DNA of 64,000 nucleotides from an uncultured Candidatus Rokubacteria bacterium (lineage in GTDB: Bacteria; Methylomirabilota; Methylomirabilia; Rokubacteriales; DASRDR01): positions 832,001 to 896,000 of the forward strand of contig CAWGVS010000006.1 in assembly GCA_963826115.1 (NCBI GenBank), read 5' to 3'. Numbering within the stretch: the stretch's first letter is position 1; the number at the start of each line of letters is the position of its first letter. The notes under the pieces were generated by a model. It ran no database searches. It had not been told where the DNA came from and worked only from the letters and a program-made list of their open reading frames with translations. Shown in pieces: positions 1-64,000 of the stretch. The translations under genes were made by a program, and so were the position numbers.

Positions 1-890
1 TGGGGCAGGGTGGCCCGCATGAGGAGCGCCGCCTCGAGGGCCTTCCGGGACGACAGGTGGAGCAGGTTGACGTTGCGGCACGCCGCCTCGTGAGCGAGGT
101 AGGACGCGATCCACACCCCGAGCCCCTCGGAGTGCGGTGGCCGCGCGGCGCTGTACGCGCGGAGCCCCGTGAGGGACGGGTCCTGCTGGACGATGCGGGT
201 GTAGGCGTTCAGGATGTCCGCGATCTCGCAGTGGAGGCTCACGCTCACGTGGTCGCCGAGCCGGGGGTGCCGGTCGCGCACGGCGGCCGCCCCGCGGAGG
301 ACGAACTCGAAGTGCGCGAGGTCGTAGCGCTCGTCCTCGCCGAGCATGAGGAAGCTCCGCTGGGCGCCGCGGTCCGTCTTCCCGTGGAGCCCGTAGTCCC
401 CGTAGAACATGAAGATCTTGAACGACGGCACGCCGTGCTCGACCGCGAGCGACTCCATCTCGCCGATGTGAGAGGCCTGGATGGGCGCGAGGTGGTAGCC
501 GTAGTCGACCCAGTAGCGCCCCTCGGAGAGGCGGAGCACCTCGGGGAAGAACTCCGCGTACGGGCCGCCGCGGTTCAGGTAGTACTGGCCCGTCCGGAAG
601 TAGGTGAGCATCGCCGTCACGCCGCCCATCGCGGCGGCCTTGCTCTCGCTCTCCGCGTCGGCGGAGAGCGGGCCGTAGATGCCCACATGGGTGTGAGCGT
701 CGACGACGCCGGGGAAGCCCAAGAGGCCGCGCCCGTCGCGGACCTCGCGCGCGTCCCGGGCGGGGATGTCCGCCGCGAGGCGCGCGAACCGCCCGTCCTT
801 CACGCCGACGTCGAGGCGCTCCGGCGCGGGCTGGTGGGGCCGGACCACCCGCACGTTCTTGACGACGAGGTCGAGCGCCGGCGCGCTCAT
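1..890 (-). CDS. Dihydroorotase/allantoinase/hydantoinase-family amidohydrolase (runs off the window edge)
   Basis: Not in ORF track; manual translation from ATG at 890: MSAPALDLVVKNVRVVRP...GFPGVVDAHTHVG...AAAMGGVTAMLTYFR...VPSFKIFMFYG. HxH metal motif and SFK lysine typical of cyclic amidohydrolases. Confidence 0.85.
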   Translation of the reverse strand, partial: MSAPALDLVVKNVRVVRPHQPAPERLDVGVKDGRFARLAADIPARDAREVRDGRGLLGFPGVVDAHTHVGIYGPLSADAESESKAAAMGGVTAMLTYFRTGQYYLNRGGPYAEFFPEVLRLSEGRYWVDYGYHLAPIQASHIGEMESLAVEHGVPSFKIFMFYGDYGLHGKTDRGAQRSFLMLGEDERYDLAHFEFVLRGAAAVRDRHPRLGDHVSVSLHCEIADILNAYTRIVQQDPSLTGLRAYSAARPPHSEGLGVWIASYLAHEAACRNVNLLHLSSRKALEAALLMRATLP

Positions 891-1107
891 CGACCGAGTC
901 TCACCGCCCGCGGCCTTGTCGTCCCGCGCGTCATGTGTCCTATTGCTATAGGAAGCATGGCAGCCGTGCAAGAGGCCTGGCGAGCAGACGCGCTCGACCT
1001 CCTCCGGTCGACGCCGGAGCCGCGCGCCCGCGTCGAGAGGATCGCCGAGTCGCGGCGCGAAGCGCAGGACGCGTTCCGCTGAGCGGCCGCCCCGGGGCCC
1101 GCTGGAG

Positions 1108-1113
1108 TATAAT
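1108..1113 (+). promoter_or_regulatory. Candidate sigma70 -10 element (TATAAT) for the RRE/kinase/glycosyltransferase operon
   Basis: Perfect TATAAT in a GC-rich background, 33 nt upstream of ATG 1147; no convincing -35 seen. Confidence 0.45.
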
Positions 1114-1146
1114 TCCCGCACATTCACGATCTGGGAGATCCGCCCG

Positions 1147-1602
1147 ATGCTTCCGGCTGACGTCTTTCGCGCCAACACCCCTCACGTGGTTCACGAGATC
1201 ATCGACGGCGAGGCGATCCTCGTGAACATGCAGACCGGCCGGTACTACAGCGCGAGCGAGATCGGCGCCGTCGTCTGGGGCCTGGTCGAGGCGGGCGCGC
1301 CGGTGAGCGCGATCGTGGACCGCGTGGCGGCCCGGTACCGGGGCACGCGCGGGGAGATCGCGGCGGGGCTCGAGAGCTTCCTCGCGGAGCTCGAGCGTGA
1401 GGGTCTGATCGTGCCGCACGAGGGCCCCGTCGCCGTCCGTGATGGCGCCGGCGACGGGCGCGAGATCTCGCCGGCCGGGGCGCCGTTCGTTCCGCCCGCG
1501 CTCCGCGCGTACACGGACATGGAAGATCTGCTGCTCCTCGATCCCATCCACGACGTGGACGAGACCGGCTGGCCCAACCGCGCCAAGGACCGCACCGACT
1601 GA
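1147..1602 (+). CDS. PqqD-family/RiPP recognition element (RRE) protein with fused C-terminal peptide
   Basis: N-terminal PqqD pattern (VVHEIIDGEAILVNMQTGRYYS...IGAVVWGLV...LESFLAELEREGLI), a linker, then FVPPALRAYTDMEDLLLLDPIHDVDETGWP. Confidence 0.85.
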   Translation: MLPADVFRANTPHVVHEIIDGEAILVNMQTGRYYSASEIGAVVWGLVEAGAPVSAIVDRVAARYRGTRGEIAAGLESFLAELEREGLIVPHEGPVAVRDGAGDGREISPAGAPFVPPALRAYTDMEDLLLLDPIHDVDETGWPNRAKDRTD

Positions 1603-1628
1603 CGGCGCCGCGCGCCGCCGTCCCCGCC

Positions 1629-2693
1629 GTGACGTCCGAAGACGGGATGCGCCCGGCGCCGCTGGCCTTCTTCGACGCGACGCGCCGCGCGTTCCTCGAC
1701 GCCGAGCGGGCCGCGGGCGGCGCGACCCACCGCTTCGTCGATGTCGCGGGCCAGACCGTCCGGCTGAGCTTCGCGGGCCCCGCGCTGATCTCGCGCCTCC
1801 TGCCGGCCCTGTCGCACGCCGAGGCGCCGCAGATCGCCACCCCGGCCCTCACGGTGTGCGCGTGGGACGGCGCCTCCACCGGGGTCGCGCTGCCCCGTCT
1901 CTCCTGGGAGGGCGCGTCCCTGTCCCGGCGTGGCGAGGTGCAGGGGTTCAACGATCGCCGGATCCGGATCGCCTTCGACCGGGCCTCGGACCTCCTGAGC
2001 TGCTTCGATGCCGACCGTCGCCTCGCGCTGTTCTGCACGCCGTCGGCCGACTCCGTCCCGATGCACGAGACGGCCACGCCGCTCACGGCGATACTCTCCT
2101 GGTGGCTGCGCTCGCGCGGCCTCGAGTTCGTCCACGCCGGCGCGGTCTCGTGGGCGGGGCGCGCTGCCCTGCTCACCGGCGACAGCGGAGCGGGCAAGAC
2201 GACCAGCGCCCTCGCGTGTCTCGCGTCGTCGCTGGGCTATCTGGGCGACGACACCTGCGCGGTCGAGGCCGGGCGCGCGCCCCGCGTGTTCGGCCTCTAC
2301 AACACCGCCAAGCTCACCCCGGACTGCGTCGAGCGGCTGCCACACCTGCGCGAGGCCGTGAGCAACCCGGGCCGGCTCGATCGGGAGAAGGCGGTGGTGT
2401 TCCTCGGCGAGGGTCAGCGCGCGCGGCTCGAGCGGAGCTGCCCGGTCGAGGCCATCGTGCTGCCGCGGGTCACCGCCCGTGTCACGCCGGTTCTGAGGCC
2501 CGCGTCGCCCTCGGCCGCCGCCCGGGCGCTCGGCCTGGGGAGCGCCCTCCGGTTCGCGGGGGTGGACGAGGACGGTCTCCGCAACCTCGTGCGGCTCTGC
2601 CACACGGTGCCGTGCTACGAGCTCCAGCTGGGCTCGGATCTCGCGCGGGTCCCCGAGCTGATCCGGCGCCTGCTGGCGCGGGAGGCGCCGTGA
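1629..2693 (+). CDS. HPr kinase/phosphorylase-related P-loop kinase
   Basis: VHAGAV...LLTGDSGAGKTT (Walker A) followed by YLGDD, the HprK signature order; start could also be ATG 1647. Confidence 0.85.
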   Translation: MTSEDGMRPAPLAFFDATRRAFLDAERAAGGATHRFVDVAGQTVRLSFAGPALISRLLPALSHAEAPQIATPALTVCAWDGASTGVALPRLSWEGASLSRRGEVQGFNDRRIRIAFDRASDLLSCFDADRRLALFCTPSADSVPMHETATPLTAILSWWLRSRGLEFVHAGAVSWAGRAALLTGDSGAGKTTSALACLASSLGYLGDDTCAVEAGRAPRVFGLYNTAKLTPDCVERLPHLREAVSNPGRLDREKAVVFLGEGQRARLERSCPVEAIVLPRVTARVTPVLRPASPSAAARALGLGSALRFAGVDEDGLRNLVRLCHTVPCYELQLGSDLARVPELIRRLLAREAP

Positions 2694-3895
2694 GGATCGC
2701 GATCCTCACGCCCTACTCGCCGTATCCGCCGAACTCCGGCGGCCGGATCCGCATGTGGGAGCAGATCCGGTATCTCGCGCCGCGCCACCAGGTCACGCTG
2801 GTGTCCTTCTACGAGGAAGAGGAGGAGGACGACGCCCGGCGCGCCCGGCTCGAGGAGCACTGCCGGCGGGTCTTCCTGGTGAAGCGCCCGCGCCGCCCCG
2901 CCCACGACGACCTGGCGCGGCTCAACGGGGTCGCCGACCTCTTCCGCTGGCACACGACGCCGGAGATGGCGGCGGCGCTGAAGCGCTGCCGGAGCGAGTC
3001 GTTCGACGTGACGATGATCCACCACGTCTTCATGGCGCAGTACCGGGAGGCGCTCTCCGGGCCCGTCGTGCTCCAGGAGCACAACATCGAGTCGAACATC
3101 TTCGGCCAGCTGGCGCGCCTCGACGTGAACGGGGGGGACGAGGCGGCGCGCGGGCGCCTGCGGACGTTCCGCCGCTCGCGCTGGATGCTGATGCGGCAGT
3201 ACGAGGACCGCGCCTGGCCGGGCTTCCCGCTCCGCTTCGTGGTGAGCGAGGAGGACAAGCGCGAGCTGGACCGTCGGTGCCCGACCGGGCGCACGGTGGT
3301 TTCCGAGAACGGGGTGAACACGCGCGAGATCCGGCTCCAGCCCCTGTCGGCCGCCCGCCGCGTGCTGTTCATGGGGTCGCTCGACTTCTATCCGAACATC
3401 GACGCGCTGATGCACTTCCGCGACGCGGTCCTGCCCCGCCTGTGGCGGAAGGATCCGGACGTGTCGGTCGTCGTGGCGGGGAGGAACCCCGACGAGGCGG
3501 TCCGGGCGCTCGCGATGGACCCGAGGATCACGGTCGTCGCCGATCCGGCCGACATCGCCCCGCTGGCCCGCGAGTGCGGTGTGACCGTGGTACCGCAGCG
3601 CGTGGGCGGGGGGACGCGCATGCGGATCCTCCACGCCATGGCCCTCGGGCTCCCGGTGGTCTCGACGAGCCGCGGGTGCGAGGGGCTCGCCGTCACCGAC
3701 GGCCAGGACATCCTGGTCCGCGACGACCCCGACGCCATGGTCGACGCCGTGCTGGAGCTTCTCGGGAGCCCGGCCCTGGCGGCGCGCCTTCACGCGGCGG
3801 GGCGCGCCCTCGTGGAGGCGCGCTACGACTGGCCCCGGGTGATGGCGAGCATGGAGGAGGAGCTCCTCGCCGTGGCGGGCGCGCGGGTGGGCTGA
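2690..3895 (+). CDS. Glycosyltransferase family 4 (GT-B)
   Basis: GTG start overlaps the kinase stop (GTGA); PYPPNSGGRIR, FMGSLDFYPNIDA, GGGTRMRILHAMALGLPVVSTSRGCEGL. Confidence 0.9.
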   Translation: MRIAILTPYSPYPPNSGGRIRMWEQIRYLAPRHQVTLVSFYEEEEEDDARRARLEEHCRRVFLVKRPRRPAHDDLARLNGVADLFRWHTTPEMAAALKRCRSESFDVTMIHHVFMAQYREALSGPVVLQEHNIESNIFGQLARLDVNGGDEAARGRLRTFRRSRWMLMRQYEDRAWPGFPLRFVVSEEDKRELDRRCPTGRTVVSENGVNTREIRLQPLSAARRVLFMGSLDFYPNIDALMHFRDAVLPRLWRKDPDVSVVVAGRNPDEAVRALAMDPRITVVADPADIAPLARECGVTVVPQRVGGGTRMRILHAMALGLPVVSTSRGCEGLAVTDGQDILVRDDPDAMVDAVLELLGSPALAARLHAAGRALVEARYDWPRVMASMEEELLAVAGARVG

Positions 3896-4641
3896 TGGAA
3901 CCGGTCAGGCCGCGGAGCGCCGGCGGGAGCCCGCTGGTCAGCGTCGTCATTCCCGCCTACAACGGGGCCGAGTTCCTGGGGAAGGCGGTGGACAGCGTCC
4001 TCCGGCAGGCGTGGGAGCCGATCGAGATCCTTGTGATCGACGACGGCTCGACCGACGACACGGCCGCCATCGCGCGGAGCTTCGGCGACGCCGTGCGATA
4101 CGAAGCTCAGCCGCGCCGGGGATGTCCGGCGGCCGGGCGGAACCGGGGCATCCGGCTGTCGCGCGGGTCGCTCGTCGCCTTCCTGGATCAGGACGACCTC
4201 TGGCCGCCCGGCGCGCTCCGATGCCGGATCTCGGCCTTTGGCGCCAGCCCGCCGCCGGATGTCGTGATCGGTCGCACGCAGATCCTGCATCACGACCGGG
4301 AGCCGGGCGGCCGAGGCCCGGGGGCGCTCGGCCTCGTGCTGCCGAACCACATGGTGTCGGCGGCCCTGTTCACGCGGGAGGCGCTCGCCGCCGTCGGGCC
4401 GTTCGACGAGACGCTGCGCTACTTCGGCGACGACCTCGACTGGTTCATCCGGGCCCGGGACCTCGGCATCCGGACGCTGGCCCTCGACGTGGTCACGCTG
4501 CACTGGCGGCGGCACGACCGGAACGCGAGCGACCGCGGCATCCGCGACCACGCGGCGGGGCGGGACCACGCGCTGACCGAGGTCGTGAAGCGGACGCTGG
4601 ACCGGCGCCGTCGGGCCGCGTCGCCGGGCGGCGATGGCTGA
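3895..4641 (+). CDS. Glycosyltransferase family 2 (GT-A)
   Basis: TGATG overlap; VSVVIPAYN, VIDDGSTD, AFLDQDD (DxD), PFDETLRYFGDD. Confidence 0.9.
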   Translation: MEPVRPRSAGGSPLVSVVIPAYNGAEFLGKAVDSVLRQAWEPIEILVIDDGSTDDTAAIARSFGDAVRYEAQPRRGCPAAGRNRGIRLSRGSLVAFLDQDDLWPPGALRCRISAFGASPPPDVVIGRTQILHHDREPGGRGPGALGLVLPNHMVSAALFTREALAAVGPFDETLRYFGDDLDWFIRARDLGIRTLALDVVTLHWRRHDRNASDRGIRDHAAGRDHALTEVVKRTLDRRRRAASPGGDG

Positions 4642-5806
4642 GCCCGCGCCGGCGCCGATCGTGGCCGCGGACGGCCCTGCGGCCCGCGACGGCCGGGGCG
4701 TGCTCGTGATCGACACGCGGTATCCGACGCCGGACCGTGACGCCGCGTCGCTCCGGATGATGAACGTGCTGGCGCTCCTCCGGGAGGTCGCCGGGCCCGT
4801 GACCTTCGCGGCCGACGACGCCGGCGCGCATCGCTCCTCCCGGGCGCTGCTTCGGGCCGCCGGGATCCGCGTGGTGGATGACGTCTCCGTGGAGGCGCAC
4901 CTCCGCGCGCGCGGGCGCGACTACCGGATCGTCGTGCTGAGCCGCGTCGACACGGCCACGAAGTATTTGCCCCTCGTACGCCAGCACGCCCCGGACGCCC
5001 GGCTCGTCTTCGACACGACGGATCTCGCGTCGGTGCGGGGTCTCCGCGGCGCGAGGGTGACCGGCAATCAGAACCTGCTCCGCCAGGCCCTCGTGGCCCG
5101 ACGGGAGGAGCGGGCCGCGGCCTCGGCCGCCGACTGCACCCTGGTCGTCAGCGCGGAGGAGCAGGCGACGCTGATGGCCGACTGCCCGGGCGCCCGGGTT
5201 CACGTGCTGTCGGTTGTCCACGCGCTGCCCGAGTACCGTCCCTCGCGCGCCGGGCGTGAGGGCCTCGTGTTCGTGGGCGCCTTCCCGCACCATCCGAACG
5301 CGGACGCGATGGAGTTCTTTCTCCGCGAGGTGCATCCGAGGCTCCGCGAGAGGCTCCCTGGAGTTCAGACCCTCATCGTCGGGACGGAGCCGCCCGAGTG
5401 GCTTCGGCAGCGAGCCGGCCCGGACATCGTCGTCGCGGGACACGTGCCGGACATCGGGACGGCTCTCGGGCGGCGACGGGTGTCGATCGCGCCGCTGCGC
5501 TACGGCGCGGGCGTCAAGGGCAAGGTCATCCTCAGCATGAGTCACGGGGTCCCCGTCGTCGGGTCCACGATCTCGGCCGAGGGGATCGGGGCGCGGGACG
5601 GGGAGGAGATGCTGATCGCCGATGCGCCGGACGAGCTCGTGGCCAAGATCGCCCTGGCGTACGAGGACGAGGCGGTGTGGCACCGCCTCTCCGCCAACGG
5701 CCGACGCCTGGTCGACCGGGAGTTCTCGCTCGACGCCGGGCGCCGGAGCGTCCGCGAGCTCCTCGCGCTCCTGGGCGTGGCGACCAACTCGGTTCCCGTG
5801 GAATGA
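4634..5806 (+). CDS. Glycosyltransferase family 4 (GT-B)
   Basis: PTPDRDAASLR, FVGAFPHHPNADA, APLRYGAGVKGKV, GVPVVGSTISAEG; overlaps upstream stop by 8 nt. Confidence 0.9.
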   Translation: MAEPAPAPIVAADGPAARDGRGVLVIDTRYPTPDRDAASLRMMNVLALLREVAGPVTFAADDAGAHRSSRALLRAAGIRVVDDVSVEAHLRARGRDYRIVVLSRVDTATKYLPLVRQHAPDARLVFDTTDLASVRGLRGARVTGNQNLLRQALVARREERAAASAADCTLVVSAEEQATLMADCPGARVHVLSVVHALPEYRPSRAGREGLVFVGAFPHHPNADAMEFFLREVHPRLRERLPGVQTLIVGTEPPEWLRQRAGPDIVVAGHVPDIGTALGRRRVSIAPLRYGAGVKGKVILSMSHGVPVVGSTISAEGIGARDGEEMLIADAPDELVAKIALAYEDEAVWHRLSANGRRLVDREFSLDAGRRSVRELLALLGVATNSVPVE

Positions 5807-6510
5807 CGGGGGCCGGGGTGGGGACTGCCGGGCTGGTCAGCGTCGTCGTGCCGGTCTTCGACGGGGCCCGGTTCCTGGCGGAGGCGGTGGAGAGCGTCCG
5901 CGCGCAAACGTACGCGCCGGTCGAGATCCTCGTGGTCGACGACGGCTCGACGGACGGGACGGCCGAAGTGGCCGGGCGCCTTCCGGGGATTCGCTATGCC
6001 TGGCAGGAGCACGCGGGGATCGGGGCGGCACGGAACCGGGGCGTCGCGATGGCGCGTGGCGAGGTGCTCGCCTTCCTGGACGCGGACGACGTGTGGCTGC
6101 CGGACAAGCTCACGCGTCAGATGGCGATCCTGCGCGAGGCCCCGGACGTGGACATCGTGTTCGGTCATGTCGAGGAGTTCGTCGACCGCGCGCCGGGCGT
6201 CGAGGAGGAGGGAAGGCACGGGCCTGCCGCGAGGCCCGTCCGCGGAATCATTCCGTCGGCGATGGCGGTGCGGCGCGAGTCCTTCGACCGGGTCGGGCCC
6301 TTCGAGACCCACTGGCGGGTCGGCGAGTTCGCCAGCTGGCTGCTCCGCGCCGGCGAGGCGGGACTGGCGATCCGGGTCCCGCCGGACGTCGTCGCGCGGC
6401 GGCGCGTCCACGGGGAGAACCACGGCATCCGGCAGCGCGAGGCGCTGCAGGACTACGCGCGGATCCTCAAGCAGTCCCTCGACCGGCGACGGGCGGGCGG
6501 AGCCGGCTAG
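5803..6510 (+). CDS. Glycosyltransferase family 2 (GT-A)
   Basis: ATGA overlap; VSVVVPVFD, VVDDGSTD, AARNRG, AFLDADD. Confidence 0.9.
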   Translation: MTGAGVGTAGLVSVVVPVFDGARFLAEAVESVRAQTYAPVEILVVDDGSTDGTAEVAGRLPGIRYAWQEHAGIGAARNRGVAMARGEVLAFLDADDVWLPDKLTRQMAILREAPDVDIVFGHVEEFVDRAPGVEEEGRHGPAARPVRGIIPSAMAVRRESFDRVGPFETHWRVGEFASWLLRAGEAGLAIRVPPDVVARRRVHGENHGIRQREALQDYARILKQSLDRRRAGGAG

Positions 6511-6512
6511 AC

Positions 6513-7256
6513 ATGCCGACGGTGGCCGTGATCGTGCCGACCTACCGGCGGGAGCGCTTCCTGAACCTGGCGGTCGCGTCGCTCCTGGCCCAGACCTTCG
6601 CCGACTGGGAAGCGCTGATCGTCGACGGGACCCCCGAGGGGTCGACCCTCGAGTCCTCGGACCCGCGGCTCCGGTACTTCCGGGAGAGCGAGCACGGCGT
6701 GTCCGGCCTGGCCCAGGCCCGGAACTTCGGCATCGCGCAGAGCGACGCCAAGTACGTCGCCTACCTCGACGACGACGAGTGTTACTACCCGACGAAGCTC
6801 GAGGTCATGGTCGATGTCCTCGAGCGGGAGGCGGCCGGGGTCGAGTTCGCCTACCACGACGTCACCGTCGCGGCCGTGGAGTGGGTCGACGGGAGGCTCG
6901 GCCGCATCGGCGAGCCGCGCCGGCACCGGCATCCGGAGGGCGACCCGAACGAGGCGATCCGGACGACGTCCTTCATCGCCGGCCTCCAGGTCGTCCACAC
7001 CCGGAGCGTGTTCGACAAGGCGGGGGGATTCCGCGAGGAGCGGCTGCGCGGCATCTTCCAGGGGCGGTACCGGAGCCGGCTCGTTCGCTACGACGAGGAC
7101 GCGGACCTGTTCCGGCGCATCGCCCGACACACGCGGCTCCGCCGCGTGCCTATCGAGCTGGGAGAGTACCGGGTTCACGGCTCGAACGCGAACGGCTGGG
7201 GGATCGACTACGAAGAGGTCCTCCGCGCGCGGCAGCTCACTAGGGACGAGTACTGA
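6513..7256 (+). CDS. Glycosyltransferase family 2 (GT-A), divergent
   Basis: ATG 2 nt after upstream stop; VAVIVPTY, AQARNFGI, YVAYLDDD. Confidence 0.85.
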   Translation: MPTVAVIVPTYRRERFLNLAVASLLAQTFADWEALIVDGTPEGSTLESSDPRLRYFRESEHGVSGLAQARNFGIAQSDAKYVAYLDDDECYYPTKLEVMVDVLEREAAGVEFAYHDVTVAAVEWVDGRLGRIGEPRRHRHPEGDPNEAIRTTSFIAGLQVVHTRSVFDKAGGFREERLRGIFQGRYRSRLVRYDEDADLFRRIARHTRLRRVPIELGEYRVHGSNANGWGIDYEEVLRARQLTRDEY

Positions 7257-7277
7257 GGCGCGGCCCGCCGCGGCGGG

Positions 7278-8186
7278 TCAATCGGTCCGGAGCCAGCCGG
7301 ACAGGTCGCGTCCGATGAGGTCCTGGAGCTTCAGGATGTCCTCGCGGTAGACGCCGACCAGGCGCGCTCGCGCGCCGGGGGGAAGCCGCGCCGAACCCTC
7401 GTTCGCGCTCAGCAGGGACCGCACGACTCGCCGGCGCATCGAGAGCGGGACGAGCGGCCGCACGATCGACTTGAGCGCGTTCGGCCGGCTCAGAAACCGC
7501 TGGAGCCCGGCGCTCCGAGGCGGCGCCGAGGGATTGAAGCGCCGGGCCGTATCGACGACGACGCGGCTGTCGACGCCGAGGAACTCGAAGACGTCGCGGA
7601 CGACTCCCGGCGTGTTGTCCGCCAGATCCTCGTGAAGGAAGAGGCGGATCCGGCTCCGGTCGAAGACACGGAAGTAGCGCTCGAGCTGGCGATGGTAGAA
7701 CCCAGCGGCGACGTACCGCCAGAGCCAGTCCCAGCGCTCGCGGGCCCGCTTCTCCTCCTCGGCCAGAGCCCGGGTGAAGTCGGGGATCGGCTCCCGGCCC
7801 GACCGGATCAGGTGCCGGAAGCTCGCGTAGGCGCGCTCACTGGGATCGCGGAGGATCGCGACGAGCCGGGCGCCGGGGATAGCGTCGCGGATGCGTCGCG
7901 GGGCGTCCTCGCTCAGGAGGTACCAGGCCGACGCCTCGCCGACCGCGCGGTGCTCCGGGCCCGCGCCGGCGAACAGCGCCCGGTACGCGTCGGGGTCCGC
8001 GGTCATGCCGGCCGTGGCGGCGCCGTCGCCCGGCCCGCGGAAGTCGACGCGCTCGCCCTCGAGGGCGAAGAAAGCCGGCTCCTTCACGGGGCTCATGAAG
8101 ATCTGCGGGTGGCCGCGCAGGTACTCGTAGAGCGAGGTGGTGCCGCTGCTCATGGCGCCGATGACGAGGAAGTTCGGCAGCGTCAT
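7278..8186 (-). CDS. PAPS-dependent sulfotransferase
   Basis: LPNFLVIGAMSSGTTSL (5'-PSB loop, usual Lys replaced), KEPAFF, GEASAWY, ILRDPSERAYASF (3'-PB). Confidence 0.88.
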   Translation of the reverse strand: MTLPNFLVIGAMSSGTTSLYEYLRGHPQIFMSPVKEPAFFALEGERVDFRGPGDGAATAGMTADPDAYRALFAGAGPEHRAVGEASAWYLLSEDAPRRIRDAIPGARLVAILRDPSERAYASFRHLIRSGREPIPDFTRALAEEEKRARERWDWLWRYVAAGFYHRQLERYFRVFDRSRIRLFLHEDLADNTPGVVRDVFEFLGVDSRVVVDTARRFNPSAPPRSAGLQRFLSRPNALKSIVRPLVPLSMRRRVVRSLLSANEGSARLPPGARARLVGVYREDILKLQDLIGRDLSGWLRTD

Positions 8187-8283
8187 GTCGAATCGCGACG
8201 CGCCCGGCCTCGGGCCTCGCCCGACCGGCCGGTGAGGCGGGCTCCGGGCATCATGGTCGGAGCCGGCTCGCCGCGCGGAGGGC

Positions 8284-9387
8284 TCAGCGGATGCTGAAGA
8301 GCGGCGTGAGCGCCTTCTCGTCCACCGTGATCCCGAGGCCGGGGCGCCGCGACACCTCCGCCCAGCCGTCCTTCGGCTCGGGCGTGCCCTCGGCGATGCG
8401 CTCGTTGACGAGCATGTTGATCAGCATGCCGTTCAGGAGCGACTTCGCGGGCGTGCTGGCGGCGAGGTGGGCCATCGCCGCGGTGACGATGTCACCGCCT
8501 CCCGAGTCCTCCATGGTCACCGAGAGGCCCCACTGACGGCAGACGTCGCGGGCGAGCCGGATCCGGCTGATGCCGCCGAAGCGCGACAGCTTGAGCATCG
8601 CGCAGTCCATCGCGCGCGCCGACTGGGCGGTGAACAGGGCGTCGAGGTCGGTCAGCGTCTCGTCGAGGATCATCGGCCGCGCGGTGCGGCGGCGAATCGC
8701 GAGACACTCCTCGAGGGTGCGGCACGGCTGCTCGAGGTAGATCGGCTCGTCCTCGAGCGCGGCGATGAACTGGGCGGCCTCGTGCTGCTTCCAGTAGGCG
8801 TTGGCGTCGCAGATCACCACCTCCTGGTCGCGCAGGACGTCGAGGCACGCGCGCGCGCGCTTGACGTCCTCCTGCCAGTGCCCGCTGCCCACCTTCACCT
8901 GGAAGCGGCGGAAGCCCTGCTTGAGGAGCGCCTCGGCGTGGGCGCGCATCTTCTCCGGCCGATCCACGCCCACGACGTTGTAGAGGGGGAACCGCGGCTG
9001 GACCGTTCCCCCGAGGAGATCGCTGATCGGGAGACCGGTCGCCTGACCCAGGATGTCCCAGCAGGCGATGTCGATCGGCGACTTGGCGTAGGCGTGGCCG
9101 TACAGGACGGAGTCCATTCGCGCGTAGACGTCCTCGACCTGCCGCGGGTCCGCACCGATCAGGGCCGGCCCCATGAGCTGGATGCCGGCCCGCGCGCCCT
9201 CGGCGAACGCCAGCATGTAGGTCGGGCTGAACGGGCACTCCTCGCCCCAGCCCACCAGCCCCGCGTCGGTCGTGATCTTGACCAGCGTGGCGTGCTCGGC
9301 GCTCACCGTGCGGCCGCCGGACAGCGTCAGCGTGCCGCCGGGGATGGTGTAGTCGAAGCCGAAGACATCGATGCGCGCGATCTTCAC
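8284..9387 (-). CDS. Mandelate racemase/muconate lactonizing enzyme family protein (hydroxyproline-betaine epimerase / cis-3-hydroxyproline dehydratase-like)
   Basis: GWGE, FQVKVG, CDAN, LEQP, LDE metal ligands, LKLSRFGG. Confidence 0.88.
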   Translation of the reverse strand: MKIARIDVFGFDYTIPGGTLTLSGGRTVSAEHATLVKITTDAGLVGWGEECPFSPTYMLAFAEGARAGIQLMGPALIGADPRQVEDVYARMDSVLYGHAYAKSPIDIACWDILGQATGLPISDLLGGTVQPRFPLYNVVGVDRPEKMRAHAEALLKQGFRRFQVKVGSGHWQEDVKRARACLDVLRDQEVVICDANAYWKQHEAAQFIAALEDEPIYLEQPCRTLEECLAIRRRTARPMILDETLTDLDALFTAQSARAMDCAMLKLSRFGGISRIRLARDVCRQWGLSVTMEDSGGGDIVTAAMAHLAASTPAKSLLNGMLINMLVNERIAEGTPEPKDGWAEVSRRPGLGITVDEKALTPLFSIR

Positions 9388-9525
9388 GGGCCGCTTCCCT
9401 TCGGGGCCGGCGGTGCGTTGCGTCCAGCCCGCCCGAGCATCCGGGCAAAGGCCTGGCCCGTCAAGAGCCGGAGAGCCCGCCGGGCGGCGGCGCCGGCCGC
9501 CAGAGCCGGGTGGGATCCTCGCCGG

Positions 9526-9996
9526 TCAGGCCGCCCGATCGCCTTCGGACGCCTGGCGCTCCGGCGAACCGAGAATCGGCACCGCGCTCCGGACCGCCGC
9601 GTGGAGAAGGTCGAGGTCGAAGGGCTTCATGAAGGTCGCGACGACCCCGTGCTCGGCTGCCACCTCCTCGACCGGGCGCCCGGCGTACTCCTCGGCGCCG
9701 GTCATGACGATGACGGGCACGTCGGGATAGAGGCGGCGGAGCGCGCGGACCAGCCCGAAGCCGTCGAGGCGCGGCATCTCGACGTCCGTCACCACGACGT
9801 CCGGCACCCACGCCTCCGCCAGGGCGAGCGCTTCCTGGCCGTCCCCGGCAGCCAGGACTCGAAGCGAATCCTCGGCGAGGGACTCCCGGCAGAGCTCCCG
9901 GATGACCCGCTCGTTGTCCACGAGGAGCACGACGGGCGCGAAATCGAGGGACGAGCCACTGCGGACTGGAGACGTCCGCGGGACTGGCGGAGTCAT
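9526..9996 (-). CDS. Single-domain response regulator (receiver)
   Basis: VLLVDN, VVTDVEMPRLDG, IVMTG, FMKPFD; GAGGAGG RBS upstream. Confidence 0.85.
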   Translation of the reverse strand: MTPPVPRTSPVRSGSSLDFAPVVLLVDNERVIRELCRESLAEDSLRVLAAGDGQEALALAEAWVPDVVVTDVEMPRLDGFGLVRALRRLYPDVPVIVMTGAEEYAGRPVEEVAAEHGVVATFMKPFDLDLLHAAVRSAVPILGSPERQASEGDRAA

Positions 9997-10036
9997 CGCG
10001 CCTCCTCGCGTGAGGGTGGCGGATCGGGACGGAGCG

Positions 10037-10171
10037 TCACACGCACGCCGCGTGGCCGCAGCCGCAGGGCTCGTGCTGCCCGTGGAGCGCGTGGAGCCGC
10101 TCGCACTCCGGGCTGCAGAAGGGATGCCCGGCCTCGACCGGGCACTGGCACTCGGTGTGTCGACAGTTCAT
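10037..10171 (-). CDS. Metallothionein-like Cys/His-rich small protein (44 aa)
   Basis: GGAGGAG RBS then MNCRHTECQCPVEAGHPFCSPECERLHALHGQHEPCGCGHAACV; 8 Cys and 6 His. Confidence 0.7.
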   Translation of the reverse strand: MNCRHTECQCPVEAGHPFCSPECERLHALHGQHEPCGCGHAACV

Positions 10172-10226
10172 GGACACTCCTCCAGGCGGCGCTCGCGAGG
10201 GCCCCGCCCGCTGGCGCGCGATGGCG

Positions 10227-10535
10227 CTACGCCGTTTCGGATCGGGTCGCCGCCAGCGGCGTGACCTTGGGGTACCGGGGACCGACGGCCCGGAGTACGA
10301 CCTCCGCCGGGCGGCGGTCGCTGGCTCCGGCTGCGCCGAGACCACGGAGGGCGATCCCCTTCGACCGCAGCTGGGCGAGCGCCAGATCGGGTGAGGCGAC
10401 CCCCAGGCGCAGCGGGGTCATCTGCTCCACGAGGCGCGCCTTCTCCACGGCGAGCGCGTGCTGGCGCTCGGAGATCTCGGCGAGCCGGCGCTCGATCACC
10501 TCGACGAGGGCCTCGGCACGGGTCTGTGTCTCCAT
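10227..10535 (-). CDS. Hypothetical protein with N-terminal coiled coil
   Basis: GGAGG RBS before ATG 10535; METQTRAEALVEVIERRLAEISERQHALAVEKARLVEQM. Confidence 0.6.
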   Translation of the reverse strand: METQTRAEALVEVIERRLAEISERQHALAVEKARLVEQMTPLRLGVASPDLALAQLRSKGIALRGLGAAGASDRRPAEVVLRAVGPRYPKVTPLAATRSETA

Positions 10536-10606
10536 GACGTCAACCTCCGTCGGCCGGCAGCGGCCGGTCGGACGCCCGGGCGCGGTCCGGGCAGGGAAGG
10601 CCGGGG

Positions 10607-11056
10607 TCACCACGCCGGAGGACAGGCGAGATGCCAGCGGGCGCTCTCGCGAACCACGACGGGGTCCTCGGCCAGGAGCGGACCCTCGCAGTACCCGCAG
10701 CGAGGGCCCGGCATCGACTGGACGCCGAGGGCCGTGAAGTACGCCCCGAGATGCGTCGCCCTGTCGACGAGCCGGCCCCGGAGGAGCGCCTCCAGCGCCG
10801 AGCGGAGGAGGTTCCGCACCCGGGTTCGGGCCACCGGGTCGCCGAGGGCGCGCTCCAGCGGCCGCCGGGGGAGAAGGACCGACGTCGACATCTCACGCGG
10901 CGCGTGGAGACTGATCGCGTACCGGTCCTCGGGGGCGAGGAGTGTGCACTCCAGGATGTCGGCCCGTCCACGGAGCTCCCGCAGGAGCGTCACGACCAGG
11001 AACAGGAGTGGCGCGGGATCGACGATGGAGCCGCGGGGCGACGATAGCGCGCTCAT
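10607..11056 (-). CDS. Hypothetical protein with C-terminal C-x2-C-x18-H-x2-C zinc finger
   Basis: AAGGAGG RBS; ends CGYCEGPLLAEDPVVVRESARWHLACPPAW. Confidence 0.6.
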   Translation of the reverse strand: MSALSSPRGSIVDPAPLLFLVVTLLRELRGRADILECTLLAPEDRYAISLHAPREMSTSVLLPRRPLERALGDPVARTRVRNLLRSALEALLRGRLVDRATHLGAYFTALGVQSMPGPRCGYCEGPLLAEDPVVVRESARWHLACPPAW

Positions 11057-11091
11057 GGGTCACGGTCCCTCCTTGCGCACGCGCTGCTCGG

Positions 11092-11107
11092 TGCAAGCTT
11101 CACGCCG
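11092..11107 (-). promoter_or_regulatory. Candidate sigma54 -24/-12 promoter for the small-gene cluster
   Basis: Minus strand CGGCGT-GAAGC-TTGCA, correct GG-N10-GC spacing, just upstream of the RBS of 11056. Confidence 0.5.
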
Positions 11108-11292
11108 CGGTCGTGCCGATGACGTGGGAGCATCACCGGCGATTGGGACGCACACGGAGCCGCGTCGAAGGCGACGGCGAGCGGGCTGGGGCCGCGCGAA
11201 ATCACGGCGGCCCGTCGTCATCCTGTCGCCGCGGCGTCACCCTGACGGCGCGCCACCCGGCGCAGGGAGACCTCCACGTCGCGCGGCGGGCC

Positions 11293-11308
11293 TGGCAACG
11301 CCCTTGCT
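11293..11308 (+). promoter_or_regulatory. Candidate sigma54 -24/-12 promoter for topoisomerase IB
   Basis: TGGCAA-CGCCC-TTGCT, 14 nt before ATG 11323. Confidence 0.5.
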
Positions 11309-11322
11309 CCTGGATCGCCACC

Positions 11323-12453
11323 ATGAAGGACGCCCCGGCCTCCGGATCCCTCGCGGCTGCGGAAGCGGCGTCGCTCCGGTACGTGAGCGACGGCGTCCCC
11401 GGGATCGCGCGCGTCCGGACCAGGCGGGGGTTCCGCTATCGGGCGCCCGACGGGACGCCGGTCCGCGACCTCGCGGCGCGCCGCCGGATCCGGGCCCTCG
11501 CGATCCCCCCAGCGTGGACGGAGGTCTGGATCTGCCCCTCGGCCCAAGGGCACATCCAGGCGGTGGGCCGGGACGCCCGGGGGCGGAAGCAGTACCGCTA
11601 CCACCCGCGCTGGCGGGAAACGCGGGACGCGACCAAGTACGGTCGCCTCCTTCTGTTCGCCGAGCGGCTGCCGGCCATCCGGCGGCGGGTTGCCGCGGAC
11701 CTCGCCCGGCCCGGGCTGCCTCGCGAGAAGGTTCTGGCGACGGTGGTGCGTCTCCTCGAGACATCCCTGATTCGCGTCGGCAACGCCGAGTACACGACAG
11801 CGAACGGCTCGTACGGCCTCACGACCCTCAGGAACCGGCACGTCCGGGTCGCCGGGGCGACCCTCCGCTTCGAGTTCCGCGGCAAGGGGGGCAAGCCGCA
11901 CGTCGTGGACGTGGCCGATCGGCGCCTGGCTCGGATCGTCCGGCAGTGCCAGGAGCTGCCCGGGCACGAGCTCTTCCAGTACGTGGACGGTGACGGCCAG
12001 ACGCACACCATCGCGTCGGGCGACGTGAATGCCTACCTCCGCGAGATCGGGGGGGAGGAGTTCACCGCCAAGGACTTCCGCACGTGGGCGGGCACGGTCC
12101 TGGCCGCGCGCGCGCTCCGGGATGAGGGGGCGGTCCCTGCGCGGGCCGCGATGCGGAAGGTCGCGGAAGCCATCCGGGCGGTGGCGACGCGACTCGGCAA
12201 CACGGCGACAGTGTGTCGCCGGTGCTACGTCCACCCCGGCGTCATCGAGGCCTATCTCGGGGGGACGCTCGGCCGGCCCGCCCGGGGCGCGAACCCCCGT
12301 GGTCTCGACGTGGACGAGCGCGCCGTCCTTCCACTCTTGCGGGCCTGCGCGCGCGGGGAGGCCAGGAACGGGGTCGGAGCTTCTCGGGTCGCTCGTCCGG
12401 TGTCGACGTCCTTGGCGGCGACAGAGGCTGGTAGAGGACGTCCCGGCTCCTGA
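11323..12453 (+). CDS. DNA topoisomerase IB (bacterial, poxvirus-like)
   Basis: LRYVSD, IPPAWTEVWI, GRKQYRYH, IRVGNAEY, YGLTTLR, FRGKGGK, FTAKDFRTW, LGNTATVCRRCYVHP (catalytic R-K-R-N-Y). Confidence 0.93.
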   Translation: MKDAPASGSLAAAEAASLRYVSDGVPGIARVRTRRGFRYRAPDGTPVRDLAARRRIRALAIPPAWTEVWICPSAQGHIQAVGRDARGRKQYRYHPRWRETRDATKYGRLLLFAERLPAIRRRVAADLARPGLPREKVLATVVRLLETSLIRVGNAEYTTANGSYGLTTLRNRHVRVAGATLRFEFRGKGGKPHVVDVADRRLARIVRQCQELPGHELFQYVDGDGQTHTIASGDVNAYLREIGGEEFTAKDFRTWAGTVLAARALRDEGAVPARAAMRKVAEAIRAVATRLGNTATVCRRCYVHPGVIEAYLGGTLGRPARGANPRGLDVDERAVLPLLRACARGEARNGVGASRVARPVSTSLAATEAGRGRPGS

Positions 12454-12778
12454 GATTGAGCCTGCTCCAGGGGCGCACCATGCTCCGGGTCGCGGCCGGC
12501 TGTCCGATGGTCGACCGGCTCAGCACTTCCGACGGCGAGACGCTCGGTGTCCCGGTCCCGGCGGGCGTGCGACCGTCATCATCCAGCGAGGGCTTAGCGA
12601 CTCGGGCGTGTAGCCATCGGGGCCCGGCCTGTGCGCGGCTCGTCGAGCGCGCCGCCGGCGCCGTCCGGGTGGAACGACCTCGGCGTCGCGATACCCGCTC
12701 GGGAAACGCCGGACATCCTCCGGAAAACATTGTTGAAACTGGGAGGCGTCGAAGCCTCGAGACTGTACCCGGCGACGG

Positions 12779-13510
12779 TCACCGGAGGTTGGACACCATC
12801 AAAGCGATGCCCGACCCGAGCAGCAGCCACAGGACCACCAACCGGAACTGCCGGTCGTTCACGCGGCCGTAGAGCCGGATGCCGAGGAACGCGCCGAGGA
12901 ACGTCGCCGGAAGACAGACGAGCGCGAAATTCCACACCTGGCGCGTGAGCACGCCCTGGGCCGCGTAGACGCAGAGGACTACGCCGAGGATCGCGAGGTT
13001 GAACGGCTGGTACACGCCGCGCTGCGTGTCGGCGCTCCAGCCCCGCAGCCCGCACCAGATGGTCGGCAGCGGACCGGAGAGACCCGCCACGCCGCCGAGC
13101 GCCCCGCCGCCGAAACCCACCAGGCCGTCCGCGACCTTCCCGCCGGCCGACACGGTCGGGAATCGCCGGAGCGCGAGGGTCAGCCCCGTGTAGCCCACCA
13201 GCAGCACGCCGAGGAACACCTTGAGCACCCGCGGCTCGACCATGCGGAGCGCGGCTACCCCGAGCGGCACGCCCAGCACGCCGCCGACCAGGAACGGCCA
13301 GGCGCGCGACCACGCCACGGCCCGCCGCACGGCATAGAGGGACTGGAGCTGCCCGGCCACCGAGCACACCACCACCAGCGCCGCGGCGACGGCCGGGCTC
13401 ACGACGTGGAGCCAGAGGCCGAGGGCGGTCAGGCCCGTGCCGAATCCGGCGAGTCCGGTGACGAAGCCCCCGCAGAGGGCGCCGAGGGCAAGGACCACGA
13501 GGGTGGTCAC
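12779..13510 (-). CDS. Sulfite exporter TauE/SafE family membrane protein
   Basis: [11 protein letters not shown], multiple hydrophobic helices, GGVAGLSGP; GTG overlaps upstream stop. Confidence 0.85.
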
Positions 13511-13965
13511 GAGCCGGGGGATCGGCGGGGCGCGAGCAGGCGGTCGAGCTGGTTCGCGAAGGCGCGCGTGTCGCTCGGGCTCCACGACGCCGGCCCGCCC
13601 GTCGGCACGCCGCTCGATCGGAGCTCGGCCATGAGGTTCCGCACCGCCAGCCGCTCGGGGATGCTCTCCGCGGTGTAGAGCATTCCACGCGGGTCGAGGG
13701 CGTGCGCGCCGCGCGCCACGACCTCGGCGGCGAGCGGGATGTCGGCCGTCACGACGATGTCGCCCGCCGCCACCTGGTCCACGATCTCGCGGTCGGCCAC
13801 GTCGAAGCCGCGCCGGACGCGCATGGTGCGGATCAGCGGCGACGCCGGCGTCTGGAGCGGCGTGTTGGCCACGAGGACCATCGGGGTCCGGGTGCGCTCC
13901 GCCGCGCGATACAGGATCTCCTTGATCGGTCGCGGACAGGCGTCGGCGTCGACCCAGATCTGCAC
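13507..13965 (-). CDS. yaiI: YaiI/YqxD (UPF0178) family protein
   Basis: [37 protein letters not shown]. Confidence 0.9.
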
Positions 13966-14000
13966 GCTAGCCCGGGGTCCGGCGTCTGCGCGGGCCGGGG

Positions 14001-14381
14001 TCAGCAGCGCGTGACGTGCGCCGACACGGCGAGCCAGCGGCCACCACGTCGCGCCCACACGTCCGTGTAGCGCCCGGCGCCGGCGCCGCCGTCCGGGCGG
14101 GTGTAGCTCGTGCGCGCGTGGATGATCGCGACGTCGCCCATGAGGCGGATCTGGACGTCGTGGGACTCGAGGTTCCGGATCGCCACGGGCCGCGCCGTCT
14201 GCTCGAGGAAGGCGCGGCGGCCGACGAGCGTGCCATCGGGGTTACTGCAGAGGAAGTCGTCGGACAGGATCTCGTCGAACCGGCGGACGTCCGAGGTCTG
14301 CACGGAGTGGATGTAGTCGCGGTTGAGGGTGAACAGGGTGTCGTGGTCGGACTTCGCGGCGACGGTCGTGCCGGTCTGCAT
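14001..14381 (-). CDS. NTF2-like (DUF4440) protein
   Basis: AAGGAG RBS; [35 protein letters not shown]. Confidence 0.85.
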
Positions 14382-14428
14382 CGCATCTCTCCTTCCAGGC
14401 GCGGAGCGGGGGGTCGCGCCCCGTCCGT

Positions 14429-15511
14429 TCACCGTGCCGGGCTGACCAGGATCTTGAGGTGGTCCTGCCCCGGGGTCGTGAGGGCCTCGAAGCCGCCGCG
14501 CACGACCTCGGCGAGCGGGATGCGGGCGGTCACCAGCGGCAGCCCCCGGACGCGCCCGTCAGCGAGGAGGCGGACCGCGGCAGGGAGGTCCTCGTCGTAG
14601 TGGTGCTGGATCGTGCCGATCACGGTCTTCTCGCCGACTATGAGATCCAGGGTGTCGACCGGCACCTCGCCGCCGGTGAGGCCGATGAGTACGATCCGCC
14701 CGCCCTTCCTCGCCATGCGGATCGCGAGGCTCGCGGTGTCGGGGCGGCCCGCGCACTCGAACACGACGTCGGGGCCGAGGCCGCCGGCGAGCCGGCGGAG
14801 CTCCTCCATCCAGCCGGGGTCGGCGGGATCCAGCACGGCCTCCGCGCCCAGCTCGAGCGCGAGCGCGCGACGCGACGCGCGGGGCTCGACGAGGATGACC
14901 GCGCCGGCCCCGGCGGCCCGGCTCACCTGAAGGGTGAGGAGCCCGATCGGCCCTCCGCCCAGGATCCCCACGACGTCTCCCAGTCGCGGCGGCGCCTTGT
15001 TGACGGCGCGCACGGCGCACTCCGTCGGCTCGATCAGGGCGGCCTCGGCGTCGGAGAGGGAGTCCGGCAGCCGGGCGCAGGCGAAGGCCGGCACCGTCAC
15101 GTACTCGGCGAGCCCGCCGTCGGTGTGGAGGCCGATCGTCGCCCACTTCTCGCAGAGGGCGTACTGGTGGCGCCGGCAGAACTCGCAGGCGTTGCAGAAG
15201 AGCACGATGTCCGGCGCGACCCGGTCGCCTTCCCGGAGGCCGCGCACGCCCGGGCCGAGGGCGGCGACCACGCCGGTGAACTCGTGGCCCATCGTGAGCG
15301 GCGCCCGCCGGCCGGTCAGCGCGTGCGGCCGGTCGGCGGGAATGACCAGCGGGCCGTGGCGGTACTCCTCGAGGTCGGTCCCGCAGATCCCGCAGAAGCT
15401 GACCCGGAGGAGGATCTCGCCCTCACCGGGCGCCGGGACCGGCACGTCCTCGACCCGCACGTCGCGCCGGCCGTGCCACCGCGCGGCCTTCACGGGCGGC
15501 TTCCGCGGCAC
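14429..15511 (-). CDS. Zn-dependent alcohol dehydrogenase (2,3-butanediol dehydrogenase-like)
   Basis: CGICGTD, GHE, CNACEFC...C, GGGPIG; start may be GTG 15493. Confidence 0.9.
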   Translation of the reverse strand: MPRKPPVKAARWHGRRDVRVEDVPVPAPGEGEILLRVSFCGICGTDLEEYRHGPLVIPADRPHALTGRRAPLTMGHEFTGVVAALGPGVRGLREGDRVAPDIVLFCNACEFCRRHQYALCEKWATIGLHTDGGLAEYVTVPAFACARLPDSLSDAEAALIEPTECAVRAVNKAPPRLGDVVGILGGGPIGLLTLQVSRAAGAGAVILVEPRASRRALALELGAEAVLDPADPGWMEELRRLAGGLGPDVVFECAGRPDTASLAIRMARKGGRIVLIGLTGGEVPVDTLDLIVGEKTVIGTIQHHYDEDLPAAVRLLADGRVRGLPLVTARIPLAEVVRGGFEALTTPGQDHLKILVSPAR

Positions 15512-15559
15512 GCGCGCCGCCAGGCGTCGAACGCGCCGCTCACCGTGGCCTCGGCGCCG

Positions 15560-16132
15560 TCACGGGTGCTCGACACAGATCGCCCAGAAGGGCGCCGTGC
15601 CGATGTTCCGGATCTCGTGGACCATGACCTGGGGCGCCCAGTGGGCGCCGCCCGACGGGAACCGGTCCTCGCGGCTGTCGCCGCTCGGGAACCGCTGCAC
15701 GGCGTGGGCGCCCGTGAGCGGGATGATCAGCCGCGGCGCGTGGCTGTGCATCGGTCGCACGTGCCCCGGGCCCAGGATCTCCTCGTAGACGCAGACGCGG
15801 TCGTTCCGGAAGAGGGTCTTGTCGCCGAAGGTGCGCGCGACGCCGGGCGCGGATGGGAGCGTCCGAAGCTCCACGAGAAGGGCCTCGCCGAACCCCGGCC
15901 CGTGTACCTGGGCCGAGAGCTCGCCGCCCTCCAGCCAGTCGACGCGCCCGCGCGCGACCGGGAAGTAGCGCTCCCCGCCGCCGCCCAGGTGGAACAGCGA
16001 GCCGGTCCCGTCCTGGACGCCGACCAGCATCGCGGCGCCGTGGCGGGCGTGGCGGCCGCTGGCCGTCCCCGCCGAGGCGTCGTCGATCCGCGTCACGAGC
16101 ACCGCGTCGTTGTCGAGCACCGTGGGAAACAT
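15560..16132 (-). CDS. Cupin-like protein (two-domain)
   Basis: GAGGAGG RBS; LFRNDRVCVYEEILGPGHVRPMHSH...HEIRNIG. Confidence 0.7.
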   Translation of the reverse strand: MFPTVLDNDAVLVTRIDDASAGTASGRHARHGAAMLVGVQDGTGSLFHLGGGGERYFPVARGRVDWLEGGELSAQVHGPGFGEALLVELRTLPSAPGVARTFGDKTLFRNDRVCVYEEILGPGHVRPMHSHAPRLIIPLTGAHAVQRFPSGDSREDRFPSGGAHWAPQVMVHEIRNIGTAPFWAICVEHP

Positions 16133-16198
16133 GCGCCCTCCTCGTCCGGAACACTACCACCGACGGCGGCAGGGCGGGCGCCCCGCCGCGGCGTCCGC

Positions 16199-16558
16199 TC
16201 AACAGTCGAAGACGTGCTCGACCGTGACGCCGGCGCCCTCGACCGCGCGGATGGTCGCGGCGAGGTCCGCCACGGGGACGTCGAGACCGACGCGCCGCCG
16301 GCCTCCCCCGGCCTGGACGGGCTGCTCGAAGAGCGGGCGCGCGTCGGGGAGCGGCGGGAGCGGACCCTCGGGCGCGAGGACCGTGACCGGGATCCGGCCG
16401 TTCCCGGCGATCTCCGCGACGTCGCGGCCGCGGCGGGCGAGACCGACCAGGACCTCGGTGAAGGCCTGGTAGCGCGGCGTGAGGACGAGCGTCCGGGCGC
16501 CCCCGAGATCGCGGAGGATCTTGATGCGCGGGTCGGCGGCGCCGTCGGCGCCGTCAAG
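16199..16558 (-). pseudogene. Start-less open frame, probable 3' remnant of a hypothetical gene
   Basis: Not in ORF track; LDGADGAADPRIKILRDLGGARTLVLTPRYQAFTEVLVGLARRGRDVAEIAGNGRIPVTVLAP...TVEHVFDC* with host-like G/C third positions; no in-frame start in the ~150 nt upstream that I read. Confidence 0.5.
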
Positions 16559-16668
16559 TTTTCGGGATCGGCGCCGCCCGGGAGAGCAGCGGCGTCGGGA
16601 TCCGCGATTTTTCTTCCGTTTCCGGCGCCGCCCTGCGGAAGTGTTCGGCAGGGAGGGGAGGCGACCCG

Positions 16669-17229
16669 ATGGACTGCCCGACGTGCCGGTCGGCCAATCC
16701 CGACGACGCGGCCGAGTGCGGCCGCTGCGGCGCGCCCCTCCGGGTGCGAGCCTCGCGGCCTCGGCCGCTCGCGGCCTTCCCCGCCGTCGGCGCGCACATC
16801 GAAGGCTGGCTGATCGCGGGCCCGCTGGTCATCACCGACGAGGCGCTCCTCTTCTTCGTTCGCGAGATGCGGAACACCCGCGCGAACTTCACCCAGGCCG
16901 GCGTTCGGTCGGGAGGTCTGGTCGGCCTCGCGATCGGCGCCCTCGTCGACAGCGCGCGGGGACGCTACGATCTCCCGGAGAAGGTCTCGATGCGCCCGAC
17001 GGCGGAGGTGCTGGACGAGATCCGCGCCGCGGTGGCCGACGCGCCGGACATCCCGTCCTGCCGGGAGCACTTCCGGATCGAGCGCGCCGACGTCCGGAAG
17101 ATCTCCCGGGCGACGCTGGGCGGCTTGAAGGTGGAGACGGCCTGGCTGTCCTTCCGGGTCGACGGTTTCGACCGCGTCGACCGCGCCTCGGGCTTCCTGA
17201 AGCTCCGGCGCTATCCGGTGGAGGCGTAG
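16669..17229 (+). CDS. Zinc-ribbon domain protein
   Basis: GGAGG RBS; MDCPTCRSANPDDAAECGRCGAPL; glycine-zipper-like GGLVGLAIGA. Confidence 0.75.
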   Translation: MDCPTCRSANPDDAAECGRCGAPLRVRASRPRPLAAFPAVGAHIEGWLIAGPLVITDEALLFFVREMRNTRANFTQAGVRSGGLVGLAIGALVDSARGRYDLPEKVSMRPTAEVLDEIRAAVADAPDIPSCREHFRIERADVRKISRATLGGLKVETAWLSFRVDGFDRVDRASGFLKLRRYPVEA

Positions 17230-17263
17230 CGCCGGCTTCCGCGCGCGGCGTCGTTCGCGGCGG

Positions 17264-18232
17264 TCAGGGCCGCGGTCCGGGGGCCCCGCCGGATCGGGAC
17301 GTCAGGAAGGCGCGCATCGCGGCGACCACCTGGGCGTGCTGCGACAGGACGAAGTCGACGTGGTTCCCGCCGTCGAGCTCGACGATCTCCACGTCCGCCA
17401 GCTCCCGGCGTAGCCCGGCGATCGCGGCGGTCCGGCACGGCCAGAAGTGCCGCTCGTGCCAGTCGGCGGCCCGGTGGCCGAGCGCCGGGTCCGCCAGGCG
17501 CGTCGGGAGCCACGTCGCCGGGAAGACGAACAGGGCGGGCGCCCGGAGCTTCGAGTAGTCGCGGCGATAGATGGGAGGCGTCACGTAGGTCGCCGCGACC
17601 TCGCCGAACACGCTGGGCGGCGTGGCCGGCCGGAGGCTCCCGTCAGGCTGCTGGACGACGATGTCGCGCATGTAGGCCTCCGCCGCGTCCGACCACGTCG
17701 CGCCGGCGAAGAAGGTTGCCTGCCACCATCGCCGGTAGCGGTCCAGCGAGCCGAGGGCCGTCTCGTCGGGGAAGAGATCGAGCGGCGCGCGCTCCAGCAC
17801 CTGTCGCCAGGCGGGATCGGCCCGGTCGTGCGCGCCGTCCAGATAGATGAGCGTGCGAACGCGCGCGGGATGGAGCTCCGCGAACCGCGTGAGCTCGCGG
17901 CCGCCGAGGGACCAGCCGGCCAGGTGGACGGCGCCGAGCCCCAGGGCGTCGAGGAGCTGCCGCAGGTCCTCCGCCAGCGTGTCGGCGTCGTAGGGCGACC
18001 GGGCCTCGGAGCGGCCGTGGCCCCGCCGCGCGTACGCGATCACGCGCCACCGGTCCCGGAGGGCCGGGGCGAGGTCGTCGAAGTAGTGCGGGGTGTCTCC
18101 GAGCCCGTGGATCAGCACCAGGGCCTCGCCGGAGCCGCCCCAGTCGAGGTACTGGAGCCGCACCCCGTTGACGGTGACGAAGTGGCTCGCGTGCGGCGAC
18201 GGATCCGTCCACTCGTCAGCCCGGCGGTCCAC
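17264..18232 (-). CDS. Alpha/beta fold hydrolase
   Basis: LVLIHGLG, RRGHGRS, GWSLGG nucleophile elbow, GGNH. Confidence 0.9.
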   Translation of the reverse strand: MDRRADEWTDPSPHASHFVTVNGVRLQYLDWGGSGEALVLIHGLGDTPHYFDDLAPALRDRWRVIAYARRGHGRSEARSPYDADTLAEDLRQLLDALGLGAVHLAGWSLGGRELTRFAELHPARVRTLIYLDGAHDRADPAWRQVLERAPLDLFPDETALGSLDRYRRWWQATFFAGATWSDAAEAYMRDIVVQQPDGSLRPATPPSVFGEVAATYVTPPIYRRDYSKLRAPALFVFPATWLPTRLADPALGHRAADWHERHFWPCRTAAIAGLRRELADVEIVELDGGNHVDFVLSQHAQVVAAMRAFLTSRSGGAPGPRP

Positions 18233-18255
18233 GGCGGATCCTTCGATCGGGCCGG

Positions 18256-20226
18256 CTAGAGGCGGCGGGCGGCGCGGGTGCCCTCGAGGAGCGCGTCGTG
18301 GAGGAGCCGCGGCGCCAGCGCGTCGCCGACGAGCGCGAGCTCGGGCACCTTGCCCTTGAGCGCCGCGTGGAGGCCGTCGACGGCGCGCCCGCCATAGGCG
18401 AGGACGACCGTGTCGACGCCGTCGAGCGCGAGGGGACGGTCCGAGTACTCGTTCACCGCCAGCACCCGGAGCTTGCCTGGGCCGCCGGATTCGATGGCCC
18501 GGAGCGCCGTGTCGACGAGCATCGTCACGTCGCGCTGGTAGAGCCGCTCGTAGAGCGGCTCCTTCGTCGAGCCTTCCGTGTTGTCGCACACGGTGTGGTA
18601 CTGGGTGACGATCGTGACCGCGCGGCCCTGGACCGCGAGGAAGTCGGCGGCGAGGCCGGCCTGGACGCGCCCCGTGCCGTCGACGACGACGACCCGTGGG
18701 CCGGCGACGGTCGCGCCGGACAGGATGTCCTCGACGGTCACGACCCCGGGCAGGTCGGCGCCGGGAACCACGGGCCGGCGCGGCACCGCGCCGGTCGCGA
18801 CGACGACCGCGTCAGGCCGGTCGGCGAGGACGCGCTCCGCGGTCGCCTCCGTCTCGAGCCGCACGGCCGCGCTCGTCATCCGGAGCTGGCGCACGAGCCA
18901 CTCCACCGACTGGCCGTAGCCCGGCCGGAGCGGCGCCCGCGCGGCGACCAGCACCTGGCCGCCGAGGGCGCCGGACCGCTCGTAGAGGATCACCTCGTGA
19001 CCCCGGAGCGCGGCGACGCGCGCCGCCTCCAGCCCGGCCGGTCCGCCGCCGACCACGACCACGCGCCGGGGCGTCACGGCGGGGACGAGCTCCGCGAGCT
19101 CGGCCTCGCGGCCGGTCACCGGATTCTGCGAGCACGAGAGCGTGAGCCCGCGGCTCGACCGGCCGAGGCAGCCCTCCTGCATGCCGACGCAGAAGCGGAC
19201 GTCGTCGAGCCGGCCGTCGGCGGCCTTCCGCGGCATCCAGGGATCGGCCATCAGGGCGCGGGTCATCGCGACCAGGTCGCAGGCCCCCTCGGCGAGGAGC
19301 CGCTCGGCGTGGCGCGGGTCGGTCACGCGCCCCGCGTAGATCACGGCCGCCCGCACCTCCTTCTTGATGCGCGCCGCGAAGGAGGCGTAGAGCCCGGGCG
19401 CCGTGTCGGCGAAGGGCATCAGCTTCTGGTGGTAGCGCGGCGTCTCGCCGGTCGAGCCGGAGACCGTGAAGTAGTCGAGCTGGTCGAGACTGTCGAGCGC
19501 GCGGACGATCTCGACGACGTCCTCGAGGTGGAGGCCGTCGGGGATCAGCTCGTCGCCGCTGACGCGCAGACCGAGGATGAAGTCGCGCCCCACGGCGGCC
19601 CGGATCGCGCCGATGACCTCGACCGAGAACCGGAGCCGGTTCTCGAAGCTCCCGCCGTACTCGTCGGTGCGCCGGTTCACCGACGGCACCCAGAACTGGT
19701 CGATCAGGTGGCGGGCGAACGCGCAGAGATCGGCCCCGTCGAACCCCGCGCGCTGGAGGCGCCGCGCCGCGGCGGCGTACGCGGCCACGATCTCGGCGAT
19801 CTCGCTCCGGTCGAGCGCGTGGGGGATCTCGCGGTTCTCGGTCTCGGGGACGTCGGACGCCGACACGAGCGGCCGCTCGCCGGGCGCCGAGAACCCGCGG
19901 CGCCCGCGGTGCGTGATCTGGGACATCACGTGGGCGCCCTCGCCGTGGATCGCGCGCGCGAAGGTCTCGAAGGTCGGGAGGGAGGAGTCGTCCCAGTTCT
20001 TGATGCCGTTCCAGTCGAGGACGGGACTCGACGGGTGGACGCTCGCGCTCCCGAAGCACTGGATCAGGCCCGCGCCGCCCCGCGCCTTCTCCTGATGGTA
20101 GCGGGTGTAGCGCTCGGTGATGTAACCGTCCTTCCCGAACCGCGTCGCGTGGGGCGTGCTGACGATCCGGTTCCGGAGGGTGACGTGGCCGAGCCGGAAA
20201 GGCGTGAACAGGCGCTCGAAGGTCAT
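18256..20226 (-). CDS. NADH:flavin oxidoreductase (Old Yellow Enzyme plus FAD/NAD domains; DCR/StcD-like)
   Basis: LRNRIVSTPH, NRRTDEYGGSFENR, CVGMQEGC...C Fe-S motif, VVGGGPAGLEAA. Confidence 0.92.
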   Translation of the reverse strand: MTFERLFTPFRLGHVTLRNRIVSTPHATRFGKDGYITERYTRYHQEKARGGAGLIQCFGSASVHPSSPVLDWNGIKNWDDSSLPTFETFARAIHGEGAHVMSQITHRGRRGFSAPGERPLVSASDVPETENREIPHALDRSEIAEIVAAYAAAARRLQRAGFDGADLCAFARHLIDQFWVPSVNRRTDEYGGSFENRLRFSVEVIGAIRAAVGRDFILGLRVSGDELIPDGLHLEDVVEIVRALDSLDQLDYFTVSGSTGETPRYHQKLMPFADTAPGLYASFAARIKKEVRAAVIYAGRVTDPRHAERLLAEGACDLVAMTRALMADPWMPRKAADGRLDDVRFCVGMQEGCLGRSSRGLTLSCSQNPVTGREAELAELVPAVTPRRVVVVGGGPAGLEAARVAALRGHEVILYERSGALGGQVLVAARAPLRPGYGQSVEWLVRQLRMTSAAVRLETEATAERVLADRPDAVVVATGAVPRRPVVPGADLPGVVTVEDILSGATVAGPRVVVVDGTGRVQAGLAADFLAVQGRAVTIVTQYHTVCDNTEGSTKEPLYERLYQRDVTMLVDTALRAIESGGPGKLRVLAVNEYSDRPLALDGVDTVVLAYGGRAVDGLHAALKGKVPELALVGDALAPRLLHDALLEGTRAARRL

Positions 20227-20293
20227 GGGATGCCTCGTGGCCCTGGAGCATACCAGGAACCGCGGCCCGTGAGGCGCGGCGGGCCGGCCGTGC

Positions 20294-21130
20294 TCAGCGC
20301 GGCGCGCAGGGCGGGACGCAGCGCGCGCCCCGGGCGTCGACCAGCACGACGTCCACCGGGCCCCCGACGTGGCGGTCGGCGTCCCGGTAGAGCCGCTCGT
20401 CCTCGCCGATGCCGGCCTCGATCACGCGGCGGACATGTTCCGCGAGCTTCGCAGGCTCCTGGACGCCTGCCGCGTACATCGCGCTCGCGCGCGCGTACGG
20501 GCTCGCCGCGAAGAAGGCGTCGAGGGCGCGGGGCCACGCCACGGCGCCGCGTGGCGGCGCCGCCAGCCGCGCGGTCCACCGGTCCTCGATGTCGAGAGAG
20601 CCGAGCGTGGCCCGGCCTCCCGCCACGTAGGCGACGAGCAGCGTGAGCCGCGCCACCCTCAGGCGGATCCGGGCCGCGGCGTCGGCGGGATCCCTCGCGA
20701 GCGCTCGCCTCGCCGGCACCCGGACGGCCTGGAGCCGCTCCTGGAGGTCCGGACGCAGACGCTCGACGATCGCGTCGAAGCTCAGGCGCGACGCGTCGAG
20801 GGGGGCGATCAGCCGGCGGACGTGCTCCAGGGTGTCCTGCTCGGGGCCGAGCGAGGCGATGCCCGCGACGGCGACCGCGAGCGGCAGGGAGTCGTGCACG
20901 GCGATCTTCGGCCGGCGGCCCTGGCGCTCGGCGAGCGGGTCGTCGACCTTCGGCAGGGCGTTGATCCAGAGGCGGTCCGCACCCAGGACGACGAAGCTGG
21001 TCCGCGGCACGCCCATGATGATCGTGCCCGTCCGCACTGGCGGCTCGGGCCACAGGCACACGTGGTGGACGCCGACGAGCGCCAGGATGGCGAGCCCGGC
21101 CACGATCGCGCCGCGCATCATGTGGATCAT
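20294..21130 (-). CDS. Putative exported/anchored proteasome-beta-like Ntn hydrolase
   Basis: Hydrophobic N-terminus, then G|TIIMGVPRTSFVVLGAD (Thr1, Asp17), PKIAV...AVAG, C-terminal VGGPVDVVLVDARG; start could be 21121 or 21118. Confidence 0.6.
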   Translation of the reverse strand: MIHMMRGAIVAGLAILALVGVHHVCLWPEPPVRTGTIIMGVPRTSFVVLGADRLWINALPKVDDPLAERQGRRPKIAVHDSLPLAVAVAGIASLGPEQDTLEHVRRLIAPLDASRLSFDAIVERLRPDLQERLQAVRVPARRALARDPADAAARIRLRVARLTLLVAYVAGGRATLGSLDIEDRWTARLAAPPRGAVAWPRALDAFFAASPYARASAMYAAGVQEPAKLAEHVRRVIEAGIGEDERLYRDADRHVGGPVDVVLVDARGARCVPPCAPR

Positions 21131-21291
21131 TCGGTGCAAGAGCGCTGCCTCGCGGGTGGGCCTGACAGCCGCCAATGGACCGGGCCCGCCGGTCCGGTCC
21201 GGACGACAGGCCGTCGCCCCCCTGACGGCCTGTCCCCGCCGCGACGCTGAAGGCTCGCCGCCCGGCGCGGGACATTCGCTATGCTCGGAGC

Positions 21292-22608
21292 ATGGGCCCG
21301 GCGAAGGCGGAGCGCGCGGTCCTCCAGGTGGCGGGCCGCGAGGTCACGATCACCAACCCGGGGAAGGTCTACTTCCCCGAGGCAGGGATCACCAAGCTCG
21401 ACGTCGCGCAGTACTACGTCGCCGTGGCCGACGGCGCCCTCCGTGGCGCGGGCGGCCGGCCGAACGTGCTGGTCCGCTACGCCGACGGCATCCACGGCGA
21501 GTTCTTCTACCAGAAGCGGGCGCCGCGCGAGCGCCCGGACTGGGTGGAGGGCGTCGAGCTCCGCTTCCCGTCCGGCGGCGTCGCCGAGGAGGTCGTGCCC
21601 CGCGACGCCGCCACGCTCGCCTGGATGGCGAACCTCGGCTGCCTCGAGCTTCACCCGCATCCGGTGCGCGCGGAGGACCTCGAGCATCCGGACGAGCTCC
21701 GGATCGACCTGGATCCGGTCCCGGGCGTCGAGTGGACACAGATCGTCGCCGTCGCGCGTGTCGCGCGCGAGGCGCTGGCCGACTTCGGCCTGGTGGGGTG
21801 GCCGAAGACGTCGGGCTCGCGCGGCATCCACGTCAACGTGCGGATCCACCCCCGCTGGGGTTTCGGGGAGGTGCGGCGCGCGGCGCTCGCGTTCGCGCGC
21901 GAGGTCGAGCGCCGGGCGCCGACGCTCGCCACCAGCAAGTGGTGGAAGGAGGAGCGCCACGGGGTCTTCCTCGACTACAACCAGAACGCGAAGGACCGCA
22001 CGGTCTGCAGCGCCTACTCGGTGCGCCCGAAGCCGGACGCGCGCGTCTCGGCCCCCGTGACGTGGGAGGAGCTCGAGGCGTGCGACCCGGGCGACTTCAC
22101 GCTCCGCACGATGCCGGCGCGGTTCGCCGCGATCGGGGACCGGCACGCCACGATCGACGACCACGCGCGCTCGCTCGAGGCGCTGCTGGAGCTCTCCACC
22201 GCGCACGAGCGGGACGGGCTTGGCGACGCGCCGTGGCCGCCCCACTACCGGAAGCAGCCGGGGGAGCCGGAGCGAGTCGCGCCGTCCAAGCGGAAGAGCG
22301 GCGCGAGCGCCGGCGGCCGCCGCGCGTCGACGAAGCCCCTCGTCGAGATCGGGCGCGCGGACCGGAAGGAGGACGCGCTCGCGGGGCTCGAGCGCTGGAA
22401 GGCGCGCCACCCGGAGGTCGTCACGCACCTCCAGCCCGCGGACGTCCTGGTCGACTCGATGCGCGGCCGGTCGACGACGTGGACCCGCATCCGCGTGAAT
22501 CTCGAGCACGTGCCCGAGGCGCTCCGGCCGGCGCAGGAGCCCCTCGATCCCGACGGAGGACCGTCGTGGGCGCGGGCGGCGGGCCGTCCGGATCCGCCCG
22601 AGCGCTGA
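21292..22608 (+). CDS. LigD-type primase-polymerase domain protein (stand-alone, Prim-PolC-like) with C-terminal extension
   Basis: ITNPGKVYFP, FFYQKRAP, LELHPH, LRIDLDP, KTSGSRGIH, FLDYNQN, AYSVRP. Confidence 0.9.
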   Translation: MGPAKAERAVLQVAGREVTITNPGKVYFPEAGITKLDVAQYYVAVADGALRGAGGRPNVLVRYADGIHGEFFYQKRAPRERPDWVEGVELRFPSGGVAEEVVPRDAATLAWMANLGCLELHPHPVRAEDLEHPDELRIDLDPVPGVEWTQIVAVARVAREALADFGLVGWPKTSGSRGIHVNVRIHPRWGFGEVRRAALAFAREVERRAPTLATSKWWKEERHGVFLDYNQNAKDRTVCSAYSVRPKPDARVSAPVTWEELEACDPGDFTLRTMPARFAAIGDRHATIDDHARSLEALLELSTAHERDGLGDAPWPPHYRKQPGEPERVAPSKRKSGASAGGRRASTKPLVEIGRADRKEDALAGLERWKARHPEVVTHLQPADVLVDSMRGRSTTWTRIRVNLEHVPEALRPAQEPLDPDGGPSWARAAGRPDPPER

Positions 22609-22612
22609 GGGA

Positions 22613-23692
22613 CTATCCGGGCGCGGCGAGGCCGAAGATCCCGGCCAGCTCGGCGGGCGCCGTGACCTCGAGCTGGTCGTAGCGACACGCGGCCGGCGGC
22701 TTGTCCGGGCGCCACCGCACGAACGTGGCGGCGTGGCGGAAGCGGTCGCCCTGCAGGTGGTCGTAGGCGACCTCGCAGACGCGCTCGATCCGGAGCGGCT
22801 CCCAGGAGAGATCCTTGCCCTGGTTCCACCGGCTCTGCGCACCGGGCATCCGCACCGCGTCCGCCTCGGCCGCACCGCCCCACTCGCGCCACGGGTGGCC
22901 GTCGAGCGCGTGCTCCCGGAAGGGCGCGAGCTCGTCCGCGAGCCGGCGCCGCGCGGCCGCGGTGAAGGACGACGTGAAGCCGACGTGGTGGAGCCCACCG
23001 GCCTCGTCGTAGAGCCCGAGGAGGAGGGAGCCGACCAGCTCACCCGGGCCGGTCTTGTGCCAGCGGAAGCCGCCGACCACGCAGTCGGCGGTGCGGGTGT
23101 GCTTGACCTTGACCATCGCGCGCTTGCCGGGCTGGTAGGTCGTGCTCTCGTGCTTGGCGATGACGCCGTCGAGGCCCGCGCCCTCGAAGCGGTGGAACCA
23201 GTCCCGGGCGACCGCGCGGTCCCGCGAGCACGGGGTGAGGTGGATCGGGCCGCCGGCGTGCGCGAGGGCTCGCTCCAGCCGGGCGCGGCGCTCGGTCTGG
23301 GGTCGTCCACGGAGGTCCTCGTCGCCCTCCGCCAGGAGGTCGAAGGCGACGAACGACGACGGCGTCTCGGCCGCGAGCTTCGCCACGCGCGACGCGGCGG
23401 GGTGCAGGCGCATCTGGAGGGCGTCGAAGTCGAGGCCCTTCGCGGTGGCGATCACGATCTCGCCGTCGACGACGCACCGCGGCGGCAAGACCGCGCGGAG
23501 CGGGGCGGCCAGCTCGGGGAAGTACCGATCGAGCGGCTTCAGGTCCCGGCTCTGGAGGTAGACGCGGTCGCCGTCGCGGAACACGAGCGCGCGGAACCCG
23601 TCCCACTTCGGCTCGAAGAGCCACCCCTCGCCGTCCGGCAGCTCGTGTGCGAGCTTCGCCAGCATCGGCTCGACGGGCGGCTCGAGGATCAC
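22613..23692 (-). CDS. ligC: ATP-dependent DNA ligase (LigC-type)
   Basis: [15 protein letters not shown] (motif I), VDGEIV, AFDLL, DGVIAK, KVKH, DRFRH; GTG overlaps xth stop. Confidence 0.9.
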
Positions 23693-24564
23693 CGGGGGCG
23701 CCGTGCGGCGATGCGCCCCTCGGCCGAGGCCCAGCCCGCGTCGAAGTGGAGACCCCGCTCGTCCAGGTCGATCACGAGCGGCGTGTGATCGGACGGCGTG
23801 GGCTTGCCCTTGCGCGTCTCGCGGTCGATCTCCGTCCAGACGACGCGGGCGGCGACCGGGCGCGACACGAGGAGGTGGTCGATGCGCATCCCGTAGTTCT
23901 TGTGGAAGTTGCCGGCCCGGTAGTCCCACCACGTGTAGCGCTCGGGCTCCGGGTGCTGCTGGCGGTAGATGTCGACGAAGCCCCACTCGAGGAGGCGCGC
24001 GAAGGCCTTCCGCTCCGGCTCCGAGACGTGCGTGCCCCCGTGGCACGCCGCGGGGTCCCAGACGTCGATGTCCGCCGGCGCCACGTTCAGGTCCCCGCCG
24101 AGGACCACCGGGTCGCCCGGCTTCGCGGCCGACTCGAGCCAGCGCGAGAGACGATCGAACCACACGAGCTTCGCCTGGTAGAAGACCGAGTCGACGGTCC
24201 GGCCGTTCGGCGCGTAGACGCTGACGACGCGGATGCCGCCGCACGACGCGGCGATCATCCGCGCCTCGGCGAGGGGCTCGTCGTCCCCCTCGTCCCCGGT
24301 CTTCGCCGGCCGGAGGGGCTCGCCGAAGTTCGTCACGACGTCCGCGATGCCGACGCGGCTCGCGATCGCCACGCCGTTCCACCGCCCCTCGCCGTGGTGC
24401 GCCAGCTCGTAGCCGGCGTCCTGGAACACGTCGGCGGGGACGTCGCCGTCCGCGAGCTTCGTCTCCTGCATGAGGAGGACGTCCGGCCGGGCGCGGACGA
24501 GCCATCCGCTCACGCGCTCGAGACGGGCCTTCAGCGAGTTGACGTTCCAGGTCGCGATGCGCAT
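23689..24564 (-). CDS. xth: Exodeoxyribonuclease III / AP endonuclease
   Basis: [41 protein letters not shown]. Confidence 0.95.
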
Positions 24565-24729
24565 GGGTCCAGGGTACCGCGGGTCAGGCGTCGGATTCGA
24601 CTCCCGACACCGGCACGGGCACGCCACACCTCCGTCGCCCCGCGGGTCCGACGACGTGGCGCCGAGGTCCGGATCGATCTATGTTGGGCGAGAGTGAGAG
24701 GGGGCCGCAGAGTCGAAGGAGGGAGACCC

Positions 24730-25878
24730 ATGTCGATCCGAACGCTCGGCGGCGTGACCGTCGCCGGCGTGCTGGTGGTCAGCATGATCCAGCCCGCCCG
24801 GGCTCAGGCGCCCCAGTCACCGACGCCGGCGCCCAGCAACGGCGTCGTGCGCGCCGAGACCGTCGCGCGGGGGCTCGAGCATCCCTGGGGGCTGGCCTTC
24901 CTGTCCGACGGCCGCATGCTCGTCACCGAGCGTTCGGGGCGGCTCCGCCTCGTCGATCGAGGGGGCCGGCTGTCCGATCCCATCCGGGGCGTGCCGGAGG
25001 TGGCGGCGCGAGGCCAGGGCGGCCTGCTCGACGTCGTGCTCGATCCCCGCTTTGCCGAGAATCGCTGGGTGTACCTCTCCTACGCGGAGCCGGGGCCTGG
25101 CGGTACCGCCGGGACCGCGGTCGCGCGGGGCCGGCTCGGCGAGGGGCGCCTCGAGGACGTTCGCGTGATCTACCAGCAGCCGTGGAAGGTCGAGGGGGAA
25201 AACCACTTCGGCTCCCGCCTCGTCTTCGCGCGCGATGGCACGTTGTTCGTCACGCAGGGCGACCGGTACGCTCATCGCGATCGGGCACAGGACCTCTCGG
25301 TCGGCTTCGGCAAGATCGTGCGGATCAATCCGGACGGCTCGGTGCCTCGGGACAACCCGTTTGTCGGCCGCGCCGATGCGCGCCCCGAGATCTGGTCCTA
25401 TGGGCACCGCAACGTGCAAGGCGCCGCCCTCGACCCTCGGACCGGGCAGCTCTGGACGGCGGAGCACGGCGCGCGCGGCGGGGACGAGCTGAACCACCCG
25501 GAGGCCGGCAAGAACTACGGCTGGCCCGTCATCACCTACGGTGTGGACTACTCGGGCGCGAAGATCGGCGAGGGCACGGCAAAGCCCGGCATGGAGCAGC
25601 CGGTGTACTACTGGGATCCCGTGATCGCGCCGTCCGGCATGACCTTCTACACGGGCGACGCGGTGCCCGGCTGGAAGGGCAGCATCCTGATTGGCTCGCT
25701 GAGGCCGGGGCTCCTCGTCCGGCTGACGCTCGCGGATGGGCGCGTCGCGCGGGAGGAGCGGCACCTGGCTGACCTGAGGGAGCGAATCCGCGACGTGCGC
25801 CAGGGTCCTGACGGGTTCGTCTATCTTCTGACGGACAGCCGGGACGGGCAGATCCTCCGCGTCATGCCGGCGCGCTGA
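24730..25878 (+). CDS. PQQ-dependent sugar (aldose) dehydrogenase, YliI-like, secreted
   Basis: Signal peptide; [55 protein letters not shown]. Confidence 0.92.
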
Positions 25879-26126
25879 CGCGGCGGAGCTCGAGGCTCGG
25901 CCGCCGCGGCTGCCGGGCGCGCTGCGCCGGCTGTCCAGCTGACCCGCGGGATTCCCGCCAGGGGCACGGGCTGCCAGCCGTAAACCATCGCGACGCAACG
26001 CGGATTGCGGGCCCAACGAGATTGGCGCTTCGGGCACTCGCCTCCCGTAAAATCAAAGGTCCCAGAATCTCGCTGGAACCGGGCTCGCCAGTCTTCCAGG
26101 GAGGCCCGTGTCAGAGGGGCGACACG

Positions 26127-27317
26127 ATGGACATCACCGAACCGACCGCGACCACCGAAGTCGCCGGACCGATCCTTCGGGTCCGTTCGCGGCACCACGC
26201 GCTCTTCGGAGGGCTGTTGATCAAGGAAGGGCTGATCAACCAGGCGCAGCTCGACAAGGCGCTGGCCCTCCAGCAGGAAACCGAGCCGCGCCCGCTGCTC
26301 GGCCAGATATTCCTCGACCAGAAGCTCGTCACGCCGCACGAGCTCAATGCCGTCCTCGCCAAGTATCAGCGAACGCATCTGCTCGGGGACGTGCTGGTCG
26401 AGACGAAGGCCATCACGCCGGCTCAGCTCGAGAGCGCGCTCGCCACTCAGAGGAAGACCCACGGTCCGCTTGGCGAGACTCTCGTCCAGCTCGGGTTCAT
26501 CACCGAGCGGTCGCTCAAGCACGCGCTCAGCATCCAGCTCAGGATCCCCCTCGTCGATCTCGACGATCGGTCGATCGATCCGGGTATGTCTGCCGTGATT
26601 AGCGAGCGCTACGCTCGCCACCACCGGGTGCTGCCGCTCGTCGAGGTCGATGGGCGGATCGTGCTGGCCATGGACGACCCGACCGACCTCGAGGCGGTCG
26701 CGGATGTTCGCTCGTGCACCGGGCGAAGGATCGACGTGGTCGTGGTGACCGCCGACGCGCTGGAGCGGGCGTTCTCCCGGCTGTACGGGGAGCGTGGAGG
26801 CGGGACGTCCGTTCGCCAGTCCTCGACCGAAGCGGACGACGCGGGCACGCTGCCGATGCCGGAGACCATGCGAGTCGCCGCCGCCGCTGCTCCGAGCCTC
26901 CCCGACATGGACGCGAGTCCCCATCGGAGGGACGAGGAGCGGCCGAGGCCCGGAAGCGCGCTCGACGCCATCCGCGCCCGGATGGACGCGATCCGCCACG
27001 TCGTCCGGAGCTGGGACCGCTGGACCGATGCGGCCGAGACGCTGCTCCACGAGCGGGTCGAGCGAAAGACCGAGATCGAACGCCTGACCGGCGAGCTTCA
27101 AGCGGCTCGAGCGGCCCTCGCGCGGACGAGTCAGGAGCTCGAGGCGAAGGCGCAGGCCTTGGCGAGCCTCGAGAGCGCCCATGCCGCCCTGCTCCGGGAG
27201 CACGGGAGTCTCGGCAACGCGCTGGCAGATCTCCGGGAGCGGCACGACACCCTCCTCCGGGACCGACAGTTCGTCATCGACCGCGTCAGCGAAGCGCTCC
27301 GCCGGCTGAGAATCTGA
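26127..27317 (+). CDS. Tandem MshEN/T2SSE_N domain protein with C-terminal coiled coil, no ATPase
   Basis: Four xLGxxLxxxxxIxxxxLxxALxxQ-type repeats, IPLVDL...VLPL...LAMDDPTD, then a heptad-rich tail. Confidence 0.8.
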   Translation: MDITEPTATTEVAGPILRVRSRHHALFGGLLIKEGLINQAQLDKALALQQETEPRPLLGQIFLDQKLVTPHELNAVLAKYQRTHLLGDVLVETKAITPAQLESALATQRKTHGPLGETLVQLGFITERSLKHALSIQLRIPLVDLDDRSIDPGMSAVISERYARHHRVLPLVEVDGRIVLAMDDPTDLEAVADVRSCTGRRIDVVVVTADALERAFSRLYGERGGGTSVRQSSTEADDAGTLPMPETMRVAAAAAPSLPDMDASPHRRDEERPRPGSALDAIRARMDAIRHVVRSWDRWTDAAETLLHERVERKTEIERLTGELQAARAALARTSQELEAKAQALASLESAHAALLREHGSLGNALADLRERHDTLLRDRQFVIDRVSEALRRLRI

Positions 27318-27441
27318 GCCCGGTCGGCGTGGCGGCTCGCGCGCGCTCCAGCCGGGAGGACCGGGTCGATTCGGATCGCCTGGTTGGAGAGACTCGGCGA
27401 GGCGACGGCTGGCCGGGCTCGTGGTCCTGGCGGGTCGGACC

Positions 27442-28182
27442 CTACCGTCGCGCGACCAGCCGGCGGAACACCGCTCCGAACGTGAAGTCGTAGCCGGCCG
27501 CGTGCTCGGCGGCCTGGCGCTTCACGCGCTCGCCGAGCGTGTCGCCGTCCGGCACGTTGAAGCCCGGCACCTGGCTCTCGTGGCGGACGAGGGCGGCGAT
27601 CTGCCGGTCGATCGACTCCGTGACGTCCACGATGACGTCGGGCTGGTCCACGCCCCAGTACCAGAGCTCGCGGACCTTGTGGGGCTCCAGACCTTCCTCT
27701 TCCACATGCTCGGGGAAGTGGAGGTGGTCGCGAGCGAACGGGTAGATGGCGTCGGTCGTCACGATCCCCGCCTTCCGATGGTCGCGGTGCTGGAAGCTCT
27801 TCATGCGGTACGGGTCGTGGACGAAGACGGTGTCCGGCCGGTAGCGCCGGATCGCCCGGACGACGTCGCCGAGGAACTCCCGCGTGTCCTCGAGCCCGCC
27901 GTCCGGGTAGCCGAGCATCACCACGTGGCGGACGCCCATGAAGTCCGCGGCCGCCCGCTGCTCGTCGGCCCGCCGGGCGGTGAGCTCGGCCGGCGTCAGC
28001 GAGCGGTCCGCCGTGCCGGCTCCGCCGTTGGTGCAGAGCACGTAGGTGACCTCGCAGCCCTTCGCCACCCACTTGGCGATGACGCCTCCCGAGCCGATCT
28101 CGGCGTCGTCCGGGTGCGCGAAGACCACCATGGCCCGATCGGGCACCGCGGTCACCACCTCGAGCTTGTCGTCGCTGGACAC
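27442..28182 (-). CDS. PIG-L/LmbE family deacetylase
   Basis: FAHPDDAE, RADEQ, YPDG, HRDH, HESQ. Confidence 0.9.
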   Translation of the reverse strand: MSSDDKLEVVTAVPDRAMVVFAHPDDAEIGSGGVIAKWVAKGCEVTYVLCTNGGAGTADRSLTPAELTARRADEQRAAADFMGVRHVVMLGYPDGGLEDTREFLGDVVRAIRRYRPDTVFVHDPYRMKSFQHRDHRKAGIVTTDAIYPFARDHLHFPEHVEEEGLEPHKVRELWYWGVDQPDVIVDVTESIDRQIAALVRHESQVPGFNVPDGDTLGERVKRQAAEHAAGYDFTFGAVFRRLVARR

Positions 28183-28283
28183 CGTGCCTCCCGGGCTCCG
28201 TGGGGATGTCGTGGGCGAGCGAAGCGCTGGCCGACGCTAGTGTACCGCCGACCGCGAGCGCGCCGGCCCGGCGGGACCGGACC

Positions 28284-28313
28284 TTGACCCGGTCGCGCGC
28301 GCGGCCCTAGAAT
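28284..28313 (+). promoter_or_regulatory. Candidate sigma70 promoter
   Basis: TTGACC-N18-TAGAAT upstream of the AGGAGG RBS and ATG 28373. Confidence 0.55.
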
Positions 28314-28372
28314 CACCGCAACGGACCAAGTGTCGGATCCGCCCGCGATTCCCCGGACGAGGAGGATCGACC

Positions 28373-29100
28373 ATGCGAGCCAGCGTGACAGTCCTCGCCG
28401 CTGCGGTGGTCCTGGCGGCCCTGCCGACCGCCACCCAGGCCCAGACCCGGACCACGACGCGCGGCGCCTTCGGCGGCGCGTGTCCTCGGACACCACCGTC
28501 GGACCCTTCCGGGGCAGCGTGCCGCAGGGCGCGACGCTCGGAGCCGCCCGGGGAGCGGTGTCCTCGGACACCGTGATCGGCGCGGTCCGCAACGGGCCCC
28601 CCGCGTTGATCGGAGGGAACTGGACACCGAGCCTGACCGGCCCCGGGCTCGTCTGGACGGCTGCGGTGCCGGTGACGTCCTTCGCGCCGCGGGGTACGTC
28701 CGCGTGGGCGTGATCCCATTCCGCGGTGACGCGTCGCCCGGGTCGGTCGGCGCCTTCGCCCCGCCGGCGCCGCCCGACACCGTGCTCGGGCCTTCCGCGG
28801 CCCAGGATCTCGAGGGACGACTCAAGTCCGCGGCCACGATCTCGATGTGGGACGGGAACTACAAGCAGGGCGAGGTCATGACGAATCGCGCCGTCGGTGT
28901 CCGCGAGGAGATTGCGGGCGGCACGGTCCGCCCCGAGGTGGCCAGCGCGCTCGAGGACGAACGCGAAGTTCCTCCGGGACTGGGGCCGTGACGCCGCGGC
29001 GGCCGACATGGAGTCCCGGGCCAAGGAGATCCGGACGAAGCTCGAGGCGCCACCGGCCGCGAAGCGAACCGAGCGAACCGAGCGGGCCGAGCGCTTCTGA
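28373..29100 (+). CDS. Secreted protein with short Gly-rich repeats and C-terminal TPR-like segment (apparently frameshifted)
   Basis: Signal peptide MRASVTVLAAAVVLAALPTATQA; coherent sequence continues over four ORF fragments to ...PEVASALE/NAKFLRDWGRDAAAADMESRAKEIR. Confidence 0.55.
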
Positions 29101-29293
29101 TCGTTCCCGCCTGAGTCGTAGCGGGCGCCGTCCGACGACCGGGCGGCGCCCGCGCTGTTTCGCGCACGATGCTTCTGACCGCGCATGTCCGGTTCGGATC
29201 GAGGGCGGAGCTCGTGGTCCTTGCGCGGCGCGTGACGCGACCGCGGGCGCTCGTCTGAGACCGGTCACACGCTCGGGAAAGCGCGGGCCCCAA

Positions 29294-29323
29294 TTGTCTA
29301 GACAACCTCGCCCGTGCCATACT
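29294..29323 (+). promoter_or_regulatory. Promoter overlapped by palindromic GntR(HutC)-type operator
   Basis: Perfect palindrome TTGTCTAGACAA (29294-29305) covering a -35-like TTGTCT; N18 to CATACT with extended TG. Confidence 0.6.
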
Positions 29324-29394
29324 CCACCCGGCGGGACGACCGAGGCTCAGGCGGCATCCGCGACGCGGCGGCGACGCAGGAAAGGAGACCGGAC

Positions 29395-30321
29395 GTGGCC
29401 AAGACGCACAAGATCCTCCGAGGCTCGTGCCCGCTCGTGCTCACCCCCTTCAAGGACAACGAGGATCTCGACCTCGACGCGCTGAAGGTCCACATCGACT
29501 GGCTCATCGACAAGGGCGCCCCCGGGCTCTTCCTGGCGGGGAGCTGGGGCGAGTACTCGCAGCTCAACGACGACGAGCGCCGCCAGGTCTTCGAGGCCGG
29601 CCTCAAGCACGTGGCGGGCCGGGTGCCGGTGTTCGTCGGGATCTGCGGGCTCGGCCAGACGACGCGCGCGAGCGTCGAGTTCGGGCGCGCGGCCGAGGGC
29701 GCGGGCGCCGACGGGCTGATGGTCAAGCAGTACCTCTACATCGACGCGTCGGAGCGGCACGGGAAGGCCCCGGAGGCGGACATCCGCGAGGGGCTCCTCG
29801 AGTATTTCGGCGCGATGTCGCGCGCGGTCGACGTCCCGATCATGCTCTACAACTCGGTGTGGGGGACGGTGGCGGCGAGCCCGGAGGCGCAGGTCGAGCT
29901 GACGGACCGCGGGTACATCCAGTACGTCAAGGAGTGCACCGGCATCGTGACCATGCAGCAGACGATCGGCCTGGTCGGCGACCGGCTCTCCGTATTCAAC
30001 GGGATGGAGGACTCGGCGTTCCCCGCCTTCGTCCTCGGCTCGACGGGTTGGTGCACCGGCACCGCCGCGGTCATCCCGGAGCTCTGCATCAAGCTCTTCG
30101 ACCTGGTCCAGGAAGGCCGGATCAAGGAGGCGCGGGACCTCTGGCTCCGCATCGTCCCGCTGACGGTCTTCCTCGAGGGCGGCAAGGGCATCCAGCTGAT
30201 GAAGTACGCGTCGAAGCTCCAGGGCGTCCCCATCGGCACCGCGCGGAAGAGCCGCGCGAGCCTCACCCCGGCCGAGAAGCAGAAGATGGAGCGGATGCTC
30301 AAGGACCTCGGAGCCCTGTAG
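29395..30321 (+). CDS. Dihydrodipicolinate synthase/N-acetylneuraminate lyase family protein
   Basis: AAAGGAG RBS and GTG; VLTPF, LAGSWGE, IMLYN, YVKE (Schiff-base Lys). Confidence 0.88.
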   Translation: MAKTHKILRGSCPLVLTPFKDNEDLDLDALKVHIDWLIDKGAPGLFLAGSWGEYSQLNDDERRQVFEAGLKHVAGRVPVFVGICGLGQTTRASVEFGRAAEGAGADGLMVKQYLYIDASERHGKAPEADIREGLLEYFGAMSRAVDVPIMLYNSVWGTVAASPEAQVELTDRGYIQYVKECTGIVTMQQTIGLVGDRLSVFNGMEDSAFPAFVLGSTGWCTGTAAVIPELCIKLFDLVQEGRIKEARDLWLRIVPLTVFLEGGKGIQLMKYASKLQGVPIGTARKSRASLTPAEKQKMERMLKDLGAL

Positions 30322-30419
30322 ACCTTCCGCGCGGCATCGCGCCCGTCCGGCCTCGCCGCGGCGCCGGACGGGGCGGCGCGAGCCGGCGCGGCCCACACGC
30401 GCATGCTAGGAGGAGCGAC

Positions 30420-31684
30420 ATGAGAAGAAGCATCTGGATGGTCGTGGCGCTGGTCGCGGCCGCGGCCGTGATCGTCGTCGGGCAGCCCGCGTCGGGGCAG
30501 GGCAAGCCCGCGTTCACCCTCAAGTTCGGCGTCCTGTCCGGCCTCACCGGCGACCCCGCGGTCTCCGGCCAGGCCTGGAACCAGGCCGCGAAGGTCGGCA
30601 TCGACTACATCGACGAGACGCTCAAGAAGCTCAACCTGCCGGACGTCAAGGTCGAGCTGTCCGATTCCCAGGACAGCCAGGGGAACCCGCAGGCCGGCGT
30701 CGAGGCCGCCCAGAAGCTCGTCAACATCAACAAGGTCCACGCGATCATCGGCGATCCGTGGAGCGGCGTGACGAGCGCGGTGGCGCGGGCGGTGGCGATC
30801 CCGAACCGCGTGCTGATGTTCACGGGCGGGACGAGCCCGGCGCTCACCAAGCTCAACACGGAGAGCCCGGCCTTCATCTGGCAGCCGGTCGCCTCGGACG
30901 ACATCCAGGGCCGCGTCCTCGCCGCCCTGATGGCCGACGCCTTCGGCAAGACGGCCAAGGTGAACGTCGCCGCGCGGAACGACGCCTACGGCACGAACCT
31001 CTCCGCGGTCTTCAAGGACGCGTGGACGGCGGGCGGCGGCACGATCCCGAAGTTCGTCATCTACAACCACCAGCAGCCCACGCTGGACAGCGAGGCGCAG
31101 GAGGTCGTCCAGGGCAACCCGGACGCGTGGCTCTTCATCGACTTCTGCCCGACGTTCGCGAAGCTCGCGCTGCCGCTCTCGCGGACCGGGAAGTGGGACC
31201 CGGCGAAGACCTTCGGGTCCGACACGCTCGTCGACTGCCAGAGCCGCGGGACCAAGAGCTGGCCCGGGCTGCGCGCGACGCAGGCGAACGCCTCGTCGGG
31301 CTCGTCGTTCCCGGCCTACAAGGCGCTCTTCGAGCAGAAGGCGAAGCCGGGCGACCCAGTTCGCCGCGTGGACGGCCGAGGCGTTCGACAGCGTGTTCAT
31401 CGCCTTCCTGGCGGCGCTGGAGGCGAAGTCGTCGGACCCGGCGAAGATCAGCGCAGCACATCGTGTCGGTGACGAACCCGCCCGGCAAGCCGTTCAGCTT
31501 TCCAGGAGCTCGACAAGGCGATCGGCGCGGTCCTCGAGGGGCAGCGGATCCACTTCAACGGCGCCACCGGCCCCATCCAGTTCACCAAGGAAGGCCGCGT
31601 CGAGCTCGCACGGCCTACGACATCTGGCAGGTCAAGCCGGACGGCTCCAGCGCGCCGGTCAAGACGATCACGTTCAAGCCGTAG
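30420..31684 (+). CDS. Branched-chain amino acid-type ABC transporter substrate-binding protein (3' part frameshifted)
   Basis: AGGAGGAG RBS, signal peptide, DSQGNP, NDAYG; the C-terminus is recoverable only by changing frames after ~31355. Confidence 0.8.
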
Positions 31685-31816
31685 CCTGCCGGGCCCAGCC
31701 ATACGGCCTGCGCCGTCCGGGCGATCTCCCGACCGCGTGCCGGGCGGATACGCTACGCGGGTCCGCCCGGGCGCGGCGACCGGCGCGACAGCCGGCCGCT
31801 GCGCGGCCTGACCCTG

Positions 31817-32721
31817 ATGCTCGCCTACCTGCTCCAGCTCACCCTCAACGGCCTCATCACCGGCGCCATCCTGGCCCTCACGGGCGTCGGCGCCTCGCTG
31901 GTCTTCGGCATCCAGCGCGTGGCGAACTTCGCCCACGGGGAGTACCTGACGTTCGCCGCCTACGTCGGCCTCGTGCTGAACGCTGGTGCTGCGGCCAGAG
32001 CATCGTCGTGGCCGCCGTCGGCGCGATGGCGGCGACGGCCGCTGCTGGCGGTCGGGCTGCACTTCACGGTGCTGCGTCCGCTCCGGGGCCGTGGCCTGGT
32101 GGCGCTGTCGCTCATCACGACCGGGCTCGCGCTCATGCTCCGCGAACGTCATCTTCATCGGCGCCGGCCCGATGATCCGGAGCTACGACGATCGACCAGT
32201 CCGCCGTCTACGATCTGGGGCTCGTGCGCATCTCGCCGGGGCAGGCGGTGGCGCTCGCGATCGCCGTAGTCGGTGGCGCCCTCGGTCGCGCTGTTTCTCG
32301 CCCGACGCGGCTCGGCAAGGCGATGCGCGCGGTCGCCGACAACCGCGACCTCGCGGCGATCGCGGGCATCGACGTCGACCGGATCGGCGCGTACGTCTGG
32401 CTTCTCGCCGGTGCGCTGGCCGGGCTCGGCGGCGTGATGTTCGCTGTGGTGCAGGGCACCTTCGACCCGAACCTGGGCTTCCAGGTGCTGTTCCTGATCT
32501 TCACGACGGTCGTGCTGGCGGGATCGGGAGCGCCTACGGCGCGCTGGTCGCGCGGGCTGGTGCTCGGCCTGGCCATGGATCTGTCGACGTGGAGCGGCTT
32601 CTTCGGCGGGCTCGACGCGCGCTTCAAGCCGCTCCTCGCCTTCGCCGCGCTGATCCGTCTCCTCCTCTACCGGCCGCAGGGGCTCTTCGGCAAGGCGCGG
32701 GTCCTGATGTGCTCGACGTGA
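31817..32721 (+). CDS. livH: Branched-chain amino acid ABC permease (frameshifted)
   Basis: LNGLITGAILAL...VANFAHGE; TRLGKAMRAVADN...GIDVDR; RPQGLFG. Confidence 0.8.
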
Positions 32722-32761
32722 CTTCCACACACTGCAAGATACGCAGTGGACGGATAATCTG

Positions 32762-33593
32762 ATGGACCTCTTCAATCCGGCATTCTGGACCTTCATGGCG
32801 GTCATCGCGGGGATCTACGTGATCCTCTCGCTGGGCCTCTACGTCCAGTTCTCGATGGCCGGCCTCCCGAACTTCGGCCACGTGGCGTTCATGGCGGTGG
32901 CCGCGTACACGATGGCCATCTTGGTGGTGCGCCTCGCCGCATGCCCCTCCCGGTCGCCGTCGATCCTGGCCGCTGGTGGCCGCGGTGGTCCCTGGGGCTG
33001 ATCCTCGGCGTCCCGGCGCTGCGGCTCCGCGCGGACTACCTGGCCATCGCCACGGTGGCGGGCGGCGAGATCGTCCGCTACCTGGCGATGAACTTTCCCG
33101 GGCTGACCGGCGGGCCGCTGGGCTCGATCGGCCTCCTCGGGCCCGGGTGAGATCGCGTCGTACAACGACGCCTGGCATGCAGATGCTCAACCGCGCTGGC
33201 CGCGAGGGCGTGTCGGCGCTCCTGGGCTCGACGGTCCCACGTGACCTCGTGATGGCCTCCCTGTCTGGGCGATCGCGTCGTGCTCCTCGCGGTCGTTCTG
33301 GCGGCTCGAGCGCTCGCCGTGGGGGCGCGTCTCAGAGCGATCCGGGAGGACGAGACGGCGGCGGCTGCGGTCGGCAAGAACGTTTCGGCTTCAAGCTCCA
33401 GGCGCTCGTCCTCGGCGCATCCTCGGCGCCTGCAGGCTGCTCTAGCATGGCAATCGGCGTGTTCGCTCCAGACGACTACCAGCCGAGCATGACCTTCTAC
33501 GCCTACCTATCCTATTCTGGGTGGAGACCGCTGTGGGCGATTCCAGTCGGCGCCTGCTGTTCAGTCTGCTCTACACGGGCACGCGGTTCCTGA
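32762..33593 (+). CDS. livM: Branched-chain amino acid ABC permease (frameshifted)
   Basis: GLPNFGHVAFM, ALRLRADYLAIAT, LTGGPLG, LRAIREDETAAAAVGKN spread across frames. Confidence 0.75.
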
Positions 33594-33613
33594 TTTTATT
33601 TTTTTATTTTTTT

Positions 33614-34319
33614 GCACGCTTCGACCTGATCATCTTCGACAACGACGGCGTGCTCGTCGACAGCGAGCCGGTCGCGAATCGGGTCCTGTCCTCGCTGCTG
33701 ACGGAGTACGGGTTCCCGTGCACGCCCGAGGAGCTCCATCGCGACCTTCATGGGGCATTCGGCCCCGCAGGTTCGCGCCATGGTGGAGGCGCAGCTCGGC
33801 CGAGCCCTCCCCGCCGATCTCGAGGCACGTTACGTCGAAGAGCTCTTTCCGACGTTCCGGCGGTCGCTTCAGCCGATTCCCGGCATCGTGGACGCGCTCC
33901 GCGCGATCGACCAAGTGGTGTGCGTCGCCTCGAGCGGCACCCACGAGCGCATCCGCCTGACGCTCGTCACCACCGGCCTCTGGGACCGCTTCGGAGGCCG
34001 GGTGTTCAGCGCGCAGGACGTGGCCCGCGGGAAGCCAGCGCCGGACTTGTTTCTCCACGCGGCAGCTTCACTCGGGGTGGATCCGCGCCGCTGCGCCGTC
34101 GTCGAGGACAGCCCGGCGGGCGTCACCGCGGCCAATGCGGCCGAGATGACGAGCTTCGGCTTCGCGCGACTGGCGCCCGCCGAGCGGCTTGCGCATGCCA
34201 CGGGCGCGGTCTTCTCGGACATGCGCCGGCTTCCGGCGCTGCTCCGGGTAGCGACGGCCCCGACGGAGGAGATGTGGGGGGGCGCGTCTTACTCGTTGGT
34301 TTCGCCGGACGGCCGATAG
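33614..34319 (+). CDS. HAD-IA family hydrolase (start missing, one frameshift)
   Basis: RFDLIIFDNDGVLVDSE (motif I), VASSG, GKPAPDLF, VEDSPAG. Confidence 0.8.
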
Positions 34320-34329
34320 CTTCGCGGCG

Positions 34330-34892
34330 CGATCGAGCGCAGCGCGGGACGCATCGCGCGCGCCGGCCTCGTCGCCGTTCAGGCCGCGCGGTGCTGACGC
34401 ACATGAGCGTGCTCGAAAATGCTGCCGCGCCAGCGCAGCGGAGCGCTAGTAATCGCTCTCCGCCGCAGCGCGTGGCGCGCGCGCGAGCGGAAGTGCGCAC
34501 GAGCGATCGCGCTGCTCGACTCGTCCGCCTCGCGCATCTCGCCGACGCGTACGCCGGGACGCTCTCCGGCGGCAGCGGAAGCTTCTCGAGCTCGGGCGGG
34601 CGCTGATGGTCGAGCCGCGCATGATTCTGCTCGACGAGCCGATGGCTGGCGTGGCGCCGGTGCTCGCCGAGCAGCTTCTCGATCATATCCGCGCGCTCCG
34701 CGAGCGGAACGCGGCGTCGACGTGCTCGTCATCGAGCACGACATGGACGTCGTGATGTCGATCAGCGACCACGTGATCGTGATGGACGAGGGACACGTAA
34801 TCGCCGAGGGACGCCGGAGGCGATCCAGCGGAACGAGCGCGTCATCGAGGCGTATCTCGGCCGGCTCGATGCCGGAGACGGTAGCGCGATGA
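34330..34892 (+). CDS. livG: Branched-chain amino acid ABC ATP-binding protein, 3' part only, heavily frameshifted
   Basis: MSVLEN, YAGTLSGG, LLDEPMAGV, VIEHDMDVVMSISDHVIVMDEG, VIEAYLG fragments. Confidence 0.7.
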
Positions 34893-35645
34893 GCGATCGT
34901 CGTGCTCACCGTCGCGCGACATCTCACGCCGGCTACGGCGACGAGGACATTCTCCACGGCGTCTCGCATCGCCGTGGCGCGCGGCGCGATCGTCGCGGTG
35001 ATCGGACCGAACGGCTCCGGCAAGTCGACGCTGCTCAAGACGATGTACGGGCTCGTTCCGGCGCGCCGCGGCGGATCACGCTCTCCGCGCGAGGCCGGGC
35101 AGGCCGACAGACCTTGACCGGACTGAAGCCGAACGCGGATCACTGCGCTCGGGTGTCAACATGGTGCCGCAGATCGCCAACGTCTTCCCCGAGCTGTCGG
35201 TTGTCGAGAATCTCGAGATCGGGGCGCTGCCGGTCCGGCGACCGTTTCAAGGAGCAGGCGGAGCATGTACTGATCGGCGTGCCGCTGCTGCAGCGGCATG
35301 CTCGGAAAGCGCGCCGCACGCTGTCCGGCGGCAGCGGCAGATGCTGGGCGATCGGCGCGCGCTATGATGTCCGACCCGCAGGCTCCTGATACTCGACGAG
35401 CCGTCCGCCGGGCTCACGCCGCCGGAGTGAGGACGAGGTCTTCGCCAAGCGTAAGGCAAGTCAATGCGGCCGGGAGTGTCGATCCTGATGGTCGAGCAGA
35501 AGGCGCGCGCAGTGCCTCGCGATGGCGACTACGGCTATGTCTCGACAGGGGCGAACCGCTGGAAGGCCCAGGCGCCGGCGCTACTGCAGGATCCCGAGGT
35601 CGAGCGGCTGTACCTCGGCGTGCAGGAGACGCACGTGGCACATGA
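34889..35645 (+). CDS. livF: Branched-chain amino acid ABC ATP-binding protein (frameshifted)
   Basis: AGYGDEDILHGVS, IGPNGSGKSTLLK, VPQIANVFPELSVVENL, ILDEPSAGL, VEQ, LYLG fragments. Confidence 0.75.
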
Positions 35646-36700
35646 CGCCGCCGGACGGGCTCAACGGGCCAACATCCTCGTCATCAGGTGCTCGGCTGCG
35701 CCGCGGCGTACCATCTGGCGCGCGTGGAGTGGACGTACTGGTCGTGAGCAGGATGAGCTCAATCGAGAGGCGTAAGCTGAACGCAGAACGCTCCACGTGC
35801 AGATGCCGGGCAGCATTTCGCGGTGACTAGACCGGCAGATATGACGCGGCCGACGGACCACGTGTGCGCCACGACCGTCTCTACGCGAGGCCAGCGCGGC
35901 ATGGCGGACTCTCGAGGCGGAGCTGGAGTCCGACCTCGGAGTGCGAGCGAGACGATCTCAGGGGCCGAGACGGAGGAGGACCTCGCGCGCCTCGACCAGG
36001 AAGTCCGCCTCAGCGCCCTTCGGCATCGAGAGAGATCGATCACGAGGCACATGACATGCTGGATCAGCGCAGCATATGTCGAAAGCGCTCGCGGGCGCAG
36101 CGTTCTGCAAAGGGCTTTGCAATCGTTGCTAGTGCGCCGCCTACGTGAGGCGCGACACGCGCGCGCATCAGCGTCATGCGCAGGTCGTCGAGATCAGTCG
36201 CGGAGCGCGCTTCCACGTACGACCGTCAGCGCGGACGTCGAGGCCGGGCGCGTCGTATGCGCGCAGGGCGCAGACACCGAGATCGCCGCGATGGTGATAG
36301 CATTATAAGGCATAGTATGTAAGGGGGTTTGATAGTATAGAGAAGAATGCTATATGAAAAGCACAGAGTTGTATAATAGGGCAGTGAGAGAGAAGAAGCA
36401 GACCGTGCTTTCGTCGATCGTCGGCAGCGCGCGCGTGTAGCGACGTGCTCCCGTCGTCGCGGAGGCGCCTGCGTGGCGGCTGGGCGGATGACGACGGCGA
36501 CGGCGCGCGGATAATGCGATTCGGCTTCATCGGCGAGTACGCGCAGTACCGGGATTCTACGTGCTGAATGGCAGGGCGGATGGGGCTTTGCGCTGAGCCC
36601 GGTCCTGGCCGTGCTCTAGAGCTCCTGCTGGACGGAGCGCCAGCCTGCCGTTCGACGAGTTCAGCGTGACCGCTGGGCCGAGGGCGCCTAGTTAGCGCGA
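35642..36700 (+). CDS. FAD-dependent oxidoreductase (DAO family; OoxB/HcnC/SoxB-like), severely corrupted sequence
   Basis: ATGA overlap with livF; fragments ILVI..GCAAAYHLAR, GVDVLVV, DELNREA, LHVQM, AETEEDLARL, FIGEY, PGFYVL, GFALSPVL in the expected order; end approximate. Confidence 0.55.
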
Positions 36701-36724
36701 TCGGCAATTGACGCGCGTCGGCGT

Positions 36725-37304
36725 CACAGTAGCGTGCCGCCAATGCACGCGCCAGCTCCCTGACGAGCGCCGCCTCGCCCAGATGCGCACGGCCGTGCCC
36801 GACGTCGAGCGCCACGACCTCGCCGAGCGTCTGTGTCCACATCGACTGCACCTCCGCCTGGTACCCGGGCGTCCGGTACGCGGGGTGGCGGGCGAGATGG
36901 GCGCGGTTGTCCGGCACGCGGCCGAGGTCGGCCTCGGTCACGGTATGGAGCCAGCCGACGTTCTCGGCGAGCACCGCGTCCGCGTAGTCGAGCACGTCGC
37001 TGACGGAGACGGCGCGAGCCGCGGCATCCGCCTCGTCGAGGGTGATGCCGAAGGCCATGCCGAGCCGGTCGAGGCCCGCCCGATGCCGCCACGCGTCGCG
37101 GTCCCGAACCTCCGGGACGTTGCGCGCCCACGTCTGCACCGTCCAGTCCTGGCAGGCCGGGATGTGCCAGAGCGTGAAGCCCAGGAGGTTCTGCCCGGGC
37201 GCGACGCGGAAGGTCCACTCGTCGGGGCGGAGATCGCGCGCGAGCGAGTGGAGCGCGGTGTTGACCGCGGCCCACTGGGTCGCGAGGAGCGCCATCGCGT
37301 TCAC
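36725..37304 (-). CDS. DinB family protein (3' end uncertain)
   Basis: PDEWTFR..PGQNLLGFTLWHI...GHGRAHLGE; His triad of DinB/YfiT. Confidence 0.75.
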
Positions 37305-37390
37305 GGCCTACCAGGCGGCGCAGGTCCCGACGGGAGAGCCGTCGCGGTTGCCGCCGCCGCGCGCCGCGTGGCCTCCGCCGAGCCGGGACC

Positions 37391-39156
37391 TCACCGGCGC
37401 ACGGCCTCGACGGCCGGCGCCGTGACCGCGTCGAGGACCGGATCGGCCAGCACGGTGACCGGCACCGGGCGGCGGGGAGCCGGGGGGCAGGCGGCCGGCC
37501 GTCTCCTGAGACAGGCCGGCCCAGCGGCCGAGGAGCCCCGCCACGGTCGGGACGCAGAAGCGACCCTGGCAGAGCCCCATGCCCGCGCGGTCACCCGCGC
37601 GGACCTCGGTCATCCGGTGGGCGCCCTCCTCGATGGCGACGCGCACCTCGGCGCCCGAGACCTCCTCGCAGCGGCAGACGATCGTGTCGTCGGTGGCCAG
37701 CTCGTAGAGGCCCGCGCGCGGCGCGAGCACGCGCCCGAGCGTCCGCCGGAACGCGGCGAAGCGGCGGAGCGCGCGAAGCGCCGGCGCGGCCCGCTCCGGG
37801 CCCAGGCCGGATCGAGCCGCCCGACGTGGAGCGCGGCGCCCAGGCCCGCGAGCCGCCCCTGCTGCTCCGCGACGTCGGCGCCGCCGACGCCGGCGCCGTC
37901 GCCCGCCACGAAGACGCCCGGCGCCGACGTCGCCATGAGGCGCTCGGGATCGGCCACGGGGACCCAGCCGCCGCGGCTCGCGTCGTGGACGATCGCGCAT
38001 CCCGCGAGGTCGGCCAGCTCCGGCGAGGGGACCAGCCCGTAGCCGAGGACGACGGTGTCGACGTCGACCGTGCGCTCCGTCCCGGTGACCGGACGCCAGT
38101 CACGGTCGAGCCGCGCGAGGACCGCGCGCTCGACGCCCTCCGCGCCCTCGATCCGCACGAGGCCGGTCCGGGTCCACACCGGGGTGCGCCACAGGGCCCG
38201 CATCACCTCGAGCGTCTGGCTCACGACGCCCGGGCGGCGGAGGAGCCCGAGGAGCGCTCGTCGCGGCGCCGCCTCGGCGATCCCGACGACGCGCGCCCCG
38301 CCGTGGACGAGCGCGGTCGCGGCGGCAAGGAGGAGCGGACCGGTGCCCGCCAGGAGCACGCGCCGGCCGGGCAGGACGCGCTGGGCCTTGACCAGCGCGG
38401 TGACGCCGCCGGCGGTGACGACCCCGGGCAGCGTCCAGCCGGGCATCGCGGCGGGTCGGTCGTAGGCGCCGGTGGCCAGCACCAGCGCTCCCGGCCTGGA
38501 GCACGGCGGCCCCTCCCGCCTGGTGCAGGAGGAGCACGCGCTCCGGGAGCACGCCCCAGCACCTCGGCGCCCGACTGGAGGCGTCGCGCCGGCCCGCTCG
38601 AGGTCGGCGAGCAGCGGCGCGCTCTTCGGCGCGAGAGGCGGCCGAGCGGATCGCGCGGCGCGGGGCGGATCTCGGGCGGGAGCTGGCGGTAGATCTGGCC
38701 GCCGGGGCGCGGCGCCTCGTCGAGGAGCAGCACCTGGGCGCCGGCCGCGCGCGCCGCGATGGCGGCGCGGATGCCCGCCGGGCCGGCCCCCACGACGACG
38801 ACCTCGGCGACCCCGGGCCCGGTCACGGCGTCCGGGCGCCGCTCGAGCCCGCGCGCGGGTCCGAACCCGGGCTGGGTCTCGACGACCAGGCCCGCCCGCG
38901 CGGGCGCGAGGCACGTGCGGACGTTGGCCTGGCCGTCGACGATCATCCGGCAGTCGTGGCAAACGCCGATGGCGCAGAAGACGCCGCGGGGCGCGCCACG
39001 GTGGGCGGTGCGCCGCGCGGTGCGGCGGCCGGCGGCCAGGAGCGCGGTGGCGACCGTCTCGCCGGGATACGCGTCGATCGACTCGCCATCCACGGTCAGC
39101 GCGAAGGGCGCGCCCCGCGCGACGCCCTCGCCGACCCGCCGTCCCGTCGACCTCAT
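37391..39156 (-). CDS. Fused [2Fe-2S] + FAD/NAD oxidoreductase + BFD-like domain (opine oxidase/HcnAB/sarcosine oxidase alpha-like), frameshifted
   Basis: GETVATALL..FCAIGVCHDC..RTC, VVGAGPAG, PGGQIYR, ATGAYDRP..PGWTLPGV, VCRCEEV..GMGLCQGRFC. Confidence 0.8.
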
Positions 39157-39176
39157 GTCTCGCTCTCGATGAGAGG

Positions 39177-40274
39177 CTACTGGTGGACGACGACGCTGCG
39201 CTTCACCTCGCCCTGCAGCATGAGGTCGAAGGCGTGGTTCAGCTCGTCGAGCCCGACCCGCCGGCTGATCAGCTCCTCGATGCGATACTGGCCGCTCATG
39301 TAGAGGTCGATCAGCATCGGGACGTCGGTGCGCTGGTGCCCGGCCCCGAACGAGCTGCCGGTGAGGGTCCGCTGCTGGAGGAAGAGCATCGGGTCGATCG
39401 ACAGACGCGTCCCCGCCGGGCACACGCCGACCGCGACGCACGTGCCGCCCCGCCGCGTCGCCAGGAGCGCCTGCTCGATGGTCTTCTGGGTGCCGACCAC
39501 CTCGAACGCGAAGTCCACGCCGCCGGTGCCGCTGAGCGCCTGGACGCGCGCGACGGGATCCTCCTTCGAGGCGTCGACGACGTGCGTGGCCCCGAACTCC
39601 TCCGCCCACGCGAGCTTCTGGCGCATCACGTCCACGGCGATGATCCGCCCGGCGCCGACCAGGCGCGCGGCCTGGATCGTGTTGAGCCCGACGCCGCCAC
39701 AGCCCCAGACGGCGACGCTAGCGCCGGGCGGAACGCGGGCTCGGTTGAAGACGGGGCCCGCGCCGGCGAGGACGCCGCAGCTCACCAGGCACACGACGTC
39801 GAGCGGCGCGTCCTTCCTGACGGGGATGACGCTCTCCTCCGGTAACACGGCGTGGGTCGCGTAGCCGGAGACCTGGAGGAAGTGGTGGAGCGGCTGGCCG
39901 TTCCGCCGGAAGCGAGCCGTGCCGTCCATCATGAACCAGCGCGGCCGGTCGCGGAGCGCGCAGAGGGTCGGCTGGCCGTTGATGCAGTACCGGCACTTCC
40001 CGCACGAGGGGATGTAGCTCGAGCAGACGTGGTCGCCGGGTTTCACGGTCTCGACCGCAGCCCCCACGCGCTCGACGACGCCCGCCGCCTCGTGGCCCAG
40101 CACGACGGGCAGGGGATGGGGATAGTCGCCGGTGATCACGTGGTAGTCGCTGTGGCAGACGCCGTTCGCCGCCCACCGGACCAGCACCTCGTGCGAGCCC
40201 GGCTCCAGCACCTCGACGTCCTCGACGACGACCGGCTTGTGGACCTCGTACAGGACCGCGGCGCTCGCGCGCAT
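39177..40274 (-). CDS. Zn-dependent alcohol dehydrogenase (class III-like)
   Basis: AAGGAGG RBS; GVCHSD, GHE, CGKCRYC, GCGGVG. Confidence 0.92.
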   Translation of the reverse strand: MRASAAVLYEVHKPVVVEDVEVLEPGSHEVLVRWAANGVCHSDYHVITGDYPHPLPVVLGHEAAGVVERVGAAVETVKPGDHVCSSYIPSCGKCRYCINGQPTLCALRDRPRWFMMDGTARFRRNGQPLHHFLQVSGYATHAVLPEESVIPVRKDAPLDVVCLVSCGVLAGAGPVFNRARVPPGASVAVWGCGGVGLNTIQAARLVGAGRIIAVDVMRQKLAWAEEFGATHVVDASKEDPVARVQALSGTGGVDFAFEVVGTQKTIEQALLATRRGGTCVAVGVCPAGTRLSIDPMLFLQQRTLTGSSFGAGHQRTDVPMLIDLYMSGQYRIEELISRRVGLDELNHAFDLMLQGEVKRSVVVHQ

Positions 40275-40356
40275 GGGCTCCTCCTTCGGGTCTGGGACAG
40301 CGTCTCTCGTCATTCTGAACGAGTGGGGTGGCCCGGGGGAAGAGCGGTCCGGCGCC

Positions 40357-41193
40357 CTACCGGGCCAGGAAGCGTCGCACCTCTTCGCGCGCCGCGGCGG
40401 CGGACTCCGGATGGTGGCCGATGGGCCTGCCGTTGGGCAACCGCGTGAGCGCGGGCAGTTCGGGCACGTCGAACGCGTGGCGCGCGCCCGGGTACACGCG
40501 GACCTCGATCGGCTGGCCTTGGCCAAGCCGCGTGACGAGATCCTGGCACAGGAAGGGCGAGGCGACCTCGTCGCGACCGGCGAGGAGCATGAGCAGAGGA
40601 ATCCTCGACAGACCAGGGTGTGTGGATGCCCGAGCATCCCGGGTAGTACGCGATCGCCCGCCGGAACGGGGCGGGTCGGTCAGCCGGCAACGCCGCGATC
40701 GCGGCCAGGATTCCACTGCCTCCCTGGACCAGCCGATGACGCTGACGTCGGAGGCCCGGACGAACGGCTGGGCGCTCGCGTACGCCGCCGCCGCGAGGAT
40801 GTCAGGCACCACGTCGGTCGGATGGATTGTGCCGCCGCAGACCTTGCGGCCGCGAGCACCGAGGTAGTCCACAAAGACGACGACGAACCCCTCCGCCGCG
40901 AACATCCGGGCCTCGCGTGGGTAGCTGTCGGGCGCCGCGTCCGGGGCGAAGCCGCTGCAGCCCGACACGAACAGGAGGGCCGGGTGCGGCCCCGGACCCT
41001 GTGGCATGACGACACGATAGGGCGCCGCGGGATCCGTTTGGCTCCAGCCGGGCAGCGGCGCAGCGAGGGCACTCGCGAGGAGCGCCGTCGCAGCAAGAGC
41101 CCGCGGGACGGCCCGCCCGGGCTCGGCGACGGGCTGCCCTCGTGAGCCTGCCGGGACGCAGCTCGAGAGCGCGGTCGTCGCCAGCCCGAGCAC
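40357..41193 (-). CDS. Dienelactone hydrolase family protein (compensating frameshifts ~40600-40725; start uncertain)
   Basis: GPHPALLFVSGCSG, IGWS, AYYPGC (alternate frame), GRDE, VYPGARHAFD. Confidence 0.75.
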   Translation of the reverse strand: MLGLATTALSSCVPAGSRGQPVAEPGRAVPRALAATALLASALAAPLPGWSQTDPAAPYRVVMPQGPGPHPALLFVSGCSGFAPDAAPDSYPREARMFAAEGFVVVFVDYLGARGRKVCGGTIHPTDVVPDILAAAAYASAQPFVRASDVSVIGWSREAVESWPRSRRCRLTDPPRSGGRSRTTRDARASTHPGLSRIPLLMLLAGRDEVASPFLCQDLVTRLGQGQPIEVRVYPGARHAFDVPELPALTRLPNGRPIGHHPESAAAAREEVRRFLAR

Positions 41194-41204
41194 GGAGACG
41201 ACCG

Positions 41205-41759
41205 CTACTTCACCGGGATCATCAGGTGCTGGTACGGCGTGCCGGGCCACATCACGTACGGCTTCTTCGGATCGTCGGCGGTCTTCGGGTAGGCATCCGC
41301 CATCGAACCCGGGTTCAACACCATCACGTGGGCGCCCGTGTCGACCCACTTCTTCCCCGCGGCCGGCTTGGTCGCGTAGGGATCGTCGTTGCTCGCATCC
41401 GATCCGCCCATCAGCATGTAACCGAACCCGACTCCGGGCGGCGGCGTGCCCTTGGTCATCCACGCGTGGGCCCACTCCATGCCGGCCTTGTCGAGGCACA
41501 TGGGGTCGTTGCCCGGCGTCGTCGGGTTGTCGGGCATGCAGGTGAACGTCCCCTTGCCCTCGCGGAGGACCTTCATCTTGCCCTGCGCGTCGATGTCCAT
41601 GATCGTCGCGTCCTGCGCGACGGCCTTGGGCGCCGCCGACATCGCGTTGGCGATCTTCTCCTTGTCGGTCTTCGGCGGGGCGTGCTTGGGCTGCGCGGCG
41701 GCGAGGCCGGCCAGCGCCACCACGGACACGAGGGCGATCGAGACACGGCGCATCGTCAT
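41205..41759 (-). CDS. Hypothetical secreted protein
   Basis: AGGAGG RBS, signal peptide; AMSAAP, LREG..FTCMP, PMCLD, YMLMGG.DASNDDP, PYVMWPGTPYQHLMIP. Confidence 0.8.
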   Translation of the reverse strand: MTMRRVSIALVSVVALAGLAAAQPKHAPPKTDKEKIANAMSAAPKAVAQDATIMDIDAQGKMKVLREGKGTFTCMPDNPTTPGNDPMCLDKAGMEWAHAWMTKGTPPPGVGFGYMLMGGSDASNDDPYATKPAAGKKWVDTGAHVMVLNPGSMADAYPKTADDPKKPYVMWPGTPYQHLMIPVK

Positions 41760-41897
41760 GAGGCACCTCCTGGGTGAGCGTGAAGGCCATCGGGCGGGAA
41801 CCACTGAGCGAGACGAAGACTCATGGTCCGTCGCCCACGATGATAGTGCCGGGGGCGATCGGGTTGGTCGGGGCGTTCCCTGACAGATGCACGCGGG

Positions 41898-42872
41898 CTA
41901 GCCGAGCGTCTCCGCGATGCGGACCAGCTCCTCGTACTCCTGCATCCAGTAGCGGTGATCGTGGAAGCTCGGGAAGGCCGGGGGGAAGGAGGGGTCCTCC
42001 CAGCGCCTGGCGATCCAGCCCGACATGTACACGATGCGCATGGCCCGGAGGGGTTCGACCAGCGCGAGGGTCGAGCGGTCGAACTCCCGGAAGACCTCGT
42101 AGCCCTCGAGCAGGTCCTCGCGCGCCTTCTTGGCTTCCTCGTCGAGGCCGCGGGCGAGGAGCCAGAGATCCTGGACGGGCGGGCCCATCAGGCAGTCGTC
42201 GAAGTCCACCAGCACCGGCCCGGGCGTCCAGAGGATGTTCCCGTAGTGGAGGTCGCCGTGGATGCGCTGGGGCGTGACGGCACCGAGATCCGCCGCCACG
42301 GCGTCGGCGATCCGGAGGGCGACCTCCCGGTAGCGCGGCCCCAGGTTCTCCGGCCAGAACCGGCCCTTCGTCAGGACCTCGAGCGGCTCGTGGATGTACC
42401 GCTCGAGCGTCAGCTTCGCGCGGTGGGGCGCGGGGCGCGCGGCGCCGATGGCATGCATCCGGCCGATCGTGCGGCCGATGTGGCGGCGCTTCTCGGCGTC
42501 GAGCTCGTCGAGGGTCCGCCCCCGGATCTTGGGAAACGCCGCGTACAGGATGCCCTCGATCTCGTTGAGGGTCTGGCCGGTCCCGAGGTCGAGCGGCGCC
42601 ACCGCGGGCAGCTCGGCGGCCGCCAGGTCCAGCAGGAAGCCGTGCTCGTCGAGGATCGTCTCGCGCGTCCAGCGGCCGGGCCGGTAGAACTTGACGACCA
42701 GGCGGCGCTGGTCGTCCAGCTCCACCTCGTAGACGCGGTTCTCGAAGGCGCGAAGCGGGAGGCAGCGGCCCGTGCTCCGGAGCCCGCCCGCCTCGACGGC
42801 GTCGAGGACGCGCTCGGGCGTGAGGGAGAAGAACGACGCGTGGGGCGCTCGAGCCTTCGCCTTCCTGGCCAT
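41898..42872 (-). CDS. srkA: Stress response Ser/Thr kinase SrkA/RdoA
   Basis: FENRVY, KFYRPGRW, EHGF, IHGDLHYGN, DFDD, QDLW, WIARRWEDPSFP. Confidence 0.9.
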   Translation of the reverse strand: MARKAKARAPHASFFSLTPERVLDAVEAGGLRSTGRCLPLRAFENRVYEVELDDQRRLVVKFYRPGRWTRETILDEHGFLLDLAAAELPAVAPLDLGTGQTLNEIEGILYAAFPKIRGRTLDELDAEKRRHIGRTIGRMHAIGAARPAPHRAKLTLERYIHEPLEVLTKGRFWPENLGPRYREVALRIADAVAADLGAVTPQRIHGDLHYGNILWTPGPVLVDFDDCLMGPPVQDLWLLARGLDEEAKKAREDLLEGYEVFREFDRSTLALVEPLRAMRIVYMSGWIARRWEDPSFPPAFPSFHDHRYWMQEYEELVRIAETLG

Positions 42873-42991
42873 GGAAGATCGAGTGTACCCCACGGGGTCT
42901 CGGGGCCGCGGCGTCAATCGGGACGGCAAGATGGCGCGTGCCCGACTATCCCGGCCGGCTCGGCCGTCTGACAGACAGGGAGGGGACGCGC

Positions 42992-45034
42992 ATGCGGACG
43001 GGCACGGTCATCGGAGCGGGCATCCTGGCGACGGTCCTGGCTATCGGGTCCGGGCCTGCTGCTCGGGCGGACGAGCCGCCGGATCCCCGGTTCGAGGAGG
43101 CGCCGCCCCGGCTGAGCCTCATCGACGGGCAGGTCTCGTTCTGGCGGCCGGGCGCGCCGGATTGGACCCAGGCGCAGCTCAACATGCCGCTCGCCCCCGG
43201 CGACGCGCTCTCCACGGGCTTGCCGGGCACGCTCGAGGTCCAGGTGGGCGCGCGGGCCTTCGTCCGGGCGTGGGCGAACACGCAGCTCGCGCTCGGCGCC
43301 CACGACCCGAGCTTCCTTCAGCTCACGCTGGCGGCCGGCAGCGCGGTCATCGACCTCCGCGCGCTGGACCCGGGCGACACGGTGGAGGTCGACACGCCCA
43401 ACGCGGCGGTCGTGATCCAGCAGGCGGGGTATTACCGCGTGGACGTCACCGGACAGCGCTCGCGGGTGATGACGCGCGGCGGCGGGCGGGCCGCGGTCAC
43501 GGCGACCGGCGGCCAGCCTGTCGCGGTGACGCCGAGCGAGGAGCTGGTGGTCGAGGGGACGGCCAGCCCTCAGCTCGCGGCGTACGCCGCGCCGCCGCTC
43601 GACGACTGGGACCGCTGGAACTACGCGCGGACGGACGGGATCCTCGACGCGGTGAGCGCGCGCTACGTCACCCCGGGCACGTACGGGCTCAGCGATCTCG
43701 ATCCGTACGGCACGTGGCGCGTCGTCCCGGCCTACGGGCCGGTCTGGGTGCCGACGGGCGTGCCCGCCGGCTGGACGCCGTACAGCACGGGCTCGTGGAT
43801 CCTCGACCCGGGGTACGGCTGGACGTGGGTGGACGCGGCCCCGTGGGGCTGGGCGCCCTACCATCACGGGCGCTGGTGCTACGTGGACGGCTACTGGGCG
43901 TGGGCCCCGGGCCCCGTGCTGGCGCGCCAGGTCTACGCGCCCGCGCTCGTGGCGTTCCTCGGCGAGCCCGGCGGGGTCGTGGTGGGGCCGGGTGGTCCGC
44001 CGGTGGGCTGGGTGGCGCTCGGCTGGGGCGAGCCGGTCATTCCCTGGTGGGGCCCGCGCGGCCGGCCTCGCGCACCGTCTTGGCGCGGCTGGGGTGGCCC
44101 GCGCGTCGTGAACAACGTGGTGGTGACGAACGCCACCGCGATCAACGCCCCGAGCATCACGGTGTACCGGAACGCGGTCGTGCCGCACGCGGTCGTGGCG
44201 GTCGACCGCGAGCGCTTCGGCCACGGGCCGGTCACGGGTCGACGGATCGTGCAGGTCGACCCCCAGCGGCTCCGGCCGATGCCGGGCGCGCCCGAGGTGT
44301 CGACGCCCAGCGTCGTGCCGACGGCAAGGCGGGGCGTCCGACCGCCCGAGGCCGCGGTGAAGCGCCTCGAGATCGCGCCCGAGCGTCTGCGACGCGAGCG
44401 CGAGGCGACGGCCGCGCCGCCGGCGAGCCCGGTGGTCACGAACCCCGCGCTGCGCGAGCCGGCCGCGCCGCTCCCGCGCCCGTCATTCGGTCGCGGGACG
44501 CCCGAGCGGCCGATGGTGGATCGCCGGACGCTGCCCGGGCCGCCGCGAGCTCACGCGAGCCCGCCGGTGATTCCCGCCACCGCATCGCCGCCCAAGCACG
44601 AAGGCGCGAAGACGCCGGCAGGGCCGCCGCTCCAGCCCGCGCCGCGCCCGAGCCTTGCGCCGACGCCCGGGCCGAGCGGGGCGCCGCCGTCGATTCGATC
44701 CGGGCCCGGCCCGTCGGTGGCCCGTCCGGCGCCGGTCCCGCCGGACGTCGGGAAGGGGCACGGATCACCGCCGCCCGCGGTCCGCGCGGTCCCCGTGACG
44801 CCGGGCGGGCCCGCGCGCGTGGAGGCGCCGAAGCCCAGTGGCGCGCGCGGCCCGGGATCTCCGGCGCCCACCGCGTATCCCGGCGGCGGCCACTCGAATC
44901 CGGCGACGGTGCGGTCCGGGCCGGCGCGCCAGCCGGCGCAGCCCTTGCCGGGGGAGCCCGCGAACCGCATGGCGCCCGGCCGGGGACCGCGCGGCCCGGC
45001 GCGCCCCGACCAGTCGCAGGGTCAGTCGAAGTAG
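42992..45034 (+). CDS. Secreted FecR-like/DUF6600 protein with long Pro-rich tail
   Basis: Signal peptide; RLSLIDGQVSF, VDTPN, GYYRVD, DLDPYGTW, PWGWAPYHHGRW, YAPALVAF, VGWVALG. Confidence 0.8.
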   Translation: MRTGTVIGAGILATVLAIGSGPAARADEPPDPRFEEAPPRLSLIDGQVSFWRPGAPDWTQAQLNMPLAPGDALSTGLPGTLEVQVGARAFVRAWANTQLALGAHDPSFLQLTLAAGSAVIDLRALDPGDTVEVDTPNAAVVIQQAGYYRVDVTGQRSRVMTRGGGRAAVTATGGQPVAVTPSEELVVEGTASPQLAAYAAPPLDDWDRWNYARTDGILDAVSARYVTPGTYGLSDLDPYGTWRVVPAYGPVWVPTGVPAGWTPYSTGSWILDPGYGWTWVDAAPWGWAPYHHGRWCYVDGYWAWAPGPVLARQVYAPALVAFLGEPGGVVVGPGGPPVGWVALGWGEPVIPWWGPRGRPRAPSWRGWGGPRVVNNVVVTNATAINAPSITVYRNAVVPHAVVAVDRERFGHGPVTGRRIVQVDPQRLRPMPGAPEVSTPSVVPTARRGVRPPEAAVKRLEIAPERLRREREATAAPPASPVVTNPALREPAAPLPRPSFGRGTPERPMVDRRTLPGPPRAHASPPVIPATASPPKHEGAKTPAGPPLQPAPRPSLAPTPGPSGAPPSIRSGPGPSVARPAPVPPDVGKGHGSPPPAVRAVPVTPGGPARVEAPKPSGARGPGSPAPTAYPGGGHSNPATVRSGPARQPAQPLPGEPANRMAPGRGPRGPARPDQSQGQSK

Positions 45035-45035
45035 G

Positions 45036-45578
45036 TCAGCCCGCCGAGGCGGACGAGAATCCCTGGGGCGCGAGCCGGAACGCCTTCGCGAACTTGCTGG
45101 CGAAGGTCTGATAGCCGACGATGAACGTCAGCTCGACGACCTCCGCGTCCGAGAAGTGCTCCCGGAGGCGCGCGCGGCACCCGTCGGACACCTCGAGGTC
45201 GTCCCGCGTGATCCGCTCGCAGAATTCGAGCGCGGCGCGCTCGCGAGCCGTGAAGTGCGGGCTCTCCCGGTACCGCCCGAGGTCGGCGAGCGCCTCGGTG
45301 GCCACCCCGCTTCTCACGCCGACGGCGTGGCGGATGTCCATTCAGTAGGGCACGCCGTAGAGCGTCGCGACCTGGAGGTTGAGCAGCGCGCGGAGCCGGG
45401 CGTCGATCGTCCCCAGCCACTCGATGGCGCCGTAGAGCACCCCCATCCCGAGCATGAGGGGCAGCCGGTGAGCCATGAGCCGCTGCGGGGTCGGCACCTG
45501 GCCGAACATCCGCGCGCCGATCCGGAAGAAGAGTCTTGCCGCGATACCCGGGCCCTCGATCGTCTCGATCCGTGTCAT
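45036..45578 (-). CDS. AhpD/carboxymuconolactone decarboxylase family protein with in-frame UGA (probable selenoprotein)
   Basis: ORFs 45342-45584 and 45036-45341 are in one frame separated only by TGA: VATLYGVPY*MDI...FTARERAALEFCERIT...HFSDAEVVELT; AAGGAGG RBS favours ATG 45578. Confidence 0.8.
45304..45335 (-). promoter_or_regulatory. Candidate bacterial SECIS hairpin
   Basis: After UGA: AUCCGC-CACGCC-GUC-GGCGUG-AGAA-GCGGGGU; apical loop starts with G after an 18-nt spacer. Confidence 0.65.
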
Positions 45579-45728
45579 CGCCATCCTCCTTCGCCGCCGC
45601 GGCCGAGTGCGGGCCGAGGATTCAGCGGAGCCTGACCGCCTCCGTCATCGTGGGCGGCGCCTCGCTCACGACCCGCCTCGCCGCCGGCACATCGACTCCA
45701 CTATGCGCCTGGCCGGCGTGCAAGGGAA

Positions 45729-45794
45729 CGGTCAGGCGCTCCAGATCGTCTGGCTGCCTTCGATGAAGAGCGACGCACCGGGGACGAGCCACGA
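45729..45794. repeat. Direct repeat copy 1 (degenerate copy of SDR gene 3' end)
   Basis: 59/66 identical to 46884-46949 by manual alignment; first 26 bp identical. Confidence 0.9.
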
Positions 45795-46772
45795 GGAGCG
45801 GGCCGGCGTGCTTCCGGGCGCGCGAGGCGGCGGGCCGCACGACGGCCCACCCGTCCCCACTCGATGCTCGGGAAAGCGCGCCAGCAAGTCGAGGATCTGC
45901 TCGCACGCCGTCGGCTGGCCGCTCGGCGGCGTGATTCCCTTCATGTGCAGCGCGAGGAGCCACGCGTGCAGGTTGTGGACGGCCTCCCGCTCCGTCGAAC
46001 CCTTGACTCGAACGAGGATCTCCACGGCCTTGGCGTTCGCCTCGAGGCTCTGCTGCCGTTGCTGCCGCTGATAGTCGTCCAGCGAAGCGGCGGACCGGAT
46101 GCGTGGAGCGAGCTGGAGCGCCAGCACCTTGGCGATGAGCGGGTCTTGCGTCGGCGCGCCGAGCATTCGGGGATCCACGTGCAATCGTCCGAGGCTGTAG
46201 GAGACTCCGACGTTGGCGAGCGACGCGAGGTTCGTCGAGGCCAGCGGCATCACGACCACCTCGACCGTCAGCGGCGGCTTGTACTCGCTGACGAACCCGT
46301 TCACCAGCCGGCGGACGTCCGCGAGGGCCCCGCGCTGCGCCTCGGTGAGCGATGCCTCGGCCGCCGGCAAGGGCACGTCCGGCGGCGGGGCGAGTGGGAT
46401 GCGGGGCGCGGTCGCCTGGGGGACGACGGGCGGCGGCGGCGCTCCGAGCGTCATCGTCGGCGGCGGCGCCGCGGCCGGGCAGGGCTCCGTCGGCGGAGCC
46501 TCTTCGATCCGCACGACCTGGTCCCGCGGCACGCGGATGGCCACGCCACCGCGCGTGACGATCACGGCGTCCTCCGCTGTCCAATGACACTCGATCGCCA
46601 GCATCCCTGTGCGCAGGTGGAGGGTGGCCCCCTCGGCTCGGGCGAACGGACCGCATAGGAGCGCCATCCCGAGCAACCCCAGGGGCGCAACGGCGGCGGC
46701 GTGGCTCCGTGAGTCCGGTCGACGCAGACGCATCGCTGGGTCCTCCTCGCACCGGGCTTGCCCGGTGACCAT
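45732..46772 (-). CDS. Hypothetical (likely secreted) protein with degenerate M48-peptidase-like region
   Basis: Hydrophobic N-region, Pro-rich linker, LIAKVLAL...SLEANAKAVEILVRVKG; last ~20 codons derive from the repeat. Confidence 0.6.
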   Translation of the reverse strand: MVTGQARCEEDPAMRLRRPDSRSHAAAVAPLGLLGMALLCGPFARAEGATLHLRTGMLAIECHWTAEDAVIVTRGGVAIRVPRDQVVRIEEAPPTEPCPAAAPPPTMTLGAPPPPVVPQATAPRIPLAPPPDVPLPAAEASLTEAQRGALADVRRLVNGFVSEYKPPLTVEVVVMPLASTNLASLANVGVSYSLGRLHVDPRMLGAPTQDPLIAKVLALQLAPRIRSAASLDDYQRQQRQQSLEANAKAVEILVRVKGSTEREAVHNLHAWLLALHMKGITPPSGQPTACEQILDLLARFPEHRVGTGGPSCGPPPRAPGSTPARSSWLVPGASLFIEGSQTIWSA

Positions 46773-46883
46773 CGGAGGGGAGCAATCGCGGTGCCATCGA
46801 GTCCTTCAACGAAGTCGCGCACTTCCGGCCTTCAAGGCCGGGGAGACCGCTTATGGGTGGGGGAATCCTCGGCGACCGTCGCC

Positions 46884-46949
46884 CGGTCAGGCGCTCCAGA
46901 TCGTCTGGCCGCCGTCGATGAAGAGCGAGGCGCCCGTGACGAGCCGCGA
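46884..46949. repeat. Direct repeat copy 2 (3' end of the SDR gene)
   Basis: Matches 45729-45794; offset 1155 bp. Confidence 0.9.
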
Positions 46950-47660
46950 CTCCGACGTCGCGGCGAGGAACACCACGGCGCCTACCACGTCGTCCGGGAC
47001 GCCGATCTCGCGGAGCGGGATGCGCGCGAGCCGGCGCTCCCGGAACGCGGGCTGGGCGATGTCGGCGCGGTTCAGGTCCGTCTCGATGAGCCCGGGGCAG
47101 ATCGCGTTGACCCGAATCCGGTGGGGCGCCAGCTCCAGCGCGAGCTGCTTCGTCAGCATCTCGATCCCGGCCTTCGCCACGCAGTAGTGGGTGAGGTTGG
47201 GCGCGGCGACGGCCTGACCCGCCGAGGACGTGTTGACGATGGCGCCCTCGATCCCGCGCTCGATCATGTGCCGCGCGACGGCCTGACTGACGAGGAAGTA
47301 GCCCTTCAGGTTCGTGTCCAGGATCCAGTCCCACTCGCGCTCCTCGATCTCGAGGAGCGGCGTGCGCTTGAGGACGCCCGCGTTGTTGATCAGGAGGTCG
47401 ATCGCCCCCAGGGCTTCCACGGCGTCCCGCACGAGCCGGTCGACGTCCGCCCGGACCGAGGTGTCCCCCTGGACGACGGCCGCACGGCGCCCGAGCGCCC
47501 GGATGGCCCCCGCTGTCTCCTCCGCCGCCGCGCGGTCCTGGCGGTAGTTGACCGCCACATCGGCGCCTTCCCGCGCCAGGCCGACGGAGATGGCCCGCCC
47601 GATGCTGCGGGATCCGCCGGTCACCAGCGCGCGCCGACCCTGGAGGCGCACGGGGCTCAC
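46887..47660 (-). CDS. Short-chain dehydrogenase/reductase (FabG-like)
   Basis: VTGGSRSIG, NNAG, YCVAK, VNAICPG, VTGASLFIDGG. Confidence 0.92.
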   Translation of the reverse strand: MSPVRLQGRRALVTGGSRSIGRAISVGLAREGADVAVNYRQDRAAAEETAGAIRALGRRAAVVQGDTSVRADVDRLVRDAVEALGAIDLLINNAGVLKRTPLLEIEEREWDWILDTNLKGYFLVSQAVARHMIERGIEGAIVNTSSAGQAVAAPNLTHYCVAKAGIEMLTKQLALELAPHRIRVNAICPGLIETDLNRADIAQPAFRERRLARIPLREIGVPDDVVGAVVFLAATSESRLVTGASLFIDGGQTIWSA

Positions 47661-47815
47661 CGGGCCACCGGGCGGCGGGGGGATCCCGCGCATTCGGCCG
47701 GGGGAAGTGGCTCGGACGGGCATCTTTCTGGGCTCACGGGTGGCCTCCTCGCCGGGCTGGGCGCCCGACGAGAATTTACCGCCGGCGAGGCCGTCGATAC
47801 TACCCTTGGGGCGGG

Positions 47816-48355
47816 ATGGCTCCGAGAGCGCGCCGAGGGGGCGAGATCGAGGGCCTCAAGGCCCGGATCGCGGAGGCCTTTGTCGAGTCGATCTTCCGGC
47901 GGGCCGGCTACCGCGTGTCGCGCGCCGGCCGCGAGGGCCCGCCGCTCCGCCCGGTGAAGGTGGGGCTCGACGAGTTCGTGCCGGACTTCCTGCTCCACAA
48001 GCCGAGTGGCGAGACACCCGGCGGACGCGCGCGTCATCGCCTCGTCCCGATCGAGGTCAAGTATCGCGAGAGCGTCGAGGAGTTCCTCGGGAGTCACGGC
48101 CCGGAGCTCCTCTCGACGCTGCGCGGGCAGTGGCCGGAGCTCTGCCTCGTCCTCGTGACCGACCATCCCGCTGCGGGGCGCTCGTGCTTCCAGGTGCTCG
48201 ACGTCGCCGCGGCGCGTCCCGACGCGCCACTCACGACCGTCGATCTCCACTACGTCCACGACTTCGACGTCTACCTCACCACCGCGCAGGAATACGAAGG
48301 GCTCGTCCGGCAGATCTTCCCGCTACTGCGCTTGGGCGGAGTGCCCGCGCCGTAG
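47816..48355 (+). CDS. PD-(D/E)XK nuclease-fold protein
   Basis: IAEAFVESIFRRAGYRV...VPDFLL...IEVKYR. Confidence 0.7.
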   Translation: MAPRARRGGEIEGLKARIAEAFVESIFRRAGYRVSRAGREGPPLRPVKVGLDEFVPDFLLHKPSGETPGGRARHRLVPIEVKYRESVEEFLGSHGPELLSTLRGQWPELCLVLVTDHPAAGRSCFQVLDVAAARPDAPLTTVDLHYVHDFDVYLTTAQEYEGLVRQIFPLLRLGGVPAP

Positions 48356-48422
48356 ACGCGGCCGGGCCACCGCGAAGGTCAGGCCGCCGTCCTGGCTGGA
48401 CGGCGGCTGTCCGGGCGCGGCG

Positions 48423-48866
48423 TCAGGGCGCGACGTTGCAGCCCATCCTCCCGCGCCCGCCGCGGTCGTCGGCCCATCGACCCGTGTGGGAGAAGGCTCC
48501 GGCTCCCTCGGCCAACCTGAACTGGACGTGGACTCCCAGCGGCTCGATCCCGAACGGCGCGCCCGGCAGCGGGTCGCCGGTGAAGCCGACGTAGGTGAAC
48601 CCACCGACGATCCCGAAGTTCTGGGCCACGAGAAGGGATCCGTAGACGGGGAGCAGCGGGGTGAGCGAGGCGTCATCCCACCGCCCCGTCAGGGCCAGCG
48701 TGGGGCCGGGCCCACTCAGCTGAAGAACGATGGCGATGCTGTTGCCACCGCCGAGGGTGCACGTGAGCGTGTCACCGTCCTGGAGCGCTGAGGCGCTCGT
48801 TGGGACGGCCAGGGTCCACACGGTCCACAGTCCGATCGCAACGAGGAGCCTCGGAAGCCTGGGCAT
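48423..48866 (-). CDS. Hypothetical secreted protein
   Basis: Purine-rich RBS; signal peptide ending ASA; two Cys near the mature termini. Confidence 0.6.
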   Translation of the reverse strand: MPRLPRLLVAIGLWTVWTLAVPTSASALQDGDTLTCTLGGGNSIAIVLQLSGPGPTLALTGRWDDASLTPLLPVYGSLLVAQNFGIVGGFTYVGFTGDPLPGAPFGIEPLGVHVQFRLAEGAGAFSHTGRWADDRGGRGRMGCNVAP

Positions 48867-48960
48867 GGGGTCCCCCTTTCCCGTTGTATGGCCGTAGCAT
48901 GGTGAGGCTACCCGGCCGAAGCCGGGGCACCAGGCATTATCTCGTATCGACCGCCAAACG

Positions 48961-49755
48961 TCAGCGCCGGGCCTGGCGCTCCTCCAGCAGCAGCGTCTGC
49001 ACGTCCGCCATGAGGAGGCGCGGGTCGAGGAAGTCGAGCCCGTAGATGTTGCGGACCCGCTGCTGGCGATCGATGAGATAGACGCGGAGCAGGTGGCTCG
49101 GGCTCGCCGTGGCGACGCCGGGCGCCGGGGGCCCCGCCGGACGCTGGACCAGCTGACCGTACCCCGCCAGGATCGGCGCGAGCTCCTTCTCCGACGGTGT
49201 CGTGAGGAAGTCCCACGGGCTCCGGGTCTCGCGGGTCGTGGCCACTCGGCCATACTTCGCCATCGTCTCGGGCGTGTCGTTGCCCGGGTCGAAGCTGAGC
49301 GTCACGAGCTTCACGTGGCGGACGAGCTCCGGATCGCCCGCGGTCGCGGCGTGGATCTGATGGAGCACGGCGGTCGCCAGGGGGCACCCGCGCGCGTCGC
49401 TGCAGCGGGTGAAGATGAAGCTCAGGATGACGAGCCTGCCGGACATGACGTCGCGCAGCCGCCGCGTGCGGCCGGCGGCGTCCAACACTGCCCCGTCGGC
49501 GGCGGGCTTCACGACCGGCAGCCGGTAGCTGCCCGGGCGGGGCGTCTCGAAGTCGAACTGCGCGCTCCTCACCTGCCGCTCGTCGACCGCCGCGGCCGGC
49601 GCCGCGCCCGCGCTCCCGTGGGCATGACCGCCGTGGGCCCACGCCCGGGCCGCCGGCCCCACGCCCAGGAGCAGGAGGGCCGCCGCCACGGCCACCCCGC
49701 CCGCCATGGTCCTCCCGCGCCCGCGCCGCCCCACCGAGTCGTGCCGAGTCGCCAT
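48961..49755 (-). CDS. SCO/SenC family copper chaperone
   Basis: FIFTRCSDARGCP, LSFDPGNDTPE, WDFLT, SHLLRVYLID; His-rich HGGHAH after the signal peptide. Confidence 0.9.
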   Translation of the reverse strand: MATRHDSVGRRGRGRTMAGGVAVAAALLLLGVGPAARAWAHGGHAHGSAGAAPAAAVDERQVRSAQFDFETPRPGSYRLPVVKPAADGAVLDAAGRTRRLRDVMSGRLVILSFIFTRCSDARGCPLATAVLHQIHAATAGDPELVRHVKLVTLSFDPGNDTPETMAKYGRVATTRETRSPWDFLTTPSEKELAPILAGYGQLVQRPAGPPAPGVATASPSHLLRVYLIDRQQRVRNIYGLDFLDPRLLMADVQTLLLEERQARR

Positions 49756-49822
49756 CGCATCCTCCGCCTTCGCCGCCGGAGCGGCGAGCCCCTGCCGGGC
49801 CCGCCGCTCCGGGCCGTCGTCC

Positions 49823-51289
49823 TTACTTGTAGAGGGCCGCGCTGCCGAACCGCATGACGTGCGGCCGCCCCAGCTTGAGCTGCGTGAAGTCGAGCTGGAA
49901 GCGCTCGCGCAGCTCGGCGCCGTCCCAGGTGTAGGCGCGAAGGAACTGCTCGTTGTCCGCGCCGCCCTTGTCCCACTTGGCGAGGAGCGAGCTCGTGAAG
50001 TACAGGCGCTTGCCGTCCCAGCTCTGGGACACCATGTTGAGCTGGCGGCCGATCTTCTTCTCGTAGACCTGCTTCGGCTTGAAGGGGTCCGACACGTCGT
50101 ACGCCCGGACCAGGCCGTCCATGAAGGAGTCGACCCACAGCGTCCGGTCGTCGGCCGAGAGGCTGATGTCGACCGGGAGGGGGACCTTCGTCGGGTCGCC
50201 GACGTTCCCCACGGCCTTGGCCTGCCACTCGCCCCGCTCGTCCTCGTAGATCAGCCAGATCTGCGCGCCGAGGGCCGTCGTCGTGAACGCGTAGTTGTGC
50301 GTCGGGCCCCACGCCACGCGGACCTCGAGCGGGGCGCCGGGCACGTGGAAGACCTTCTTCGGCTGCCGCTGGTGGAAGTTCCACACGGCCGCGGTCTGGC
50401 CGAAGCGCTTCATCGCCTCCGGGTCCTGCAGCACCTCGCCGATGTTGCGCATGTAGTTGTCCCAGCCGGTGAACGAGGTCGTGAACATGACGTTCTTCCG
50501 CGGGAGGACGCGGGCGTCGTAGCCGTACCCGTCCGCGACCTTCTCGATGACCGCGCCGCGCGGGTCGGCGCTGGTGGGCATCCAGTGGGTGGTGATGAAC
50601 CGGCCCTCGTTCGTGTACTCGACGATGGCCGTCCGGCCCGTCTTGTCGTTGGCGTTCGACAGGCCGCCGATCAGCATCCGCCCGGGAAGCGCGTAGAAGC
50701 CGTGCGGGCCGACCACGCCGCCCGAGGCCTGGACGAAGTCGTCGATCGTCCGCACGAGCCGAGGCTTTGCCGGATCCGTGTGGACGTCGAAGACGAAGAT
50801 CTGGCTCGTGTCGATGCCGCTCGCCCAGAGGAACCGCCGGTCGTCGGTGAAGTCCGCGTGGTGCGCCTCGTACCGCCCGCCGACCGAGACCGAGTGGATC
50901 ACCTGGCCGTGGGTCGGCGACCCGCGGCGCGAGTCGACGGTCACGAGCTTGTCGGAGCCGTCGCCCAGGCCCTCGACGCCGAGGGTCCAGACGTAGACGT
51001 ACTCCTCCTCGCCGGTGATCTTCGGCATGTACGGCGACTGGCACGTCTCGTCCGCCCGCGCGCCCATGGGCGTGGCGAAGAGGGCCAGGAGGGCGATAGC
51101 CGCCGCCGCCCCGCGCGCGCCCCGCAGGCTCGCCACCGGCCTCCGCGTGGCTCGGATGACCCTGCCGGGCATCCGCGCCGGCGCGGCGACGAGCCGATCG
51201 GCCAGCCAACCGATCCCGCCGATCAGGGAGAGCCCGAGATACCCCCACCACCACTCGATCCATTCGGCCCGTTCGCGTCGCTCGTCCAT
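49823..51289 (-). CDS. mtoX: Methanethiol oxidase / selenium-binding protein (SBP56 family)
   Basis: DETCQSPY, YVWTLG, SDKLVTVD, EAHH, GPHG, YGYD, GAPLE, PVDISLS, SQSWDGKRLYFTSSLLAKWD, PH; adjacent SCO gene. Confidence 0.85.
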   Translation of the reverse strand: MDERRERAEWIEWWWGYLGLSLIGGIGWLADRLVAAPARMPGRVIRATRRPVASLRGARGAAAAIALLALFATPMGARADETCQSPYMPKITGEEEYVYVWTLGVEGLGDGSDKLVTVDSRRGSPTHGQVIHSVSVGGRYEAHHADFTDDRRFLWASGIDTSQIFVFDVHTDPAKPRLVRTIDDFVQASGGVVGPHGFYALPGRMLIGGLSNANDKTGRTAIVEYTNEGRFITTHWMPTSADPRGAVIEKVADGYGYDARVLPRKNVMFTTSFTGWDNYMRNIGEVLQDPEAMKRFGQTAAVWNFHQRQPKKVFHVPGAPLEVRVAWGPTHNYAFTTTALGAQIWLIYEDERGEWQAKAVGNVGDPTKVPLPVDISLSADDRTLWVDSFMDGLVRAYDVSDPFKPKQVYEKKIGRQLNMVSQSWDGKRLYFTSSLLAKWDKGGADNEQFLRAYTWDGAELRERFQLDFTQLKLGRPHVMRFGSAALYK

Positions 51290-51344
51290 GGCCCGTCCTC
51301 CTTCTCTCGTATCGGATGTGATTGAGCGTCCTGCATGAGGAATG

Positions 51345-51359
51345 GCAAGGACGGTGCCG
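51345..51359 (-). promoter_or_regulatory. Sigma54 -24/-12 promoter of mtoX-SCO
   Basis: Minus strand CGGCAC-CGTCC-TTGC versus consensus TGGCAC-N5-TTGC. Confidence 0.7.
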
Positions 51360-51375
51360 ACCTGTTGAGTCGTTA

Positions 51376-51388
51376 AAACAGATAGTTG
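51376..51388 (+). promoter_or_regulatory. IHF-like site
   Basis: AAACAGATAGTTG, one mismatch to WATCARNNNNTTR, in an AT-rich patch between promoter and palindrome. Confidence 0.45.
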
Positions 51389-51421
51389 CGTGGTACTCGT
51401 CCAATCGGCGGCTGGCGAAGC

Positions 51422-51447
51422 CTGTCGAATTCGACAGCTTTCGACAG
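51422..51447. promoter_or_regulatory. Palindromic upstream activator site
   Basis: Perfect 16-bp palindrome CTGTCGAATTCGACAG (51422-51437) plus an extra half-site TTCGACAG (51440-51447). Confidence 0.6.
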
Positions 51448-51496
51448 GCAGGGGGCGGCGGTTACGGAGGTGCAGCCGCCCGGGGGATCGAGGGGG

Positions 51497-54259
51497 CTAC
51501 GGGTCTCCGGCGCCGGGGTCCGTGCCGGCGACGACGAGCGTGGCCCGCTCCGGATGGAGGTGCTGCCGGGCGGCCCGGTTCGCCTGGGCGACCGTCACCG
51601 CGCGGTAGTGATCCGCGTAGCGGTCGAGGTAGTCCGCGCCGAGGCGATAGAACTCCATCGCCCAGAGCACGTCGGCCATCCCGACGTTGGTCTCGAGGCG
51701 GAGCGGGAAGCGGCCGGTCAGGTACGCGACGGCCTCGTCCCGTTCCCGCCGGGTGATCCCGCGGTCGCGGAGGCGCTCCACCTCGGAGAGGAGGGTCTCG
51801 ATGGCGCGCCGGGCGTTCGAGGGGTTCGTGCCGAGCGCCGCCGCGAACGGTCCGGGATACCAGCCCGCGTCGAAGAAGCTCTCGACGGTGTAGGCGAGCC
51901 CCAGCTCGTCGCGGATCACGGTGCCGAGCCGGCTGTTGAGCGCGCCACCGCCGCCGAGGACCAGGTTCATGACCTGGGCGGCGTAGAAGTCGGGGTCGCT
52001 CCGGCGGAGTCCCCCCGCGTGCCCCCACAGGATCGCGGTCTGGCTCTTGTCGGGGATCGCGATCAGGATCCTTTCCGGGGCTGGCTGGAGCGGGAGGTCG
52101 AGCGCCGGCGGCGGCTCGGCCTCGGGGTTCCGTGGCCAGGCGCCGAGACGCGTCTCCACGACCTCGCGGATCCGGTCCGCGGTCACGTTGCCCGTCACGA
52201 CGAGGATCAGCCCATCGGGCCCGTACTGGTGGGCGTGGAACGCGAGCAGGTCGTCGCGGGTCAAACGCCCGACGGCGGCCTCGGCCTCGTCGAACGTCGG
52301 CGGCCGGAGCGGGTGTCCCGGCGGGAAGATGGCGCGCTCGAACGCCCGCTCCGCCGCGCTGTCCGGGTCGTCCTTCGCCTGGGCGAGCTGGGCCAGGACC
52401 TCGCCCTTCAGGCGGCCGAACTCGGCGGCCGGGAACGCCGGGTGGCGCAGCATCTCGGCGAAGAGGTCCATCAGCCGGTCGAGGTCCCGGCTCTCCGCGC
52501 GGCCGGAGATCATCGTGGCGAGCGAGTCCGCGGAGGCGGAGAGGTTCGCGCCGACGTCCTCCAGCTGGGTGGCGAACGCGCGCGCCGTCCGCACCTCGGT
52601 CCCGCGGCTCAGCATGGCGGCGGTGAGGGAGGCGAGGCCCGACTTGCCCTCGGGATCGAGGACGTGCCCCGCCGGCAGGCTGGCCCGGAGCGCGAGCGTC
52701 GGGCTCGCGGGGCTTTCCTGGACGACGAGGGTGATCCCGTTCGCCAGCGTGAAGCGGGTGACGTGCCGGTCGACCGGGGCCAGCCGCGACGGCGGCGGGA
52801 TCGGGATCGCGCGGGCGCCCCGGCCCGCCTTCTCGACGCGCGCGGCCGCCTCCTGGAGCGGCGTCGCCGGCGATCCGGCGCCGAGCGTGGGCACGAAGTG
52901 CCCGACGGTGCGCGTGTCCGCGAGGAAGTACTTCCGCGCCACCGCTTGCACCGCGTCGGGGGTCAACGCGCGGATGCGCTCCAGGTACGTCGTGAGGTAG
53001 CGCCAGTCGTCGACCATCGCCCAGTAGCCGAGCTCGCGGCACTGCGCCGAGACGCTCTCCGTCTGGTACGCGAAGCTCGACTCGATCCGGCGCGTGGCGC
53101 GCTGGAGCTCCTCGACGGTGATCGGCGCCTCCCGGACCCGCTCGATCTCCTCGAGCAGCGCGGCCTCGAGCTTCGGGGCGGACACGCCCGGCCGCGCGGT
53201 CGCCGTCACGAAGAACAGGAAGGGATCGTGGAGGGTCGGGGCGCCCGCATCGACGCTCGAGGCCAGCTCGGTCTCGACGAGCGCCTGGTAGAGGCGCCCG
53301 GTTCGACCCTCGCCCAGGACGGTCCCCAGCACGTCGAGCGCGTAGAAGTCCGAGCTCGAGCCCGCCGGCGCTCGGTACGCCAGCGTCACGATCGGGAGGG
53401 CGCCCGCCTGGTTGACCGTGACGCGCCGCTCGCCGCGCTGCTCGGGCTCGGCCGTGTAGACGCGGGGCGGCGCGGGGATCGGCGGGATCGGGCCGAAGTG
53501 CTTGTGGACGAGGTCCAGGGCCTGCTTGGTGTCGAAGTCGCCGACGATGACGACCGTCGCGTTGTTGGGCCCGTAGTGGGCCCGGTAGTACTCGCGGAGG
53601 GCCTCGCGCGGCATCTGCTCGACGTCGCTCCGCCAGCCGATGACCGGCCAGTGGTAGGGATGCGCCTGGATCGCCGTGGCCGTCACCGCCTGGCGGAGCA
53701 GCGTCTCGGGGTCGTTCTCTCCGCCCTCGAGCTCGCTCCGGACGACCGTCATCTCCGAGTCGAGGTCCGCCTTGTCGATCCGGCTGTGGGTCATCCGGTC
53801 CGCCTCGAGCTCGACGGCCAGCTCCAGGCGGTCGGCGGCCAGCGTCTCGAAGTAGCTGGTCCAGTCGTAGTACGTGTTGGCGTTGAAGCTCGCGCCGTTC
53901 AGGAACAGCGTGCGGGCGATCTCGCCGGCGCGGTACCGCCGCGTGCCCTTGAACATCATGTGCTCGAGCAGGTGCGAGACCCCGGTGATGCCGGTGTGCT
54001 CGTTGCGGGAGCCGACCCGGTACCACACGCCGAAGCTCACCACCGGCGCGCTCCGGACCTCCTTCGTCAGGACGCGGAGCCCGTTGGGGAGGCGAGTCTC
54101 GGTCACCCCCGCCGTCGGCCCGCGGTCCGACGCCGGGGGCGCCGCCTGGCCTGAGACGAGGGTCACGACCGGGAACCCCAGGAGGGCGCCGAGGAGGACC
54201 GCCGGGAGCAGGGGGCGGGGACCGGGCCGGGGGCGGGGCGGACGCGAGGTGCCATCCAT
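51497..54259 (-). CDS. M16 family (pitrilysin-like) zinc peptidase, secreted, two-module
   Basis: LPNGL, YRVGSRNE, HLLEHMMFKGT (HxxEH), NANT, HPY; second module without HxxEH; GGAGG RBS. Confidence 0.93.
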   Translation of the reverse strand: MDGTSRPPRPRPGPRPLLPAVLLGALLGFPVVTLVSGQAAPPASDRGPTAGVTETRLPNGLRVLTKEVRSAPVVSFGVWYRVGSRNEHTGITGVSHLLEHMMFKGTRRYRAGEIARTLFLNGASFNANTYYDWTSYFETLAADRLELAVELEADRMTHSRIDKADLDSEMTVVRSELEGGENDPETLLRQAVTATAIQAHPYHWPVIGWRSDVEQMPREALREYYRAHYGPNNATVVIVGDFDTKQALDLVHKHFGPIPPIPAPPRVYTAEPEQRGERRVTVNQAGALPIVTLAYRAPAGSSSDFYALDVLGTVLGEGRTGRLYQALVETELASSVDAGAPTLHDPFLFFVTATARPGVSAPKLEAALLEEIERVREAPITVEELQRATRRIESSFAYQTESVSAQCRELGYWAMVDDWRYLTTYLERIRALTPDAVQAVARKYFLADTRTVGHFVPTLGAGSPATPLQEAAARVEKAGRGARAIPIPPPSRLAPVDRHVTRFTLANGITLVVQESPASPTLALRASLPAGHVLDPEGKSGLASLTAAMLSRGTEVRTARAFATQLEDVGANLSASADSLATMISGRAESRDLDRLMDLFAEMLRHPAFPAAEFGRLKGEVLAQLAQAKDDPDSAAERAFERAIFPPGHPLRPPTFDEAEAAVGRLTRDDLLAFHAHQYGPDGLILVVTGNVTADRIREVVETRLGAWPRNPEAEPPPALDLPLQPAPERILIAIPDKSQTAILWGHAGGLRRSDPDFYAAQVMNLVLGGGGALNSRLGTVIRDELGLAYTVESFFDAGWYPGPFAAALGTNPSNARRAIETLLSEVERLRDRGITRRERDEAVAYLTGRFPLRLETNVGMADVLWAMEFYRLGADYLDRYADHYRAVTVAQANRAARQHLHPERATLVVAGTDPGAGDP

Positions 54260-54281
54260 CGATCGTACCTCCACTGTCGAG

Positions 54282-54953
54282 TCATCGTCTCACCGGATCG
54301 ACGATTCTCACCGAGCGGCGGCCCGTCCGCCCGAGGGGGACCCGGACGCGCTCGCCCAGTCCGACGAACGTCCCCGGCGCCATCGAATAGAGGAGCTGGA
54401 CGAACGTGACGTCGGCGGCGGTGATGTCGCCGTTGCCGCCATCAGGGTCCATCAGCCCGCCGTCCGAGGTGTGGCCGAGGAACCCGATGGCATGGCCCGT
54501 CTCGTGAGCGACCGTGCGCTGGCACTGAGGTCCCCGGAAGACGCTCTGGACGACCTCGATGTCGGCGCCCACGATGCGGCCGTCGGGGCCGTAGTCGACC
54601 ACCGTCGATCCGCACTCGTCCTCGCCGCCGCCGTAGCGGAAGGAGATGCCTGCCGCGGGCGGGCTCCCGACGAAGGTGAACGACACGGCGCCGGCGGTGG
54701 CCCCGGCCCACGCGTTCACCTCGTCCGCTCGCGCGATGTCGTTCAGGAGGACCGGGATCGGCAGGCTCGGCCATCGCACTGTCCGGCCGTCGTTCTGGCT
54801 GGCGTTGAGGGCGATGAGGAGGTCGGTGCCACTGCCGGGCGGGCCGCTCGGGTGGTCCTTGCCGCCGCATCCCGCGGTCGCGAGGACGACCGTGACGAGC
54901 GCCAGCGCGATCCGGAGGGTCCGATGGAGGGACGCGGGCCGCTCGGCCATCAC
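54282..54953 (-). CDS. Matrixin/metzincin-family metalloprotease lipoprotein
   Basis: Lipobox LATAGC; HETGHAIGFLGH (HExxHxxGxxH) and Met-turn GLMDP. Confidence 0.88.
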   Translation of the reverse strand: MMAERPASLHRTLRIALALVTVVLATAGCGGKDHPSGPPGSGTDLLIALNASQNDGRTVRWPSLPIPVLLNDIARADEVNAWAGATAGAVSFTFVGSPPAAGISFRYGGGEDECGSTVVDYGPDGRIVGADIEVVQSVFRGPQCQRTVAHETGHAIGFLGHTSDGGLMDPDGGNGDITAADVTFVQLLYSMAPGTFVGLGERVRVPLGRTGRRSVRIVDPVRR

Positions 54954-55109
54954 GCCAGCCCTCCGCTCGATCGGTTCACGCGTGTCTCCTCTTCGGTCGG
55001 GAGCCCTCGGGTCCGCGGTGCCCCGGCTCGTGCGCCGTCGCTCCGGCGCGGTGAGGCGGAACGCGGCGGGCGGGGTTGCCCGGCGTCAGGGCGCCGGGCC
55101 GAAGGGGGA

Positions 55110-55409
55110 TCAGCCGGCGATCGGCGGGCCGCGCGACGCCGACGCCTGGTGCGCGGCGTCCGACCCGTCGGGCGGCGGCGGGAGGAGCGCAACCCCGGCG
55201 AGGGCGAGGGGGACGACGAGGTCCACGACCGGCGAGGGGCCGATCTCGGGTCCGCTGGCCGAGAGCTGGGCGAGGGCGCACTCGTCGTCGTGCAGCGTGG
55301 GGGCGTCCGCGCGGTGCTCGTGGAGCGGGGGCGCCGTCGCGGCGACGAGCGCGAGCGCCAGGACCACCGGGAGTGCGCGCGCGAGGCGCGCGAGGATCGA
55401 CTCGCCCAT
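55110..55409 (-). CDS. DUF2946-like small protein with C-terminal RGPP motif
   Basis: Signal/anchor helix, LHEH..LHDDECALA, Pro-rich linker, SRGPPIAG*. Confidence 0.65.
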   Translation of the reverse strand: MGESILARLARALPVVLALALVAATAPPLHEHRADAPTLHDDECALAQLSASGPEIGPSPVVDLVVPLALAGVALLPPPPDGSDAAHQASASRGPPIAG

Positions 55410-55461
55410 GGCTGTCCCGGAGTATACGCCTCGGCGCACCGCGCCCCGATCCGGGCTCGCG

Positions 55462-55674
55462 GTGGGAGACGCCGCCGTCAGGATCGACGCGCGGGAGGAC
55501 GAGGGCACGGCGTTCCGGGCCGAGGCGCGCCAGGCATACCTCCTGGCGCTCTTCCGCGCGCGCGACGCCAGAGCGCCGGAGGGCATCGCCCGCGTGGCCG
55601 ACGCCTTCGCCGCGCTCGGCGACCGGGAGATGGCCGCGCGGGCTCGCGCGGTCCGCGTCCGGGGAGCCCGCTGA
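55462..55674 (+). pseudogene. Possible 3' fragment of a helical hypothetical protein
   Basis: VGDAAVRI...ARQAYLLALFRAR...VADAFAALGDREMAA with host-like codons; no RBS seen. Confidence 0.35.
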
Positions 55675-55988
55675 TGGGCCGGGGCCGGAGCTCGCGCGCT
55701 ACGCGCGCTTGAGCAGGTCCCTGTCGATGGGCCACCGAAAACGCCCCGTTCACGCTGCTGTTTCGCGGACTTCGTCAGCCGCGCGCGGGTCGAACGGTCG
55801 TGCGCCGTCGCCATCGGGAACGTCGCGGATGCACGGTCGACACTCCTGCTGCTCCCCTCCGCCAGTAACCGATAAGACAGTCCGGCCGGGCCAGGCGCCT
55901 GGGTTCTGGCGCTCCCGCTGACTTCCTGCGCAAGCTCGCACGGGTTAGGTGACACGCAGCATGTCACCCGTGGGACGAGCACACCGTA

Positions 55989-56018
55989 TTGACAAGCTTC
56001 GCCGGCGAATCCTAGACT
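55989..56018 (+). promoter_or_regulatory. Sigma70 promoter with palindrome in the spacer
   Basis: TTGACA-N18-TAGACT; TTCGCCGGCGAA perfect palindrome at 55998-56009. Confidence 0.6.
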
Positions 56019-56165
56019 CCGGATACGTCCCGTCCAGTTTCCGCCCATGATTCGGTCATGAACCACCGGACGGGTCGGGCGAAACTCCACGGCTGCACCC
56101 AGCGGCGTACTGACGCGATTTGGGCGATTCATCGGCTCAAACTCCTAGCCGACCGGGAGGCGCGC

Positions 56166-57785
56166 ATGCCTGACTCTGGAACCTCCTACCTCTCCAAGCT
56201 CCTGACGATCAACATCGGCCGGCGGGGGTTCATACGGGTCGCCACCGGCGCCGCGGCGGGGCTGGCGACGGGGCCCTTCGTGATCCGCCGCGCCAGCGGG
56301 CAGAGCAAGCAGCCGCTGGTCATCATCTACGGCGTCCCACGGGCCACCATGGACGCCCAGAATCACATCAACACCTACGACGAGAGCCCGCTCGGGAACA
56401 TGTTCGAAAACCTCGTCGACATGAGCAATCCGATCGATCCCTACAAGGGCTGGCGGCCGATGCTGGCCGTTTCGTGGAAGCGCGTCAACGACACCACCTT
56501 CCAGTTCAAGCTTCGGGAGAACGTGAAGTTTCACAATGGCGAGCCGTTCGACTCGGAGGCCGTCAAGTTCAGCATCGATCGCCTTCTCGGACGCGTGGAC
56601 AAGGACTTCCTGCCCCCCACCGTGGCCTGGCACGCCTACGACACGGTGAGCAAGGCCGAGCCGGTGGACCGGCATACGGTCAACGTCATCACGAAGATCC
56701 CGGATCCCATCGTGCTCAACCGGTTCAACGGCTTTGGGACCCGCATGGTGTCACCGAAGTACTACAGCGAGCACCCGACCGCGTTCCTGCAGAACAACGC
56801 GAACGGAACCGGGCCCTATCGCTTCGTGAGCTGGGTGAAGGACGGGGACCTCGTGCTGGAGGCCAACCAGCAGTACTGGGGCGGAGCGCCCGCCTTCGAG
56901 AAGGTCGTCATCCGGACGGTACCGGAGGCCTCCACCCGGGTGTCCGCCCTCATGTCGGGGCAGGCGGACGTCGTCGTCGCCGTCCCGGCCGAGCAGGGTG
57001 ACATCGTCAGCCGGTCGGGCCGCGCAAGGATCGAGCACGTCAACAGCAACCGGTTCGGATGGTGGCGGATGAACGCCAGCGTGGCGCCGACCAACAACGT
57101 GAAGGTGCGGCAGGCGGTGAACTTCGGCGCGAACGTCGGGGAGCTGTTGCGGACGGTCTACGGCGGGCTGGGCGAGCAGATCTCGACCGTCATCGGCAAG
57201 TATCACTTCGGCTACGACCCGGCGGTTCCCTTCTACCCTCACGATCCGGATCGGGCCAGGAAGCTCCTGAAGGAGTCCGGCCTGCCCTTGCCCGTCACCG
57301 TCAACTTCCACTTCATCCAGGGCCGGTACACCAAGGACAAGGACATGGGCGAGGGGATCATCGGGGAGCTGAACAAGGTGGGGCAGGAGTATCTCCGGGT
57401 CATCCCGCGCCTCTACGAGGCAGGCGGCTACTACTCCCAGGCCAATGCCGGGAAGCTGGACGGGATCATCTTCAACAGCTGGGGCAACTGGATGTTCGAT
57501 GCGGACATCGACCTCGGCCCTCTCTGGCGCACGAAGACCACGCCGACGCCCGACTACCCGAACGACCCAGCGCTCGACAAGCTGATCGACGAGGGCCGCG
57601 GAACGCTCGACGAGACGAAGCGCAAGGGCATTTATTCTCGGATCCAGAAGTTGATGTGGGAGGGCTCCTACTCGATCCCGGGGATGCAGGTCGTCGACAT
57701 GTACGGCGTCAGCAACCGGGTGAACTGGAAGCCCAGACCCGACGAGATGATCTGGGCGAAGGAAATGAAGCCTCGCACGACGTGA
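56166..57785 (+). CDS. Peptide/nickel ABC transporter substrate-binding protein (family 5), Tat signal
   Basis: GGGAGG RBS; GRRGFI; FKLRENVKFHNGEPF, GTGPY, YPHDPDRARKLL. Confidence 0.92.
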   Translation: MPDSGTSYLSKLLTINIGRRGFIRVATGAAAGLATGPFVIRRASGQSKQPLVIIYGVPRATMDAQNHINTYDESPLGNMFENLVDMSNPIDPYKGWRPMLAVSWKRVNDTTFQFKLRENVKFHNGEPFDSEAVKFSIDRLLGRVDKDFLPPTVAWHAYDTVSKAEPVDRHTVNVITKIPDPIVLNRFNGFGTRMVSPKYYSEHPTAFLQNNANGTGPYRFVSWVKDGDLVLEANQQYWGGAPAFEKVVIRTVPEASTRVSALMSGQADVVVAVPAEQGDIVSRSGRARIEHVNSNRFGWWRMNASVAPTNNVKVRQAVNFGANVGELLRTVYGGLGEQISTVIGKYHFGYDPAVPFYPHDPDRARKLLKESGLPLPVTVNFHFIQGRYTKDKDMGEGIIGELNKVGQEYLRVIPRLYEAGGYYSQANAGKLDGIIFNSWGNWMFDADIDLGPLWRTKTTPTPDYPNDPALDKLIDEGRGTLDETKRKGIYSRIQKLMWEGSYSIPGMQVVDMYGVSNRVNWKPRPDEMIWAKEMKPRTT

Positions 57786-57888
57786 GGTCGCGGGGCGCCC
57801 GCCCCGCCGATCGGCCGGCGGCCGGGGGACTGCGTTCCCCCGGCCGGCCGGACGCACGGGTTCGCCGCCACGGCTCGAGCCTGCTGTC

Positions 57889-58905
57889 GTGACGCGCTAC
57901 GTCGTCTCGCGACTGCTCCAGTCTCTCTTCGTCGTGGTGGGTGTCCTGCTCATGGTCTTCGTCATCATCAACCTGACCGGCGATCCCGCGGCCATGCTGA
58001 TGCCGCTCGGCGCCTCCGAAGACGTCATGGCCACGATCCGGCACCGATACGGTCTCGACAAGCCGTGGCCGGTCCAGCTCTACCGCTTCTTCGTCGGCGA
58101 CCTCTTCGCGGCTCCGGATGAGACCGGGCAAACCGTGGAGGTGGGCAGTTTCGGGACCGGTACCATCAAGGCGAAGATGCGCCCCCTCGGCGGGGCCATT
58201 CGGGGAGACTTCGGCGATTCCCTCCGGTTCCTAGGCCAGCCCGCGATGCCGATCGTCCTCGAGCGGTTCCCGTTCACGGTCCAGCTCATGCTGGCGGCCA
58301 CCCTCTACTCGACGGTGCTATCGCTCGTCCTCGGCACGATCTCGGCCGTCCGCCCCCACTCGTGGACAGATCAGGTCGTGCGGACGTTTGCGGTCATGAA
58401 CCAGTCGATCCCAAACTTCTGGCTCGGGCTGCTGCTCATCCTCGTGTTCGCGGTCTACCTGGGAGTGCTGCCTGCGATGGGCTATGGGGACTGGAGGAAC
58501 GTGATTCTGCCGGCTGTCACGCTAGGCGCTCAGTCCCTGGGGCGGAACACCCGGTTCGTCCGCTCGAGCGTGCTGGAGTGCCTCTCCCAGGACTACGTTC
58601 GCACGGCGCGGTCAAAGGGAGTGCCAGAGCGTGTGATCGTCGTGAAGCACGTCCTGAAGAACGCGATGATGCCCGTGGTGACCGCGTGGGCGCTGGACGT
58701 CGCCAACCTCTTCGGCGGCGCGGTGATCACCGAGTCCATCTTCGGCTGGCCGGGGATGGGACGCCTGATCGTGGAGTCCGTCACATTCAGGGACTTTCCG
58801 ACGGTCGCGTCGGCCGTCCTGTTCATCACGCTGATCTTCGTGGGCCTCAATCTTCTCGTGGACCTGAGCTACGCGTGGCTGGATCCCCGCGTGAAGATGG
58901 CGTGA
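57889..58905 (+). CDS. Peptide ABC transporter permease (DppB-like)
   Basis: GDPA, YGLDKP, GDFGDS, PNFWLG, DYVRTARSKG, LDPRV. Confidence 0.93.
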   Translation: MTRYVVSRLLQSLFVVVGVLLMVFVIINLTGDPAAMLMPLGASEDVMATIRHRYGLDKPWPVQLYRFFVGDLFAAPDETGQTVEVGSFGTGTIKAKMRPLGGAIRGDFGDSLRFLGQPAMPIVLERFPFTVQLMLAATLYSTVLSLVLGTISAVRPHSWTDQVVRTFAVMNQSIPNFWLGLLLILVFAVYLGVLPAMGYGDWRNVILPAVTLGAQSLGRNTRFVRSSVLECLSQDYVRTARSKGVPERVIVVKHVLKNAMMPVVTAWALDVANLFGGAVITESIFGWPGMGRLIVESVTFRDFPTVASAVLFITLIFVGLNLLVDLSYAWLDPRVKMA

Positions 58906-59834
58906 TGCCGGCGATCCCGGAGACCGGCCTGCCGCTCGAGACGCTCAGCCCAGCTGCGACCGAATTCGGCCGGGTCCCCTGGTATCGACAGCGGCTCTGG
59001 CGAACCCTCCGGCGCGGGAGCGGAGTGTTCAACGTCGTGTTCCTGCTCATAGTGACCTTCGCCGCGATGGCGGCCCCCTGGATCAGCCATCGGGACCCGA
59101 CGTTCGGGGAGCCGGCGAAGCGTCTCCGGCCCCCGGCCTGGGAGGCCGGCGGAAACCGGGAGAGCCCCCTCGGTACCGATCAGCTGGGGCGGGACGTCTA
59201 CACGCGGCTCGTGCACGGCGCCCGGATCTCCCTCGTCGTCGGCCTCGGAACCGTGCTGATCTCGGCGCTGCTGGGGTCCTCGGTGGGCGTGGTGGCCGGC
59301 TACTTCGAGGGACGACTCGGCACCGGGCTGATGCGGCTGGCCGATGTCCAGCTCGCTTTTCCGTTCCTGCTGCTGGCGCTGGCGGTGGTGGCGTCAGTGG
59401 GCCCCGGTCTGCTCAACGTGATCCTCATTCTGGGCATCGCCGGCTGGGCGACGTTCGCCCGCGTGGTCCGGGCCCAGGTGCTGTCGATCAAGCAGCGAGA
59501 GTACGTGGAGGCGGTGCGGGCCCTTGGCGCCGCTCAGGCAACAATCGTCACCCGGCACGTGGTGCCGAACGTCCTCACGCCGATCATCGTTCTGGCCACC
59601 GCGACCGTGGCCAACAACATCGTGGTCGAGGCGAGCCTCACGTTCCTGGGGCTCGGGGTGCAGGCAACCCTGCCGAGTTGGGGCAGCATGCTGGCCGATG
59701 CCCGCGACTACTTGGCGGTCGCATGGTGGATGGGCGTCTTTCCAGGTCTGGCGCTGATGCTCACGGTGCTCGCCATCAATTTACTAGGCGATTGGCTCCG
59801 CGACTACCTGGACCCGACGCTGCGGAACGCCTGA
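58905..59834 (+). CDS. Peptide ABC transporter permease (DppC-like)
   Basis: LGTDQLGRD, GARISL, EYVEA, EASLTFLGLG, PSWG, GDWLRDYLDP. Confidence 0.93.
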   Translation: MPAIPETGLPLETLSPAATEFGRVPWYRQRLWRTLRRGSGVFNVVFLLIVTFAAMAAPWISHRDPTFGEPAKRLRPPAWEAGGNRESPLGTDQLGRDVYTRLVHGARISLVVGLGTVLISALLGSSVGVVAGYFEGRLGTGLMRLADVQLAFPFLLLALAVVASVGPGLLNVILILGIAGWATFARVVRAQVLSIKQREYVEAVRALGAAQATIVTRHVVPNVLTPIIVLATATVANNIVVEASLTFLGLGVQATLPSWGSMLADARDYLAVAWWMGVFPGLALMLTVLAINLLGDWLRDYLDPTLRNA

Positions 59835-59855
59835 GCCGCGAGGGGATGCGCGCCA

Positions 59856-62015
59856 CTACGCGCGCTTGAGCGCCTCCCGGTCGATCGGCAAGCGCCGGAT
59901 GCGCTTCCCGGTGGCGGCGAAGATCGCGTTGCACACGGCGGGCGCGACCGTGGGCACGCCTGGCTCGCCGAGCCCGCCGGGTGGCTGGCCCGAATCGAGG
60001 ATGTGCACCTCGGTGACCGGGACCTCGGCGATCCGCATCATCGGGTACGTGTGGAAGTTCGTCTGCTGGACCCGGCCGGCGTCGAGGGTGATCCGGCCGT
60101 AGAGCGTCGCGGTCATCGCGTAGACGGCGCCGCCTTCCATCTGGGCCTTCACCTGGTCCGGGTTGACCGCGATCCCGCAGTCGATCGCGCAGACGACGCG
60201 GTGGATCCGCACGGCGCCGTCGTCGGCGACCGACACCTCGGCCACGTGCGCGGAGTAGCTCGCGTACGAGAAGCACACGGCGATCCCGCGCGCGCGCCCC
60301 GCCGGCAGCGGCGTGCCCCACCCGGCCTTCGTCGCGGCCAGCTCGAGGACGCCCTTGTGGCGGGGTGACTTCCCGAGGAGGGCGCGGCGGTACTCGTAGG
60401 GGTCCTGGCCCGCCTGGTGCGCCAGCTCGTCGACGAAGGTCTCGACGATGAACGCGTTCTGGGACGAGCCGACCGAGCGCCAGAACCCGATCGGCACGCC
60501 GACGTCCCGGTCGACCCATTCGATCCTCACGTTGGGGATGTCGTACGGGAGATCGCGGAGCCCGGCCATCGACGTGTTGTCCACCTGACCGGCGGCGACC
60601 ATCCCCCGCTGGCGGAGGAGCCCGCCGCCCACCGCGCGCGTGAACCAGGCCGTCGGCTTGCCGCCCGCGTCGAGGGCGGCCCGGAAGACGTTGTACGTGC
60701 TCGGGCGGTAGAAGCTGTGCGTGAGGTCGTCCTCGCGCGTCCAGATGACCTTCACCGGCCCGCCGCCGATCGCCTTGGCGACCTCGACGGCATCCACCAC
60801 GTAGTCGGTCTGGCCGCGCCGGCCGAACCCGCCGCCGAGGAACGTGGTGTTGACGATCACCTTCTCGACCGGGAGCCCGGTCAGCTTGGCGGCGATCTCG
60901 CGCGACCCACCCGGGTTCTGCGTGGGCGCCCACACCGTGCACCGGTCGGCCGTGAGGTGCGCCGTCGCGTTCATCGGCTCCATGCACGCGTGCTCGAGAT
61001 AGGGGACCTCGTAGACCGCCTCGAAGGTTTTCCCGCCGGCAGCCAGGGCCGCCCCGGCGTCGCCCTCGTTCCGCGCCACGAGCCCCGGCTGGCCGGCGGC
61101 GGTTTCGTGCTCCTTCGAGATGCCCGCGCTGGTGAGCTGGCGGAGCGGACCCTCGTCCCACTCGACCTTCAGCGCCTTGCGGCCCTGGAGCGCGCTCCAG
61201 AAGCCGTCGGCGACCACGGCGACGCCGCTCGTCACTTGCACGACGTGCTTCACGCCGGGGACGGCCCTGGCCGCGGTCGCGTCGAAGGCCTTCACCTTCC
61301 CGCCGGCCACCACGGGACACTTCTCGATCGAGGCCACCAGCAGGCCGGGGACCTTGACGTCGATTCCGTAGACGGCCTGGCCGTTGACCTTCTCGGGCAC
61401 GTCGACGCGCGGCCGGTCCTTCCCGATGTAGCGGAACTGGTCCTTGCTCTTGAGCGGCGGGTTCTGGGGGACCGGGAGCGCCTGCGCCTTGTCGACCAGC
61501 TGACCGTACGGGAGACGCCGGCCCGTGGGGACGTGGATGACGACGCCCGGCTCGGTCGTGACCTCGTCGAGCGGGACGGCCCATTCCTGGGCCGCGGCCT
61601 GGCGGAGCATCAGGCGCGCGGCCGCGCCGGCCTTGCGGAGCGGCTCCAGATGATCACGGACGCCGCGGCTTCCGCCGTAGGACTGCTGGCCGGTGACCGG
61701 ATTTCCGTAGACCTTGGGGTCCGTGGGGGCGGTCTCGACCCGGATGCGGTCCCAGTCGGCGTCGAGCTCGTCGGCGACGATCATCGGCATGGTCGTCATC
61801 GAGCCCTGGCCCATCTCGGGGACCGAGTTGACGATCGTCACCACGCCGTCGCGGTCGATGCGGAGCCACTGGTTCGGCGCGAAGACGCCCGGCCCCTGGG
61901 CCTGGGCGAGGATGGCGTCGAGGAAGGGGAGCCGGAAGCCGACGACGAGCCCCGAGCCGACGGCGATCCCGCCCTTCAGCAGCGTGCGACGGCTGACGCG
62001 CGCGCCCCCGGCCAT
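59856..62015 (-). CDS. iorB: Xanthine dehydrogenase-family molybdopterin subunit (isoquinoline 1-oxidoreductase beta-like), Tat signal
   Basis: SRRTLLK; EMGQG, HACMEP, GGGFGRR, WTREDD, GFWRSVG, GGLGEPG. Confidence 0.92.
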   Translation of the reverse strand: MAGGARVSRRTLLKGGIAVGSGLVVGFRLPFLDAILAQAQGPGVFAPNQWLRIDRDGVVTIVNSVPEMGQGSMTTMPMIVADELDADWDRIRVETAPTDPKVYGNPVTGQQSYGGSRGVRDHLEPLRKAGAAARLMLRQAAAQEWAVPLDEVTTEPGVVIHVPTGRRLPYGQLVDKAQALPVPQNPPLKSKDQFRYIGKDRPRVDVPEKVNGQAVYGIDVKVPGLLVASIEKCPVVAGGKVKAFDATAARAVPGVKHVVQVTSGVAVVADGFWSALQGRKALKVEWDEGPLRQLTSAGISKEHETAAGQPGLVARNEGDAGAALAAGGKTFEAVYEVPYLEHACMEPMNATAHLTADRCTVWAPTQNPGGSREIAAKLTGLPVEKVIVNTTFLGGGFGRRGQTDYVVDAVEVAKAIGGGPVKVIWTREDDLTHSFYRPSTYNVFRAALDAGGKPTAWFTRAVGGGLLRQRGMVAAGQVDNTSMAGLRDLPYDIPNVRIEWVDRDVGVPIGFWRSVGSSQNAFIVETFVDELAHQAGQDPYEYRRALLGKSPRHKGVLELAATKAGWGTPLPAGRARGIAVCFSYASYSAHVAEVSVADDGAVRIHRVVCAIDCGIAVNPDQVKAQMEGGAVYAMTATLYGRITLDAGRVQQTNFHTYPMMRIAEVPVTEVHILDSGQPPGGLGEPGVPTVAPAVCNAIFAATGKRIRRLPIDREALKRA

Positions 62016-62479
62016 CACGCGCCTCCCCGCGCGAGCGCGGCGGCGCGATGGACCGCCGCCCGGATCCGCCGGTACGTGCCGCAGCGGCAGATGTTGCCCG
62101 CCATCGCCGCGTCGATGTCGTCGTCGGTCGGCGTCTTGTTCTGCGCGAGGAGCGCGGCTGCCGACATGATCTGGCCGGACTGACAGTAGCCGCACTGGGG
62201 CACGTCGATCTCGATCCACGCCCGCTGAGCCGGATGATCCGTCTTGGCCGAGAGGCCCTCGATGGTGGTGACCTGCTTGCCGGCGACCGCCGACACGGGC
62301 GTGACGCAGGACCGCGCCGGCACCCCGTCGACGTGGACCGTGCAGGCTCCGCAGAGCGCCATCCCGCAGCCGTACTTCGTGCCGGTCAACCCGAGCGTCT
62401 CCCGGACGGCCCAGAGGAGGGGCATGTCCGGGGGCACGTCGAGCTGGCGGGGAGTTCCGTTCACCGTGATCGAGACCAT
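62015..62479 (-). CDS. iorA: [2Fe-2S]-binding subunit (isoquinoline 1-oxidoreductase alpha-like)
   Basis: [31 protein letters not shown]. Confidence 0.95.
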
Positions 62480-62572
62480 GCTGCCTCCTTGCCCGGGGAC
62501 TCCCGGCCGCCCCGCCGAGGGCGGGCCGGGACCCGTCGATCAGCGCGCCGTCGGTACGGTCACGATTCGATA

Positions 62573-63451
62573 TTACGCCTTCAGGTGCTTGTCGAAGTGG
62601 GCGAGGCAGCGCTTCCAGGCCTCGGCGGCCGCGGCCGCGTTGTGCGAGGGGCGGTAGTCGGCGAAGAACGCATGTCCGGCCCCCGGATAGACGACGGCCT
62701 CGGCGCTCGGGTTGTGCGGCTTCAGCATCTCGACGAACTTCTGCGCGTCCGCGGGCGTGGGATTCGTATCAGTCTCACCGTAGAGGCCCAGGAACGGCGC
62801 CTTGATGTCCTTGGCCACGTCGAATCCGTTCACGGGGTTCGGCGTATCGACGAAGCCGCGCTGGAGCGGCCCGTACCAGGAAACCTCGGCCTTGATGTCC
62901 GGGTTGGTGGCCGCCACCTGGAGCACGACCCCGCCACCCCAGCACCAGCCGGTGACGCCGGCCCGATCCGGCCTCACGCCCGGACGCGTCTTCGCCCAGT
63001 CGATGGCCGCCGCGACGTCGCCCAGGAGCTGCTTCCGCGGCACGGCGAACACGATCTTCAGGATGGTCTGGATGTCGGTGAGCTGCGCGACGCCGCCCTC
63101 CCGCTGGAACAGCTCCGGCGCGACGCAGCAGTAGCCGGCCTTCGCGAATCGCCGGGCGACGTCCTTCACCCATTCGTGGACGCCCCAGACCTCCGAGATC
63201 GCGATGACGATCGGAGCGTTGGCGCCGGAGGCCGGGCGCGCCTCGTAGACCGGCATGCCGTAGTCGCCGATCTTGACCGTGGCGTCGCCGGCCACGATGC
63301 CGTCCGTGTCGGTCTTGATGGCCTGGGCCAGGGCCTTGTCCACGCCCATGGCGTAGCCGACGAAGGTCGCGGCGCCGACCTTGAGCGCTTGACGCCGCGA
63401 CAGTCCCGTCGACCGCATCGCGGCGGCGTCCCGATCGTTCGGTGCGGTCAT
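62573..63451 (-). CDS. Dienelactone hydrolase family protein, Tat signal
   Basis: SRRQALK; EVWG, GWCWGG, GETD, YPGAGHAF. Confidence 0.92.
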   Translation of the reverse strand: MTAPNDRDAAAMRSTGLSRRQALKVGAATFVGYAMGVDKALAQAIKTDTDGIVAGDATVKIGDYGMPVYEARPASGANAPIVIAISEVWGVHEWVKDVARRFAKAGYCCVAPELFQREGGVAQLTDIQTILKIVFAVPRKQLLGDVAAAIDWAKTRPGVRPDRAGVTGWCWGGGVVLQVAATNPDIKAEVSWYGPLQRGFVDTPNPVNGFDVAKDIKAPFLGLYGETDTNPTPADAQKFVEMLKPHNPSAEAVVYPGAGHAFFADYRPSHNAAAAAEAWKRCLAHFDKHLKA

Positions 63452-63734
63452 CCGTCCCTCCCTGGACTCGAGGATTGTGAGCGCGCCCACGAGGGCGCAG
63501 TCGTGGCGGGCGCGCGAGTCGATGGGTAGACCACGCGTCAGGAGAACGCGCGGACCCGCGTCGTGAGTTCCCCGGCGCGCTTCGGCGGCGCTTCCTCTAC
63601 GGCGGGAGCGATGTGCGGGCCCTGAGGCATCCGCCTTTGGCGATGACAGGCCGCGGAGCATGCGTGGCGCGCGCCCGAGCCGGTCACGTACTAGACTTGG
63701 TGGACGGCCACGCACGCCGCAGAGGAGCGACACG

Positions 63735-64000
63735 ATGACGCGAACGGTGGGACTGCTGCATCCGGGTGAGATGGGCGCGGTGGTGGGCGAGTGCCTGCGG
63801 AAGGGTGGGGCGCGAGTCGTGTGGGCATCCGCGGGCCGCAGCGAGTCGAGCGCCCGCCGCGCCCGGGCTGCAGGCCTGGAGGACCTCGAGACGCTGTCGG
63901 CGGTCGTCGGGGCGAGCGAGGCGATCCTCTCGGTCTGCCCGCCGGGCTCGGCGACGGACGTGGCGCGCCAGGTGGCCGCCGAGCGGTTCCGCGGCCTCTA
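63735..64000 (+). CDS. NAD(P)-dependent oxidoreductase (6PGD NAD-binding/DUF1932 type), partial
   Basis: GAGGAG RBS; MTRTVGLLHPGEMGAVVG...ILSVCPP; runs off the window. Confidence 0.85.
   Translation, partial: MTRTVGLLHPGEMGAVVGECLRKGGARVVWASAGRSESSARRARAAGLEDLETLSAVVGASEAILSVCPPGSATDVARQVAAERFRGL

What the first reader, a model, noticed from the sequence alone, without database searches (positions are those of the whole stretch)
1147..1602. RRE (PqqD) domain fused to its own lasso-leader-like precursor peptide
Seen: a ~90-aa PqqD-like domain, a Gly/Ala/Pro linker, then FVPPALRAYT-DMEDLLLLDPIHDVDETGWP. Established: lasso leaders bind RREs through YxxPxL and carry a Thr at -2; FxxPxLxxxT here fits that pattern. 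Inference: the RRE binds its own leader in cis and presents an acidic core (LLLLDPIHDVDETGWP) to the neighbouring enzymes. I recall such RRE-precursor fusions from genome-mining surveys, but I know of no characterised product.
Basis: partly seen in the sequence, partly recalled or inferred. Interest (0 to 1): 0.8.

Follow-up and report, generated by a model that had tools for sequence, protein, structure and literature searches.

The report
Self-leadered PqqD protein with invariant tail
A small peptide-recognition protein carries its own recognition motif and a nearly invariant tail, and it sits in a widespread, unstudied operon with a kinase and sugar transferases, so it is probably the built-in target or handle of those enzymes.

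Summary
Window 1147-1602(+) encodes a 151-aa protein with a PqqD/RRE domain (Pfam, aa 22-88), a Gly/Ala/Pro linker and a C-terminal tail. The domain is a lasso-B1-type RRE (TbiB1: Z 13.3, 1.2 A). The tail is the best conserved part of the protein (1.03 bits mean entropy, against 2.19 for the domain). AlphaFold2 places FxxPxL(xxY) on the domain with pLDDT 95 and leaves DMxDLLLLDPIHxVDExGWP floppy.

The family is very large: 2362 clusters at E<=1e-10, and at least 536 loci in species genomes of many phyla. It is almost always fused, with only 5 short hits. It sits in a conserved cassette. Among 42 well-flanked loci, GT2 is present in 41, an HprK/PEPCK-fold kinase in 37, PF14907 in 34 and an ABC exporter in 22. 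No lasso cyclase, peptidase or separate precursor is associated. This genome holds five such cassettes, plus one ordinary lasso cluster whose B1 has no tail.

Asp-Pro is invariant in the 150-sequence alignment (one Cys-Pro exception in the wider set); His, Gly-Trp-Pro are near-invariant.

Best reading (about 0.5): a self-presented acceptor or handle for phospho-glycosylation, related to the LPP and paeninodin tailoring modules. Main rival: a hard-wired activator subunit. I found no publication describing it.

The parts
1147..1602 (+). Gene for the 151-aa self-leadered PqqD/RRE protein (stop codon included)
   Evidence: ORF. Homologues at 89-90% identity, E 1e-83. Family of 2362 50%-identity clusters at E<=1e-10.
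1210..1410 (+). PqqD / RRE domain as matched by Pfam (aa 22-88). The fold spans aa 5-92.
   Evidence: PF05402, 50.1 bits. AF2 gives pLDDT 94-97 over this range. TbiB1 matches at Z 13.3, rmsd 1.2 A over 84 residues. The A2 profile hits TbiB1 at E 1.2e-18, PbaB1 at 7e-15 and LppB at 1.5e-6.
1423..1485 (+). Variable Gly/Ala/Pro-rich linker (aa 93-113)
   Evidence: Mean column entropy 3.39 bits for aa 89-113. pLDDT 73 and 62 for the blocks 91-100 and 101-110.
1486..1512 (+). Built-in leader-like motif F114-x-x-P117-x-L119-x-x-Y122
   Evidence: F 137/150, P 97%, L 92%. The block 111-120 has pLDDT 95 and 119-122 form a strand. In the multi-module proteins, most RRE modules are followed by such a motif or a near variant (read by eye).
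1513..1575 (+). Near-invariant tail T123-DMEDLLLLDPIHDVDETGW-P143
   Evidence: D132 and P133 are invariant in 150/150. H135 is 148/150, W142 149/150, G141 98%, D124 97%. AF2 confidence is low (65, 55, 53), so the tail is not packed in the monomer. There is exactly one such motif per locus in 80/80 loci.
1576..1599 (+). Short variable hydrophilic C-terminal end (aa 144-151)
   Evidence: Entropy 3.33 bits. In 146 sequences with GWP its length is 2-18 residues, median 8.
1629..2693 (+). HprK-like P-loop phosphotransferase with a two-lobed PEPCK-like fold (354 aa from GTG 1629; an ATG lies at 1647)
   Evidence: NCBIfam HprK_rel_A scores 34.1 bits, far under its cut-off of 200. The A3 profile hits HPrK/P 1jb1 at E 2.5e-6 and aligns H169, P-loop G184-K190 and D207-D208. 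AF2 pLDDT is 93. PEPCK matches at Z 17-18 over aa 9-354. HPrK/P matches at Z 14 over aa 163-354 only. It lies downstream on the same strand in 66 of 80 related loci.
2690..3895 (+). GT4 glycosyltransferase a (accessory)
   Evidence: Pfam Glyco_trans_1_4 at 2.2e-22. TIGR03087 scores 195 bits against a cut-off of 316. Homologues are present in 7 of 80 loci. Start codon.
3895..4641 (+). GT2 glycosyltransferase a
   Evidence: Pfam Glycos_transf_2 at 2.3e-29. It falls in a GT2 clade of 60 sequences from 48 loci that has no support, 0.0.
4634..5806 (+). GT4 glycosyltransferase b (accessory)
   Evidence: Pfam Glyco_trans_1_4 at 1.7e-21.
5803..6510 (+). GT2 glycosyltransferase b, a member of the one well-supported GT2 orthogroup of the cassette
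   Evidence: Pfam Glycos_transf_2 at 7.7e-33. Its clade has support 0.95 and holds 66 sequences from 62 loci.
6513..7256 (+). GT2 glycosyltransferase c
   Evidence: Pfam Glycos_transf_2 at 3.5e-20. It was not assigned to a clade.
7278..8186 (-). Sulfotransferase, convergent to the operon; a possible accessory tailoring enzyme
   Evidence: Pfam Sulfotransfer_3 at 1e-11. Homologues lie inside the cassette, on the same strand, in 4 of 80 loci: L030, L032, L034 and L078.

Best explanation
The protein is a 'self-leadered' RRE. A lasso-B1-type PqqD domain has its leader-binding cleft filled in cis by its own FxxPxL(xxY) motif, which is tethered through a variable linker. This fixes and exposes the nearly invariant stretch that follows (DMxDLLLLDPIHxVDExGWP plus a short variable end).

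The gene heads a 7-gene operon in this window: an HprK/PEPCK-fold kinase, three GT2s and two GT4s, with a sulfotransferase alongside. This operon is a reduced copy of a cassette found across many phyla: self-leadered RRE, kinase, 2-4 GT2s, and often a PF14907 nucleotidyltransferase and an MsbA-like ABC exporter.

The most likely working is as follows. The protein stands in for the separate precursor peptide of the related LPP and paeninodin systems. It presents its own tail to the kinase and glycosyltransferases, which build a phosphate- and/or sugar-containing decoration on it. Alternatively, they use the tail as the handle on which that decoration is assembled.

Shown: the domain type, tail conservation, the obligate fusion, the cassette, and the absence of lasso machinery and of a conserved small ORF. 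Predicted: cis docking of FxxPxL. Inferred: that the tail is the acceptor. The attachment residue is unknown, and it cannot be a universally conserved Ser or Thr.
For: RRE type. Pfam PqqD. The best NCBIfam hits are lasso PqqD chaperones. The A2 profile hits TbiB1 at 1.2e-18, PbaB1 at 7e-15, TfuB1 at 9e-8 and LppB at 1.5e-6. The model superposes on leader-bound TbiB1 at Z 13.3 and 1.2 A over 84 residues.

Cis leader. The block 111-120 has pLDDT 95 between blocks of 62 and 65, and 119-122 form a strand. F/Y/W-xx-P-x-L is conserved. In the tandem proteins P0121, P0123, P0134 and P0273, most RRE modules (8 of 10 by eye) are followed by such a motif or a near variant. In all but P0134 (whose last module ends in a DPPL variant) one module per protein carries DPIH..GWP.

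Obligate fusion. Only 5 proteins under 83 aa match the tail among 5.8 billion, and at least 2 of them are visibly truncated full-length genes. There is one tail motif per locus in 80/80 loci. No small ORF is conserved beyond 3 closely related Oscillatoria loci.

Cassette. In 42 loci with at least 3 kb upstream and 8 kb downstream: GT2 in 41, kinase in 37, PF14907 in 34, ABC exporter in 22, all four in 19. The kinase is on the same strand in 66 of the 67 loci that have it, at a median gap of 95 nt. Kinase-GT2 fusions occur in 10 of 80 loci. P0273 fuses three RRE modules to the kinase.

The kinase keeps the HPrK/P catalytic His, P-loop and Asp-Asp.

Precedent. LppK and PsmK phosphorylate RRE-delivered peptides, and PsmN (PF14907) is required for adding hexoses to the phosphorylated peptide (PMC13381572 sections 6, 7; PMC6993621 passages).

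Internal control. The same genome has a canonical lasso cluster whose B1 ends right after helix 3, without a tail, whereas all five tail-bearing copies sit next to a kinase and GT2s.
Against: No hydroxyl residue in the tail is universal. Position 123 is T in 109 and S in 14 of 150. Y122 is Y in 124, F in 22 and H in 4. Position 140 is T or S in 96 of 150. 27 of 59 kinase-bearing loci have no Ser at positions 123, 136-140 or after GWP. L010 has no Ser or Thr there at all. The paralogue on C12 (L098) has no S, T or Y from its leader motif onward, yet it has a kinase and four GT2s.

LppK accepts only Ser (PMC13381572 section 7). So if this kinase behaves likewise, the tail is not its target.

Such extreme conservation is unlike most RiPP cores and fits a docking motif equally well. 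5 of 42 well-flanked cassettes lack the kinase but keep the same tail. No peptidase is conserved in the cassette, so an exported peptide product is unexplained. This window lacks PF14907 and the exporter. I could not inspect model coordinates, so the exact docking site of FxxPxL is not shown.
Confidence: 0.5

Rival explanations
1. Hard-wired activator or scaffold. The RRE-leader unit has been fused, so it is permanently in the 'leader-bound' state. Its invariant tail is a short linear docking motif that recruits or switches on the kinase and GT2s. These enzymes act on something else, such as a glycan, a lipid-linked intermediate or another protein. On this view a RiPP tailoring module has been taken over for glycoconjugate synthesis.
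For: The tail is more conserved than the domain (1.03 against 2.19 bits). It has no universal Ser, Thr or Tyr. It is unchanged in cassettes without a kinase. The most constant partner is GT2 (41/42), not the kinase. Accessory enzymes vary (GT4, sulfotransferase, epimerases) while the tail stays fixed. Multi-module proteins carry two or three RRE-leader units but at most one full tail, as expected of a scaffold. The MsbA-like exporter fits a lipid or glycolipid cargo. LPP clusters are embedded in capsular polysaccharide loci (PMC13381572 section 6).
Against: No candidate alternative substrate gene is conserved: no other family occurs in more than 11 of 80 loci. The GT2s are short soluble enzymes with no membrane domain seen in Pfam. 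The known relatives of the kinase and of PF14907 act on RRE-delivered peptides. Binding of the tail to any enzyme has not been shown.
Confidence: 0.3
2. Autoinhibitory pseudo-leader. The built-in FxxPxL occupies the cleft until a separately encoded, still unrecognised precursor peptide displaces it. The protein is then an ordinary chaperone with a regulatory tail.
For: RiPP precursors are short and variable, so they can escape ORF clustering. My search took only ORFs of 25-79 aa within about 5 kb upstream and 8 kb downstream. Lasso B1 proteins of other phyla bind leaders promiscuously (PMC13381572, Discussion).
Against: No small ORF is shared by more than 3 loci, and those 3 are all close Oscillatoria relatives. 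A purely regulatory tail would not need 20 further near-invariant residues after the leader motif. The fusion is kept in essentially all members.
Confidence: 0.08
3. An ordinary lasso-peptide B1 chaperone whose C-terminal extension is incidental.
For: The best sequence and structure matches are lasso B1 proteins.
Against: It scores below both NCBIfam lasso PqqD cut-offs (46 against 80, and 28.9 against 70). There is no lasso cyclase or B2 peptidase in the window. The genome's only Transglut_core3 and its adjacent Asn_synthase lie about 717 kb away with their own tail-less B1. The extension is the best conserved part of the protein.
Confidence: 0.02

Closest known systems
Linear polyphosphorylated peptide (LPP) clusters of Bacillota (LppA/K/B/S/D/N; Popov et al., Nat Commun 2026, PMC13381572; I read the abstract, sections 6, 7 and 12, and search passages)
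   Same: A lasso-type discrete RRE: LppB 9x8z is hit by the family profile at E 1.5e-6. [quoted passage not shown] The RRE-binding motif is [Y/W]xxPx[V/L]. There is no lasso cyclase. The clusters are embedded among glycosyltransferases.
   Different: LPP has a separate precursor (35-200 aa) with an N-terminal leader, a variable C-terminus and a Ser acceptor, plus an SpI-type leader peptidase, and is said to be restricted to Bacillota. Here the leader motif is fused C-terminal to the RRE and uses Phe (137/150). It is followed by an invariant tail with no universal Ser. No peptidase is conserved. GT2s are integral (41/42 loci, with 10 kinase-GT2 fusions). The family spans many phyla. This window also lacks PF14907 and the exporter.
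Paeninodin / pseudomycoidin-type lasso clusters (PadeK/PsmK kinase, PsmN nucleotidyltransferase; Zyubko et al. 2019, PMC6993621, passages read)
   Same: The same tailoring pair. An HprK-like kinase phosphorylates an RRE-delivered peptide, and a PF14907 protein is required for adding hexoses to the phosphorylated peptide. An ABC exporter is also present.
   Different: Those systems have a lasso cyclase, a B2 peptidase and a separate precursor with a C-terminal Ser. None of these is present here.
Lasso B1 RRE-leader complexes TbiB1 (5v1u/5v1v) and TfuB1 (6jx3)
   Same: The fold superposes at Z 13.3, 1.2 A over 84 residues, with 31% identity. The conserved G-x-Y-Y/F beta3 strand is shared. The recognition motif is aromatic-xx-P-x-L.
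   Different: In those complexes the leader is a separate chain from a separate gene. Here it is part of the same polypeptide, about 25 residues after helix 3.
HPr kinase/phosphorylase and ATP-dependent PEP carboxykinase (fold of the partner enzyme)
   Same: P-loop G-x-x-G-x-G-K-S/T, a catalytic His and Asp-Asp align with HPrK/P. The whole protein aligns with PEPCK at Z 17-18 over about 305 residues.
   Different: It scores far below every curated kinase family: TIGR00679 at 15.5 against 240, and HprK_rel_A at 34.1 against 200. Its N-terminal lobe resembles that of PEPCK, not the HPrK/P N-domain. The substrate is unknown.
Protein-sized or fused leaders in RiPPs: NHLP/Nif11 precursors, and engineered leader-enzyme fusions that make enzymes constitutively active (recalled, not checked in any call)
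   Same: A folded domain, or a covalently tethered leader, takes the place of a free leader peptide.
   Different: There the domain is not an RRE, or the fusion is man-made. I found no natural RRE-leader fusion described.

Membership tests
PqqD / RiPP recognition element (PF05402) | Pfam HMM score above the gathering threshold | tested here: met
   50.1 bits against 23.4, aa 22-88
PqqD / RiPP recognition element (PF05402) | Three-strand, three-helix winged-helix fold | tested here: met
   AF2 strands 14-19, 22-27 and 32-36, and helices 38-48, 53-63 and 68-84, at pLDDT 94-97. TbiB1 at Z 13.3, rmsd 1.2 A.
PqqD / RiPP recognition element (PF05402) | Binds a leader peptide as an extra strand at the beta3/alpha3 cleft | tested here: inconclusive
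   Residues 111-120 have pLDDT 95 and 119-122 form a strand. No coordinates or contacts could be inspected, and there is no experiment.
Lasso peptide B1 chaperone | NCBIfam lasso_PqqD models at or above their cut-offs | tested here: not met
   NF033536 at 46 against 80. NF033530 at 28.9 against 70.
Lasso peptide B1 chaperone | Co-located lasso cyclase (Asn_synthase-like) and B2 peptidase (Transglut_core3) | tested here: not met
   None among the operon genes. The genome's only PF13471 hit is at C6:115054 and the nearest PF00733 hit at C6:409622, whereas the window is C6:832001-896000.
Lasso peptide B1 chaperone | Separate precursor with YxxPxL and a penultimate Thr in the leader | tested here: not met
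   No conserved small ORF in 80 loci. The motif is inside the RRE protein itself. T123 is not at the lasso spacing (that spacing is recalled) and is T or S in 123/150.
LPP clusters (Popov 2026) | HprK-like kinase next to a discrete lasso-type RRE | tested here: met
LPP clusters (Popov 2026) | PF14907 NTP transferase and MsbA-like exporter in the cluster | tested here: not met
   Absent from this window: and none of the 12 genomic PF14907 hits is on contig C6. Present in 34 and 22 of 42 related loci.
LPP clusters (Popov 2026) | SpI-type leader peptidase | tested here: inconclusive
   No peptidase domain among the 9 window proteins scanned. No further gene family occurs in more than 11 of 80 loci. 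I ran no S26/S24 model on the loci.
LPP clusters (Popov 2026) | Separate precursor with an N-terminal YxxPxVLxHQxIxFETxxS leader and a phosphorylated Ser | tested here: not met
   No conserved small ORF. No universal Ser in the tail, and 27 of 59 kinase-bearing loci have no Ser at the positions examined.
HPr kinase/phosphorylase (partner gene 1629-2693) | Catalytic His, Walker A P-loop and Asp-Asp | tested here: met
   H169, G184/G187/G189/K190 and D207/D208 are invariant in 42 sequences and align to HPrK/P.
HPr kinase/phosphorylase (partner gene 1629-2693) | Equivalog-level score (TIGR00679), or membership of HprK_rel_A/B | tested here: not met
   15.5 against 240, 34.1 against 200 and 27.7 against 200

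The most novel reading that the evidence does not exclude
The tail is not an O-linked acceptor at all. Its reactive centre would be the invariant Asp132-Pro133, with His135 and Gly-Trp-Pro as the recognition frame. The PEPCK-fold kinase, or the GT2s, would act on the Asp carboxylate or trigger Asp-Pro scission. The outcome would be one of two things. Either the protein becomes ester-linked through a new C-terminal Asp to the glycan built by the GT2s, as in the Asp-Pro-His cleavage and ester chemistry of inter-alpha-inhibitor heavy chains and the GDPH autocleavage of mucins (both recalled, not checked). Or a conserved peptide of about 19 residues beginning Pro-Ile-His is released for export. 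That would be a protein-glycan coupling or signal-peptide system new to bacteria and present in thousands of genomes.
Probability: 0.1. Interest if true: 0.92.

Novelty: new variant of a known kind. Interest (0 to 1): 0.72.

Why it matters
RREs are the handle by which most new ribosomal-peptide pathways are found, and the rule has been 'RRE plus a separate precursor gene'. Here a very large family breaks that rule: 5347 50%-identity clusters at E<=0.001, found in Chloroflexota, Acidobacteriota, Nitrospirota, Cyanobacteria, Thermodesulfobacteriota, Ignavibacteriota, Gemmatimonadota, Verrucomicrobiota, Planctomycetota and others. In it the recognition motif is welded to the RRE, which explains why these 'orphan' kinase/glycosyltransferase clusters never show a precursor.

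If the tail is the acceptor, this is a widespread, multi-copy (five per genome here) protein phospho-glycosylation system with an unknown product and unknown chemistry, since no conserved Ser or Thr is available. If the tail is a docking handle, it shows how RiPP tailoring modules were rewired for glycoconjugate synthesis.

Either way the question is directly testable with three or four genes. It also gives genome-mining tools a new signature: [FYW]xxPxL...DPIH...GWP.

Tried and rejected
1. Complex prediction of the kinase (A3) with the PqqD-tail protein (A2) gave no verdict (score 0.15 and 0.14, mark 0.32). It counts neither for nor against binding.

2. I tried to fold the natural RRE-RRE-RRE-kinase fusion P0273 with a joint alignment. 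MAFFT laid the PqqD rows onto the kinase part (A4), so A4 was not used. The last structure job went to the kinase alone.

3. Stand-alone tail peptides: 5 hits under 83 aa, of which at least 2 are visibly truncated genes. One 64-aa protein, P0271, starts with Met inside the linker and could be a genuine split form. Its context could not be fetched.

4. Conserved small ORFs of 25-79 aa near the gene in 80 loci: none beyond 3 related Oscillatoria loci. Shorter or very variable peptides would be missed.

5. Tail alone against PDB sequences: 0 hits at E<=10.

6. ESM Atlas returned only unnamed or 'PqqD family' clusters.

7. A search for longer fused forms found only P0121 and P0273. The tool warns that finding none is weak evidence.

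8. Correlation of a hydroxyl at position 123 with kinase presence: none. With a kinase 55 of 59 have S/T, and without one 5 of 6 do.

9. Literature: six full-text searches and passages of PMC7470986, PMC12710340 and PMC10352776 gave no description of a natural RRE-leader fusion or of this tail. The LPP paper's supplementary RRE tree and co-occurrence tables, and the RRE-Finder supplementary figures of novel clusters, may bear on this and were not seen.

10. The search of earlier findings by place and by sequence returned nothing.

11. The script crashed at its last step. The cross-tabulation was redone.
Full report
THE OBSERVATION

Window 1147-1602(+) is an ATG-started ORF of 151 aa. Pfam places a PqqD domain at aa 22-88 (E 3.4e-13, 50.1 bits). 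Residues 93-113 are 12/21 Gly/Ala/Pro. They are followed by F114-VPPALRAYTDMEDLLLLDPIHDVDETGW-P143 and eight more residues.

IS IT MORE THAN CHANCE?

A word-indexed search of 5.8 billion proteins gave 389 relatives of similar length (of 647 candidates, E<=0.001). The 120 listed cover 88-100% of the query. An exhaustive HMMER search of 1.84 billion 50%-identity representatives gave 5347 clusters at E<=0.001, 2362 at 1e-10 and 36 at 1e-30.

I aligned two sets:
- A1: 39 sequences that I picked for spread from the 120 listed.
- A2: 150 of the 267 family proteins then in hand. I left out the long and multi-module ones.

In A2 the mean column entropy is 2.19 bits for the PqqD domain, 3.39 for the linker, 1.03 for aa 114-143 and 3.33 for the last eight residues. 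The tail is therefore the best conserved part of the protein.

The only invariant tail residues are D132 and P133. Nearly invariant are H135 (148/150), W142 (149/150), G141, P143, D124, P117, L119, F114 (F 137, Y 8, W 4) and the Leu run. In the wider set, 249 of 264 proteins of 120-240 aa have all four motif elements by regex. Rare exceptions include one Cys-Pro in place of Asp-Pro, and His replaced by Asp or Leu.

WHAT KIND OF RRE IT IS

- The best NCBIfam matches are the two lasso PqqD chaperone models, both below their cut-offs (46 against 80, and 28.9 against 70).
- The family profile hits TbiB1 (1.2e-18), the paeninodin-type PbaB1 (7e-15), TfuB1 (9e-8) and LppB (1.5e-6) among PDB sequences.
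- The AlphaFold2 model (150-row alignment, mean pLDDT 83) superposes on leader-bound TbiB1 at Z 13.3, rmsd 1.2 A over 84 residues and 31% identity. TfuB1 follows at Z 11.5.
- The most conserved residues of the domain (G31, Y33, Y34, S35) lie on strand beta3. According to the RRE-Finder introduction (PMC7470986 passage), this is the strand that pairs with leader peptides in RREs.

CIS DOCKING

In the model the mean pLDDT per ten residues runs 87 95 94 95 95 94 95 97 97 73 62 95 65 55 53 47. The block 111-120, which holds FVPPALR, reaches 95 between blocks of 62 and 65. Residues 119-122 are a strand. From 123 on the chain is low-confidence apart from a one-turn helix at 125-128.

The motif aromatic-xx-P-x-L is the one that lasso and LPP RREs recognise, [Y/W]xxPx[L/V/I/F/A] (PMC13381572 section 6). 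Natural multi-module proteins agree with this reading. P0121 and P0134 have two modules. P0123 has three. P0273 has three modules fused to the kinase, and Pfam confirms three PqqD stretches in it. Most of their modules are followed by their own aromatic-xx-P/A-x-aliphatic stretch or a near variant. P0121, P0123 and P0273 each carry one DPIH...GWP end, and P0134 ends in a DPPL variant instead (read by eye). The tandem copy in this genome (L099) has a more degenerate W-x4-P-x-I version.

I could not inspect coordinates, so the exact pocket is predicted, not shown.

FUSED, NOT SEPARATE

Only five proteins under 83 aa match the tail. At least two of them begin inside helix 3 and so are cut genes. 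One, P0271 (64 aa), might be a real split form. Each of 80 loci has exactly one DP[IV]H...GWP motif in six frames. Clustering of 825 small ORFs (25-79 aa, outside larger ORFs, roughly -5 to +8 kb) found nothing shared by more than three loci, and those three are close Oscillatoria relatives.

CONTEXT

Of these, 536 were confirmed, and the best 80 were kept as loci. By record title they come from:
- Anaerolineae and other Chloroflexota
- Acidobacteriota
- Nitrospirota
- Cyanobacteria
- Thermodesulfobacteriota and other former delta-proteobacteria
- Gammaproteobacteria
- Ignavibacteriota
- Gemmatimonadales
- Verrucomicrobia
- Lentisphaerae
- Planctomycetota (Anammoxibacter)
- Spirochaetia
- Bipolaricaulota
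- Dadabacteria
- Binatia
- Bacteroidota
- Clostridia
- Gaiellales

tblastn with the window's neighbours found the kinase in 67 of 80 loci, 66 of them on the same strand, at a median of 95 nt downstream. Unbiased clustering of ORFs added two families absent from the window: PF14907 (NTP_transf_5) and an ABC_membrane+ABC_tran exporter. No other family occurred in more than 11 loci.

Crude ORF calling fails in high-GC loci, so I repeated the census with profile HMMs on six-frame translations. I restricted it to the 42 of 80 loci with at least 3 kb upstream and 8 kb downstream:

| Component | Loci (of 42) |
|---|---|
| GT2 | 41 (mean 3.3 copies) |
| Kinase | 37 |
| PF14907 | 34 |
| Exporter | 22 |
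| All four | 19 |
| None of the four | 1 (L033) |

The usual order is PqqD-tail, kinase, GT2 x2-3, exporter, PF14907. Kinase-GT2 fusions occur in 10 of 80 loci. A tree of 203 GT2 domains has one supported orthogroup (0.95) of 66 sequences from 62 loci, which includes window gene 5803-6510. Accessory genes vary: GT4 in 7 loci, sulfotransferase in 4, and an NAD-epimerase, a GlcNAc-2-epimerase-like protein and TPR-GT2 proteins in a few.

THIS WINDOW AND THIS GENOME

Here the operon runs as follows:
- PqqD-tail: 1147-1602
- kinase: 1629-2693
- GT4: 2690-3895
- GT2: 3895-4641
- GT4: 4634-5806
- GT2: 5803-6510
- GT2: 6513-7256
- convergent sulfotransferase: 7278-8186

Neither PF14907 nor the exporter is nearby. 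None of the 12 PF14907 hits in the genome is on this contig.

The 6.2-Mb genome (72% GC in the window) carries five such cassettes. They lie on C6 (this one), at C1:44 kb, at C9:31 kb, at C12:797 kb and at C12:369 kb, the last with a tandem two-module protein. Their tails differ in the positions before Asp-Pro but keep the frame. The C9 copy is truncated to ...DPPL....

The same genome also has one ordinary lasso cluster, with Asn_synthase at C6:113153, Transglut_core3 at C6:115054 and a PqqD at C6:115445. Its B1 ends right after helix 3 with no tail. This is a useful internal control: the tail goes with the kinase/GT2 cassettes, not with lasso machinery.

THE PARTNER KINASE

Pfam finds nothing in it. 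NCBIfam gives only weak hits to HprK-related kinase A and B and to HPrK/P. I made a 42-sequence alignment from the window protein plus 41 of the 43 locus ORFs of 320-420 aa. I left out two near-duplicate Oscillatoria rows, L044 and L053. In this alignment H63, P151, H169, G184, G187, G189, K190, D207, D208 and K254 are invariant.

The profile aligns H169, the P-loop and D207-D208 to the catalytic His, Walker A and Asp-Asp of HPrK/P (1jb1, E 2.5e-6). The AF2 model (pLDDT 93) matches ATP-dependent PEP carboxykinases over its whole length (Z 17-18, about 305 residues, aa 9-354). It matches HPrK/P only over aa 163-354 (Z 14, rmsd 2.5-3.1 A). It is therefore a compact two-lobed PEPCK-fold phosphotransferase with HPrK-type catalytic residues, and it is very probably active.

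HOW IT MOST LIKELY WORKS

The closest described systems are the LPP clusters of Bacillota and the paeninodin/pseudomycoidin lasso clusters. In these a discrete lasso-type RRE delivers a precursor to an HprK-like kinase, which polyphosphorylates one Ser. A PF14907 protein is required for adding hexoses to the phosphorylated peptide (shown for PsmN), and an MsbA-like pump exports the product (PMC13381572 sections 6, 7, 12; PMC6993621 passages).

The present cassette has the same module without a cyclase, a peptidase or a precursor gene, but with the recognition motif tethered to the RRE. The simplest reading is that the RRE protein is its own precursor, or carrier. The cis-bound FxxPxL fixes the chain, and the invariant stretch behind it is what the kinase and GT2s see.

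AGAINST A SIMPLE RiPP READING

- No Ser or Thr in the tail is universal.
- 27 of 59 kinase-bearing loci have no Ser at positions 123, 136-140 or after GWP, and L010 has no Ser or Thr there.
- The paralogue L098 has no Ser, Thr or Tyr from the motif onward.
- LppK accepts only Ser.
- Cassettes without a kinase keep the same tail.
- The 'core' is invariant rather than variable.
- No peptidase is conserved.

So either the chemistry uses Asp, His or Trp, or the tail is a docking handle and the protein is a hard-wired activator or scaffold. I put the self-presented acceptor/handle model at about 0.5, the scaffold model at 0.3, an autoinhibitory pseudo-leader at 0.08 and a plain lasso B1 at 0.02. 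The rest is unknown.

- The FxxPxL analogy holds.
- 'Thr at -2' does not hold. The penultimate-Thr rule belongs to the B2 peptidase (seen only in the abstract shown for PMC10368454 in the search listings). That peptidase is absent here, the spacing differs, and T123 is replaceable.
- The recalled genome-mining reports of RRE-precursor fusions were not found in the passages I read. Those papers do note that 21% of PF05402-only proteins exceed the size of a discrete RRE without any further annotation. This family would fall into that class.

EARLIER NOTES OF THIS SCAN

A word search made after I had stated my reading returned seven reports on other genomes. They describe the same cassette and reach the same 'self-leadered RRE' reading, with LPP as the closest known system. 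They are not independent evidence. I tested the shared claims here myself.

- The census puts GT2 (41/42), not the kinase, as the most constant partner.
- Asp-Pro is invariant, and a hydroxyl acceptor is demonstrably absent in some kinase-bearing cassettes.
- The kinase has a PEPCK-like whole-protein fold.
- There is a natural three-RRE-kinase fusion.
- This genome provides a five-cassette-plus-one-lasso internal control.

VERDICT

The feature is real and well defined. It is a reduced copy of a very widespread but, as far as my six literature searches show, undescribed variant of RRE-dependent peptide phospho-glycosylation systems. I rate its novelty as a new variant of a known kind, and its interest at 0.72.

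Noticed in passing
Own genome: G000:C1:~44.5 kb (L096), C9:~31.3 kb (L097), C12:~797 kb (L098), C12:~369 kb (L099): There are four further paralogous cassettes (PqqD-tail, kinase, GT2s; PF14907 in the C1 and C9 copies). Their tails differ before the Asp-Pro. The C9 copy ends ...DPPL... without His or GWP. The C12:369 kb copy is a tandem two-RRE protein.
   Followed up: partly
Own genome G000:C6:113153-115672 (L094): A canonical lasso-peptide cluster, about 717 kb from the window: Asn_synthase-like cyclase, Transglut_core3 B2 peptidase and a discrete B1 without any tail. I did not look for its precursor.
   Followed up: partly
Protein P0273 (783 aa, metagenome): A natural fusion of three PqqD modules to the HprK-like kinase. 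The first module carries a full DPIH..GWP tail internally, so the tail need not be C-terminal.
   Followed up: partly
window 1629-2693: The 'HprK-like' partner aligns over its whole length with ATP-dependent PEP carboxykinase (Z 17-18). Its N-terminal lobe has its own invariant residues (H63, W79/D80, S83, D127, W136, E147, P151), which suggests a substrate cleft between the lobes.
   Followed up: partly
Loci L054 and L066 (Ignavibacteria), L002, L037: These cassettes have an unchanged tail and 3-5 GT2s but no kinase within 10 kb.
   Followed up: partly
Locus L061: The tail has a duplicated end (two GWP motifs about 10 residues apart).
   Followed up: no
window 8284-9387 (-): An enolase-superfamily gene whose best match is cis-3-hydroxy-L-proline dehydratase (NF043002, 383 bits, below its cut-off of 500). 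It is probably unrelated to the cassette.
   Followed up: no
window 9526-9996 (-) and 10942-12453 (+): A stand-alone response-regulator receiver protein, and a bacterial type IB DNA topoisomerase (Topoisom_I plus Top1B_N_bact).
   Followed up: no
window 3-1178 (-): The divergent upstream ORF runs off the window start. By eye it looks like an amidohydrolase, but Pfam gave no hit at E<=0.001 for the 295 aa tested. Its listed GTG start at 1178 would overlap the PqqD gene, so the real start is probably further in.
   Followed up: no
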